From an uncultured euryarchaeote (GTDB taxonomy: Archaea; Thermoplasmatota; Poseidoniia; Poseidoniales; Poseidoniaceae), in contig CAXDRT010000003.1 in the NCBI GenBank assembly GCA_963991835.1, positions 1 through 41,364 of the forward strand: a DNA stretch of 41,364 nt, read 5' to 3'. The stretch's first letter is position 1, and each line of letters opens with the position of its first letter. The notes beneath the pieces are model-generated. The model was given only the letters and a program-made list of their open reading frames with translations, was not told the origin of the DNA and ran no database searches. A program made the translations under genes and the position numbers. Below are positions 1 to 41,364 of this stretch, in pieces.

Positions 1-2
1 CA

Positions 3-596
3 ATTGCACAGAACGAAGAATTCATAGCAACCCGACTTGGGTGGCTTAACGAACAAAACGATGTCGTATCAGTTCGACCAATCAACAGCGCATATATGCC
101 ACGTTCAGGCGACTTAATCGTTGGCTTCGTTGCTGAAGTTCGAAACAATCTGTGGTTCTTCAACGTGAACGGACCTTTCCAAGCTCTCCTACCTATGTCA
201 CTCGCACCATGGAAGGTTGAATACGGTTCAACAAGACAACACCTTGGTATTGGAGATGCAGCACTCGCTCGTGTTCAAGAAGTAGATGAGGCCCACAACA
301 TGGTACTCACAATGAAGGGAATTGGATTGCGAAGACTCAACGAAGGTTGTGTTGTTTCAATTCCAGTCAACCTCATCGATACACTACGAGGAGATAACAA
401 TTCAATGGTTAGCAGAATCAGAGATCTTACAGATTGCCGAATTATCGTCGCAGATAATGGCCGAGTTTGGGTCCACGGAGATGCTGATAACATGTTCACA
501 GCACGTGAACTAATTCAAAAACTGGCCGATGAAGGCCATATGAACAATTTCGAAGATGCAGTACATGCACTAGAACAACAACGAGGTGAAAACTAA
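3..596 (+). CDS. rrp4: Exosome RNA-binding subunit Rrp4 (5' truncated by window)
   Basis: Frame is open from nt 3 (IAQNEEFIATRLG...SAYMPRSGDLIVG). S1 domain followed by KH domain (IIVADNGRVWV); directly upstream of rrp41. Confidence 0.92.
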   Translation: MAQNEEFIATRLGWLNEQNDVVSVRPINSAYMPRSGDLIVGFVAEVRNNLWFFNVNGPFQALLPMSLAPWKVEYGSTRQHLGIGDAALARVQEVDEAHNMVLTMKGIGLRRLNEGCVVSIPVNLIDTLRGDNNSMVSRIRDLTDCRIIVADNGRVWVHGDADNMFTARELIQKLADEGHMNNFEDAVHALEQQRGEN

Positions 597-1324
597 TGGG
601 AGGATATGGAGACGTCAAGCTATTGCGGGACGATGGAAAAAGACTAGATGGACGCACAGTAGATGAAATGCGTCCAGTATCAATTGAAGCGGGTGTTTTG
701 CCTGCTGCTGATGGTTCTGCCATGGTTACCCATGGACTGAATGTTGCAGTAGCAGCAGTATATGGGCCTATGGAAGCACATCCACGTAAGATTCAACGAC
801 AAGATCGTGCAGTTATCGATGTACGATACAACATGGCTCCGTTCTCAACTGGAGACCGTATCAGACCTGGATTTAATCGACGTTCAAGAGAAATTTCTAA
901 GGTTACTGCAGAAGCACTCGAGTCTGTTGTCCTTGTGGAGCGTTACCCACGTTCCAAGATTCGAGTTGAAATCGAAATTCTTGCTGCTGAAGCAGGTACC
1001 CGTTGTGTTGGTATTACCGCTGCTGCAGTTGCTCTAGCAGATGCTGGAATTCCAATGCGTGACATGATTGTCGGTGTTGCTTCAGGAAAGATCGAAGACA
1101 CAGTTGTACTTGACCTTGACAAAGCAGAGGACAACTATGGACAGGCCGATTTGCCAGTTGGAATACTTCCAAACACTGGAGAAATTGCCTTCCTACAAAT
1201 GGATGGCGACCTTTCAATTGAAGAATTCAATCTTGCAATGGAATACAATTTCAAAGCGGCATCAGAAATTCATGAACTCATGGTTGATGCGCTTAAGCGT
1301 CGATATGAACGAGGTGATAACTGA
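596..1324 (+). CDS. rrp41: Exosome catalytic subunit Rrp41 (RNase PH family)
   Basis: RLDGR..DEMRP, ADGSA, YNMAPFST..R, GTRC and DLDKAED motifs; GAGGTG RBS; TAATG stop/start overlap. Confidence 0.97.
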   Translation: MGGYGDVKLLRDDGKRLDGRTVDEMRPVSIEAGVLPAADGSAMVTHGLNVAVAAVYGPMEAHPRKIQRQDRAVIDVRYNMAPFSTGDRIRPGFNRRSREISKVTAEALESVVLVERYPRSKIRVEIEILAAEAGTRCVGITAAAVALADAGIPMRDMIVGVASGKIEDTVVLDLDKAEDNYGQADLPVGILPNTGEIAFLQMDGDLSIEEFNLAMEYNFKAASEIHELMVDALKRRYERGDN

Positions 1325-2109
1325 TGGTTGAACTTGTACCTACACTCTTGCGCCAAGAACTTGAGCGACTTGCAGCAGATGACCAGCGAATTGATGGACG
1401 TGGACAATGGGACAGCAGAAATGTATCCCTCGAAGTTGACTGTCTCTACAACGCAGAAGGATCTGCAAAGGTTGTTTGGGGAGATACCATCATCTATGCT
1501 GGTGTCAAATTTGAAATCCGAACTCCATGGCCAGACAGACCTGCACAAGGTTCCTTGATGTGCGGTGCCGAACTTCGCCCTGTTGCTCATCGAAAGTATG
1601 AGCCAGGACCGCCTTCTCCTCAATCCATTGAATTGGGCCGAGTAGTCGATAGAGGAATCCGTGAGTCAGGTTGCATCGATATGGAAGATCTCTGTATCGT
1701 TCCTGGTGAGAAAGTATGGGGTGTTATGATTGACATCCATGTTCTTTCTGACGGAGGAAACATCTTCGATGCTGCTGGACTTGCTGCTATTGCAGCATTG
1801 AGAACGGCAGTCGTTCCAGCTGAACGATTTGATGTTGGTGAAGATTACAAACTGAAAGTCAACGGCTCTCCAATTATGGCATCGTTTACACGTGCTGGTG
1901 GAAGATTTGTTTACGACCCATCTGAAGAAGAAGAATTGGGCGGAGACGAGCGAATCCATATCACTCTAGGTGATGAAGGGCATCTCCACTCCCTACAGAA
2001 GGGACTAAGAGGAGTGTTCACTCCGAGCGAATTTGCAGAGATTCTTGCGGTCGCAGAGCAGAAGTGTACTGAACTACGAGAAATGGTTGCAGAAAAGGAG
2101 GGGAACTGA
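1324..2109 (+). CDS. rrp42: Exosome subunit Rrp42
   Basis: RIDGR, AEGSA.V, EPGPP, ELGRVVDRGIRES, L.IVPGEKVW and DGGNIFDA motifs; follows rrp41. Confidence 0.96.
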   Translation: MVELVPTLLRQELERLAADDQRIDGRGQWDSRNVSLEVDCLYNAEGSAKVVWGDTIIYAGVKFEIRTPWPDRPAQGSLMCGAELRPVAHRKYEPGPPSPQSIELGRVVDRGIRESGCIDMEDLCIVPGEKVWGVMIDIHVLSDGGNIFDAAGLAAIAALRTAVVPAERFDVGEDYKLKVNGSPIMASFTRAGGRFVYDPSEEEELGGDERIHITLGDEGHLHSLQKGLRGVFTPSEFAEILAVAEQKCTELREMVAEKEGN

Positions 2110-2457
2110 TTGGCTAAGAGAACCCAGAAAGCAAAGGCTACGGCACGATTTGGAGCACGTTACGGTGTTAGCGTACGAAGAAATGCTGGCAGCGCATTGG
2201 CTAAGAAAAATGCAAAATACACATGTCCGGTTTGCCATTATCGCAAGGTTACCCGTCAATCCGTAGGAATTTGGTCCTGTGGAAAGTGCGGACACACATT
2301 TGCTGGTGGCGCATGGGAGCCATTCACACGTGCTAGCGATGCTAACGCACGTATTCTTCGACGATCTGTTGAAGGTGCAACTACTGCTGATATGGCATTC
2401 ATTGCACAGCAAGCTGCACTCGACTTCGAGCGTAAGGCGTCTGAAGAAGAGGAGTGA
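2110..2457 (+). CDS. rpl37ae: Ribosomal protein L37Ae (eL43) with C-terminal extension
   Basis: RFGARYG, CPVC...GIWSCGKC...FAGGAW zinc ribbon; TTG start after GGAGG RBS; conserved superoperon position. Confidence 0.95.
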   Translation: MAKRTQKAKATARFGARYGVSVRRNAGSALAKKNAKYTCPVCHYRKVTRQSVGIWSCGKCGHTFAGGAWEPFTRASDANARILRRSVEGATTADMAFIAQQAALDFERKASEEEE

Positions 2458-2463
2458 GCCAAA

Positions 2464-2730
2464 ATGGCGGAGACGCCCTTTTCACTGGTTTGCACAATCA
2501 AACGTGATGATGTAATTCAGCGTAAAGCATTGCAAGAATCATTATCAAGCGAGGCTGAAACGATATCCATTGATGATCAACAGTTCAGTTTCAATTTACA
2601 TGAAGCAAACGCAAAAGATCTCAGGGCCATGTGGAACACTCGTATCCGTGGTCTTATTGCTGCAGATGAAATTCTCAAGGTAATTCAAACCGCAGGTTCA
2701 TCAACCAATAGTGATTCGAATGAATCATGA
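2464..2730 (+). CDS. pcc1: KEOPS complex subunit Pcc1-like protein
   Basis: 88 aa; C-terminal 'A.DLRAMWNT.IR' pattern; expected position between rpl37ae and pfdB. Confidence 0.65.
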   Translation: MAETPFSLVCTIKRDDVIQRKALQESLSSEAETISIDDQQFSFNLHEANAKDLRAMWNTRIRGLIAADEILKVIQTAGSSTNSDSNES

Positions 2731-3041
2731 GCACCATGGAACAACTCCAAGTTGTCGTTTCTGAAGTACAAAATGCACGCCATCAAGTCGCAACAGTTCG
2801 TGCTCAATTGCAAGAATTAAAGACCACAATAGATGCTGTGGAAAAGCACCCTGAAGGCCTATCTCTTCACCGACAACTCGGAGGAGTCTTGGTTGAAGTT
2901 GACAATCGTAACGAACTTATTGAGGAACTGAAAACTACCCATGCCACACTCTCTGAACACGCTGAACGTCTCGCTGAGCATGAAGCAAAACTTGTAACAG
3001 CATACGAAGAACTCAAGAAATCACTTGAGGGAGAAGCTTGA
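2727..3041 (+). CDS. pfdB: Prefoldin beta subunit (divergent)
   Basis: Coiled coil, beta hairpin (LHRQLGGVLVEV), coiled coil; 104 aa; superoperon position. Confidence 0.8.
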   Translation: MSTMEQLQVVVSEVQNARHQVATVRAQLQELKTTIDAVEKHPEGLSLHRQLGGVLVEVDNRNELIEELKTTHATLSEHAERLAEHEAKLVTAYEELKKSLEGEA

Positions 3042-4030
3042 GTTCACAAAAAGAGCAACTTGATGCCATGAAATCATGGCTTGATAATGCTCTTGAAACA
3101 GGGGCAGTTCCAGTCGTTACAGGCCAAAATGGCGATATGGATACGGTTGGTTCAGCAATCGCATTGTCCTCTTATCACTCTGGAATGTTGTCATGTGGAT
3201 TACACCTCGGCAGGGTAGCCAAAAAAATGGTAGCAAAATACGATGCTCCATTTCGAAAAATCACTGAAAAAGGAACTGCTTGGCCTCAGAAGATGGGTGG
3301 TATTGTCATCGTTGATGCTGGATCTCCTGACCAAGTTGGTTTTGATATACCTGATGTTCCATTGTTGGTTATTGATCATCACGCAACCAATGGATGGGAA
3401 CTCAAAGACAATGACCTCATGTTGCAATGGGATGTTCGTGCAACAACAGAAATCATCACACAATTCCTATCCAATCACGCTCCAAGTTGTCTCTCAACAA
3501 ATGTTCGTAGGATGCTTCTAGCAGGATTAATCACAGATACTGGCCGTTTCAAACATGCAGACCAATCATCGTTCGTTACTGCTTCGCTTTTACTTGAAGA
3601 TACAGCCATTGATTATGCTGAGTTTTCTGAACATCTCGAAAAGGAGCAAACAAACCCAAGTGAGCGTGGTAGTTTATTGCGAGGTATGTCCCGATCCAAA
3701 ATGCATGCTGCAGGCGATTGGTCTCTTGTAACAACATATGCGGGTACACTTGAAGGAAGGCTTGCATCAATGCTTCTCGGTGTTGGTTCAGATGTAACTC
3801 TTGTTTCACGATTTAAAGATGGTTCTACACGATTGACAGCTCGAGCCTCCCGTAATGCTACACTACGAGGTGTGCATCTCGGTAATATCATGCAGGAAGT
3901 TGCTCGACAACACGGTGGAGAAGGCGGAGGACATGATGGAGCAGCAGGCTGGACTGGAGAAATCGATCGTATCAGAGCAGAATCCGCATTTATTGCCCAT
4001 TTGACTTTACAAAAGGAGTTGAAACAATGA
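3038..4030 (+). CDS. DHH/DHHA1 family phosphoesterase (NrnA-like)
   Basis: GDMD, VD, IDHH, GLITDTGRF and GGGHDGAAG motifs; usual neighbour of pfdB. Confidence 0.88.
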   Translation: MSSQKEQLDAMKSWLDNALETGAVPVVTGQNGDMDTVGSAIALSSYHSGMLSCGLHLGRVAKKMVAKYDAPFRKITEKGTAWPQKMGGIVIVDAGSPDQVGFDIPDVPLLVIDHHATNGWELKDNDLMLQWDVRATTEIITQFLSNHAPSCLSTNVRRMLLAGLITDTGRFKHADQSSFVTASLLLEDTAIDYAEFSEHLEKEQTNPSERGSLLRGMSRSKMHAAGDWSLVTTYAGTLEGRLASMLLGVGSDVTLVSRFKDGSTRLTARASRNATLRGVHLGNIMQEVARQHGGEGGGHDGAAGWTGEIDRIRAESAFIAHLTLQKELKQ

Positions 4031-5076
4031 GGCCAACTGCACCTGGGTTATTTATTTCAAAATGGAGAACAGAGGGGCCAGTGGAATTAGATGTCGCTCA
4101 ACAATGGCTGTCTGAATCAGGTTGGACTGACTGGATGGCGATTATTGAAGCTGCATTATATCTTGACGCTGCAGAACTGGTAGAATTACTCCTCCCAGAA
4201 TTATCGCCTGCTCAACGGGCTACATTCGATCTTGTCCGCAGAAGAATGCTCGGTGATACCAGGCTCGAAGAAGCCATTGAACATGCTTTGACTCTATGCA
4301 GAGATCCCGATACCAGAGATCTCGCCCTTGAGGGTAGACTTCGTATGGAGCGTGGTTTGCAACGTTTCGAACATGGCGATACAGCTGCTGCAGAAGAGGA
4401 CTTAACGTGGGCAGAAACACGCTTGAAATCTGTTTCAAAAGCGAGTAGAGACCATGACCTTTCTTTGTTAAACAAAGCTGCATTTCATATGGCGAATGGT
4501 GAAGATCTGATGGCACTCCAAGTCTATGGAGATGTTTCACGTAAGGAAAATCATGCTCACGAAACAATTGCAATTTCCCGTATAGGAGCAACACGAATTC
4601 ATGCGAGGTATGGCCATATGTTTGATGCTGCAAGAAACGCATGGAATGGACATGCACATGCCATTCTAGCCCAGCAACCGAAAATGGCTATTGAAGCAGG
4701 ATCGCTCTTTTTGGATTTAACAATAGACCATCAAGACGAACAGGCAATTCGTTTCCAAAATCAAGTTGATGAAGCAAAGCCAAGAGATGCAAGTGAGGAA
4801 ACACCAACTCTCTCTGTTCATCCAGATGATGTTCATGGTGTCTTCACTTGGTGCATGAAGAGTTTGGATAAGACACCTCAAGGTGAAGATCGACCAGATC
4901 TTCGAGCTATGGTAATGATGGCAAACCGCCTCGATAAGTTTGATCAAATGAATTGGTTGACTAACAAATCTGAACGTGTTCAGGATTCAATGCTTGTTGC
5001 AGTTGTTCTTGGTTGTAACATCGACGAAGAAGTCCACATGGAGTGGACAAAACGACTTCAAGAATTAATGCCCTAA
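4027..5076 (+). CDS. Hypothetical alpha-helical (TPR-like) protein
   Basis: 349 aa ORF with GGAG RBS and ATGA overlap with the DHH gene; Ala/Leu-rich helical pattern; no recognisable catalytic motif. Confidence 0.7.
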   Translation: MRPTAPGLFISKWRTEGPVELDVAQQWLSESGWTDWMAIIEAALYLDAAELVELLLPELSPAQRATFDLVRRRMLGDTRLEEAIEHALTLCRDPDTRDLALEGRLRMERGLQRFEHGDTAAAEEDLTWAETRLKSVSKASRDHDLSLLNKAAFHMANGEDLMALQVYGDVSRKENHAHETIAISRIGATRIHARYGHMFDAARNAWNGHAHAILAQQPKMAIEAGSLFLDLTIDHQDEQAIRFQNQVDEAKPRDASEETPTLSVHPDDVHGVFTWCMKSLDKTPQGEDRPDLRAMVMMANRLDKFDQMNWLTNKSERVQDSMLVAVVLGCNIDEEVHMEWTKRLQELMP

Positions 5077-5478
5077 TTCTATAGAATCGACCCAATGGCT
5101 CAAATCGATGACTTCTTGAGCATCCCAGTGAGTAAATGGAGGCACCTGTGCAAACCATCGAACTTCACTAACAACTTTGTCAGCAACTTTCCAAGATTTC
5201 TGATGAAATGGTTCGTCTTCTGAATGAACAGTAACCAATCCAACCCATCCATTAGGATAGTAATCAGTATTCCATGTAATCAGAGTACCTTTTCCACCAA
5301 CTTCTTCTTGAAGTTCTCGCATCAATGCTTCTTCTGGAGTTTCGCCATCTTCGACATGACCGCCTGGAAATTCCCATCCTCTGTCCGGATGTCGCACCAT
5401 CAGTATTCTTCCCCCATTAAGTACAGAATGAGAATATTGATCCTCAACAACATAGGCAAGAACAAACGTTGGACGCAT
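5065..5478 (-). CDS. Nudix hydrolase
   Basis: Complete Nudix box GGHVEDGETPEEALMRELQEEVG. Confidence 0.9.
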   Translation of the reverse strand: MRPTFVLAYVVEDQYSHSVLNGGRILMVRHPDRGWEFPGGHVEDGETPEEALMRELQEEVGGKGTLITWNTDYYPNGWVGLVTVHSEDEPFHQKSWKVADKVVSEVRWFAQVPPFTHWDAQEVIDLSHWVDSIELGH

Positions 5479-5486
5479 CTAAACAC

Positions 5487-6515
5487 CTACATCATACTGC
5501 GGCATATTTCAAGATAAGAGTTAGCCCAATCCTCTCCAGAGGCTACAAGTCGACGTGCTAAGAAGAATGCTTCGGAAATATTTTCAGATTCAATTAAGGC
5601 ATCCAATTTTGGCTTATCTGGATGAATGAATTCTACAGGCTGTTCTGGGACTGGTTCTTGTGTTTCTTCTAAATCCACTGTACGTACACGACGAGTCAAG
5701 GATTCCATTTGTTCAAGGAAAGCAGTACGATGTTTGAGTTCTGGACCACTCCAGGGTTGAGATTCTTCACCATCCATTGACGCAGTCAGTCGTGATAGGA
5801 ATTCATCACGTACCAAAATGTGAGGACGCAGTGTTTGCACGTGATCGTAGCATGACCATGCCGAATCAGTCTCCTCTCTCCGTTCGTGTAATCGTCCAAG
5901 TTGCATCCATAATTCGTGATTCGAAGGACGATGAGCGAGTAAATGTCGGCATAGTTCAATGAACAAATCCTCAAACCCTTGAATTCGTAATTGCTCAATT
6001 CTTCTTCCATAGATGATGTTGGCACGCTGGTCACGGAAATCTAAATCTCTGCAACGGTCTGCAAAATCTGCGATTTCGAGAAGGACCTCATCGCTTTGAG
6101 TATCACCGCCTCCACGTGTAACAAGTGCATCCCACCAAGCATCTGCCGTGAGAGGATCTCGGGTAAATGCAGCCTCTAATAGTTCAAGTCCATACTCAAT
6201 GTAATTCAGATTTTTCAACTTTTCAAATTGTTTAACTTCTCTACCAAGAACCGTGAAAACATCTTCTAGAACAATTCCTAATCCATCGTTATCGTTGAGT
6301 TGTACTTTGATATCAGCAAGGCATCGCCAATTTCGTTCATCTGTGAAATCATGCAAGATAGCCTGTCTTGCATTTTGCTCTGCCCATTGAAAATTAGAAC
6401 CTGAACGTTCAGGGTCACTCTTCGCTAAACGAACAAACTTCTGAGCTTGGGAACGATATCGATTACCCAAATTTCTTCGTGGATGTTGTAGATTATCTCC
6501 ACTATGCTCTCGCAT
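5487..6515 (-). CDS. Hypothetical TPR-like protein (start corrected to MREHSG)
   Basis: GGAGGG RBS before the ATG at 6515, which removes the overlap with ubiD; TPR-like segment PSNHELWMQLGRLHERREETDSAWSCYDHV. Confidence 0.72.
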   Translation of the reverse strand: MREHSGDNLQHPRRNLGNRYRSQAQKFVRLAKSDPERSGSNFQWAEQNARQAILHDFTDERNWRCLADIKVQLNDNDGLGIVLEDVFTVLGREVKQFEKLKNLNYIEYGLELLEAAFTRDPLTADAWWDALVTRGGGDTQSDEVLLEIADFADRCRDLDFRDQRANIIYGRRIEQLRIQGFEDLFIELCRHLLAHRPSNHELWMQLGRLHERREETDSAWSCYDHVQTLRPHILVRDEFLSRLTASMDGEESQPWSGPELKHRTAFLEQMESLTRRVRTVDLEETQEPVPEQPVEFIHPDKPKLDALIESENISEAFFLARRLVASGEDWANSYLEICRSMM

Positions 6516-6525
6516 GGCGACCCTC

Positions 6526-7797
6526 CTATTGGACACTCTGATAGCCTTCTGGGTTATCTTCGTGATGGATGGTTGCATCGAAGCCAACCTTGGATGTCTT
6601 TCCGTCACCGTATCGTGATGGGTCGAGACTCGATCCTTTCTGATCACTAAAAATATAGGTGTCTCTGTCTGGTTGCCAACGAGTGACCATAGCCCATTCA
6701 ACACGAACAGGATTGCCAATATCGATGTCCTCATCGACAATTGTAACCATTTTCATTGAACGATGACCTGCCAGGGCTGCTTCAATTGCCTTCTTCGAAT
6801 CCTCTTCAGAATGTTTTCGAATCTTTACAACTGCTGCAAGCCATCCGCAACCCCCTTCAGTCATGTGAACATCTATACAATCAACAACTTCTGAAACCGC
6901 ATCTTTAATCGTTGGAGATCGTGGTAAGCCCATCAAGGTCTTATGTTCAGCCTCACCTGGTATGAGTGCATGGAAAATAGGATCATTTCGATGAAATACT
7001 CCATCAACTTCGATGACAGGTTCTTGTCGAACATCATCAACTGTTCCAGTGATGTCAACATATGGGCCTTCATCACTATTTTCCGTCGTTATACGCCCCC
7101 ACATGGCATATTCAGCATTTGCAGGAACTTGAATGCCATTAGGCAATGCTACGAGTTCAAGGGATGAGCCGTAGAGTTTTTCATGCAGAGCAGCTGCTAT
7201 GGTTAATTCATCGATTGGTTCGTCAAAGGACATAGCCCCCGCCAGAAGAACAACAGGATCAGGAGCGTTCACAATAGCGATGTTCACTTCATGCCCCTTT
7301 GCTCTCGCTTCGTCAACCATTGTTCGAAGATGACGCGGTACAAGTCGGACGACGAGATGCGACTCATCACGCAAAAATTGCCTATGAAAACTCATGTTTC
7401 TTCTTCCATCAACTTCAGCAATAATCACGCTGGCAGACATGTATCGCCCACGATCTTGTGGCCAGTGATGGGGAATGGGCAAAGCAGTCAAATCAACTTC
7501 ATCTTGCATGCAATCATACACAGGAGCATCAGATGGAGAGACAATCACTGGTTCACTTGGATTCTTCATTGCCCACGCAAGTGTATCGATGTAAACATCT
7601 GGTTGAATTCCAATTGCCTCACACAGTCTGTCTCTTGTAAGCATGTTCAATGCAATTTTTTGACCCTTCGCCTCGGATATATTATCAAAAAGTAACATTG
7701 GATGATTATGCGCTCTACTGTAGTTCCAAACACCGTGTATGAGACTTGTCTCATCGTGGACAAGCCGAGCATGAGTCAGATGATCACGGAAAGCCAT
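6526..7797 (-). CDS. UbiD family prFMN-dependent decarboxylase (candidate anhydromevalonate phosphate decarboxylase)
   Basis: DLTALP, DRGRY, N.S.HR, RHL, EGPYVDITG, VDEDID, GSSLDPS and K.GFDAT motifs; start at MAFRDHL behind GGTTGTG. Confidence 0.9.
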   Translation of the reverse strand: MAFRDHLTHARLVHDETSLIHGVWNYSRAHNHPMLLFDNISEAKGQKIALNMLTRDRLCEAIGIQPDVYIDTLAWAMKNPSEPVIVSPSDAPVYDCMQDEVDLTALPIPHHWPQDRGRYMSASVIIAEVDGRRNMSFHRQFLRDESHLVVRLVPRHLRTMVDEARAKGHEVNIAIVNAPDPVVLLAGAMSFDEPIDELTIAAALHEKLYGSSLELVALPNGIQVPANAEYAMWGRITTENSDEGPYVDITGTVDDVRQEPVIEVDGVFHRNDPIFHALIPGEAEHKTLMGLPRSPTIKDAVSEVVDCIDVHMTEGGCGWLAAVVKIRKHSEEDSKKAIEAALAGHRSMKMVTIVDEDIDIGNPVRVEWAMVTRWQPDRDTYIFSDQKGSSLDPSRYGDGKTSKVGFDATIHHEDNPEGYQSVQ

Positions 7798-7810
7798 TGA
7801 ATCACAACCA

Positions 7811-8041
7811 TCAGAACTTAGTCTGAGTATCTTCTTGATAGCGTGCCTGAACTTCTTCAATTTCACCTGCGGATGCAGACATGAAATTTAGGCCAGAAAG
7901 GAGACATAAGACGCCAAGAATGTGACTTGTAAGTAAGTCGCTGTTGTCAGAAACAAATTCAGCCCAATGATTTGCAATCACAAGACACCCCATGAGTATT
8001 GTGATTAACGATAAAAATGGTCGCATCGATTGTGGAATCAT
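7811..8041 (-). CDS. Small two-TM membrane protein
   Basis: Two hydrophobic helices and a charged tail; fills the gap upstream of ubiD; TATA-like hexamer 29 nt upstream. Confidence 0.6.
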   Translation of the reverse strand: MIPQSMRPFLSLITILMGCLVIANHWAEFVSDNSDLLTSHILGVLCLLSGLNFMSASAGEIEEVQARYQEDTQTKF

Positions 8042-8169
8042 ATCTAGACCATAGGCATCCTATTTATGATGTTATTCTTCGATTGCTTTCTGTAAAAATA
8101 TCTGGCCTATCAAACGGCGACTTGATATATTAAAGCAAAGTCGCAAAGTTGCTCGAATGAGGGATTATC

Positions 8170-8598
8170 ATGGGTAGAGGACTGTTTGCAGGTGCCAAGA
8201 TGGCTAAAGATCGACAGAAATTCCGCTGGTCGGATCGTCGCTACAAGAAGCGTATGCTCAAGTCTCGAGCACGCCACGACCCGCTTGCTGGGTCCACACA
8301 AGCCAAAGGTATCGTTATTGAAAAAGTCGGTATTGAAGCAAAACAACCGAACTCAGGAATTCGTAAAGCCGTCAAGATTTCTCTCATCAAGAACGGTAAC
8401 AAACTCACAGCTTTCGCTCCCGGCGATGGTGCAATTAACTTCATCGATGAACACGATGAAGTCATGGTAGAAGGTATCGGTGGACGTATGGGTCGTTCAT
8501 ACGGAGATATTCCTGGTGTCCGATACAAGGTCATCCAAGTCAACGGCGTTTCACTTGATGAAATGGTCCGTGGCCGAAAGGAGAAGCCTGTACGCTGA
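8170..8598 (+). CDS. rps12: 30S ribosomal protein S12 (uS12, archaeal type)
   Basis: [17 protein letters not shown] and [10 protein letters not shown] motifs. Confidence 0.98.
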
Positions 8599-8608
8599 GG
8601 TGTTGATG

Positions 8609-9214
8609 ATGACCGAAGAAGCAATCGTAGACGAACGACCAATCGCTGGAATCGGAACTTTAGTTTTCGGAAAGTGGGATGCTGCTGAAGTAACCTGTAA
8701 CGACCCAGGACTTGCACCATACGTTAATCTCTCAACTGTTGGCGTACCTCACTCAGGTGGACGACACGCGAATATGTGGTTCGGAAAATCTAAACTTAGC
8801 GTTGTAGAACGCTATATCAACAAACTCATGCGTACTGGATCTTACACAGGTAAGAAACAAAGCGCAATGAAGGCATTCGAAGGTGCCCTCGATTCAATAG
8901 CAGAACGCCGTAAGACAAACCCATTACAGGTTTTTGTTGACGCTATTTGTCATGCAGCACCTATGGAAGAAATTACCAGAATTAAATTCGGTGCAGTTTC
9001 CCAACCGAAGGCTGTTGACTCCTCTCCTTCACGACGACTCGATGTCGCTCTGAAGAACCTTGCAAAAGGTGCACAACAAGGGACTCACAAGTCGAAGAGA
9101 ACCCTGCAACAATGCATCATCAATGAACTCAACAAAGCTTCTGAAGGAGACTCTACATCATACGCAGTTTCCAAGCGAGAAGAAGTTGAGAGAATCGCTG
9201 CATCCGCTCGATGA
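8609..9214 (+). CDS. rps7: 30S ribosomal protein S7 (uS7)
   Basis: FGKW, PHSGGRHA, NPLQV, AVD.SP.RR and EVERIAASAR motifs; GAGGTG RBS at 8597-8602 supports a start at 8606 or 8609. Confidence 0.97.
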   Translation: MTEEAIVDERPIAGIGTLVFGKWDAAEVTCNDPGLAPYVNLSTVGVPHSGGRHANMWFGKSKLSVVERYINKLMRTGSYTGKKQSAMKAFEGALDSIAERRKTNPLQVFVDAICHAAPMEEITRIKFGAVSQPKAVDSSPSRRLDVALKNLAKGAQQGTHKSKRTLQQCIINELNKASEGDSTSYAVSKREEVERIAASAR

Positions 9215-9308
9215 AGTCAACAAGGTCACGAAAGAATTCCGTTGAACTTTTGCGACTCACTTAAGAACCCCATTCAAGTGGGCGAAATGAACCAGACAGG
9301 TGGACACC

Positions 9309-11516
9309 ATGGGACGAAAAGAAGACAACATCAAAAAGGCTACAGAAGTCATGCACATCCTGCCACAAATACGCAATCTTTGTATTGCTGCGCACATTGA
9401 TCACGGAAAGACAACACTCTCTGACAACCTCATCGCAGGTGCAGGTATGATGTCAAGCGATCTAGCAGGTGCTGCTCGTGTTCTGGATTTCGATGAACAA
9501 GAATCTGCTCGTGGAATTACCATCAACGCAGCATCGGCATCAATGGTGCACGCTGTAGATGGAACAGATTTCCTCATCAACCTCATCGACACACCTGGTC
9601 ACGTTGACTTCGGTGGAGACGTAACACGTGCAATGCGTGCGGTTGACGGATGTTTTATTCTGGCTTGTGCTGTTGAAGGTCCAATGCCTCAGACAGAAAC
9701 TGTTGTTCGACAAGCCCTCAAGGAAAAAGTAAAACCTGTTCTTTTCATTAACAAGGTCGATCGACTCATCAATGAATTGCAAGTGACTCCAGAAGACATG
9801 CTCAAGAGATTTGAAGAGACAATTACTAAGGTCAACCGTTTGATTAAGCAATTCGCTCCTGAAGAATTCAAGAAGACCTGGCAAGTCAGTGTTATGGATG
9901 GAACTGTCGCATTTGGTAGTGCATACCACAACTGGGGAATCACCATTCCATACATGAAGAAATCTGGTGTTTCAATGACTGAGATTTTTGAATACTGCAA
10001 CAATGAAGACCAAAAGACCCTTGCTTCCAAGGCTCCTGTTCACGAAGTCCTACTCGACATGGCTGTTACCAAACTTCCTGGTCCTGTCGAAGCACAACCA
10101 TACCGTATCCCGAACATCTGGACTGGAGATCTCGATTCAACAATTGGAAAGGCAATGGTTAGTTGCGATCCAGAAGCAGAACTTGCAATGATGATTACCA
10201 AGATTTGGATGGACCCTCATGCAGGAGAAGTCGCAGTCGGCCGTATCTACTCTGGTGCAATTTCACAAGGTGAATCCGTTTACGCCATTGGAGCTTCTAA
10301 GGCAGAACGTGTTCAACAAGTCAGTATGATGGTCGGTGGAGACAGAATCACTGTACCAAAGGTTGTCGCTGGAAATATTGCAGCTCTCACAGGTATTCGA
10401 AGTGCTGCTGCTGGTGTAACACTCTCAAGAGACAAGGACTTTACTCCGTTCGAAGCAATTCGCCACTACTCAGACCCTGTTGTTACAGTTGCTGTTGAAC
10501 CAAAGAGCATGAAAGATCTTCCAAAGTTCATTGACGCTCTTCGTTCCCTAGCAAAATCAGATGCTTCCCTTAAGGTTACAACTAACCAAGAAACTGGAGA
10601 AGCATTGCTCGCAGGTATGGGAGAACTTCACCTTGAGATTACTGTCTACAGAATCGAAGAAGAACAGAACATCAAGGTAAGCGTAAGCCCACCAATTGTT
10701 GTTTACAGAGAAGGTCTTCAAGGAAGCAACCGTGGCCGTCCGTTCGAGGGTAAATCACCGAACCGACACAACCGTTTCTTCTTCGAAGTAGAACCACTAA
10801 CTCCTGAAGTTGTCGCAGCTCTACGTTCTGGAGAATTCAAGGAAGGTACTGTTCGTCCAAACGACGGTAAAGAAGTTGGAAACAAATTCGGTGCTCTTGG
10901 AATGGATAAAGATCTGATGCGTAAGATTTACGCTATCAACGGAACCAACGTCCTGGTTAACGACACCAAGGGTATTCAAGGGCTTCACGAAACTCGTGAA
11001 TTGATCATTGAAGCATTCAATGAAGTCTGTGTTAAGGGACCAATTGCTGATGAACCTGTTCAAGGAATGTTTGTTCGTCTAACTGACGCAAAACTCCACG
11101 AAGATGCGATTCACAGAGGCCCAGCACAAACAATCCCTGCTGTCCGTAACGGACTCAAGGGTGCAATGATGCGTGCTAAGACAATTATCCTCGAACCTAT
11201 GCAGAAAGCCTTCGTTTCAGTACCAAACGATTGGCTTGGACAAGTAACTCGTGAAGTTACCAACCGCCGTGGTATCATTGAAGATATGCCAAGTGAAGGA
11301 GAAGTAACAACCGTTGTTGGCGTACTTCCAATTGCAGAGACATTCGGTTTCTCGAACGATATCCGTGCAGCATCTCAAGGACGTGCGGTTTGGAACACAG
11401 AGAATCTTGGATTCGAAATGCTTCCTCCACAATTGTTCGACAAGGTTGTTGCTCAAATTCGTACCCGTAAGGGATTGAAGCCAGAGCCAAACTCAGAATC
11501 TTACTACTCTGATTGA
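9309..11516 (+). CDS. fusA: Translation elongation factor aEF-2
   Basis: AHIDHGKTT, RGITI, DTPGHVDF, NKVD; diphthamide loop LHEDAIHRGPAQ; ATG at 9309 after AGGTGG. Confidence 0.99.
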   Translation: MGRKEDNIKKATEVMHILPQIRNLCIAAHIDHGKTTLSDNLIAGAGMMSSDLAGAARVLDFDEQESARGITINAASASMVHAVDGTDFLINLIDTPGHVDFGGDVTRAMRAVDGCFILACAVEGPMPQTETVVRQALKEKVKPVLFINKVDRLINELQVTPEDMLKRFEETITKVNRLIKQFAPEEFKKTWQVSVMDGTVAFGSAYHNWGITIPYMKKSGVSMTEIFEYCNNEDQKTLASKAPVHEVLLDMAVTKLPGPVEAQPYRIPNIWTGDLDSTIGKAMVSCDPEAELAMMITKIWMDPHAGEVAVGRIYSGAISQGESVYAIGASKAERVQQVSMMVGGDRITVPKVVAGNIAALTGIRSAAAGVTLSRDKDFTPFEAIRHYSDPVVTVAVEPKSMKDLPKFIDALRSLAKSDASLKVTTNQETGEALLAGMGELHLEITVYRIEEEQNIKVSVSPPIVVYREGLQGSNRGRPFEGKSPNRHNRFFFEVEPLTPEVVAALRSGEFKEGTVRPNDGKEVGNKFGALGMDKDLMRKIYAINGTNVLVNDTKGIQGLHETRELIIEAFNEVCVKGPIADEPVQGMFVRLTDAKLHEDAIHRGPAQTIPAVRNGLKGAMMRAKTIILEPMQKAFVSVPNDWLGQVTREVTNRRGIIEDMPSEGEVTTVVGVLPIAETFGFSNDIRAASQGRAVWNTENLGFEMLPPQLFDKVVAQIRTRKGLKPEPNSESYYSD

Positions 11517-11989
11517 GCATGTTGACAGGATCTATCCTCGGCATTTTTGCCACAGAGGAAGGTGGTGTTCCAAAACCATCAGTTGATTCAATAGACGTAC
11601 GTTTCAATGGAGTTCTAGGAGAACGTATACGGGATACTAAGCATCATGGTGGACCAAATCGTGCTGTCTGTATTTTATCGAATCAAACTCTTGAATTTCT
11701 TCAAGACCAGGGGCATCCAATAGATGGCGGTTCAACTGGAGAAAATCTTCTGCTCGATATTGAGGCATCCATACTGAAAAAGGGCACTCGATTAACATTT
11801 GAACAGGTCGAATTGGAGATAACAACACCAGCAGCACCATGCAAAACGATTCGAGATTCGTTTACAAGTGGAGAATTCAAGCAACTCTCTCACAAATTGA
11901 ATCCATACCAAACACGTTGGTATGCACGAGTGATATCAGAAGGGATCATCAAGAGTGATGAAACGTTTGAGATCAACTTAACCGCTTGA
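11513..11989 (+). CDS. MOSC domain protein (YiiM-like)
   Basis: GGVPK, HHGGPNRAV, GENL, PC and WYARVISEG motifs; start is TTG 11513 or ATG 11519. Confidence 0.85.
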   Translation: MSMLTGSILGIFATEEGGVPKPSVDSIDVRFNGVLGERIRDTKHHGGPNRAVCILSNQTLEFLQDQGHPIDGGSTGENLLLDIEASILKKGTRLTFEQVELEITTPAAPCKTIRDSFTSGEFKQLSHKLNPYQTRWYARVISEGIIKSDETFEINLTA

Positions 11990-13727
11990 GTTGAAGATCT
12001 GTCAATTCTCGAAGTGCAAGCATTCCTGGACCATCTGGTAAACGATCGAGACATGCGTGAGCTTTCTTGTGATAGTGGTTCGCTTTATCACGAGCATAAG
12101 CGATTGAACCGAGTTGACTTAACGACTCGACACCCTGTTGAATCATTTCGGATGAGGCCTCTTCACCCATCCCCAGTACGTTAAGTAAGTTATTCTTTAC
12201 CTCACTATCTGGTTGATTTAATGCATGAATAACCATCAGTGTTTGCTTACCTTGTGCCACATCAGATCCAGTAGGTTTGCCCAGTGTCTTAGAATCTGAA
12301 AGTACATCAATTAAGTCATCCATAAGTTGGAAACAAAGCCCAACTGAAAGTCCCCATTCCGACATGCAATCGATAATATCCTGATCTGATCCTGCTACTT
12401 GAGCTCCCAGTTCAGCACAAATTTGGAACATGACTGCTGTTTTGCCTTCGATCATCTCGAGATATTCACCTTCTGAAACTCTGTCTCTGGTCTCGAATTC
12501 GATGTCGAGTTGTTGTCCCTCAGAGACACGACGAACCATCCAAGCAATCCGATTGACCAAGGATGGTATGTCTTCAAGTTCGATGTTCGCAGACATTACA
12601 AGACGTTCAAAAGCAATTGCAAGCATTGCATCCCCTGCATTAATTGCAGTAGGAACATCATACTCAACGTGAACTGCATTTCTACCTCTTCGGATATCAT
12701 CATCATCCATGATATCGTCATGGACCAATGTGAAATTGTGAATTGTTTCAATTGCTGCTCCTATATCCAGCAAACCAGAGTGGGTATCGCCTACAGCCCT
12801 GCCGACAAGCCAAGGAAGCGTAGCACGCATTCTCTTACCCCCACCTTCAATCAAGTGAAGCATTGCTGATGCGAGTCGATCGTGACGTGATGCTTGCAGA
12901 CTTTCGACAATACGACGTTCAATAAATGGGCCAACCTCTTTCAAACTCGTCGCTAAGTCAGCACCAATTGCTCCAGGAAGCATATGAGTTACATCCCCCA
13001 TATCATGAATTAAATCATCACATAGCGATGCACATGCATCTGCATCCCCAATAGCCTTCCACCAATCTTCATTCATCACTTGGGCTGCGATACAACGGAA
13101 CCAGGGTGCCACAATATCATCTGAGTCTTGATCAACAAGCATCTGTTCCAGTTCATGTTCGTCAACCCACCTAATAGAGGCCACTTCATTTGGATTAGGG
13201 CGGACTTCAACATCAGCTTGAATCATCAGAATGTGATCAATTTCTCGTTCAATCCATTCTGCATTCATACGAGCAGTGTATTTCATTTTCGTAATGAAGT
13301 GAAAATCTTCGATTGGAACTGAACTTGGTTCGATTCCTAATTCCTGTTCAAGTTTTCGAACGGCTGCTAATTTTACACCCATGGCATTCTCTTCATCCAT
13401 CTCTCCTGCACTTGCTAGTGGATGAGAGCAACATGAATTCGCCCAAACACTTGGGAAGGTGATTTTGTCGTGAGCACGTTGCTGTAAAAGCAAGCGCTTG
13501 TTCTTATCAAACAAGAGAACGCTAAATGCACGATGGAGTGAACCAGCTCCATAGTGGCTATCTGCTTTGCTTATAGGGCCCACAACGATATCATTTTCAT
13601 CAACTTGTAGGACAGCTTCGGCCATCATCATTGCTTGAGTCTTATCAGCAGCTGAAGATGCAATCAAACCAGCGGCCTGCTCATCAATAGCAGCCACTGG
13701 AACATCTCCTGATGCATACTCCGACAT
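11973..13727 (-). CDS. Bifunctional type-1 isopentenyl-diphosphate isomerase / geranylgeranyl diphosphate synthase
   Basis: N-terminal half: LHRAFS, LLQQRA..KITFP..W.NSCCSHP, E.EID. C-terminal half: GGKRMR, FTLVHDDIMDDDDIRRG, GQQLD, KT, FQLMDDLID. Confidence 0.93.
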   Translation of the reverse strand: MSEYASGDVPVAAIDEQAAGLIASSAADKTQAMMMAEAVLQVDENDIVVGPISKADSHYGAGSLHRAFSVLLFDKNKRLLLQQRAHDKITFPSVWANSCCSHPLASAGEMDEENAMGVKLAAVRKLEQELGIEPSSVPIEDFHFITKMKYTARMNAEWIEREIDHILMIQADVEVRPNPNEVASIRWVDEHELEQMLVDQDSDDIVAPWFRCIAAQVMNEDWWKAIGDADACASLCDDLIHDMGDVTHMLPGAIGADLATSLKEVGPFIERRIVESLQASRHDRLASAMLHLIEGGGKRMRATLPWLVGRAVGDTHSGLLDIGAAIETIHNFTLVHDDIMDDDDIRRGRNAVHVEYDVPTAINAGDAMLAIAFERLVMSANIELEDIPSLVNRIAWMVRRVSEGQQLDIEFETRDRVSEGEYLEMIEGKTAVMFQICAELGAQVAGSDQDIIDCMSEWGLSVGLCFQLMDDLIDVLSDSKTLGKPTGSDVAQGKQTLMVIHALNQPDSEVKNNLLNVLGMGEEASSEMIQQGVESLSQLGSIAYARDKANHYHKKAHACLDRLPDGPGMLALRELTDLQLKRLS

Positions 13728-13795
13728 ATGAGCCCCAACCAGTCTTTAAGCACCCAATACATAGTCAGTTCGCCTCCTAAGGAGGGAATTTTATC

Positions 13796-14038
13796 CTACT
13801 TTCTGCGAATTGACCAATTCTTACGGCCAAGTCCTTCGAGAGCAACACCCGTAAGAATTCCCCATAAGAATGGGTATTCAATTTCAAAAAAGAATAATGC
13901 AATCATAGCAACAAAGGCCAAGATCCAATGATGAACCCAAACCATATTATTACGGATATGAAATTTGATGTTTTCAGTTAACCATCGAATACCTGAAAAT
14001 CCGAGGATAATTCCAACCGAGTATATTGCAAAGTCCAT
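13796..14038 (-). CDS. Small membrane protein (HH-motif)
   Basis: 80 aa, about three hydrophobic segments, 'WVHHW' motif; lies between ipk and idi::ggpps. Confidence 0.6.
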   Translation of the reverse strand: MDFAIYSVGIILGFSGIRWLTENIKFHIRNNMVWVHHWILAFVAMIALFFFEIEYPFLWGILTGVALEGLGRKNWSIRRK

Positions 14039-14047
14039 TGAATCACA

Positions 14048-14863
14048 TCAGGGTAGAATTGTCGTACCTCTCCAAGGTCTATCGCACACGAAATCCAGTA
14101 TCCGATTTGGATACTCTCCATTGATTAAATGGACACTGACTCCGTTTTGAGCTACTAAATGACCTCGTTTCATTTTCAACCCAATGCCGCCAGTAACATC
14201 AATATCTGCTTGATGCAGTCCTTCATAGGATACATCAGGTGACCATTTTTCTATCAAATCTTTTTCTGATGCAAGATGAGGGGGGACTTTGAGTAAACCG
14301 TCAACACCACCCATGGCAAAAACAAGTGATTCAATATCGGGTAACTCAATGGATAATCTGGCAACAATGTCATCACCCGATAGAATACCGAACTTACGCT
14401 CATCATCAATATTGACAACATCTCCAAAGGAAACATGTACAACTCCAACATCATCAGATTCGAATCGATCAAGAGTTCCTAAGAAGTCAGGACCTACATT
14501 CGATGCCCATTCATGAGGTGGGTGAGAAAGAGGATTAAGACCGACTTTCTTTAATTCAGAAAGGACAATAGCATTGAGTTCCAACATGTCCTTTCGAACA
14601 TGTTTAACTGCTTCAAGTTGAGATGAACAAGCATCATCAGAGAAGTCAAATTCGGGGATATATCCCTCATTTAATCTCCAACGCTTTGCCTTTAGATGGC
14701 CAAATGAACCAGCTCCATGCACGATGATTACTTGTATTTCTTGCTCAGTAATCGATTTAACAACTGAACAAAGATTTCTGATAATCTCTGTTTGAGCAAC
14801 ACATTGTTCGTCTTTCTTAGTGATAAGGGCACCACCAAATTTGACAACAATTCGCCTCCCCAT
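14048..14863 (-). CDS. ipk: Isopentenyl phosphate kinase
   Basis: VKFGGALIT.K, VHGAGSFGH (IPK-specific His), GD, ILSGD and DVTGG..K motifs. Confidence 0.9.
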   Translation of the reverse strand: MGRRIVVKFGGALITKKDEQCVAQTEIIRNLCSVVKSITEQEIQVIIVHGAGSFGHLKAKRWRLNEGYIPEFDFSDDACSSQLEAVKHVRKDMLELNAIVLSELKKVGLNPLSHPPHEWASNVGPDFLGTLDRFESDDVGVVHVSFGDVVNIDDERKFGILSGDDIVARLSIELPDIESLVFAMGGVDGLLKVPPHLASEKDLIEKWSPDVSYEGLHQADIDVTGGIGLKMKRGHLVAQNGVSVHLINGEYPNRILDFVCDRPWRGTTILP

Positions 14864-14942
14864 GATTCTCGCAAGTATCAATACCACATGAGGATGCCTA
14901 CAAAAACACAGGATTCAATAGGCTGCTCTGCTTGAGCAGGCC

Positions 14943-15284
14943 ATGGGCGATGAAGAACCTCAACTCGACGCCTTCCTTCGGCATCTACAAGCTGAAGTGG
15001 ATTCTGCTTCGGAAATTGTGGATAAACGAGAACGGGAAGAGCGTTTATTTCAACTTGAAGTCGCTATCCAAGAAGCGATTATATTCGCAAACAGATATCG
15101 AGAATTACAAAGTCAAGGTGTCAATCCAATGATGCTTGTTGATCCCAAAATTCAGGCAGATCATCCAGCCCCACCTGCGACAAAGAGTCAATCAATTCTC
15201 CTTGGAGTTCACGTCTGTGAGAGTTGTGGAAAGTTACTCGAAAGTGACCTCGACTTTTGCCCAGCATGTGGTGCAAAGAAGTAA
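14943..15284 (+). CDS. Coiled-coil protein with C-terminal zinc ribbon
   Basis: CESCG...FCPACG; helical N-terminus. Confidence 0.72.
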   Translation: MGDEEPQLDAFLRHLQAEVDSASEIVDKREREERLFQLEVAIQEAIIFANRYRELQSQGVNPMMLVDPKIQADHPAPPATKSQSILLGVHVCESCGKLLESDLDFCPACGAKK

Positions 15285-15992
15285 TCATTCTTCTTCTTCT
15301 TGTTCCCAACGAGAAACAGTTTCAACAATCATTGGATCGTCTTCACCAACTTTGTACAAGTATTCTGGAGGTACTTCATCCGTCAGATAGACTGTTGTAC
15401 CTGCTCGGTAAATTGTATGTCCATCTGCTATAGCACGAATTGTGTCAACTTCAATGATTGTTGGGCGGTTGATTCTGACGTGTCCTGCTTCCAATGCATT
15501 TGCTATGGTTTTGGACAAATGAATGTGATTTCTGTTACCGGATGTGATACCCAGTTGGACAATCGCTTCTGCTTCGGTTGGTTCACAAGGCCAGTAAAGA
15601 GCCTCTGGAATATCATCAGTTGGCAGATCGAGTTCAATTTCAATTGAATGACCGTATGTTGCTCGGATATTTTCTCCTTCGACTTGGTAACGTCCTTTTT
15701 CATCAGCCTTAGCAATGGCTTCAAAATGCCATCCTCGGAGCCAATGATAGTGTCGTCGTTGTCCAGAAATGGAGTCTGCTAGTTCACGGGTACTTACCCA
15801 TCCGTTGATGTCCATTTCAACATTAAATTTCTCTGGAGCGTGTCTCAAAACGAGAGCGAGCATTCGACCGAGGCTTCCTGCTTCACGATCACTCATGATG
15901 AATTTTCCTTCTTCATTACAAACATGACAGTTTGAACCGGTGAAAAACCCGTTATTTATTTTACAAGACCTGTCTCTACATTGGCGCAGCAT
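15285..15992 (-). CDS. kptA: RNA 2'-phosphotransferase Tpt1/KptA
   Basis: LRH.P, GWV, K.RY, IRATYGHS, R.HIHLS and VYLT..VP motifs; N-terminal Cys-rich ribbon. Confidence 0.92.
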   Translation of the reverse strand: MLRQCRDRSCKINNGFFTGSNCHVCNEEGKFIMSDREAGSLGRMLALVLRHAPEKFNVEMDINGWVSTRELADSISGQRRHYHWLRGWHFEAIAKADEKGRYQVEGENIRATYGHSIEIELDLPTDDIPEALYWPCEPTEAEAIVQLGITSGNRNHIHLSKTIANALEAGHVRINRPTIIEVDTIRAIADGHTIYRAGTTVYLTDEVPPEYLYKVGEDDPMIVETVSRWEQEEEE

Positions 15993-16076
15993 ATTCCGTT
16001 CCTATCGCCTCCCATTGATGAACCCTGCGGGTAATTGAACCGACTCAATCAAATGCTAGTTTGAACTCGCAACGTC

Positions 16077-17246
16077 ATGGTCGATGTAGCAATGGTCGGT
16101 GCTGGTCAAACAAAATTTGGCAACCATCCACTTGGCTTGAAAGGCATGTGGTCGGAAGCAGTTGAGAAGGCTTTTTCCAGTGTAGACAACGATTGTTCTC
16201 CGAGTATGGTCGAAGAAGCCTTTATCGGTTCAATCGCATTTGGTGGTTCACAACTAGGCAATACTGCAGCATTGTTGACAGAGCATTCAGGCATGGATGG
16301 AGTAAGCGTTCGAAGAGTTGAAAATGCCTGTGCATCTTCTGGATTCGCTCTAAGAGACGCATGGATGACAATAAAAAGTGGACAAGCAGATGTTGTTGTG
16401 GCGGGAGGAATTGAAAAAATGAACGATTTATCCGCTGAAAGAAAGAGATACTGGCTAGGTGTTTCGGGTGATACTGAATGGGAACGGTTGGCTGGACTTA
16501 CGTTCCCTGGAACCTATGCGCTTACGGCTCGACGTTACTTTCATGAATTCGATTCAACACATGATGACCTCGTTCACGTTTCTGTCAAGAATCACATGCA
16601 TGGATTTGACAATGAAATGGCACATTTACGCAAGGATGTGTCCTTTGAAAAAGCACGTTCTGGAGCAATGGTAGCTGATCCATTGACACTCTACGATTGT
16701 TGCCCTACTTCAGACGGTGCTTCTGCAGTCATATTGGTTGCTGATCACCTTGCTCATCAATTTACTGACACACCAATATGGGTCAAAGGTTCTGGAGCTG
16801 GTTCTGATAAATTAGCCCTTCATGACCGTCCAAGTCTAACCCAACTTCGTGCAACCCAATTGGCTTCTCAAAAGGCCTATTCTCTTGCAAATCTTCAACC
16901 ACATCAAATCGATTTAGCAGAGGTCCATGATTGCTTTACTATCGCAGAAGTACTCGCAACTGAAGACCTTGGATTTGCTGGACGAGGAGAAGGAGGACTC
17001 TTTGCACGCAATGGACAGGGTCGGCGTAATGAGGGAGATGTTGCCATTAATGCAAGCGGAGGGCTCAAGTCAAAAGGGCACCCTCTTGGTGCAACAGGTA
17101 CTGGACAAGCGGTTGAAGTTTTCAAACAACTTCGTCACGAGGTTGAATCAACACGGCAAGTACGTGATGCTGAAATTGGACTAACACACAATGTTGGAGG
17201 CTCAGGAGCAACATGTGCCGTTCATATCTTTGGGAGGGAGAGATGA
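16077..17246 (+). CDS. Archaeal (SCP2-like) acetyl-CoA thiolase
   Basis: ENACASS, DCCP.SDGA, AEVHDCF, GHPLGATG and HNVGG motifs. Confidence 0.94.
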   Translation: MVDVAMVGAGQTKFGNHPLGLKGMWSEAVEKAFSSVDNDCSPSMVEEAFIGSIAFGGSQLGNTAALLTEHSGMDGVSVRRVENACASSGFALRDAWMTIKSGQADVVVAGGIEKMNDLSAERKRYWLGVSGDTEWERLAGLTFPGTYALTARRYFHEFDSTHDDLVHVSVKNHMHGFDNEMAHLRKDVSFEKARSGAMVADPLTLYDCCPTSDGASAVILVADHLAHQFTDTPIWVKGSGAGSDKLALHDRPSLTQLRATQLASQKAYSLANLQPHQIDLAEVHDCFTIAEVLATEDLGFAGRGEGGLFARNGQGRRNEGDVAINASGGLKSKGHPLGATGTGQAVEVFKQLRHEVESTRQVRDAEIGLTHNVGGSGATCAVHIFGRER

Positions 17247-18046
17247 TGACGATTGTAAAATATTCACTTGAGGAAGGAGTATTCGCAACCAGTGCATATG
17301 GCGACCAATGGGCAGGACCTGATGGTGACCGACTCACCATTGCCTTGTTGCTACTTCAATCAGAGACACCATCGAGCATTCAGATTGAATCGTTTGTTGA
17401 ATCTTTGGAGTATACTCCAAGTGCTCCTGTTTCTTCAATCATTGAATCGACAACTGATTGGAAAGTTCTTCCAGATGGGGAATTCCAATTGATCACGTCG
17501 AGTTCATCACTCATCGTTGGGATTTCAAAGAAAAATAATATTTCGCAATGGCCAGATTTTTCATCTGAAAAATCCTTTGATGAAGAACAAAGAAAGGCAA
17601 TCAATGAGGCATGGAAAAAGGAAGTATCTGGAGTAAGCCAAGGAGCATATGTTTCTCAATCACAACATATGCTATCAATGCCATCAAGATTAGGATTGCA
17701 TGCACAAGAAGATGACTCAATTATTCTTTGGCCACCACGACAACTTAACAACGAAGGTGAACGAATACCACCTGTATCGAGTAAACTCGACAACAATGCT
17801 TTAATTCTCACTTGGACTAAATTAAGCGCCTTAGGAGCGCCCTCTGAATTTTCCTTAAGAGCTCCGTTACTTGGAGGCGTTTCTACAGTTCTTGTGGAAT
17901 TTACCTCTGGGCCAAAAGGAGTATTCATGCTTGCAGATGATGAAGATGGAGAACCATCAATTGACCAAACGGTCTCCTTTGAGGTTCGGCGATTGTATGG
18001 CCAAGACAATTTGATCCATTATGGTCTAAAAGCACTTTTGAATTAA
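17243..18046 (+). CDS. DUF35/OB-fold thiolase partner lacking zinc ligands, with divergent N-terminus
   Basis: ATGA overlap with thiolase; GAYVS, PPR, TWT..S..GAPSEF, VLVEF..G and RRLY.....YG.KA match a DUF35 C-terminal domain. Confidence 0.7.
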   Translation: MMTIVKYSLEEGVFATSAYGDQWAGPDGDRLTIALLLLQSETPSSIQIESFVESLEYTPSAPVSSIIESTTDWKVLPDGEFQLITSSSSLIVGISKKNNISQWPDFSSEKSFDEEQRKAINEAWKKEVSGVSQGAYVSQSQHMLSMPSRLGLHAQEDDSIILWPPRQLNNEGERIPPVSSKLDNNALILTWTKLSALGAPSEFSLRAPLLGGVSTVLVEFTSGPKGVFMLADDEDGEPSIDQTVSFEVRRLYGQDNLIHYGLKALLN

Positions 18047-18063
18047 TTTCAAAATACTCGATA

Positions 18064-18076
18064 GAAGGGTTCATAG
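18064..18076 (+). promoter_or_regulatory. Putative BRE/TATA-like promoter (GAAGGG-TTCATAG), leaderless gene
   Basis: TTCATA starts 29 nt before ATG 18099; the same spacing recurs at many genes. Confidence 0.5.
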
Positions 18077-18098
18077 AAAGATTCGCTAGTGGTGGAAC

Positions 18099-19115
18099 AT
18101 GGCTGGCTTTGGTGGCATACGCAAAGGTCGAAATGAAGCGATTGAGAACATCTCCGTACAAGAAGAAGGAGATTGCCCAACTTGTGGTGGTGAAAGCCAA
18201 CCTTCGACAATGGAAGGTTACCTGACTTGCAGCCGATGTTCTTACGAATGGAAAGATCCTAACTATGTTTCAAAGAATGTTCGAGGGCCACCACCAAATC
18301 ATCGCCGCGATAACGAATTGATTCAAGAATTCAAAAACGAAATGGAGAGAGGTGATCTAAAAGGCGTCCTCGGTGTAGAATCAAACCTCTCTGATGAACA
18401 AGAACAATCACTGAAACGATTGGAAGATAAATGGATGAGTGGAATGCAAGGACATTACAATGCTGCCTCAGAAGATCGAAAACCTCTCATGATCAGTTTT
18501 GATGATGACGACAACATCGTATCAACAGAAGTCGCTGCTCTAACCATTGTGTCGAATGGGTTTGATGGTGGAGAAGAGATTCGACTTGAATATCCTGGAA
18601 AGGGGACTGAATTCTATGCATTTAATGAAAAAAGCCCCACAGGATGGAAGCGAGGAAGTTCAATTGAATCAACAGCTCGCTCAATAACCAATGTCATTAA
18701 CCGATCATCGAGACTTGTTTATGCAAATCTTGATGGCAACAGAATCTCCTTTGAATTACGAAGTGAGGATTTGAAACCAGAATCATTCGTTTTGTTTGTT
18801 GACGATCCAGGTGGCCAAGACATTGTTGCAGAAAAAGGAGGAGTTATCTTAGATTTCAGAGACGTCAATGTTTGGGATGATTATCGAAATGTCGTTGCTC
18901 TTGTTTTAGAAGATGGTATTATTTCTCCAAGTGAAGATCAGATGCTTTGGGTTATGAGGCAGCAATTAGGAATTGAAGAAGAACAACACGTTGCTCTTGT
19001 TTTGGAAATATTCGGTGATAACGCATTGAAAGAATGCACCAATTGCAACAACATGGGGCAACTCTATCCAGAATATTCAGCATGGTACTGCCAGGCTTGT
19101 GAAAGTTGGCTCTAA
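18099..19115 (+). CDS. Hypothetical protein with two terminal zinc ribbons and a TerB-like segment
   Basis: CPTC..CSRC at the N-terminus; CTNC..YCQAC at the C-terminus; 'LEDGIISPSE...RQQLGI'. Confidence 0.75.
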   Translation: MAGFGGIRKGRNEAIENISVQEEGDCPTCGGESQPSTMEGYLTCSRCSYEWKDPNYVSKNVRGPPPNHRRDNELIQEFKNEMERGDLKGVLGVESNLSDEQEQSLKRLEDKWMSGMQGHYNAASEDRKPLMISFDDDDNIVSTEVAALTIVSNGFDGGEEIRLEYPGKGTEFYAFNEKSPTGWKRGSSIESTARSITNVINRSSRLVYANLDGNRISFELRSEDLKPESFVLFVDDPGGQDIVAEKGGVILDFRDVNVWDDYRNVVALVLEDGIISPSEDQMLWVMRQQLGIEEEQHVALVLEIFGDNALKECTNCNNMGQLYPEYSAWYCQACESWL

Positions 19116-19183
19116 TAATCATTCTATAGAAATAAATCGATTCGGATTTACCTGCCTTTTCAGGGGACTTGAGAGAGGGATGC

Positions 19184-19192
19184 TTCATAAAG
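19184..19192 (+). promoter_or_regulatory. Putative TATA-like element for the actin gene
   Basis: TTCATAAAG 40 nt upstream of ATG 19224, preceded by a purine-rich tract. Confidence 0.45.
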
Positions 19193-19223
19193 TGGGTGGA
19201 TGTCCGTAAAATAGGCGAACGCT

Positions 19224-20249
19224 ATGGCTGAAGACGTATTGTATATTGGAATTGACTTGGGGACTTTCCGCTCCGTAATGGTTTCATCAGGAAATCACGA
19301 AGAAGAAGAACTAACTGTAATTGGAACACCTAAAGATCCTATTGCTCGAAACTTTTTGAAGAGAGATGTACTCTTTGGAGAAGAAGCACTCAAGAACCGT
19401 TTGGCTCTCAACCTTTTCAGACCCCTCGAGCTTGGTGTCATTAAAGATACTAAAGAAGACAGAGAATTCATTGCTCACTTCATCACCCATCTTATTGGAC
19501 TCTCAGATCCTGAAGACCACAATCGTGTTGTCGCTGTCATCGGGGCTCCTGCAGAAGCAAGCCACGTTGACAAGACTGCAATTTTCGATGCAGCAGCCGG
19601 ATCAGTTAACGCTGCAATGATTATTTCTGAACCATTCGCAGTTGCATACGCACTGGACATGATTGAGCACACACTCGTTATCGACATTGGAGCAGGAACA
19701 ACTGACCTTTGCCGTGTGTATGGAACAATCCCAGGACCAGGTGATCAGATGCACACTGGATACGCTGGAGACTATGTTGACGCACAAATCATCAAGGAAG
19801 TTCAATCCAAGTACAACGGTGCTCAAATCACCAAGGATATGGCTCGCCGATGGAAGGAACAGTACTCCTTTGTATCAACATCAACACCAGATGATCCAAT
19901 TATGGTTGATTTCTCCATTGAAGGAAAGGCAATGACGCTCGACATTACAGATTGCATGCAACGTGCTTGCGAATCAATAGTTGAACCAATTGTCGATAAC
20001 GTCAAGAAGCTTATCGCTGACTCAAACCCTGAATACCACGACGAATTCCGTCGAAACATGGTGCTCGCAGGTGGCGGTTCTGGAATCCGTGGACTCGGTG
20101 CTCTCATCGAACGACGACTCTCGGACATGGGAGACGTCAACGTGCACGTTGTCGATGACCCAGTACGTCTCGGTGCAATGGGAGGTCTCAGACTCGCTAT
20201 GGAAGTTCCAGAAGAGATGTGGAAGAACCTCACCCTTGCTTCGACATGA
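19224..20249 (+). CDS. Actin-family ATPase, MamK-like
   Basis: GIDLGT, SEPFA, DIGAGTTD and AGGGS actin motifs, plus MamK-type segments (G.PKD.I, AVIG.PA.AS, G..PGP.DQ, KEQ.SFV, LRLA.E.P...W). Confidence 0.9.
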   Translation: MAEDVLYIGIDLGTFRSVMVSSGNHEEEELTVIGTPKDPIARNFLKRDVLFGEEALKNRLALNLFRPLELGVIKDTKEDREFIAHFITHLIGLSDPEDHNRVVAVIGAPAEASHVDKTAIFDAAAGSVNAAMIISEPFAVAYALDMIEHTLVIDIGAGTTDLCRVYGTIPGPGDQMHTGYAGDYVDAQIIKEVQSKYNGAQITKDMARRWKEQYSFVSTSTPDDPIMVDFSIEGKAMTLDITDCMQRACESIVEPIVDNVKKLIADSNPEYHDEFRRNMVLAGGGSGIRGLGALIERRLSDMGDVNVHVVDDPVRLGAMGGLRLAMEVPEEMWKNLTLAST

Positions 20250-20260
20250 TCGTGGTCTAG

Positions 20261-20929
20261 ATGAAAAAGGGGCTTGTGATTGCTGGCAGTATTCTATCTG
20301 CCGTGTGTATAATAGTTGCCTTGATTAGTCTCTTTGCAGCAATTGGTTTTGAACCTGAATCAGATAATATTCTCCACGATACAAGGACAGATGGTACTAC
20401 CTACAACTTTGACGAGGGCGATTCTTTCGTTCTGCAAGTGTATGCAATAGGTTCCGTAAATTGTGAAGATTTTACAGTATCTGTCATTGGGCCTGATGAT
20501 CAATCGTATGAATATTTCAAACCTGTTTGTGATGAAGTATTTGACACGACTGAATACACGTATCTAGGAGATTTATCAATCTCTGAATCTGGTACATACG
20601 AAATAGAAGCAACTGGAGACATTGTAATTACAAATGCCAATAGTATAGGTATTGGTGGAATTGTCTCAATGGTTAGTTGTGGATGTTGTTTCATTGGATT
20701 AATTTTACTGATTGTGGGACTTGTCACTGGAAAGCCAAAACCACAAGTGATGATGGTCCAACCTGATGGCACCATAATGGCAGTACAAGGACAATTTGTA
20801 CAACAAACTCCAATGAGTGGACAGGTCTCTAATCAACCTCAACAAGTGGTTGCTCAATCACAACAAAATGTACCTCAAGAAACTTCTTTGGAAGAATATA
20901 GTTTTGAGCAAAAGAACGAATGGGAGTAG
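20261..20929 (+). CDS. Two-TM membrane protein with beta-rich loop and Gln-rich tail
   Basis: N-terminal TM, acidic beta domain, Cys-rich TM (SCGCC), Q/P-rich tail. Confidence 0.75.
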   Translation: MKKGLVIAGSILSAVCIIVALISLFAAIGFEPESDNILHDTRTDGTTYNFDEGDSFVLQVYAIGSVNCEDFTVSVIGPDDQSYEYFKPVCDEVFDTTEYTYLGDLSISESGTYEIEATGDIVITNANSIGIGGIVSMVSCGCCFIGLILLIVGLVTGKPKPQVMMVQPDGTIMAVQGQFVQQTPMSGQVSNQPQQVVAQSQQNVPQETSLEEYSFEQKNEWE

Positions 20930-20935
20930 ATTCCT

Positions 20936-21655
20936 ATGTGGACGAAAGAGACCAAAGTGGTCATCTTAACTGGTGCTGGAATAAGTGCTGAATCAGGCAT
21001 TCGAACCTTCAGAGCTTCAGATGGATTATGGGAAGAGCATAGAATAGAGGATGTTGCAACACCAATGGGTTGGGAAAGAAATCCTCAACTTGTCTGGGAT
21101 TTTTATCAAGCAAGACGGCGCCAGTTGTTCGAAGTTAAACCAAATCCAGGACATACCGCACTTACAACCTTAGAGGAATTTCTTGATGATATGCTTCTCG
21201 TCACTCAAAATGTCGACAATCTCCATGGGTGTGCTGGTTCAAAAAATCTGATTCACATACATGGAGAGCTCGAGAAGTTACGTTGTGAAGAGTGTTACCA
21301 TGTCGACGTAATGATGGAACCACAAGATCTAGGCACATCATTCGTGTCATGTCCTGTATGTACGAATACAATGATGCGTCCTCACATCGTTTGGTTTCAT
21401 GAAATGCCAATGCAAATGGCTGAAATCGAGAAGGCTTTGAATCAATGTGATGTTTTCATTGCAATTGGTACAAGTGGACACGTGTACCCAGCTGCTGGTT
21501 TTCTTGCATCGGCAAAACAACAGGGATCATATTGCATTGGTATCAACCTTGATGCACCATTAAATTACGATCTCTTCGATGAATTTCATCAAGGTAAAGC
21601 TGGTGAAATTCTGCCTGAACTTGTTCATCAATGGATTAATACCGAGCAACCATAG
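20936..21655 (+). CDS. cobB: NAD-dependent protein deacylase (class III sirtuin)
   Basis: GAGISAESGIRTFR, FYxxRR, TQNVDNLH, HG, CxxC..CxxC, RPHIVWF and GTSGHVYPAAG motifs. Confidence 0.95.
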   Translation: MWTKETKVVILTGAGISAESGIRTFRASDGLWEEHRIEDVATPMGWERNPQLVWDFYQARRRQLFEVKPNPGHTALTTLEEFLDDMLLVTQNVDNLHGCAGSKNLIHIHGELEKLRCEECYHVDVMMEPQDLGTSFVSCPVCTNTMMRPHIVWFHEMPMQMAEIEKALNQCDVFIAIGTSGHVYPAAGFLASAKQQGSYCIGINLDAPLNYDLFDEFHQGKAGEILPELVHQWINTEQP

Positions 21656-21666
21656 GGGTGATTATT

Positions 21667-22164
21667 ATGTCAGAAACACTAGTTACAGGAATCATCATAT
21701 TTTTGGTAATTTTAGTCCGAGGTTTCCAGTTTTGGAAACGATCTGGTCATGATATCGATGAACTGAAAGAGGTTGTCTCAACGATGGAAGCAAGCCACAA
21801 AACCAATAAAAATGTCTTTGGAAGTGAACCCCTTCATGTTCGATCAGTTATCAATAGCAAGGAAGAAACCTGGACATTGAAGTCTTCAAATGATGTTATG
21901 AAGATATTAGAATCCCAATATCCTTGTAAAGGCATAATTTATTTTGAAGATTCAAATGAGGATGGGATTCATTTAGTGTATACAACCATTGAAGAAAATA
22001 GTAATGCGATTATGAACATCAGTGCAAAGAATGGAAGTGCAATAATCGAGGAAGGTGAATTTAACATGGATCATGAGTCACCAGCTGGTGTTTTTCAAAT
22101 CATAAATACACTCCTTAGAGAAAGGACCAAGAAAGAAGAACTTGATGATTTGTTTAAAAATTGA
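21667..22164 (+). CDS. Hypothetical single-TM protein
   Basis: GGGGTG RBS; N-terminal hydrophobic helix; soluble remainder. Confidence 0.6.
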   Translation: MSETLVTGIIIFLVILVRGFQFWKRSGHDIDELKEVVSTMEASHKTNKNVFGSEPLHVRSVINSKEETWTLKSSNDVMKILESQYPCKGIIYFEDSNEDGIHLVYTTIEENSNAIMNISAKNGSAIIEEGEFNMDHESPAGVFQIINTLLRERTKKEELDDLFKN

Positions 22165-22211
22165 CTCTCAGAAATAGTTATTATAATACGCTTGAGACTA
22201 TTACAATAAAT

Positions 22212-22853
22212 GTGGCACAGTTCTATGTCAATCCTCCTCGGACTACTGGAGGTAGTCCATCTGCAATTTGGTGGGCCGTTTTTGCACTGAGCGTTATGCT
22301 CTATGTTATTGGAATAGGCACTGGAATAATGGAACTCGGTGGTGTTGCATGCTGTTCAGGATTCATCACAGGTATTGTAGCTCTTTCACTTACATTTAAT
22401 GGAAGAAGGCAAACGATGATTGTTCAAACCATCCCACAAATCGCTGTTGGTCCTATTGCTCCACAGATGTATGCCCAGCAAAGCCCTCAACCTCAAGTTA
22501 GACAACAACCTGCTAGCAGAGTTATATCTTCACCACCAAACAAACCTCCTGCACCAAATATGGCAAATTCAGTTGCGAAACAAGCAAAAAATCTAGAACT
22601 GGCAAGGGATTTTGAAGGCGCTGCAAAACTATACCAAAAGGCGGGATTATTTGGGGAAGCAGGGCGTATTCGCAAAGAATATCTAGAAAAAAATGATTCA
22701 CCGATGGTTCAAATCGGGCATGTAGGTGATTCTATAGTCCGCGATTCAGTGGTTATGAATGAGCCTAATTCGACCGAACAGTGCAAAAGTTGCGGAATCC
22801 AAATCCAGCCTGATTGGAAATTCTGTCCAGGATGCAATTCTTCAATTCCTTGA
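22212..22853 (+). CDS. Membrane protein with P/Q-rich linker and C-terminal zinc ribbon
   Basis: Two TMs, P/Q linker, short TPR-like helices, CKSCG...FCPGC; GTG start chosen from TTATAA 31 nt upstream (ORF track starts at 22161). Confidence 0.68.
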   Translation: MAQFYVNPPRTTGGSPSAIWWAVFALSVMLYVIGIGTGIMELGGVACCSGFITGIVALSLTFNGRRQTMIVQTIPQIAVGPIAPQMYAQQSPQPQVRQQPASRVISSPPNKPPAPNMANSVAKQAKNLELARDFEGAAKLYQKAGLFGEAGRIRKEYLEKNDSPMVQIGHVGDSIVRDSVVMNEPNSTEQCKSCGIQIQPDWKFCPGCNSSIP

Positions 22854-22870
22854 TTTGGGATAGACACAAA

Positions 22871-23512
22871 TCATTCTTCTTCCCAACCATGACGAGATGC
22901 GAGATCTCTACTCACAAGTGGTTGGTTACAGTGAGGGCAGGTATCTGCAGGTGAAAGAAGGTCTGGACGGATTGCGAGAACTGCCATACAGTTTGGACAT
23001 GCTGCAAGCATCTCTCCGTCCATTAAACTGGCCTCAGGAGTTGGGACAAATGTATGATATCCCTGCTTATACAATGGTGAGAAATGATAACGCATTCTAT
23101 TGAATGAACTGTAGGATGCGTAGCCCATAATCAACAAGAAGAGAATTGAGCCAACCGAACCCAAGATCACATTGTAGAGATTCAGCAAGAACAATAGGAA
23201 AAACAGTAATGATGCCAGTGTCAGAATAATTGCACCTGGCCAATATGCCCACGTCCTTCGTGACCGATAGGAGAACCAAGTTGAAGTTGTTGCAAAAAGT
23301 GGGATGGCCCAAATTAACATCGATAATCTGCCCAAGTATTGTTGAGATACGCTCGCAATATCCCAAGCAATAAGAACGATGATTAGACTATCAATGGCTA
23401 AGACTAGCGATGTACTGCGATGAGTTTGGTCAAACAATGTGGAAAGTGTCATCGAGGCTTGTTGGCCACCAGAACCTGCGAGAACGATGTCTCCACTTCG
23501 GTCCCCTGCCAT
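22871..23512 (-). CDS. Four-TM membrane protein with C-terminal zinc ribbon
   Basis: Four hydrophobic segments, then CPNC...CPHC. Confidence 0.72.
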   Translation of the reverse strand: MAGDRSGDIVLAGSGGQQASMTLSTLFDQTHRSTSLVLAIDSLIIVLIAWDIASVSQQYLGRLSMLIWAIPLFATTSTWFSYRSRRTWAYWPGAIILTLASLLFFLLFLLNLYNVILGSVGSILFLLIMGYASYSSFNRMRYHFSPLYKQGYHTFVPTPEASLMDGEMLAACPNCMAVLAIRPDLLSPADTCPHCNQPLVSRDLASRHGWEEE

Positions 23513-23590
23513 ATCATGGGCTGTAGGTCACCAATCAAGAATGCTTGTGTTGAACGAAGAAGTCATGATAGACAAGCCTCTCGCAGGTAC

Positions 23591-24787
23591 ATGACCGTGG
23601 GGGATACCGGTGTTGAAATGAAGGGCTCTAGCCTTTCAGGACATCGAATCATCGTAGGTGTCACAGGAGGGATTGCAGCTGTTGATACAGTACGCCTCCT
23701 TCGTGAATTACGTCGCCATGGTGCAGAACTGCTGGTCATTATGACTGAGTCTGCTCAACGCGTTATCACTCCCTTGGCTGTCGAATGGGCGAGTCAATGT
23801 GAGGTAATTACAGATTGGGATGGTGATATGAAGCAACTCGAAGATGCGGATGCGATTCTTGTTGCCCCAGCAACAAGAAACACAATTGCAGCTCATCTCC
23901 ATGGAATGCAACAAGGGCCCCTTTTGATGGCTCTCAGTGCTGCTCGTTCACGCAACACCCATGTGTTAATGGTACCAAGTATGCATGGAGATTTAGCATC
24001 AGATCCAGTAACTGATGACATTGTAGATCGCCTTAGAGAGGAAGAAATCGATGTTATGTGGGGTGATTTAGAAGAGGGGAAACGGAAAACTCCAGATCAT
24101 GAGCATATAGTTGCACGATTTGCACATGGCATTAATTCCCACAAAAACAATAGAAAGAGTGTCGTTGTCACCTTAGGAGGTACATACTCACCTATTGATG
24201 ACATCCGTGGAATTCAAAATACAAGTTCTGGAAAAACTGGGTATCAGATTGCAGATGACATGTATAGACATGGACATGATATCACCTGTGTTGTTGGTAA
24301 AACCTCAGTAACGATGCCTGAATGGTTGCCCCTCTGCATACAAGCCCCTCAGCCACAAACAATGCTCAAGGAATTGATGGCTATTGCCAATGATGATATC
24401 GATGCTTGGGTCCATACTGCAGCAGTATTGGATTATGTTGTTGAAACTCCTGCAAGTGGAAAACTTGCAAGTCAACAGGGGCCACTTGAGATCACACTTG
24501 TTGAAGGTGAAAAGCACATTTTTGAATTGAAATCCAAAACACAAGGTGCGACCAGAATTGGGTTCAAACTCGAGTCTGGCATCAAGCAACGTGATCTTAT
24601 TCATCGAGCTGTTGCCCAAATTGAGCATTCAGGTATGACTGCTGTTGTTGCAAATCGATTAGAGGATCTCAATGATTCTTCAAAACCAAGAGGATATCTT
24701 GTCGATAAGCAAGGCAGTCACTTTGTGTTAAACAACGATATTGATCTTTGTGATGCACTACGAACCATCATTGAACGAGGAGATTAA
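23591..24787 (+). CDS. coaBC: Bifunctional phosphopantothenoylcysteine decarboxylase/synthase
   Basis: GVTGGIAA, VAPAT.NT, PSMH, ID.IR.I.N.SSGK.G, AAV.DY, GFKLE and VVAN motifs. Confidence 0.92.
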   Translation: MTVGDTGVEMKGSSLSGHRIIVGVTGGIAAVDTVRLLRELRRHGAELLVIMTESAQRVITPLAVEWASQCEVITDWDGDMKQLEDADAILVAPATRNTIAAHLHGMQQGPLLMALSAARSRNTHVLMVPSMHGDLASDPVTDDIVDRLREEEIDVMWGDLEEGKRKTPDHEHIVARFAHGINSHKNNRKSVVVTLGGTYSPIDDIRGIQNTSSGKTGYQIADDMYRHGHDITCVVGKTSVTMPEWLPLCIQAPQPQTMLKELMAIANDDIDAWVHTAAVLDYVVETPASGKLASQQGPLEITLVEGEKHIFELKSKTQGATRIGFKLESGIKQRDLIHRAVAQIEHSGMTAVVANRLEDLNDSSKPRGYLVDKQGSHFVLNNDIDLCDALRTIIERGD

Positions 24788-24788
24788 C

Positions 24789-25394
24789 GTGCGATATTTT
24801 GCACTTGTAGGCCATCGTGCTATGAGCAAAGGAAAACTTCCACTAAATGATTTAGCAGGAGGTGCTGGAAGGATGGACGTCCTTATTCGTGGATTGATGG
24901 CAGGATTGTTGACATCACATGGAATTCGAGATGATGTCGTAGTTATTCTTCATCTTCAAGGAGGACCTGGTCCTCATCGGCGATTGAAATTTGTTGGCTC
25001 GGAATTGAAAGGCTTTCATGCAGAAGAACGAAGCGTGGCTGGATTGATTGCCAAATCGATCAAGGAACCTATGCCAGCAATTGGCCAATGGATTGAACGA
25101 AGCCCTGGCGTATATGACGGAGGGGGAACGTTAGAACGTACACTGAAGGAATGGGAGAATGTACATCTGATTCGTCTCGATGCAGAGGCAGAGAGATTGT
25201 GGAAAGAATCTGCAAACCTGCCATCGGATTCAAATCCGAATCCCATGGATATCGCATTTGTGCTTTCAGATGACCTTCCACTCGAGATTGATGATGGAAT
25301 TCCAAGATCACTCGGAGCTACATGGCTCCAAGGACATCTTGCAATTGGATTATGTCATTTCTTATTGGATGAACATGTTCAACTCAACCTCTGA
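24789..25394 (+). CDS. trmY: tRNA (pseudouridine54-N1)-methyltransferase (SPOUT)
   Basis: LNDLAGGAGRMDVL.R, SHGIR, EERS, FVLSD and SLG..WL motifs; GTG start after GAGGAG. Confidence 0.88.
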   Translation: MRYFALVGHRAMSKGKLPLNDLAGGAGRMDVLIRGLMAGLLTSHGIRDDVVVILHLQGGPGPHRRLKFVGSELKGFHAEERSVAGLIAKSIKEPMPAIGQWIERSPGVYDGGGTLERTLKEWENVHLIRLDAEAERLWKESANLPSDSNPNPMDIAFVLSDDLPLEIDDGIPRSLGATWLQGHLAIGLCHFLLDEHVQLNL

Positions 25395-26364
25395 GCCACA
25401 ACGGGAACCCATCTGTGCCCTGCTTGAGGGCGTGTGAAAGCAATTCATCGTCTAGAGCAAGCGGGTGGGTCTGAGGCCAATTCGCTAGTGAGGATATGCT
25501 TGCAAAGTGGTTTGCGATAGAGTCACAATCTCCTTTGGAAACTGATTCGCTATCGATGTATGCAGCACCTATTGTAAATCGTGCCTCGACTGTACCGTCA
25601 AGATCTTCATCGCCAAATTGTACTGCGTCTCTGTACCAACGCATGCCTAATCTGGTTGTTTGGAATTTACTATTCCATGTTGGAGGGACATTGATGTTGA
25701 TCATCAGTTCACCATTTTGAAAGGCATGCAGGAGCATCTCCATCGCATCATCATTCTCCCTAACTCCTGAGTAATCCGGCCACTTCGAGACATGAAAAGC
25801 ATCAGCATCTATATGCGGTCTGCAGAGATTTTTAGGAACCAATGGAAGAACGTCAAGAACACGTTCAATCAATTGAACAGACCCTTCAATGCCTTGTTCC
25901 ATCCCTTCGAGTTCGAAGGATGTAAAGGAACATGCAATTGCTGGCATTCCATACAATCCTGCCTCCCTTGCCGCACCGATTGTCCCACTATGACAGGAGT
26001 CTTGGGAAAGATTAGGGCCTAAATTAACACCTGAGACGACCAAAGAAGGTACAGTTCCTGGCAGCACCTTCTCTAAACCCCCATCGAGAGCTACAATCAT
26101 TGTATCACATGGCGTACCATCCAGAGAAAAGAGATGACAACCTACAGATGCGTCTAAGTTCCAATTAGCAACAAGATCTTCTCTGTTGTGTAAATCCATT
26201 GGTTTACCCAAGTTAATCTGCATACTGCACGCTGATTTGTTCAATGATGGAGCAAAAGCAATGATGGGAATCCCCCTTTGATTTAGAGACTTTACCAGAA
26301 GTTCAAATCCAGGCGCTTCGATTCCATCATCATTTGTCAATAAAACCCATTTCTTTGACATCAT
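25384..26364 (-). CDS. surE: 5'/3'-nucleotidase SurE
   Basis: LLTNDDGI.APG, GTP.D, VVSGVN.G.N, SGT.GAA.EA and NINVP motifs. Confidence 0.92.
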   Translation of the reverse strand: MMSKKWVLLTNDDGIEAPGFELLVKSLNQRGIPIIAFAPSLNKSACSMQINLGKPMDLHNREDLVANWNLDASVGCHLFSLDGTPCDTMIVALDGGLEKVLPGTVPSLVVSGVNLGPNLSQDSCHSGTIGAAREAGLYGMPAIACSFTSFELEGMEQGIEGSVQLIERVLDVLPLVPKNLCRPHIDADAFHVSKWPDYSGVRENDDAMEMLLHAFQNGELMININVPPTWNSKFQTTRLGMRWYRDAVQFGDEDLDGTVEARFTIGAAYIDSESVSKGDCDSIANHFASISSLANWPQTHPLALDDELLSHALKQGTDGFPLWLRG

Positions 26365-27341
26365 ATATCCACTCCTTGTCCATCTGGTCTATCAAAGCCT
26401 GTTTGATTAGAGAGGTGTTCACCATAGATTATTGATACAATTCCAAGCAACAGAATCGGTCCACCAACCCACGTCCATAACCCAGGAACACCAGTTGAAA
26501 AGAATAACCAACCAATGATTGAGCCAATGACTGGTTCAAGAGTTACGCTGATCGAAATTAGAAGTGGAGAAATATACTTCAAACAGTAGTTTAATCCAGT
26601 ATGGCCAAGAATTCCTGCAATGAAAGCGAGAAGCAAAAACCACCAGAGTGTCGAGTGTGTAACGTATCCAAATGCTCCAAATGAACTGAAGTTTCCTTCG
26701 AGGATGTATGATGCAGGAATAAGCAATAGCCCTCCAATCAACGTTACAGGGAAGGCATAGAGGAACAACGGCATCCATTCCCGTAATATGCGGCCACAAA
26801 CAATGTAGCCTACAACGAAAACGGCTCCAAAGAAGGCTAATTGATCTCCAAAGAATGTAACAGAATGCTCTCCTTGAACATCTCCCGCATCAAGCAATGA
26901 AATTCCTGCACCAGTGAAGGCAGCAATACCCCCAATTAGTTCCATTCGACTTGGCTTTCGAACAAAGAAGAACATGCCAACAAGAATTACAAGCGGATGA
27001 GCAGTAACAAAGAGAAGAGAATGTGTAAGTGATGTATGATCTAATGATGTAACCCAGAATCCGAAGTGGAGGGCAAGAAAGAATCCACTTCCGATGAGTA
27101 TCAGCAGAGTCTTAGGTTCAAAGACTCTCTTTCTAACCACCGATTCGGTTGTAAACCATTGCCAAAAGGCGAGTGGTGCAAGCAATAAGGCCGTAAGTTG
27201 TAATCTCCATGAAGCACGTAATAATGGTGGAATCTGATCCACATGTGTGAAGATAGCTCCTGCACTTGAAACACCAAATATTGCGATTCCTAATACAACC
27301 CAAACAAATGATGGGACGTTTGACCCACTCATGTGGTTCAC
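26361..27341 (-). CDS. DMT/EamA family permease
   Basis: About ten TMs; LALHF..W..SL, GHT..N and EPV motifs; start may be 27332. Confidence 0.87.
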   Translation of the reverse strand: MNHMSGSNVPSFVWVVLGIAIFGVSSAGAIFTHVDQIPPLLRASWRLQLTALLLAPLAFWQWFTTESVVRKRVFEPKTLLILIGSGFFLALHFGFWVTSLDHTSLTHSLLFVTAHPLVILVGMFFFVRKPSRMELIGGIAAFTGAGISLLDAGDVQGEHSVTFFGDQLAFFGAVFVVGYIVCGRILREWMPLFLYAFPVTLIGGLLLIPASYILEGNFSSFGAFGYVTHSTLWWFLLLAFIAGILGHTGLNYCLKYISPLLISISVTLEPVIGSIIGWLFFSTGVPGLWTWVGGPILLLGIVSIIYGEHLSNQTGFDRPDGQGVDI

Positions 27342-29701
27342 GACTCGTTGACTAACTCAGCATCCATAACTGGGCTTCCGCCGATAACGCCTGCTCGCTT
27401 GAAGAGAGCATAGATTCCATATCCGATACCAACGTTCAATCCGATGAAACCAGCCATACGACCGATGTACCATCCAGAACTATCTGGATTTGATACAAGC
27501 GTATCAATGAACGAAAGGATACTTGATTCTGTACCGAAGAATGCTTCACCTGTTAATAATCCAGCAGCGACCATGAAGGTGCTCAAGAGAATAAGTGCAC
27601 GCTTCTTTTCAGCAGCAGTAGCTCCTTCTTCTTCCTTAATGGCTTCAATTTTAGGCTTGAGTTTTCGCTCTTCCCATTTATCACGACTGACTCCACCAAT
27701 AAGCATTGGAAGCGTATGAGGTACGTCAAGGTACATACCGAGACCGAATGAAGTACCCATACCAGTAACCCATTCAACAAACATACCCAATAGGAATCCA
27801 ATTCCGAGTAGATAGAGATCGCCTTGACCTTCTGCAAAAATGACAGAGAATGTAGCGAATGCGTTTGCCTGTGGTGCGATTAAATCGATTCTTCCTTCTG
27901 CAAGTTGAATCGATAGGAAGATTGCAACTGCAGCACCTATGATTGCTCCAGGAACAACACCCATGATATTACCCTTTGAAATGTGATACGGACGGTTACC
28001 AATGTACAAACTGTTTTTGTAATCTCCAATGACGGTTCCCGACATAGAAATCGCCGAACCAAATACTGTTGTTCCAACCAATCCAAGTAGAACAGCGTCT
28101 TGCTTTGACAACCCAAGTGCACTGTCGAAATTCAGGAACAAACCAAGGAGCATCAATAGGACGATGAAAGATGTACCCGAAACTGGTTCAATACCTGTTT
28201 CACCCATAACACGAACTGCGATAGCACCCAAAAGGAAGGTGGTGAGGATAAGTACAGTAGCAAAAATAAACGCTGCAGCAATCGGGAAACCACCAACCCA
28301 GAAGATGAGAATCATCGAAAGGAACGTCAATCCCATGAAGATTGGAATATGCATAAGAGGCCATTCATACCAACCCTTACCTTCCATGTATTCTTGGGAC
28401 CCTTCACCTTTGAAGGCAGATCCAATATCCTTGAAGATGTTAGCAAACGTTCTCCACATCTTTGCAAGTCCGAACATACCACCTCCGACAATTGAACCGA
28501 TAGCGATTGTTCGAACAGTCTTAGAGAAGGCAATCATCTGAAGCGCTTTGCCTCCATCTGCTGCGTAGTCTTGGATCGGCACATTTGCCTGTAACGTTGC
28601 GTCGTATACAGGGAAGTTACTGTACACTGCAAGTGGCACCAAGAAGAACCAACCAACAAGTGTTCCAAGATTAACAAGGAACGCTACACGAGTCTTCATG
28701 AACCAACCAATTGCAAACATCGATGGAGTTAATGCGACACCAACATAGGTGTAAGCGAATGGATTCCATGCACTATCTTCTGACCATTGCGTGTATTTCT
28801 TTGATGATCCGTCTTCATAGATTCCAGCTGGTTGGTGAATTTTTCCTGCACTGTAGAATGATGCAAGTCCAACATCACCAATGTGTAAGGTCTCTGCTAG
28901 ATAGTCCATAACGGACAGTTTCTTGTCAGATAACCAAATCAGTGGATATTCAATAAGGAACATTCCTATCATCGTAACACCGGTCCATAAACCGATGGTT
29001 TTCAGTGACTCACGAGCGTGTTCAACCGCCCCTGTATTTACATCAGAAGCAATGTCCAACATTTTGAGTGTAGCTTCGAAACCAGGCAATGGTAGCGGAT
29101 CTTCGACAAGCCATACACGTCTGAAAATAATGAAGTACATAACGCCCAAGAATCCTGCGAACATTGAGGCTACAATAGCGATAAATGCTAACCTAAAGGC
29201 CTCTCCATCCTCCAACGTAATCAAAGGCCCGTCGGCCAACGAGTACTGGGCTTTCGAAGCCAATAGGAAGATTGCAGGGAAGGTAAAGATGAATCCTGTA
29301 GATGCGTGTGTTGCACCTGTTGTGGCTGAAGTGGCAATGTTGACCTCGGAAGGAGACCATTTGAGCGCCATCCCTAGAAGGTACGCAATATACCAAGCGG
29401 CTGAAATTGCTAATCCAAGTTTGAGGCCGATGTATGCAGTAACACCAGAAAATACAGCACCGATTGCAATACCCAGCAACACTTTTGGTGAGGACCAATG
29501 CGATACCTCAAAGGATTCTTCGAGGTTTTTCTCTTCCAAGTATTGTTCAAGAACACCAGTGTTGAGATTGTTGTACATCTCATCATCGAGCCAGGTAAGA
29601 GTTCCATCCTCTATGGCCTTGAGACCCTTTGCAGTAACGGGTTGCCGATAGGCTGACCGTTGTACTGTCGAACCTTCTTTTAGTTCATTTTCAGCAGCCA
29701 T
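27338..29701 (-). CDS. OPT/YSL family oligopeptide transporter
   Basis: YIGLKLG, EVNI, GFIFTFPA, PVSG, APQA, GLGMY and AAGL..GE motifs; start MAAENE after GAGGGG. Confidence 0.88.
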   Translation of the reverse strand: MAAENELKEGSTVQRSAYRQPVTAKGLKAIEDGTLTWLDDEMYNNLNTGVLEQYLEEKNLEESFEVSHWSSPKVLLGIAIGAVFSGVTAYIGLKLGLAISAAWYIAYLLGMALKWSPSEVNIATSATTGATHASTGFIFTFPAIFLLASKAQYSLADGPLITLEDGEAFRLAFIAIVASMFAGFLGVMYFIIFRRVWLVEDPLPLPGFEATLKMLDIASDVNTGAVEHARESLKTIGLWTGVTMIGMFLIEYPLIWLSDKKLSVMDYLAETLHIGDVGLASFYSAGKIHQPAGIYEDGSSKKYTQWSEDSAWNPFAYTYVGVALTPSMFAIGWFMKTRVAFLVNLGTLVGWFFLVPLAVYSNFPVYDATLQANVPIQDYAADGGKALQMIAFSKTVRTIAIGSIVGGGMFGLAKMWRTFANIFKDIGSAFKGEGSQEYMEGKGWYEWPLMHIPIFMGLTFLSMILIFWVGGFPIAAAFIFATVLILTTFLLGAIAVRVMGETGIEPVSGTSFIVLLMLLGLFLNFDSALGLSKQDAVLLGLVGTTVFGSAISMSGTVIGDYKNSLYIGNRPYHISKGNIMGVVPGAIIGAAVAIFLSIQLAEGRIDLIAPQANAFATFSVIFAEGQGDLYLLGIGFLLGMFVEWVTGMGTSFGLGMYLDVPHTLPMLIGGVSRDKWEERKLKPKIEAIKEEEGATAAEKKRALILLSTFMVAAGLLTGEAFFGTESSILSFIDTLVSNPDSSGWYIGRMAGFIGLNVGIGYGIYALFKRAGVIGGSPVMDAELVNES

Positions 29702-29775
29702 GGTATCCCCCTCTGATTGGCTGGTAACGCGGACACTTGAATACAATTCCCCTTGTTTGCCTGATAAAAATGCGT

Positions 29776-29790
29776 AAGAGGGTTTATTCA
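29776..29790 (+). promoter_or_regulatory. Putative BRE/TATA-like promoter for the SLOG gene
   Basis: AAGAGGG-TTTATT, starting 29 nt before ATG 29812. Confidence 0.45.
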
Positions 29791-29811
29791 TTTCTACGGT
29801 GATGGATACTC

Positions 29812-30267
29812 ATGAGCGGAAAGACAGGGGCGGTTGAACTCGGCCGGCTAGGTGGAAAAGATTTGAACAATGATGGAAAAATAATCAATCTCGTTGTTGT
29901 AGGTTCAAGTCGCTATTATGACTATTCAGTAATCGAGGAAATTCTTGATCAGTGGATTGAACTTGAAGGCTATCCAGACATTATTATCGTTGGTGGTGCA
30001 AGTGGAGTTGATTATTTAGCAGAGCGATGGGCGAATAACAACAATATTCCATTTGTAGTCTTTTCAGAAATGTGGTCAAAACCACGCCCTGGGCTTGAAG
30101 ATTCAGGGCGAGGAGAAGCTCCTACTGACTTGACAGACAAACTTCTTGATGCTGCAACTCACGTTCTTGCTTTCGAAAGTAAAACCAGTAAATGGACAAA
30201 GATTGTTGCTGAAATGGCAAATGAAATCGGTTTACCGACCTACGTGTATCACTTGGAAGAATCTTGA
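29812..30267 (+). CDS. SLOG superfamily protein (DUF2493/YspA-like)
   Basis: VVGSSR, GGASGVD.LAERWA and VLAF motifs. Confidence 0.78.
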   Translation: MSGKTGAVELGRLGGKDLNNDGKIINLVVVGSSRYYDYSVIEEILDQWIELEGYPDIIIVGGASGVDYLAERWANNNNIPFVVFSEMWSKPRPGLEDSGRGEAPTDLTDKLLDAATHVLAFESKTSKWTKIVAEMANEIGLPTYVYHLEES

Positions 30268-30968
30268 TTCTTGTAAATGAAACGAGCAGGAATTCCTCCC
30301 CATGTTTCATCATCTGGAATAACTCTTCGTTTTGGAAGTACTGCGCGACTGGCAAGAACACTTTGATTTCCAATTCGCGAACCAGGTCCAACCATTGAAC
30401 TGCCCCCAACAAGTGCCGAATGTCCAATTGTAACCTTTTCTAGAACAATCGTGTTTCTTTCAACGAGGTGGCCATTGATTGTGGCACCTCCTCCTATCAC
30501 GACGTTATCTCCAATCTCAACCAAAGAGGGATCGTTAAGCGCTATCGTGTTGATATTGACATTTTTACCAATTTTACAACCTGCCAAACGGTAGTATCCG
30601 TTTGCCAAGAATGAAGGAACAACATGCGCCAAAAAGGGATGTGTTGAACGATGCAACTGCCCACAAATCGCCCATCGTATTGTCGTTAATGATGCGAGAG
30701 GTGCTTCGATTTTATCCTCAAATCTCAGGTGTACAATAAATTGTAAAAAGCCTGAAAGAAGTAACAAAAAGAATCCCCAAACTAAGAATGCAATCGAAGC
30801 GGAAAATCCTGTAATCGCTAAATCAATCCATCCACGATCGTTTGCTCCATATGCATCCAGATAATCAAACACATAGAGAGCAGGAGCGATTGGAAGCCCC
30901 CAAACAACACCCATCATTAGGATTAGACATATCGTAAGAAAGGCCTGTATTCGGGTAAAACCCTTCAT
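30249..30968 (-). CDS. Membrane-anchored left-handed beta-helix (hexapeptide) acyltransferase-like protein
   Basis: Two N-terminal TMs; RLAGCKIGKNV, DP.LVEIGDNVVIG and WGGIPA. Confidence 0.8.
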   Translation of the reverse strand: MKGFTRIQAFLTICLILMMGVVWGLPIAPALYVFDYLDAYGANDRGWIDLAITGFSASIAFLVWGFFLLLLSGFLQFIVHLRFEDKIEAPLASLTTIRWAICGQLHRSTHPFLAHVVPSFLANGYYRLAGCKIGKNVNINTIALNDPSLVEIGDNVVIGGGATINGHLVERNTIVLEKVTIGHSALVGGSSMVGPGSRIGNQSVLASRAVLPKRRVIPDDETWGGIPARFIYKNQDSSK

Positions 30969-30996
30969 ACCCAATCACCACAATTCAATCCTGAGT

Positions 30997-33045
30997 TCAT
31001 TCAGTTGAATCTGCTTCATTGAGCAATCCATAGGCCCGAGCATCTTCTTCTTCAGCGACTCGAATTCCTTCCTCAAGGTCGACTCGGCTTGTTAGGAACG
31101 TACCAGCAAGAATCACGATAGTGATGCTCAGAATTGCAACACGGCTATCGAAAGTTGTACTTGCAACGGCATAGAGTGCAGTACCAATCATTGCGGCTGA
31201 CTTTCCTAGGAATCCAAAGAATCCAAAGAATTCAGACGCTCTTGACTTCGGCGTAAGTTGGGAGAACATCGATCGTGCTTGAGCGCCTGCGGAACCCATA
31301 GCACAACCAACAAACAATCCAAGAATAATCCATTGCATAGAAACACCAAGGCCAAGAGGCTCCCAGACATAATCTCTCATTGTCTTTGCCCACCAATCAA
31401 TCATACCACCTTGTTCGACCTGTGTCGGGTGCGTATCTCCTACTTCTGACGAACCAGCAATTGATTCGTTACCACCAATGATGATAATTGAGAAACGATG
31501 ATCGTTTGTGTTGTTAAATTCTGCAACTAATGCAGTAGCATTACCTTCGCTGATGTATTTTATCTCATCTTTATCCTCAGTCGCTTGTTCTGCTAGGAAT
31601 GATGCTCCAAAGACACCGACTCCAACCAACAAGAACGCTGCAAAGACGCCCATTATGCCCAACTCTGCTCTTTGAATGAACATAATACCTGTACCAAATA
31701 TTCCGACAAATGCTAGGATGAAGAGACATACGAGGATGCCTTTACCCAATGTGCTTGAACCAGATGCTTCTACACTGTAATCAGTCTCTGGGAAGTGTTC
31801 TTGGAATGCATCTCTAAATTCTGCATCTCCAGCAGAATCTTCTGCAATCCAGCCTTCATATCCACGATCATACAGAGTTGTGAGTTCATAGATTCCGTCA
31901 TCTGTTGTGTTGTCTCCATCAGGATTGTCGTTCCACTCGAATTGGAAATCATAGCGTGCTGCATCTTCCTCTCCTTCGAGTTCGAGTGGTGCAAAACCAG
32001 CAGCAGTGACTGAAACAGCAGAGTAGATGATAAGCGCAAGCATCAAAGCAAACTTTGTACCCTTCTTTTCTGCAAGTTTACCGAAAACAAAAGTCATAGG
32101 AACTGCTACGACGTTAACTGTAAGAAGCAAAATAACGTTCATGCTTGGGTTCAAACGCAGAATCGATTCACCAAATGCACTTGCCATACTTGCGATTGTG
32201 TTTACACCATCATAAAACAAAAGATAGGCGATGAGGAAAAAGGCCAAGACCTTGAATTTACGAATTTCCTTTGCCGTGGTGTATACTTGACCATATGCAA
32301 GCTTTGTGGCCCCGAGTACTCGTTGGAAATTATTCTTACCAAAACTGTTCCATTCGACATGTTCTGCAATTTCCGGTTCAGGAGTCCACTGGAAGATGAG
32401 TGCTCCAAAGCCCCACCACCACAATGAAGAAGTCACAAAGATGACTGCGAGTTTGAAATCTGTGTCCCAATTAAGACCTAGGAGAACCACGAGATGGAAG
32501 ATGAGAAGCATTGAGCCTCCCATGAAACCGTACATGTAACCCCAAGTTGAGACCTTGTCCTGATCTTCTCTCTTACCGAGATAAGGCATGAAGGAATAAT
32601 AGATGACGTTACCACCTGTAAATCCAATTGTACCAATTGTGAACATTACAGCTAGCACAATATATCCATCAGATCCAAAGTATGGGGCAGCACCCATAAG
32701 GGCAGTAAATGCAATACCAGCAACAGTATACCATTTCAACAGTTTCTTCTTAATCGGCATTTTATCTGCAATGACACCCAAAGCAGGGGCAGTTGCAACA
32801 ACAAAGACCATCGAAAACGTAAGAATTGTTGCATAAAATGTGTCTCCAGATTGAGTACCAGTAGCCTTATTGTACAAACTTGCCATCAATGCTGGAGCGA
32901 TAACAGTCATAACAGTTAGTGCATATGCTTGGTTTGCCCAATCAAAGAAATACCAGCCTTTCAAAGCTCTTTCTTCATCAGCAGGAAGTGGTTTATTCAC
33001 ATCCAATGGTGAATTGATTTGTGTAGATTCTATAACTTCGCTCAT
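30997..33045 (-). CDS. MFS transporter, UMF1/ATG22-like, with large insertion
   Basis: W..FDWAN, G..AD, YDGVNT, ARS.FS.L.P and EFFGF...GK motifs. Confidence 0.88.
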   Translation of the reverse strand: MSEVIESTQINSPLDVNKPLPADEERALKGWYFFDWANQAYALTVMTVIAPALMASLYNKATGTQSGDTFYATILTFSMVFVVATAPALGVIADKMPIKKKLLKWYTVAGIAFTALMGAAPYFGSDGYIVLAVMFTIGTIGFTGGNVIYYSFMPYLGKREDQDKVSTWGYMYGFMGGSMLLIFHLVVLLGLNWDTDFKLAVIFVTSSLWWWGFGALIFQWTPEPEIAEHVEWNSFGKNNFQRVLGATKLAYGQVYTTAKEIRKFKVLAFFLIAYLLFYDGVNTIASMASAFGESILRLNPSMNVILLLTVNVVAVPMTFVFGKLAEKKGTKFALMLALIIYSAVSVTAAGFAPLELEGEEDAARYDFQFEWNDNPDGDNTTDDGIYELTTLYDRGYEGWIAEDSAGDAEFRDAFQEHFPETDYSVEASGSSTLGKGILVCLFILAFVGIFGTGIMFIQRAELGIMGVFAAFLLVGVGVFGASFLAEQATEDKDEIKYISEGNATALVAEFNNTNDHRFSIIIIGGNESIAGSSEVGDTHPTQVEQGGMIDWWAKTMRDYVWEPLGLGVSMQWIILGLFVGCAMGSAGAQARSMFSQLTPKSRASEFFGFFGFLGKSAAMIGTALYAVASTTFDSRVAILSITIVILAGTFLTSRVDLEEGIRVAEEEDARAYGLLNEADSTE

Positions 33046-33167
33046 GGTATCCCTAACTACACCTAATCCTACATGGTTTATGAAAAGCGACCCTACAATT
33101 GAACAAAAATTATCAAATTAGGCTAAGGTTACAAAATTTCAAACCAAAGATAACATCTGGCCTGACC

Positions 33168-34163
33168 ATGAGCGAATCATTCAAGCGAGTTCTTGTCACA
33201 GGTTGTACAGGATTTCTCGGACGCCAGGTCACAAGTGAATTTCTTTCAAGAGGTTATTTCGTTCGGGGTACAACTCGTGCGAAATCAGAACACTATCAAG
33301 AAATCATGAAGGATTTCAATGCAGGAGATCGTTTTGAAGTTTGCACAACTGATTTACTTTCAGATGATGAATGGATGCAGGCAATGGAGGGAATTGATGC
33401 TGTAATCCATACAGCGTCCCCTTTTTCTGCTCAAGAACCCAAGGATGAGCAAGTCCTCATTCGTCCTGCTCGGGAAGGTACTGTAAGAGTTCTAACTCAT
33501 GCTTACAATGCAGGTATCCGTAAATTTGTGATCACATCATCAACTGCGGCGATCTCTGGAGCAACTCCAACAAAAAAGAATCAGACCTACACTCACGAGA
33601 ACTGGACCGATCTTCAACAGGATGTATCTGCTTATACGAAGAGCAAAACCTTGGCAGAAAAAGCCGCTTGGAAATTTATAGAACAGCACCCAGATGCCCA
33701 ATTAACAACAGTCAATCCAAACGTAATCTTTGGCCCATTGCATAGTGGTAGGTCAGGCACATCATTACGAATCATTGAATCAATTATCAGTAGTTCATAC
33801 CCTGGATTCCCAAAGATCAGTTTTGCACCCGTCGATGTTCGAGATGTTGCTTGGATGCATGCTGAAGCGTTAGAGAACGAACATCTCGTAGGTGAACGAT
33901 TGATGATGTCATCAACTCCGATTACAATGCCTCAAATTGCTCGTATTCTCAAAGAAAAAGGCTGGAAGGTCACGACAAGAACACTGCCAAATTTCGTTGT
34001 TCGATTTATGGCTCTCTTCATCAAAGAAGCCCGTCTCATAACAAGTGGGCTAGGAACAACGAGTTACTACGACTGTTCAAACACACAAAACAAGACTGGA
34101 TGGGTCTCAAAATCTCACGAAGAGATGGTACTATCTGCTGCTGAATCACTCAAAGATCAATGA
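33168..34163 (+). CDS. Extended SDR / NAD-dependent epimerase-reductase (aldehyde reductase II-like)
   Basis: TGCTGFLG, HTASP, TSS, Y.KSK.LAEKAAW and VDVRDVA motifs. Confidence 0.9.
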   Translation: MSESFKRVLVTGCTGFLGRQVTSEFLSRGYFVRGTTRAKSEHYQEIMKDFNAGDRFEVCTTDLLSDDEWMQAMEGIDAVIHTASPFSAQEPKDEQVLIRPAREGTVRVLTHAYNAGIRKFVITSSTAAISGATPTKKNQTYTHENWTDLQQDVSAYTKSKTLAEKAAWKFIEQHPDAQLTTVNPNVIFGPLHSGRSGTSLRIIESIISSSYPGFPKISFAPVDVRDVAWMHAEALENEHLVGERLMMSSTPITMPQIARILKEKGWKVTTRTLPNFVVRFMALFIKEARLITSGLGTTSYYDCSNTQNKTGWVSKSHEEMVLSAAESLKDQ

Positions 34164-34546
34164 TCGCGAATAATGATGTAACGACCAAGTGCTTCTTGCC
34201 ACATGATTTCTTTACCAGCTTCGATGTTCATTCCTTCGCCAGGAAGTGGAAGAATCATCATTGTGTGATCACGCATATTCATTGCATGAACTTCACCATT
34301 ATCGATGTGTGTAACCATTGCGGTTCCTTTTTCGATCATTGGTACGTTAATGGAATCGGTGACAGTTCCAACGTGTGAAATTTTCTTACCAGTAAAAATA
34401 CTTTCAAGAGAGAGACGTGCTTTAGCAGATCCGTGTTTCCCTGGCTTTGATTTTGAAATACTCAAGATTTTGTAAGCTTCTTCGTCAACGACACAAAAAC
34501 GTCCTACTTTTAGTGTACGGATTTCTACTCTGTCAGTTCCTGGCAT
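34157..34546 (-). CDS. eif5a: Translation factor aIF5A
   Basis: Hypusine loop SKPGKHGSAK. Confidence 0.96.
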   Translation of the reverse strand: MPGTDRVEIRTLKVGRFCVVDEEAYKILSISKSKPGKHGSAKARLSLESIFTGKKISHVGTVTDSINVPMIEKGTAMVTHIDNGEVHAMNMRDHTMMILPLPGEGMNIEAGKEIMWQEALGRYIIIRDH

Positions 34547-34600
34547 GAATAAACCGCATAGGTGGTGGCTTAAGACAGTTGGGTTTTCAATTCTTGAATT

Positions 34601-35347
34601 TTACAGTTCTCTGACATCAAAACGCTGTCCAGATTGCTCAAATGTATGAGTTGTAACCAGCGGAAGCAATTTGTTGGCAACATCTGCTGGATTGCTTAGA
34701 TCGCCATTTTCGTAGTAGCCAACAAACGAAGAATGCGATGGGAAATCCTGTGAATCCGCAGAACGTATCTCTTTTTGCATATCCGTATCAACAATTCCAG
34801 GAGCGATTGAAATAGCACTAATTCCGTGGCTTTTTCCCTCTTCTGCTAAGCATCTTGCCCACATATCCTGACCCGCTTTGGCGACACAATACGATGACCA
34901 TGATTCAAGTGGACGTAATGAGGCACCACTTGAAATTGTAGTGACTCTGCAGTGTGTTGAAGCTTTCATCATTGAGTAAACACCTTGAGTTAATCGTTGA
35001 ACACCAATGAGATTGACCTGTATATTTTCGGCCCATGCATCACTCGGGGCTTTGTTCATTGGCATTATTGGTGAAATCATACCTGCGTTGTGTACGATGC
35101 CGTCTAATTGCTGATAATCTCTATTGAGCACTAAAATGGCATCATCAATCGAATCGTTGTTAGATAAATCACAAACGATGGAAGAGGAAGAAGAAGAAAT
35201 GGATCTCACTTTTTCTGTCGATTCTTCCAGCAGAGCGGTATCTCGAGCAAGTAAGATCACATTAAATCCTGATTTGGCTAAACTGAGGGATAATTCCAAT
35301 CCAATACCTTTTGATGCACCCGTCACGAGAAATGTTTTTTGTTCCAT
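34601..35347 (-). CDS. Classical SDR (sepiapterin/benzil reductase-like)
   Basis: TGASKGIG, HNAG, SSGA, YCVAK and PGIVDTDMQ motifs. Confidence 0.9.
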   Translation of the reverse strand: MEQKTFLVTGASKGIGLELSLSLAKSGFNVILLARDTALLEESTEKVRSISSSSSSIVCDLSNNDSIDDAILVLNRDYQQLDGIVHNAGMISPIMPMNKAPSDAWAENIQVNLIGVQRLTQGVYSMMKASTHCRVTTISSGASLRPLESWSSYCVAKAGQDMWARCLAEEGKSHGISAISIAPGIVDTDMQKEIRSADSQDFPSHSSFVGYYENGDLSNPADVANKLLPLVTTHTFEQSGQRFDVREL

Positions 35348-35433
35348 AACAACGCCTGAGAATGAAACTATTGATACTTTTCCAAATTGGAATTCAAACA
35401 GGAGTATATCAGTAAAGGGGGAAAAGAGGAATT

Positions 35434-37743
35434 ATGTTCGGCTTACCTGAGTACCTTTCCGAACGTTGTAAACTTGGAAACACTCGAGATATTGGTACCT
35501 CTGGACCTGTCATAGTTTGGCTGAAATCGTCACTGCGAACAGAGGAAAATCCTGCAATCGATGCTGCGAGAATCATTGCAGATGATTTGAATCTCCCACT
35601 CTTCATCTATCATGGAATTGATGAGCGATACCCACACGCCTCGCTTCGTCATCATAACATGCTCTTGGACGCTTCTGTAGACATGCATGATGGGGCTAAA
35701 AGAATTGGAGTCGATTACTACTTACATATAGCAAGAAGAGATAATCGGCAGAGTGTTATGAAGGAACTATCAAGACAAGCCAGTCTCATTATCACAGATC
35801 TTTTCCCTTTACCTCCATGGAAAGATTGGGTTGAAAATATTGCTCAAAATGCAACATGTGCGGTTATCGAAATTGATTGTCACTGTGTAGTCCCTATGCC
35901 AGTTTTTGGAAAATCTGTTGATCGACCATTCAAGTATAGAGATGCTACGAAACGATTACGTAAAGCAAGAATCAATCGTATTTGGCCTAAATTGGATATG
36001 AAAAATCAATCATGGACAGGTGTACTTCCATTCAATCCAATTGATATCGATAGAGAAATCCGAACGATGAAACAACGATTTAATCTCCTTAAACAATGTG
36101 ATATCGACGCTACTGTATTGCCCGTTTGGAATGAGAAGGGTGGTCAATATTCGGCATTGAGTCGATGGGATGAATTCAAGAAAACTGGTCTTTCTGGATA
36201 TGCCCGAAGAAGAAACAAGGCAGAGGATCCAACTGGTGTCTCTCGTCTATCATCATCGATTCACTATGGAACGATCTCGGTGATGAAAATAGCAAGAGAA
36301 ACGGCAGCTTTCGGAACGAAGTCAGCAGACAAATTCCTTGATGAACTCCTCATATTCAGAGAACATGCATGGCATCATTGTTATTCATGTACTGAACCAT
36401 ATGGCGCACACAATCTACCTCAGTGGGCAAGGGATTCATGGCAGGATACCGAAAGAGATGTACGCACAGTTGTCTTAACGAAGGAACAATTCGAGCATAG
36501 TCAAAGTCCAAGTGCATTATGGAATCTATGTCAAACATCGTTGTATCGTCATGGAGAACTCCATAACAATCTCAGAATGACTTGGGGAAAAGCCACACCG
36601 CTCTGGACAAAGAGCCTTCAAGAGTCACTTGTTATAGGACAACATCTGAATGATAAATTCGCACTCGATGGACGTGACCCTTCTTCAATTGCAGGAATAC
36701 AATGGTGTCATGGGCTTTTCGATAGGGCCTTTTACCCGCCAATGCCTGTTATGGGAATTGTTCGTAAAAGAGATCTTGAAACACACAAATCACGTCTTGA
36801 TTTAGGAAGGTATGAACAACATGTTACTCGAAAACCAAGCAATCAAACACATCCATTTGTTATTATTGGGGCAGGTTTCTCTGGAGCGTTTGCTGCCTTC
36901 TTGCTCAAATCATACGGATATGAGGTTCTTGTGATCGACAAAGGAACAATTCCAGGAGGAAGGTCCTCAACCAAAACACGACCTGAAGGAATATACAATC
37001 ATGGTAACGGAGAAATTTGGAATCCATCTGAACCACAAGAAGACGCACTGATACAAAACGCTGATCAACAAATACAACAATGGCTGAATGGAATAGATGT
37101 TGTGTGTGATACAAAGGTCACACGAATTATTCATCAGGATCAACATGTTCATGTTGAAGATGAAAGCGGAACAGTCTGGAAGAGTGATGGATTGATCTTG
37201 ACCTGTCCAATTCCTCAATGCTACGAACTTCTTCCTGATGATTTACCTAACGAATGGAGTAATCACCCGTATCATTCATCATGGACACTCATTTTGACAC
37301 ATTCGAAACCTTCTCCTGAATCATTGTTAGCAGTTAGCCATCAATCTATAGAAAAAATTCGTCGCGGTATTGATGATAACTTATCGAATCATATCATTCT
37401 ACAAATGTCTTCACCATGGTCAGATAAGTATCTTGAGGAATCACGAGATGAAATAACCAAACGAATCGTAAATGAGGTCATTTCACAGCTGGACGATGGT
37501 TCACAAGAATGGATTTCAAGCGCATCAATCCATGCCCATCGATGGCGATATGCTCGACCAAAGAAAAGGCCCGAACAGATAGAGCTTGATCGAATAACAT
37601 TCGCAGGTGATGCATGGAGTGAACCTATTGGAACGATTGAAGCAGCAGTCAAATCAGCAAAATGGTCTGTTGCAGAACTCTTGTGGAATATAAATTCAGA
37701 ATCTCAACCAAAGAATACTGGTTATCAAACTCAATTGTTTTGA
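35434..37743 (+). CDS. Class II photolyase-like domain fused to a renalase-like FAD oxidoreductase
   Basis: SRLS..IHYG, FLDELLI.RE, LP.WA, HNNLRMTWGK and LND..ALDGRDP; then IIGAG.SG, DKG..PGGR, HRWRYA and AGD. Confidence 0.87.
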   Translation: MFGLPEYLSERCKLGNTRDIGTSGPVIVWLKSSLRTEENPAIDAARIIADDLNLPLFIYHGIDERYPHASLRHHNMLLDASVDMHDGAKRIGVDYYLHIARRDNRQSVMKELSRQASLIITDLFPLPPWKDWVENIAQNATCAVIEIDCHCVVPMPVFGKSVDRPFKYRDATKRLRKARINRIWPKLDMKNQSWTGVLPFNPIDIDREIRTMKQRFNLLKQCDIDATVLPVWNEKGGQYSALSRWDEFKKTGLSGYARRRNKAEDPTGVSRLSSSIHYGTISVMKIARETAAFGTKSADKFLDELLIFREHAWHHCYSCTEPYGAHNLPQWARDSWQDTERDVRTVVLTKEQFEHSQSPSALWNLCQTSLYRHGELHNNLRMTWGKATPLWTKSLQESLVIGQHLNDKFALDGRDPSSIAGIQWCHGLFDRAFYPPMPVMGIVRKRDLETHKSRLDLGRYEQHVTRKPSNQTHPFVIIGAGFSGAFAAFLLKSYGYEVLVIDKGTIPGGRSSTKTRPEGIYNHGNGEIWNPSEPQEDALIQNADQQIQQWLNGIDVVCDTKVTRIIHQDQHVHVEDESGTVWKSDGLILTCPIPQCYELLPDDLPNEWSNHPYHSSWTLILTHSKPSPESLLAVSHQSIEKIRRGIDDNLSNHIILQMSSPWSDKYLEESRDEITKRIVNEVISQLDDGSQEWISSASIHAHRWRYARPKKRPEQIELDRITFAGDAWSEPIGTIEAAVKSAKWSVAELLWNINSESQPKNTGYQTQLF

Positions 37744-37752
37744 GCGGGATAA

Positions 37753-39195
37753 TCAAAGTGTAGAGATTCCGCCAGCAGGCATTGTATCCATCATTGAGAT
37801 GGTGTCTCCTCGAAGACTTGGCCCAAGATTGATTGTACCAAAGATACCAATATCTGCCAAATTATGGGAGAATGAGAACCATGTCCGTCCGTACTGATCC
37901 ACTCGAATATCGAGGAAATCACCTAATCCACCACACCGATTGTATCCGCAATCAGGTTCCTGGTCAATCGGATCTCCCACTTTGTTGAGTTGAACCGTTG
38001 TGAACAGAGGCGTTTCATTGAATGCATCTGTCGCATATGTGAGATATCCATTCCATGTCTCTTCATCGCCTTCAGTTTCACCGACATAGCCGAATGCAAC
38101 TGTACCTGGATCGCCAGCAACAACAACAGGGAATCCAGTTCCTGAGAGATTGATCGGAGGGGCAATCATTGTTGCATTTGACCAAGTATCCCCTTGATCG
38201 ATGGAATAGGACCAGTATGGCATGTTATCAAGACCCATCCACATTGCGTGTACGTTCCCTTCGCTATCAACTTCGACTTGAGCTTCTTCTGCATTCCAAG
38301 TGTCAGCAGTTCCAGTCACGGATGTAGGCAACACATGTTCAGTCCATGAGATGCCTGCATTTGTGGTTCTGAAGATGGAATAACCATCACCTGTACAACC
38401 TTTGTTTCCTCGATAGAAGTTTCCATCAATGCTTCCAACAAGATGGGCGCTAAGACCACCAGAAGAGCATGTTACGGGCGCTCCAGAGGTTTCTGGACCC
38501 CATGTCGCTCCACCGTCTTGGCTTGATGAACAAAGAGGATGTGGGGCGTTTCCATTGATACAGAACATCCATGTTGTTTCGTACAATGCTGCTGGCATAT
38601 TACTGCTGGCTATTGTTTGGTGATCTTGAACGGAATACACTTGTGTGGCAATACTCGGCCCTTGCCAGCTTGCACCCTCATCATCAGACCATTCAACGGT
38701 CATTCCAAGCAGTGCATGCATATCGAATTTCATGATTCGACTCGTCCATGGGTCAACATAGATGTAGGGATCATTTGAATTTGCAATAGGAAGGAATGGA
38801 TCATAGATGTTTTCACAACTGTAATCCAAGACATCTACCATTCCAATAAGATCACATGAAATGATGGCTGTCGAACCTGCTGGACCATTACCGTATGAAC
38901 TCATCACCATCAAGTCTGTTTGTGTGATGCCCATGGTTGGTTCGAATGTGGACATACCAATACCGTAGTAGGTCCCTTCAGCAGGATATGGGAGATTCCT
39001 GCCTTCAAGGACAACGCTATCATTGCCCCAAGCATCAACCGCCCCAGCATAGTGATACCATGTCAACTCATTCCTCTCAAAGTTCCATACAGATTCTACA
39101 GATTCCACAGTTGTTTCAGCGTCTTCTGCAAAACATCCAGCAAGTGGTGTTGACAAAAACACAAACACGAGTAGTATCGCAATAGCTTGCTTCAT
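37753..39195 (-). CDS. Lipoprotein with BNR/Asp-box beta-propeller
   Basis: Signal peptide with LAGC lipobox; Asp-boxes SDDEGASW, SQDGGATW, TTNAGISW and SIDQGDTW. Confidence 0.8.
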   Translation of the reverse strand: MKQAIAILLVFVFLSTPLAGCFAEDAETTVESVESVWNFERNELTWYHYAGAVDAWGNDSVVLEGRNLPYPAEGTYYGIGMSTFEPTMGITQTDLMVMSSYGNGPAGSTAIISCDLIGMVDVLDYSCENIYDPFLPIANSNDPYIYVDPWTSRIMKFDMHALLGMTVEWSDDEGASWQGPSIATQVYSVQDHQTIASSNMPAALYETTWMFCINGNAPHPLCSSSQDGGATWGPETSGAPVTCSSGGLSAHLVGSIDGNFYRGNKGCTGDGYSIFRTTNAGISWTEHVLPTSVTGTADTWNAEEAQVEVDSEGNVHAMWMGLDNMPYWSYSIDQGDTWSNATMIAPPINLSGTGFPVVVAGDPGTVAFGYVGETEGDEETWNGYLTYATDAFNETPLFTTVQLNKVGDPIDQEPDCGYNRCGGLGDFLDIRVDQYGRTWFSFSHNLADIGIFGTINLGPSLRGDTISMMDTMPAGGISTL

Positions 39196-39244
39196 TGTGC
39201 GATGCTGGGTCAGGTTTCAATTAAGGATTCGCTCGACCTAACTC

Positions 39245-41008
39245 TCACACACCAATATCATAAAATGAGGTATTAATCATATCATACCAAGGGTTTTGAC
39301 CAATTCCAGAATTTCCATCGTAGTAGCCTGTTGTCTCTACAAAGTAAAAGTACACATCGACTTTTTCACCTTCACCATAGAATCCTTCTCCGGTTGCAGC
39401 AGGCATGTTGATCACAGCCCAAGCATGCCCTCCCCATTCGTCATCTTCACTCGCCTTCACTTGCCCAAGCATCAATGCTGCATCGTACCCTAATGATTCT
39501 ACCAAACTGATGTAGAGTGCAGAAGCATCTTCACAATCTCCTCCATTCTCATACAACATTTCGATTGGATACTTTGGTTTGTCAGTGGTATTACCAGCAG
39601 AATCTAAATCATATTGATATGGAATTGCTCCAACGAAACTGTAAATGAATTCTGCAATTTCAACATTGGTTGTATATCCGCTTTGGATGGACATATTCTT
39701 CAGTTCAAGTGCAAGTTCCTGAACGTAAGGAGCATCTGGTGTAGAGAACCGTGCGTATTGTGGTATTACGTCATCATACGATTCTGCATTTGACCAATCA
39801 ATTGAATGATCTAAGCTACGATAATAAGAATACGTTGTATAATTGAGAATCTTTTCCAAATGATACTGATTTGAATCAAAATTCCAATAATAATCGAATA
39901 TTGACTGTGTGGCCATATCAAAGGGTTCAATGCTGATGTTCAATGCCCCATCATCTCCATTTGAGTCTTCTCTACCATCCGAATAAATCGATACATCATC
40001 AAACATCGTTACCGAATCAAAAATGTACTCAAGGGCGTCTTCATCTGGATCGGGATTGATATCAATTTCATCATCAAAGAGTGCATCATCATCGTACGCT
40101 TCGATTAAAATTGTATGATATCGCTGAGTCTCATCCAAATCGAGAGTATACTCAAACGGAAGTTGAGTCAGTACATTTGTTTGAATGTCATAGTAACTGT
40201 TCACGAAAAAGGCAGATTGAGAATAGGTGCAATCAATTGATTCACCATTTAGGTAAATACAGAGATACATCTCTGTGATATCTTCAAAGTCCATATCCTG
40301 AAAAATAATGATTGAGTCGAGGCTAAGAACAATTGCTGCATCGCGGAAATCATCAACATCGTAGTCATCAATGATTCCGTCATTATCATCATCAGAATCA
40401 AGATTGTCTCCAATCCCATCACCATCATGGTCAGCCCATTCTGTACCATCAAATGGGAAGACGTCGCTATTGTCGCCAGTTCCATCACCATCATAATCGG
40501 ACCATTCACTTGGATCATAGGGGAATGCATCTGAATTGTCTGGATAGGAATCTGAGTCTGAATCAGCCCACTCATTTGGGTCCAGAGGATACAAATCTTC
40601 AGAATCATTTACTCCATCATTATCGTCATCAAGATCCTCGTTAATGTCTATGCAACCGTCTTGGTCGATATCAATCGAAAGAGCAGGCCAGTCCATGATA
40701 CCTGTAGGGCAGTTGTCCAGATTATCATGAACGCCATCATTGTCATCATCAGGATCCTCGAGAGCATCATTGCAACCATCTTGGTCATAATCAGTTTCAA
40801 TCGACGATGTCCAACCGATTTCTCCTTCCGAACAGGAATCCACTGTATTTTGAATGCCGTCATCATCCCAATCGGTATCAATTTCAACTGTATCATCCAT
40901 CAAGAGGTAAATGCCAACCCCCAGGATTGAGAACAAAATAAGGCCAGAGAGGCCAATAGCAATAGTCACTTTATCGTAGTTTGATTCAACTCTATCGCTC
41001 ATGCTCAT
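39245..41008 (-). CDS. Membrane-anchored thrombospondin type-3 repeat protein with transglutaminase-like (papain-fold) domain
   Basis: N-terminal TM; DxDxDGxxD repeats; GDCED, GHAW and FVETT triad pattern. Confidence 0.8.
   Translation of the reverse strand: MSMSDRVESNYDKVTIAIGLSGLILFSILGVGIYLLMDDTVEIDTDWDDDGIQNTVDSCSEGEIGWTSSIETDYDQDGCNDALEDPDDDNDGVHDNLDNCPTGIMDWPALSIDIDQDGCIDINEDLDDDNDGVNDSEDLYPLDPNEWADSDSDSYPDNSDAFPYDPSEWSDYDGDGTGDNSDVFPFDGTEWADHDGDGIGDNLDSDDDNDGIIDDYDVDDFRDAAIVLSLDSIIIFQDMDFEDITEMYLCIYLNGESIDCTYSQSAFFVNSYYDIQTNVLTQLPFEYTLDLDETQRYHTILIEAYDDDALFDDEIDINPDPDEDALEYIFDSVTMFDDVSIYSDGREDSNGDDGALNISIEPFDMATQSIFDYYWNFDSNQYHLEKILNYTTYSYYRSLDHSIDWSNAESYDDVIPQYARFSTPDAPYVQELALELKNMSIQSGYTTNVEIAEFIYSFVGAIPYQYDLDSAGNTTDKPKYPIEMLYENGGDCEDASALYISLVESLGYDAALMLGQVKASEDDEWGGHAWAVINMPAATGEGFYGEGEKVDVYFYFVETTGYYDGNSGIGQNPWYDMINTSFYDIGV
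40360..40880 (-). repeat. Coding Asp-rich calcium-binding (TSP3-like) tandem repeats
   Basis: Units such as D.FP.DP.EW.D.DGDG.GDN and D.D.DGC.D..ED.DDDNDGV.D; boundaries approximate. Confidence 0.75.
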
Positions 41009-41039
41009 CGTGTCTATCAATTATGCTTGAAATAAAGAC

Positions 41040-41363
41040 TTATTCCCTACAGCGAATAGTTACAACATCGTATAAATCACTGATTTTTTCAACATTTACC
41101 AGTAAATGTAAAACTTCCAACATCTCAGCAAGTTTTGAGGGAGGATTTTCAATGTTGTATGAGGAAGCTAAATTTCTAGGACAAATTCTCCATTCAATGG
41201 ACCCCAAAGATGTATTTCCATTGTGCAATCTTGGAAGTTCACATGATGAACTTGTTAAGGTTCGGCAACCTTGGATTGATGAATTCATATTCAAACCTGC
41301 CAGAGAGAAAGGATATGATGTTCTCAATGTGGATCTAAAACCAAATCCCGGCGTGGATCTCGT
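41040..41363 (-). CDS. Hypothetical protein, C-terminal fragment (truncated by window)
   Basis: Frame is open to the window edge; no recognisable motif. Confidence 0.45.
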   Translation of the reverse strand, partial: TRSTPGFGFRSTLRTSYPFSLAGLNMNSSIQGCRTLTSSSCELPRLHNGNTSLGSIEWRICPRNLASSYNIENPPSKLAEMLEVLHLLVNVEKISDLYDVVTIRCRE

Positions 41364-41364
41364 G

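What the first reader, a model, noticed from the sequence alone, without database searches (positions are those of the whole stretch)
19224..20249. MamK-like actin in a marine archaeon with no magnetosome genes nearby
Seen: a full 341-aa actin fold with intact phosphate-1 (GIDLGT), catalytic Glu (SEPF), phosphate-2 (DIGAGTTD) and adenosine (AGGGS) motifs. From recall, it matches magnetosome MamK colinearly (G.PKD.I, AVIG.PA.AS, G..PGP.DQ, KEQ.SFV, PEY, DP...G..G.LRLA.E.P...W) much better than MreB, crenactin or ParM. No mam, mreC or mreD genes occur in the window. By eye the codon choice (TTC/ATC/AAC/GAC) resembles EF-2, suggesting a resident, highly expressed gene, and it has its own candidate promoter. 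Known: haloarchaeal salactin is a MamK-related dynamic filament linked to DNA partitioning. Inference: an uncharacterised cytoskeletal system of this lineage for cell shape, DNA or organelle positioning.
Basis: partly seen in the sequence, partly recalled or inferred. Interest (0 to 1): 0.85.

Follow-up and report, generated by a model that had tools for sequence, protein, structure and literature searches.

The report
MamK-family actin of marine Poseidoniales archaea
This gene encodes an actin-like filament protein of the MamK family that is kept, with a second copy and an unknown partner gene, across a very abundant group of uncultured ocean archaea, so it is probably part of their still unstudied internal skeleton rather than of a magnetic organelle.

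Summary
Window 19224-20249 (+) is an intact 341-aa actin-fold gene. Its best matches are MamK: PDB 5ljw at E 1e-74 and NCBIfam MamK at 359 bits, below the 400 cut-off. BeeR scores 215, MreB 96 and salactin 65.

It is not magnetosome MamK. MamB, M, O, P and J were not found in the 86%-complete genome. In trees it falls in a separate clade, and an AU test rejects joining it to MamK (p 9e-7).

It is a resident gene. A match was found in 194 of 285 genomes of the order: 161/161 in the window's own family, but only 30/121 in the sister family, where small-genome genera lack it.

A 44%-identical paralog has its own conserved neighbours. An orphan double zinc-ribbon gene (18099-19115) lies directly upstream in 37 of 38 genomes and occurs in the same genera.

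Codon usage ranks the gene in the top 2.9% of the genome, next to EF-2.

MamK-like actins outside magnetotactic bacteria are already published (BeeR, saltatorellin). I therefore rate this a new archaeal variant of moderate interest. Its function is untested.

The parts
19224..20249 (+). MamK-family actin-like ATPase gene, 'paralog A', 341 aa. Phosphate-1 motif at residues 9-14, catalytic Glu136 inside SEPF, phosphate-2 motif at 154-161, adenosine motif at 282-286.
   Evidence: ORF and translation. Motif positions. PDB MamK E 1e-74 over residues 2-336. NCBIfam MamK 359 bits (cut-off 400). Orthologs at 68-100% identity in three families of the order.
19184..19191 (+). Candidate archaeal TATA-like promoter box, starting 40 nt upstream of the start codon, inside the 108-nt gap between the zinc-ribbon gene and the actin gene.
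   Evidence: An octamer fitting one degenerate consensus in at least 7 of 8 positions lies 30-48 nt upstream of the start codon in 17 of 20 orthologous upstream regions. In 500 shuffles the mean was 1.07 of 20 and the maximum 5. The sequences are shown. The consensus was derived from these same sequences, so the count is generous. The sigma-70 scan is irrelevant for an archaeon and was not above its shuffles.
18099..19115 (+). Orphan 338-aa acidic cytoplasmic protein ('ZnR338'). It has an N-terminal CxxC...CxxC zinc ribbon, a confidently folded core and a C-terminal zinc ribbon. It is the candidate partner, adaptor or regulator of paralog A.
   Evidence: Directly upstream on the same strand in 36 of 37 other genomes examined, plus the window itself. 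Found in 186 of 285 genomes of the order and in the same 18 genera that hold paralog A. All eight zinc-ribbon cysteines are invariant in 19 orthologs. No Pfam or NCBIfam family above cut-off. AlphaFold2 core: pLDDT 93, pTM 0.86; no PDB fold with TM above 0.36. Relatives carry only Poseidoniales, 'Euryarchaeota archaeon' or marine group II/III names, or Thermoplasmatota in the Atlas taxa. pI 4.5 and no apolar run.

Best explanation
The gene encodes a resident and probably abundant actin-like ATPase of the broad MamK family. It is one of two ancient paralogs, and these are the only polymer-type actin homologs found in this Poseidoniales (Marine Group II) genome.

Proposed mechanism, by analogy with MamK:
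1. ATP binds in the cleft formed by the phosphate-1, phosphate-2 and adenosine motifs.
2. Monomers polymerise into cytoplasmic filaments.
3. Hydrolysis through Glu136, which aligns with Glu143 of the solved MamK chain, drives filament turnover.
4. Lineage-specific partners couple the filament to what it positions or shapes. For this paralog the candidate partner is the zinc-ribbon protein encoded directly upstream. For the second paralog the candidates are a membrane-anchored subtilase and a long coiled-coil protein.

The system serves something other than magnetosomes. Streamlined genera of the sister family have lost it.

What is shown: family placement, intact motifs, conservation, synteny, co-occurrence, codon bias, and presence in contigs assembled from RNA libraries.

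What is inferred: polymerisation, the partner roles and the cargo. My leading guess for the role is a general scaffolding or positioning cytoskeleton of the larger-genome Marine Group II cells. It is held weakly.
For: Family placement.
- PDB MamK at E 1e-74 over the full length. HMM ranking is MamK 359 bits, BeeR 215, MreB 96, salactin 65.
- BLASTP identity is 38-40% to a MamK that sits between MamJ- and MamM/O/P-type genes, 33% to a BeeR-like protein and 22-23% to MreB.
- All motifs are intact and invariant in 20 orthologs, mean column identity 84%.

Resident gene, not a passenger.
- 194 of 285 genomes of at least 80% completeness have a match: f1 161/161, f2 2/2, f3 30/121, structured by genus.
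- The order Tpt1 / zinc-ribbon gene / actin / membrane protein / CoaBC is conserved over three families.
- GC content is the same as in the flanks.
- The second paralog lies among FtsY, prefoldin, L18Ae and PcrB genes.

Gene tree.
- Paralog A has support 100, paralog B 100, and A+B together 98 (SH-aLRT). The clade holding magnetosome MamK lies elsewhere with support 99. FastTree gives the same picture.

Other cytoskeletal genes.
- No MreB, MreC or MreD was found, while two FtsZ-type genes are present.

Partner gene.
- Adjacency in 37 of 38 genomes and co-occurrence at genus level.

Expression proxies.
- The codon index is in the top 2.9% of the genome. The four highest-ranking ORFs are three ribosomal proteins and EF-1 alpha.
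- A conserved TATA-like box lies upstream.
- Contigs from 4 of 4 marine metatranscriptome libraries, from 3 studies, lie on the gene at 90-100% identity.

Precedent.
- The MamK relatives BeeR and saltatorellin from non-magnetotactic bacteria form filaments (passages read).
Against: - No experiment exists on this protein, so polymerisation is inferred from homology alone.
- The score is below NCBIfam's MamK cut-off (359 vs 400).
- The partner role of the zinc-ribbon protein rests only on gene order and co-occurrence. That gene has average codon usage (58th percentile), and the actin gene appears to have its own promoter, so the two need not be co-expressed.
- About three quarters of the sister-family genomes (91 of 121) lack the system, so it is dispensable for the basic Marine Group II cell plan.
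- The RNA evidence comes from assembled contigs only. These cannot prove transcription or give expression levels, and the runs were chosen because they contain this gene.
- The codon index is only a proxy for expression.
- Supplementary trees of the salactin and BeeR papers could not be read. They may already include these sequences.
Confidence: 0.7

Rival explanations
1. It is a functional MreB substitute: a membrane-associated filament that sets cell shape, as the database label 'rod shape-determining protein MreB' implies.
For: JGI and NCBI sources call close relatives 'rod shape-determining protein (MreB)'. Pfam's best model is MreB_Mbl at 97.7 bits. No other MreB was found in the genome. 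Loss from the small-genome genera would fit a simpler cell shape there.
Against: The NCBIfam MreB models score 96 and 86 bits against cut-offs of 293 and 366. Identity to two verified MreBs is 22-23%. MreC and MreD were not found. Archaea lack the peptidoglycan machinery that MreB guides (established knowledge). No apolar or amphipathic terminal segment is evident: the longest apolar run is the 10-residue nucleotide-binding loop. The shape of these uncultured cells is not known to me.
Confidence: 0.15
2. It is a DNA-segregation motor like ParM, AlfA or salactin, with the upstream zinc-ribbon protein as the DNA-binding adaptor.
For: Zinc ribbons often bind nucleic acids (general knowledge). An actin gene paired with one small partner gene resembles type II partition loci. 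In the salactin paper I read only the passages that mention MamK.
Against: No centromere-like repeat array lies in or around the pair: only two-copy chance-level repeats were found, and the upstream gap is about 50 nt. The partner is large (338 aa), acidic throughout (pI 4.5; N-terminal ribbon region pI 4.7) and encoded upstream, unlike ParR-type adaptors (the ParMRC layout is recalled). The ParM model scores 12 bits and the salactin model 65 against a cut-off of 400. The locus is chromosomal and syntenic, not on a mobile element.
Confidence: 0.15
3. It is a recent horizontal acquisition or a binning contaminant with no role in the lineage.
For: The nearest relatives outside the order form a clade of long fusion proteins. 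The single member that was located sits beside genes that look bacterial, including a weak Peptidase_M23 match. Elsewhere in the phylum only 6 genomes carry a relative. An inter-domain transfer at some ancient time is therefore likely.
Against: The gene is present in 161 of 161 genomes of the window's own family, with conserved synteny in three families. Orthologs group by family in the tree. GC content matches the flanks, and codon usage matches the host's highly expressed genes. The contig also carries EF-2 and ribosomal protein S7.
Confidence: 0.02
4. It is a non-polymerising ASKHA-fold ATPase, such as a chaperone or kinase, that merely resembles MamK.
For: Weak Hsp70, HscA, FtsA and EutJ matches appear in the family scans. 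No filament has been observed.
Against: Those matches are 13-30 bits, against 359 for MamK. The alignment to the MamK chain from the filament structures covers the whole length at 254 bits. The characterised relatives I read about (BeeR, saltatorellin) form filaments. MamK itself is described as a filament former in the same passages.
Confidence: 0.05

Closest known systems
MamK of magnetotactic bacteria (Magnetospirillum; PDB 5ljw, 5ljv, 5jyg)
   Same: Same actin-fold subfamily. It is the best HMM and PDB match, collinear over 335 residues. BLASTP identity is 38-40% to a MamK found inside a mam gene cluster. All nucleotide-binding motifs and the catalytic Glu are conserved.
   Different: No magnetosome genes were found in the genome. 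The score is below the curated family cut-off (359 vs 400). It belongs to a separate clade, and joining the two is rejected (AU p 9e-7). The neighbouring genes are different. The host is an archaeon.
BeeR (Verrucomicrobiota; PDB 8r2n) and saltatorellin (Saltatorellota)
   Same: Both are MamK-related actins of non-magnetotactic organisms with unknown cellular roles, and both were shown to form filaments (passages read). BeeR is the second-best HMM and PDB match.
   Different: The BeeR model scores 215 bits against a cut-off of 530. The disordered N-terminal domain described as a BeeR hallmark is absent: the first motif starts at residue 9. BeeR-like proteins form a distant clade. No saltatorellin sequence was available to me. 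Both are bacterial.
Salactin (Haloarchaea and other Methanotecta)
   Same: An archaeal actin homolog whose authors place MamK as its closest subfamily. Like this gene it has no MreB-type partners.
   Different: It is only a distant relative: the salactin model scores 65 bits (NCBIfam, cut-off 400) and 57 bits (Pfam). Salactin carries a long charged disordered N-terminal tail, which is absent here. The archaeal phylum is different.
MreB
   Same: Same superfamily. Public annotations of this protein's relatives use this name.
   Different: Identity is 22-23% and the scores are far below cut-off. MreC and MreD were not found.
Actin plus coiled-coil networks of deep-branching magnetotactic bacteria (MamK, Mad28, Mad20/23/25/26)
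   Same: An actin-like protein works with coiled-coil partners (abstract only). The second Poseidoniales paralog is always followed by a coiled-coil protein of 383-427 aa.
   Different: I did not test homology between the partners. The Poseidoniales coiled-coil protein has no Pfam family, and there is no magnetosome context.

Membership tests
MamK sensu stricto (magnetosome actin) | Scores at or above the curated NCBIfam NF040964 cut-off of 400 bits | tested here: not met
   359.1 bits. A MamK from a mam gene cluster scores 533.5.
MamK sensu stricto (magnetosome actin) | Encoded with magnetosome genes (mamAB-type cluster) in a magnetotactic organism | tested here: not met
   There are none in the window. 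The MamB, MamM, MamO, MamP and MamJ models find nothing in the 86%-complete genome. The MamJ model also matched nothing in the control genomes, so its miss says little.
MamK sensu stricto (magnetosome actin) | Branches with magnetosome-cluster MamK in a family tree | tested here: not met
   It falls in a separate clade. The tree that forces them together is 153 log-likelihood units worse, AU p 9e-7. The group was named after I had seen the tree.
MamK sensu stricto (magnetosome actin) | ATP-dependent assembly into filaments | not testable with these tools
   This needs purified protein.
Broad MamK-like actin family (MamK, BeeR, saltatorellin and unnamed bacterial members) | MamK is the best-scoring family and structure over the full length, with intact actin-fold nucleotide-binding motifs | tested here: met
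   The 148 cluster representatives with E up to 1e-30 form one family around it. 22 tree rows were scanned with NCBIfam, counting the MamK from the mam cluster and the second paralog. In 20 of them MamK is the best model (188-534 bits), and in 2 it is BeeR.
MreB | Scores above the NCBIfam MreB cut-offs (293 and 365.75 bits) | tested here: not met
   96 and 86 bits.
MreB | Accompanied by mreC and mreD | tested here: not met
   Not found in the window or the genome. The genome is 86% complete.
BeeR | Equivalog cut-off of 530 bits, plus the disordered N-terminal domain | tested here: not met
   214.8 bits. The fold starts at residue 6-9 with no N-terminal extension.
Salactin | NCBIfam equivalog cut-off of 400 bits | tested here: not met
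   65 bits. The Pfam Salactin model gives 57.3 bits, above its gathering score of 27.1, but well below MreB_Mbl on the same residues.
ParM-type plasmid partition actin | ParM model match, a small downstream adaptor gene and centromere repeats | tested here: not met
   11.9 bits. No repeat array. The locus is chromosomal and syntenic.

The most novel reading that the evidence does not exclude
Poseidoniales have a two-filament actin cytoskeleton of their own, descended from an ancient MamK-like gene. Paralog A would work with a zinc-ribbon protein of apparently new fold as its nucleator or cargo adaptor. Paralog B would be tethered through a coiled-coil protein to a membrane-anchored extracellular subtilase. 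Together they would organise an intracellular or envelope structure not yet seen in these uncultured cells. One example would be positioning of the protein-degrading surface machinery that defines their ecology. That structure would have been lost in the streamlined open-ocean genera.
Probability: 0.2. Interest if true: 0.8.

Novelty: new variant of a known kind. Interest (0 to 1): 0.55.

Why it matters
Marine Group II archaea are among the most abundant archaea of the surface ocean. They have never been cultured, so their cell biology is essentially unknown (general knowledge).

- **A testable cytoskeleton.** A strongly conserved and apparently highly expressed actin pair with defined candidate partners gives concrete handles. 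The proteins can be expressed and imaged. Antibodies or tomography can be aimed at enriched seawater samples.
- **A wider MamK-like family.** The result extends the family, so far studied only in bacteria (magnetosome MamK, BeeR, saltatorellin), into a second domain of life with new partner proteins.
- **An annotation fix.** Hundreds of public proteins are labelled 'rod shape-determining protein MreB' or 'ribosomal protein L37AE'. These labels look wrong.
- **A natural comparison.** Genera with and without the system differ cleanly, which invites comparative study.

Tried and rejected
- **Complex prediction** of paralog A with the zinc-ribbon protein, both given as alignments. The verdict was 'no answer' (score 0.01, mark 0.32). 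It counts neither for nor against binding.
- **Link to the archaellum.** The archaellin family was searched by genus. Three genera have the actin but no archaellin (g3, g4, g26). Two have archaellin but no actin (g25, g10). An obligatory link is rejected.
- **Rosetta-stone test**. The conserved N-terminal domain of the long fusion relatives shows no profile similarity to the zinc-ribbon protein or to the coiled-coil neighbour of paralog B (hhalign probability at most 0.4%).
- **Partner homologs beside distant relatives**. None were found next to the MamK-like genes of six other genomes of the phylum or of two metagenome contigs.
- **Centromere-like repeats**. None were found.
- **Sigma-70 promoter and terminator scan**. 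Counts were not above the shuffles, and the scan is not suited to archaea.
- **Metatranscriptome contigs**. Many stretches of the 12-kb region had no cover. The tool states that such holes prove nothing, and I draw nothing from them or from depths.
- **Taxonomy of the fusion-protein clade.** One contig was found. Its neighbours (UvrC, NHL repeat, MauE, rhodanese, a cysteine desulfurase-SelD fusion, a weak Peptidase_M23 match, a glycosyltransferase) hint at a bacterium but do not settle it.
- **Literature searches.** MamK with 'Marine Group II' gave 0 papers. MamK with Poseidoniales gave 0. 'Marine Group II' with MreB gave 4 papers whose titles are unrelated. Poseidoniales with 'actin' gave 70, mostly 'Actinobacteria' word matches; 15 titles were seen and none concerns an actin homolog. 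Subscription journals and supplementary files were not searched.
- **Tree rows dropped.** 73 of the 169 sequences assembled for the tree aligned to fewer than 300 residues of the query and were dropped. A further 31 of 107 rows, which I chose to save time, were left out of the IQ-TREE run.
Full report
**The observation.** Window 19224-20249 (+) is an uninterrupted ATG-to-stop frame of 341 codons. The opposite strand is closed by many stops.

Against solved structures, the three MamK chains 5ljw, 5jyg and 5ljv match at E 1e-74 to 1e-73 over residues 2-336. BeeR (8r2n) follows at 1e-42 and the best MreB at 7e-15. In that alignment the Glu of the SEPF motif (residue 136) lies opposite residue 143 of the MamK chain.

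NCBIfam ranks MamK at 359 bits (cut-off 400), BeeR 215, MreB 96, salactin 65 and ParM 12. Pfam has no MamK model and gives MreB_Mbl 97.7 and Salactin 57.3.

**Organism and residency.** Proteins 77-96% identical carry source names such as Candidatus Poseidoniaceae, Poseidoniales and Thalassarchaeaceae archaeon. They are annotated either 'hypothetical' or 'rod shape-determining protein MreB'. The window also holds EF-2, ribosomal protein S7, CoaBC, Tpt1 and a thiolase, and its GC content is even.

Among 285 genomes of the order with at least 80% completeness, 194 have a match at E up to 1e-30:
- 161 of 161 in the window's own family;
- 2 of 2 in a second family;
- 30 of 121 in the third family.

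In the third family presence follows genus. Six genera have it, six have none, and one has it in 1 of 14 genomes. The genomes without it are the small ones, 1.3-1.7 Mb (a first sample).

The gene order Tpt1 (opposite strand), zinc-ribbon gene, actin, membrane protein (opposite strand), CoaBC is kept across all three families. In the window's genus four further genes are inserted after the actin gene. This is not a sporadic or recent acquisition.

Elsewhere in the phylum, only 6 of roughly 300 further genomes sampled carry a relative. All six are large genomes of 2.8-5.5 Mb.

First, the genome holds a second copy on another contig, 44% identical by BLASTP and scoring 335 bits against the MamK model. 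Most genomes that have a match show two. This paralog B has its own conserved setting in 5 of 5 loci from three families. A subtilase of 848-1140 aa lies upstream; in the window's genome it ends in an apolar stretch that looks like a membrane anchor. A coiled-coil protein of 383-427 aa with no known family and an acidic tail lies downstream. Around them are FtsY, prefoldin, ribosomal L18Ae and PcrB genes.

Second, the gene directly upstream of the finding (18099-19115) encodes a 338-aa protein with two invariant CxxC...CxxC zinc ribbons and no curated family. It lies upstream on the same strand in 36 of 37 other genomes examined, plus the window itself. The one exception has it 2.1 kb away on the other strand. 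It was found in 186 of 285 genomes and in exactly the 18 genera whose best match reaches paralog-A strength. Two genera whose matches are only of paralog-B strength lack it.

Named relatives of this protein are Poseidoniales, 'Euryarchaeota archaeon' or marine group II/III records, and the Atlas taxa are Thermoplasmatota. Some are mislabelled 'ribosomal protein L37AE/L43A'. Its core folds confidently (pLDDT 93, pTM 0.86), but no PDB fold resembles it above TM 0.36. It is acidic (pI 4.5) and has no apolar segment.

**Place in the family.** A search of 1.84 billion cluster representatives found 148 with E up to 1e-30. Named members of the wider family come from Planctomycetota, Desulfobulbaceae, Thermodesulfobacteriota and Hydrogenedentota. 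NCBI calls several of them 'MamK family actin-like protein'.

For a true MamK reference I used two Rhodospirillaceae records. In the one I scanned, the gene scores 533 bits and sits between MamJ-like, MamM, MamO and MamP genes. Two MreBs over their family cut-off and one just under it served as the outgroup.

FastTree on 107 rows and IQ-TREE on 76 rows (LG+C20+F+G4, SH-aLRT support) agree:
- Paralog A orthologs form a clade (support 100), paralog B orthologs another (100), and the two together a clade (98).
- Their sister (97) is a group of long proteins of 523-1232 aa. These have a conserved N-terminal coiled-coil domain, a long low-complexity linker and a C-terminal MamK-like domain.
- The relatives from other genomes of the phylum lie nearby (support 80).
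- Magnetosome MamK sits in a different clade of 13 rows (99).
- BeeR-like proteins sit in a third clade (96).

Forcing A and B together with magnetosome MamK costs 153 log-likelihood units (AU p 9e-7). I named that group after seeing the tree.

The duplication therefore predates the split of the families of the order. The subfamily is distinct from magnetosome MamK. The one fusion protein that could be located lies among genes that hint at a bacterium, so an ancient inter-domain transfer is likely, but its direction is open.

**Not a magnetosome, MreB or ParM system.** Models for MamB, MamM, MamO, MamP and MamJ find nothing in the genome (the genome is 86% complete, and the MamJ model also matched nothing in the controls). 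MreC and MreD are not found, while two FtsZ-type genes are. Apart from the two paralogs, the only other match to the MreB model in the genome is a 640-aa frame that I took, untested, for an Hsp70. No repeat array that could serve as a centromere lies near the pair.

**Expression proxies.** I computed the share of C-ending codons for Phe, Ile, Asn, Asp, Tyr and His over 1573 long ORFs of the genome.
- The four top ORFs are ribosomal proteins L15e, S8e and L15/L18e, and EF-1 alpha, so the index tracks translational selection.
- Paralog A ranks 45.5 (top 2.9%) and paralog B 85 (top 5.4%).
- EF-2 and S7 in the same window are at 2.0% and 1.1%.
- The zinc-ribbon gene is average (58th percentile), and the genes downstream are at the 81st-97th percentile.

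In the 110 nt upstream of paralog A, a TATA-like octamer recurs about 40 nt before the start codon. It lies within -48 to -30 in 17 of 20 orthologs, against a mean of 1.07 in shuffles. The consensus was read from the same sequences, which inflates the count. This supports a promoter of the gene's own.

Contigs assembled from four marine metatranscriptome libraries of three studies lie on the gene at 90-100% identity. This is compatible with transcription but does not prove it, and it gives no expression level.

**Mechanism.**

Shown: the fold family, the intact ATP-binding and catalytic residues, very strong purifying conservation (84% mean column identity across three families), the two-paralog architecture, the fixed neighbours, and the signs of high expression.

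Inferred from MamK, BeeR and saltatorellin: ATP-dependent polymerisation into cytoplasmic filaments whose turnover depends on hydrolysis, coupled to cargo by lineage-specific adaptors. The protein has no membrane-binding segment that I could see, so adaptors are needed. The zinc-ribbon protein is the obvious candidate for paralog A, and the coiled-coil protein and membrane subtilase for paralog B.

Cargo or role: unknown. An archaellum link is rejected. A ParM-like DNA role is weakened by the missing repeats and the acidic partner. A shape or scaffolding role in the larger-genome genera is my weakly held first guess.

**Novelty.** No paper in the searchable library pairs MamK with Marine Group II or Poseidoniales. 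A search for 'Marine Group II' with MreB gave only four papers with unrelated titles. MamK-like actins in non-magnetotactic organisms, however, are established (BeeR, saltatorellin), and salactin shows that archaea hold related actins.

I therefore rate this as a new archaeal variant of a known kind of system, with two uncharacterised partner sets. It is interesting for archaeal and marine microbiology, but not a categorical surprise. The large actin trees in the supplements of the salactin and BeeR papers may already contain these sequences.

Noticed in passing
Own genome contig C133 (locus L002), about 628-5239; the same arrangement in L039-L043: The second MamK-like paralog (350-aa frame) sits in a conserved three-gene cluster: an S8 subtilase of 848-1140 aa, the actin, then a coiled-coil protein of 383-427 aa with an acidic tail and no Pfam family. 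In the window's genome the subtilase ends in an apolar stretch that looks like a membrane anchor. The cluster is conserved in 5 of 5 loci from three families.
   Followed up: partly
Proteins P0125-P0140; locus L146 8001-10364: The nearest relatives outside the order are 14 long proteins of 523-1232 aa. Thirteen of them share a roughly 110-aa N-terminal coiled-coil domain; the shortest, P0133, has a different N-terminus. All have a K/E/P/S-rich linker and a C-terminal MamK-like domain. The one that was located lies beside UvrC, a cysteine desulfurase-SelD fusion and a weak Peptidase_M23 match, so it may be bacterial.
   Followed up: partly
Loci L033-L038 (six other genomes of the phylum, 2.8-5.5 Mb): MamK-like genes at 40-47% identity. 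Three of them (L033, L034, L035) are followed by a protein of 429-618 aa with a similar N-terminal sequence. This is a different candidate partner, not checked for homology. In L037 I guessed from the ORF sizes and start sequences in the listing that the neighbours are chemotaxis genes. No family search was run.
   Followed up: no
window 20261-22853: Four genes are inserted after the actin gene in the window's genus only. They are a 222-aa membrane protein with a Gln-rich tail that starts 11 nt after the actin stop codon, a Sir2-family deacetylase, a 168-aa protein and a 230-aa membrane protein with a zinc ribbon. All have low codon-index values.
   Followed up: partly
G067 contig C1 about 1175438-1176456; G011 contig C11 1025-2367: In a single-contig, 96%-complete genome of the window's family, paralog A matches as two abutting pieces (residues 1-152 and 154-340). 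In G011 it matches as two pieces with a gap. These could be frameshifts, sequencing errors or pseudogenes.
   Followed up: no
Locus L128 (G183 contig C36): This is the only genome examined where the zinc-ribbon gene is not adjacent to the actin gene. It lies 2.1 kb away on the opposite strand.
   Followed up: no
window 11973-13727 (-): A 584-aa protein joins an N-terminal NUDIX domain to a polyprenyl synthetase domain.
   Followed up: no
window 22871-23512 (-) and 23420-24787 (+): The listed CoaBC frame overlaps the conserved 213-aa membrane-protein gene by 93 nt. Orthologs align only from about residue 60, so the true CoaBC start is probably further downstream.
   Followed up: no
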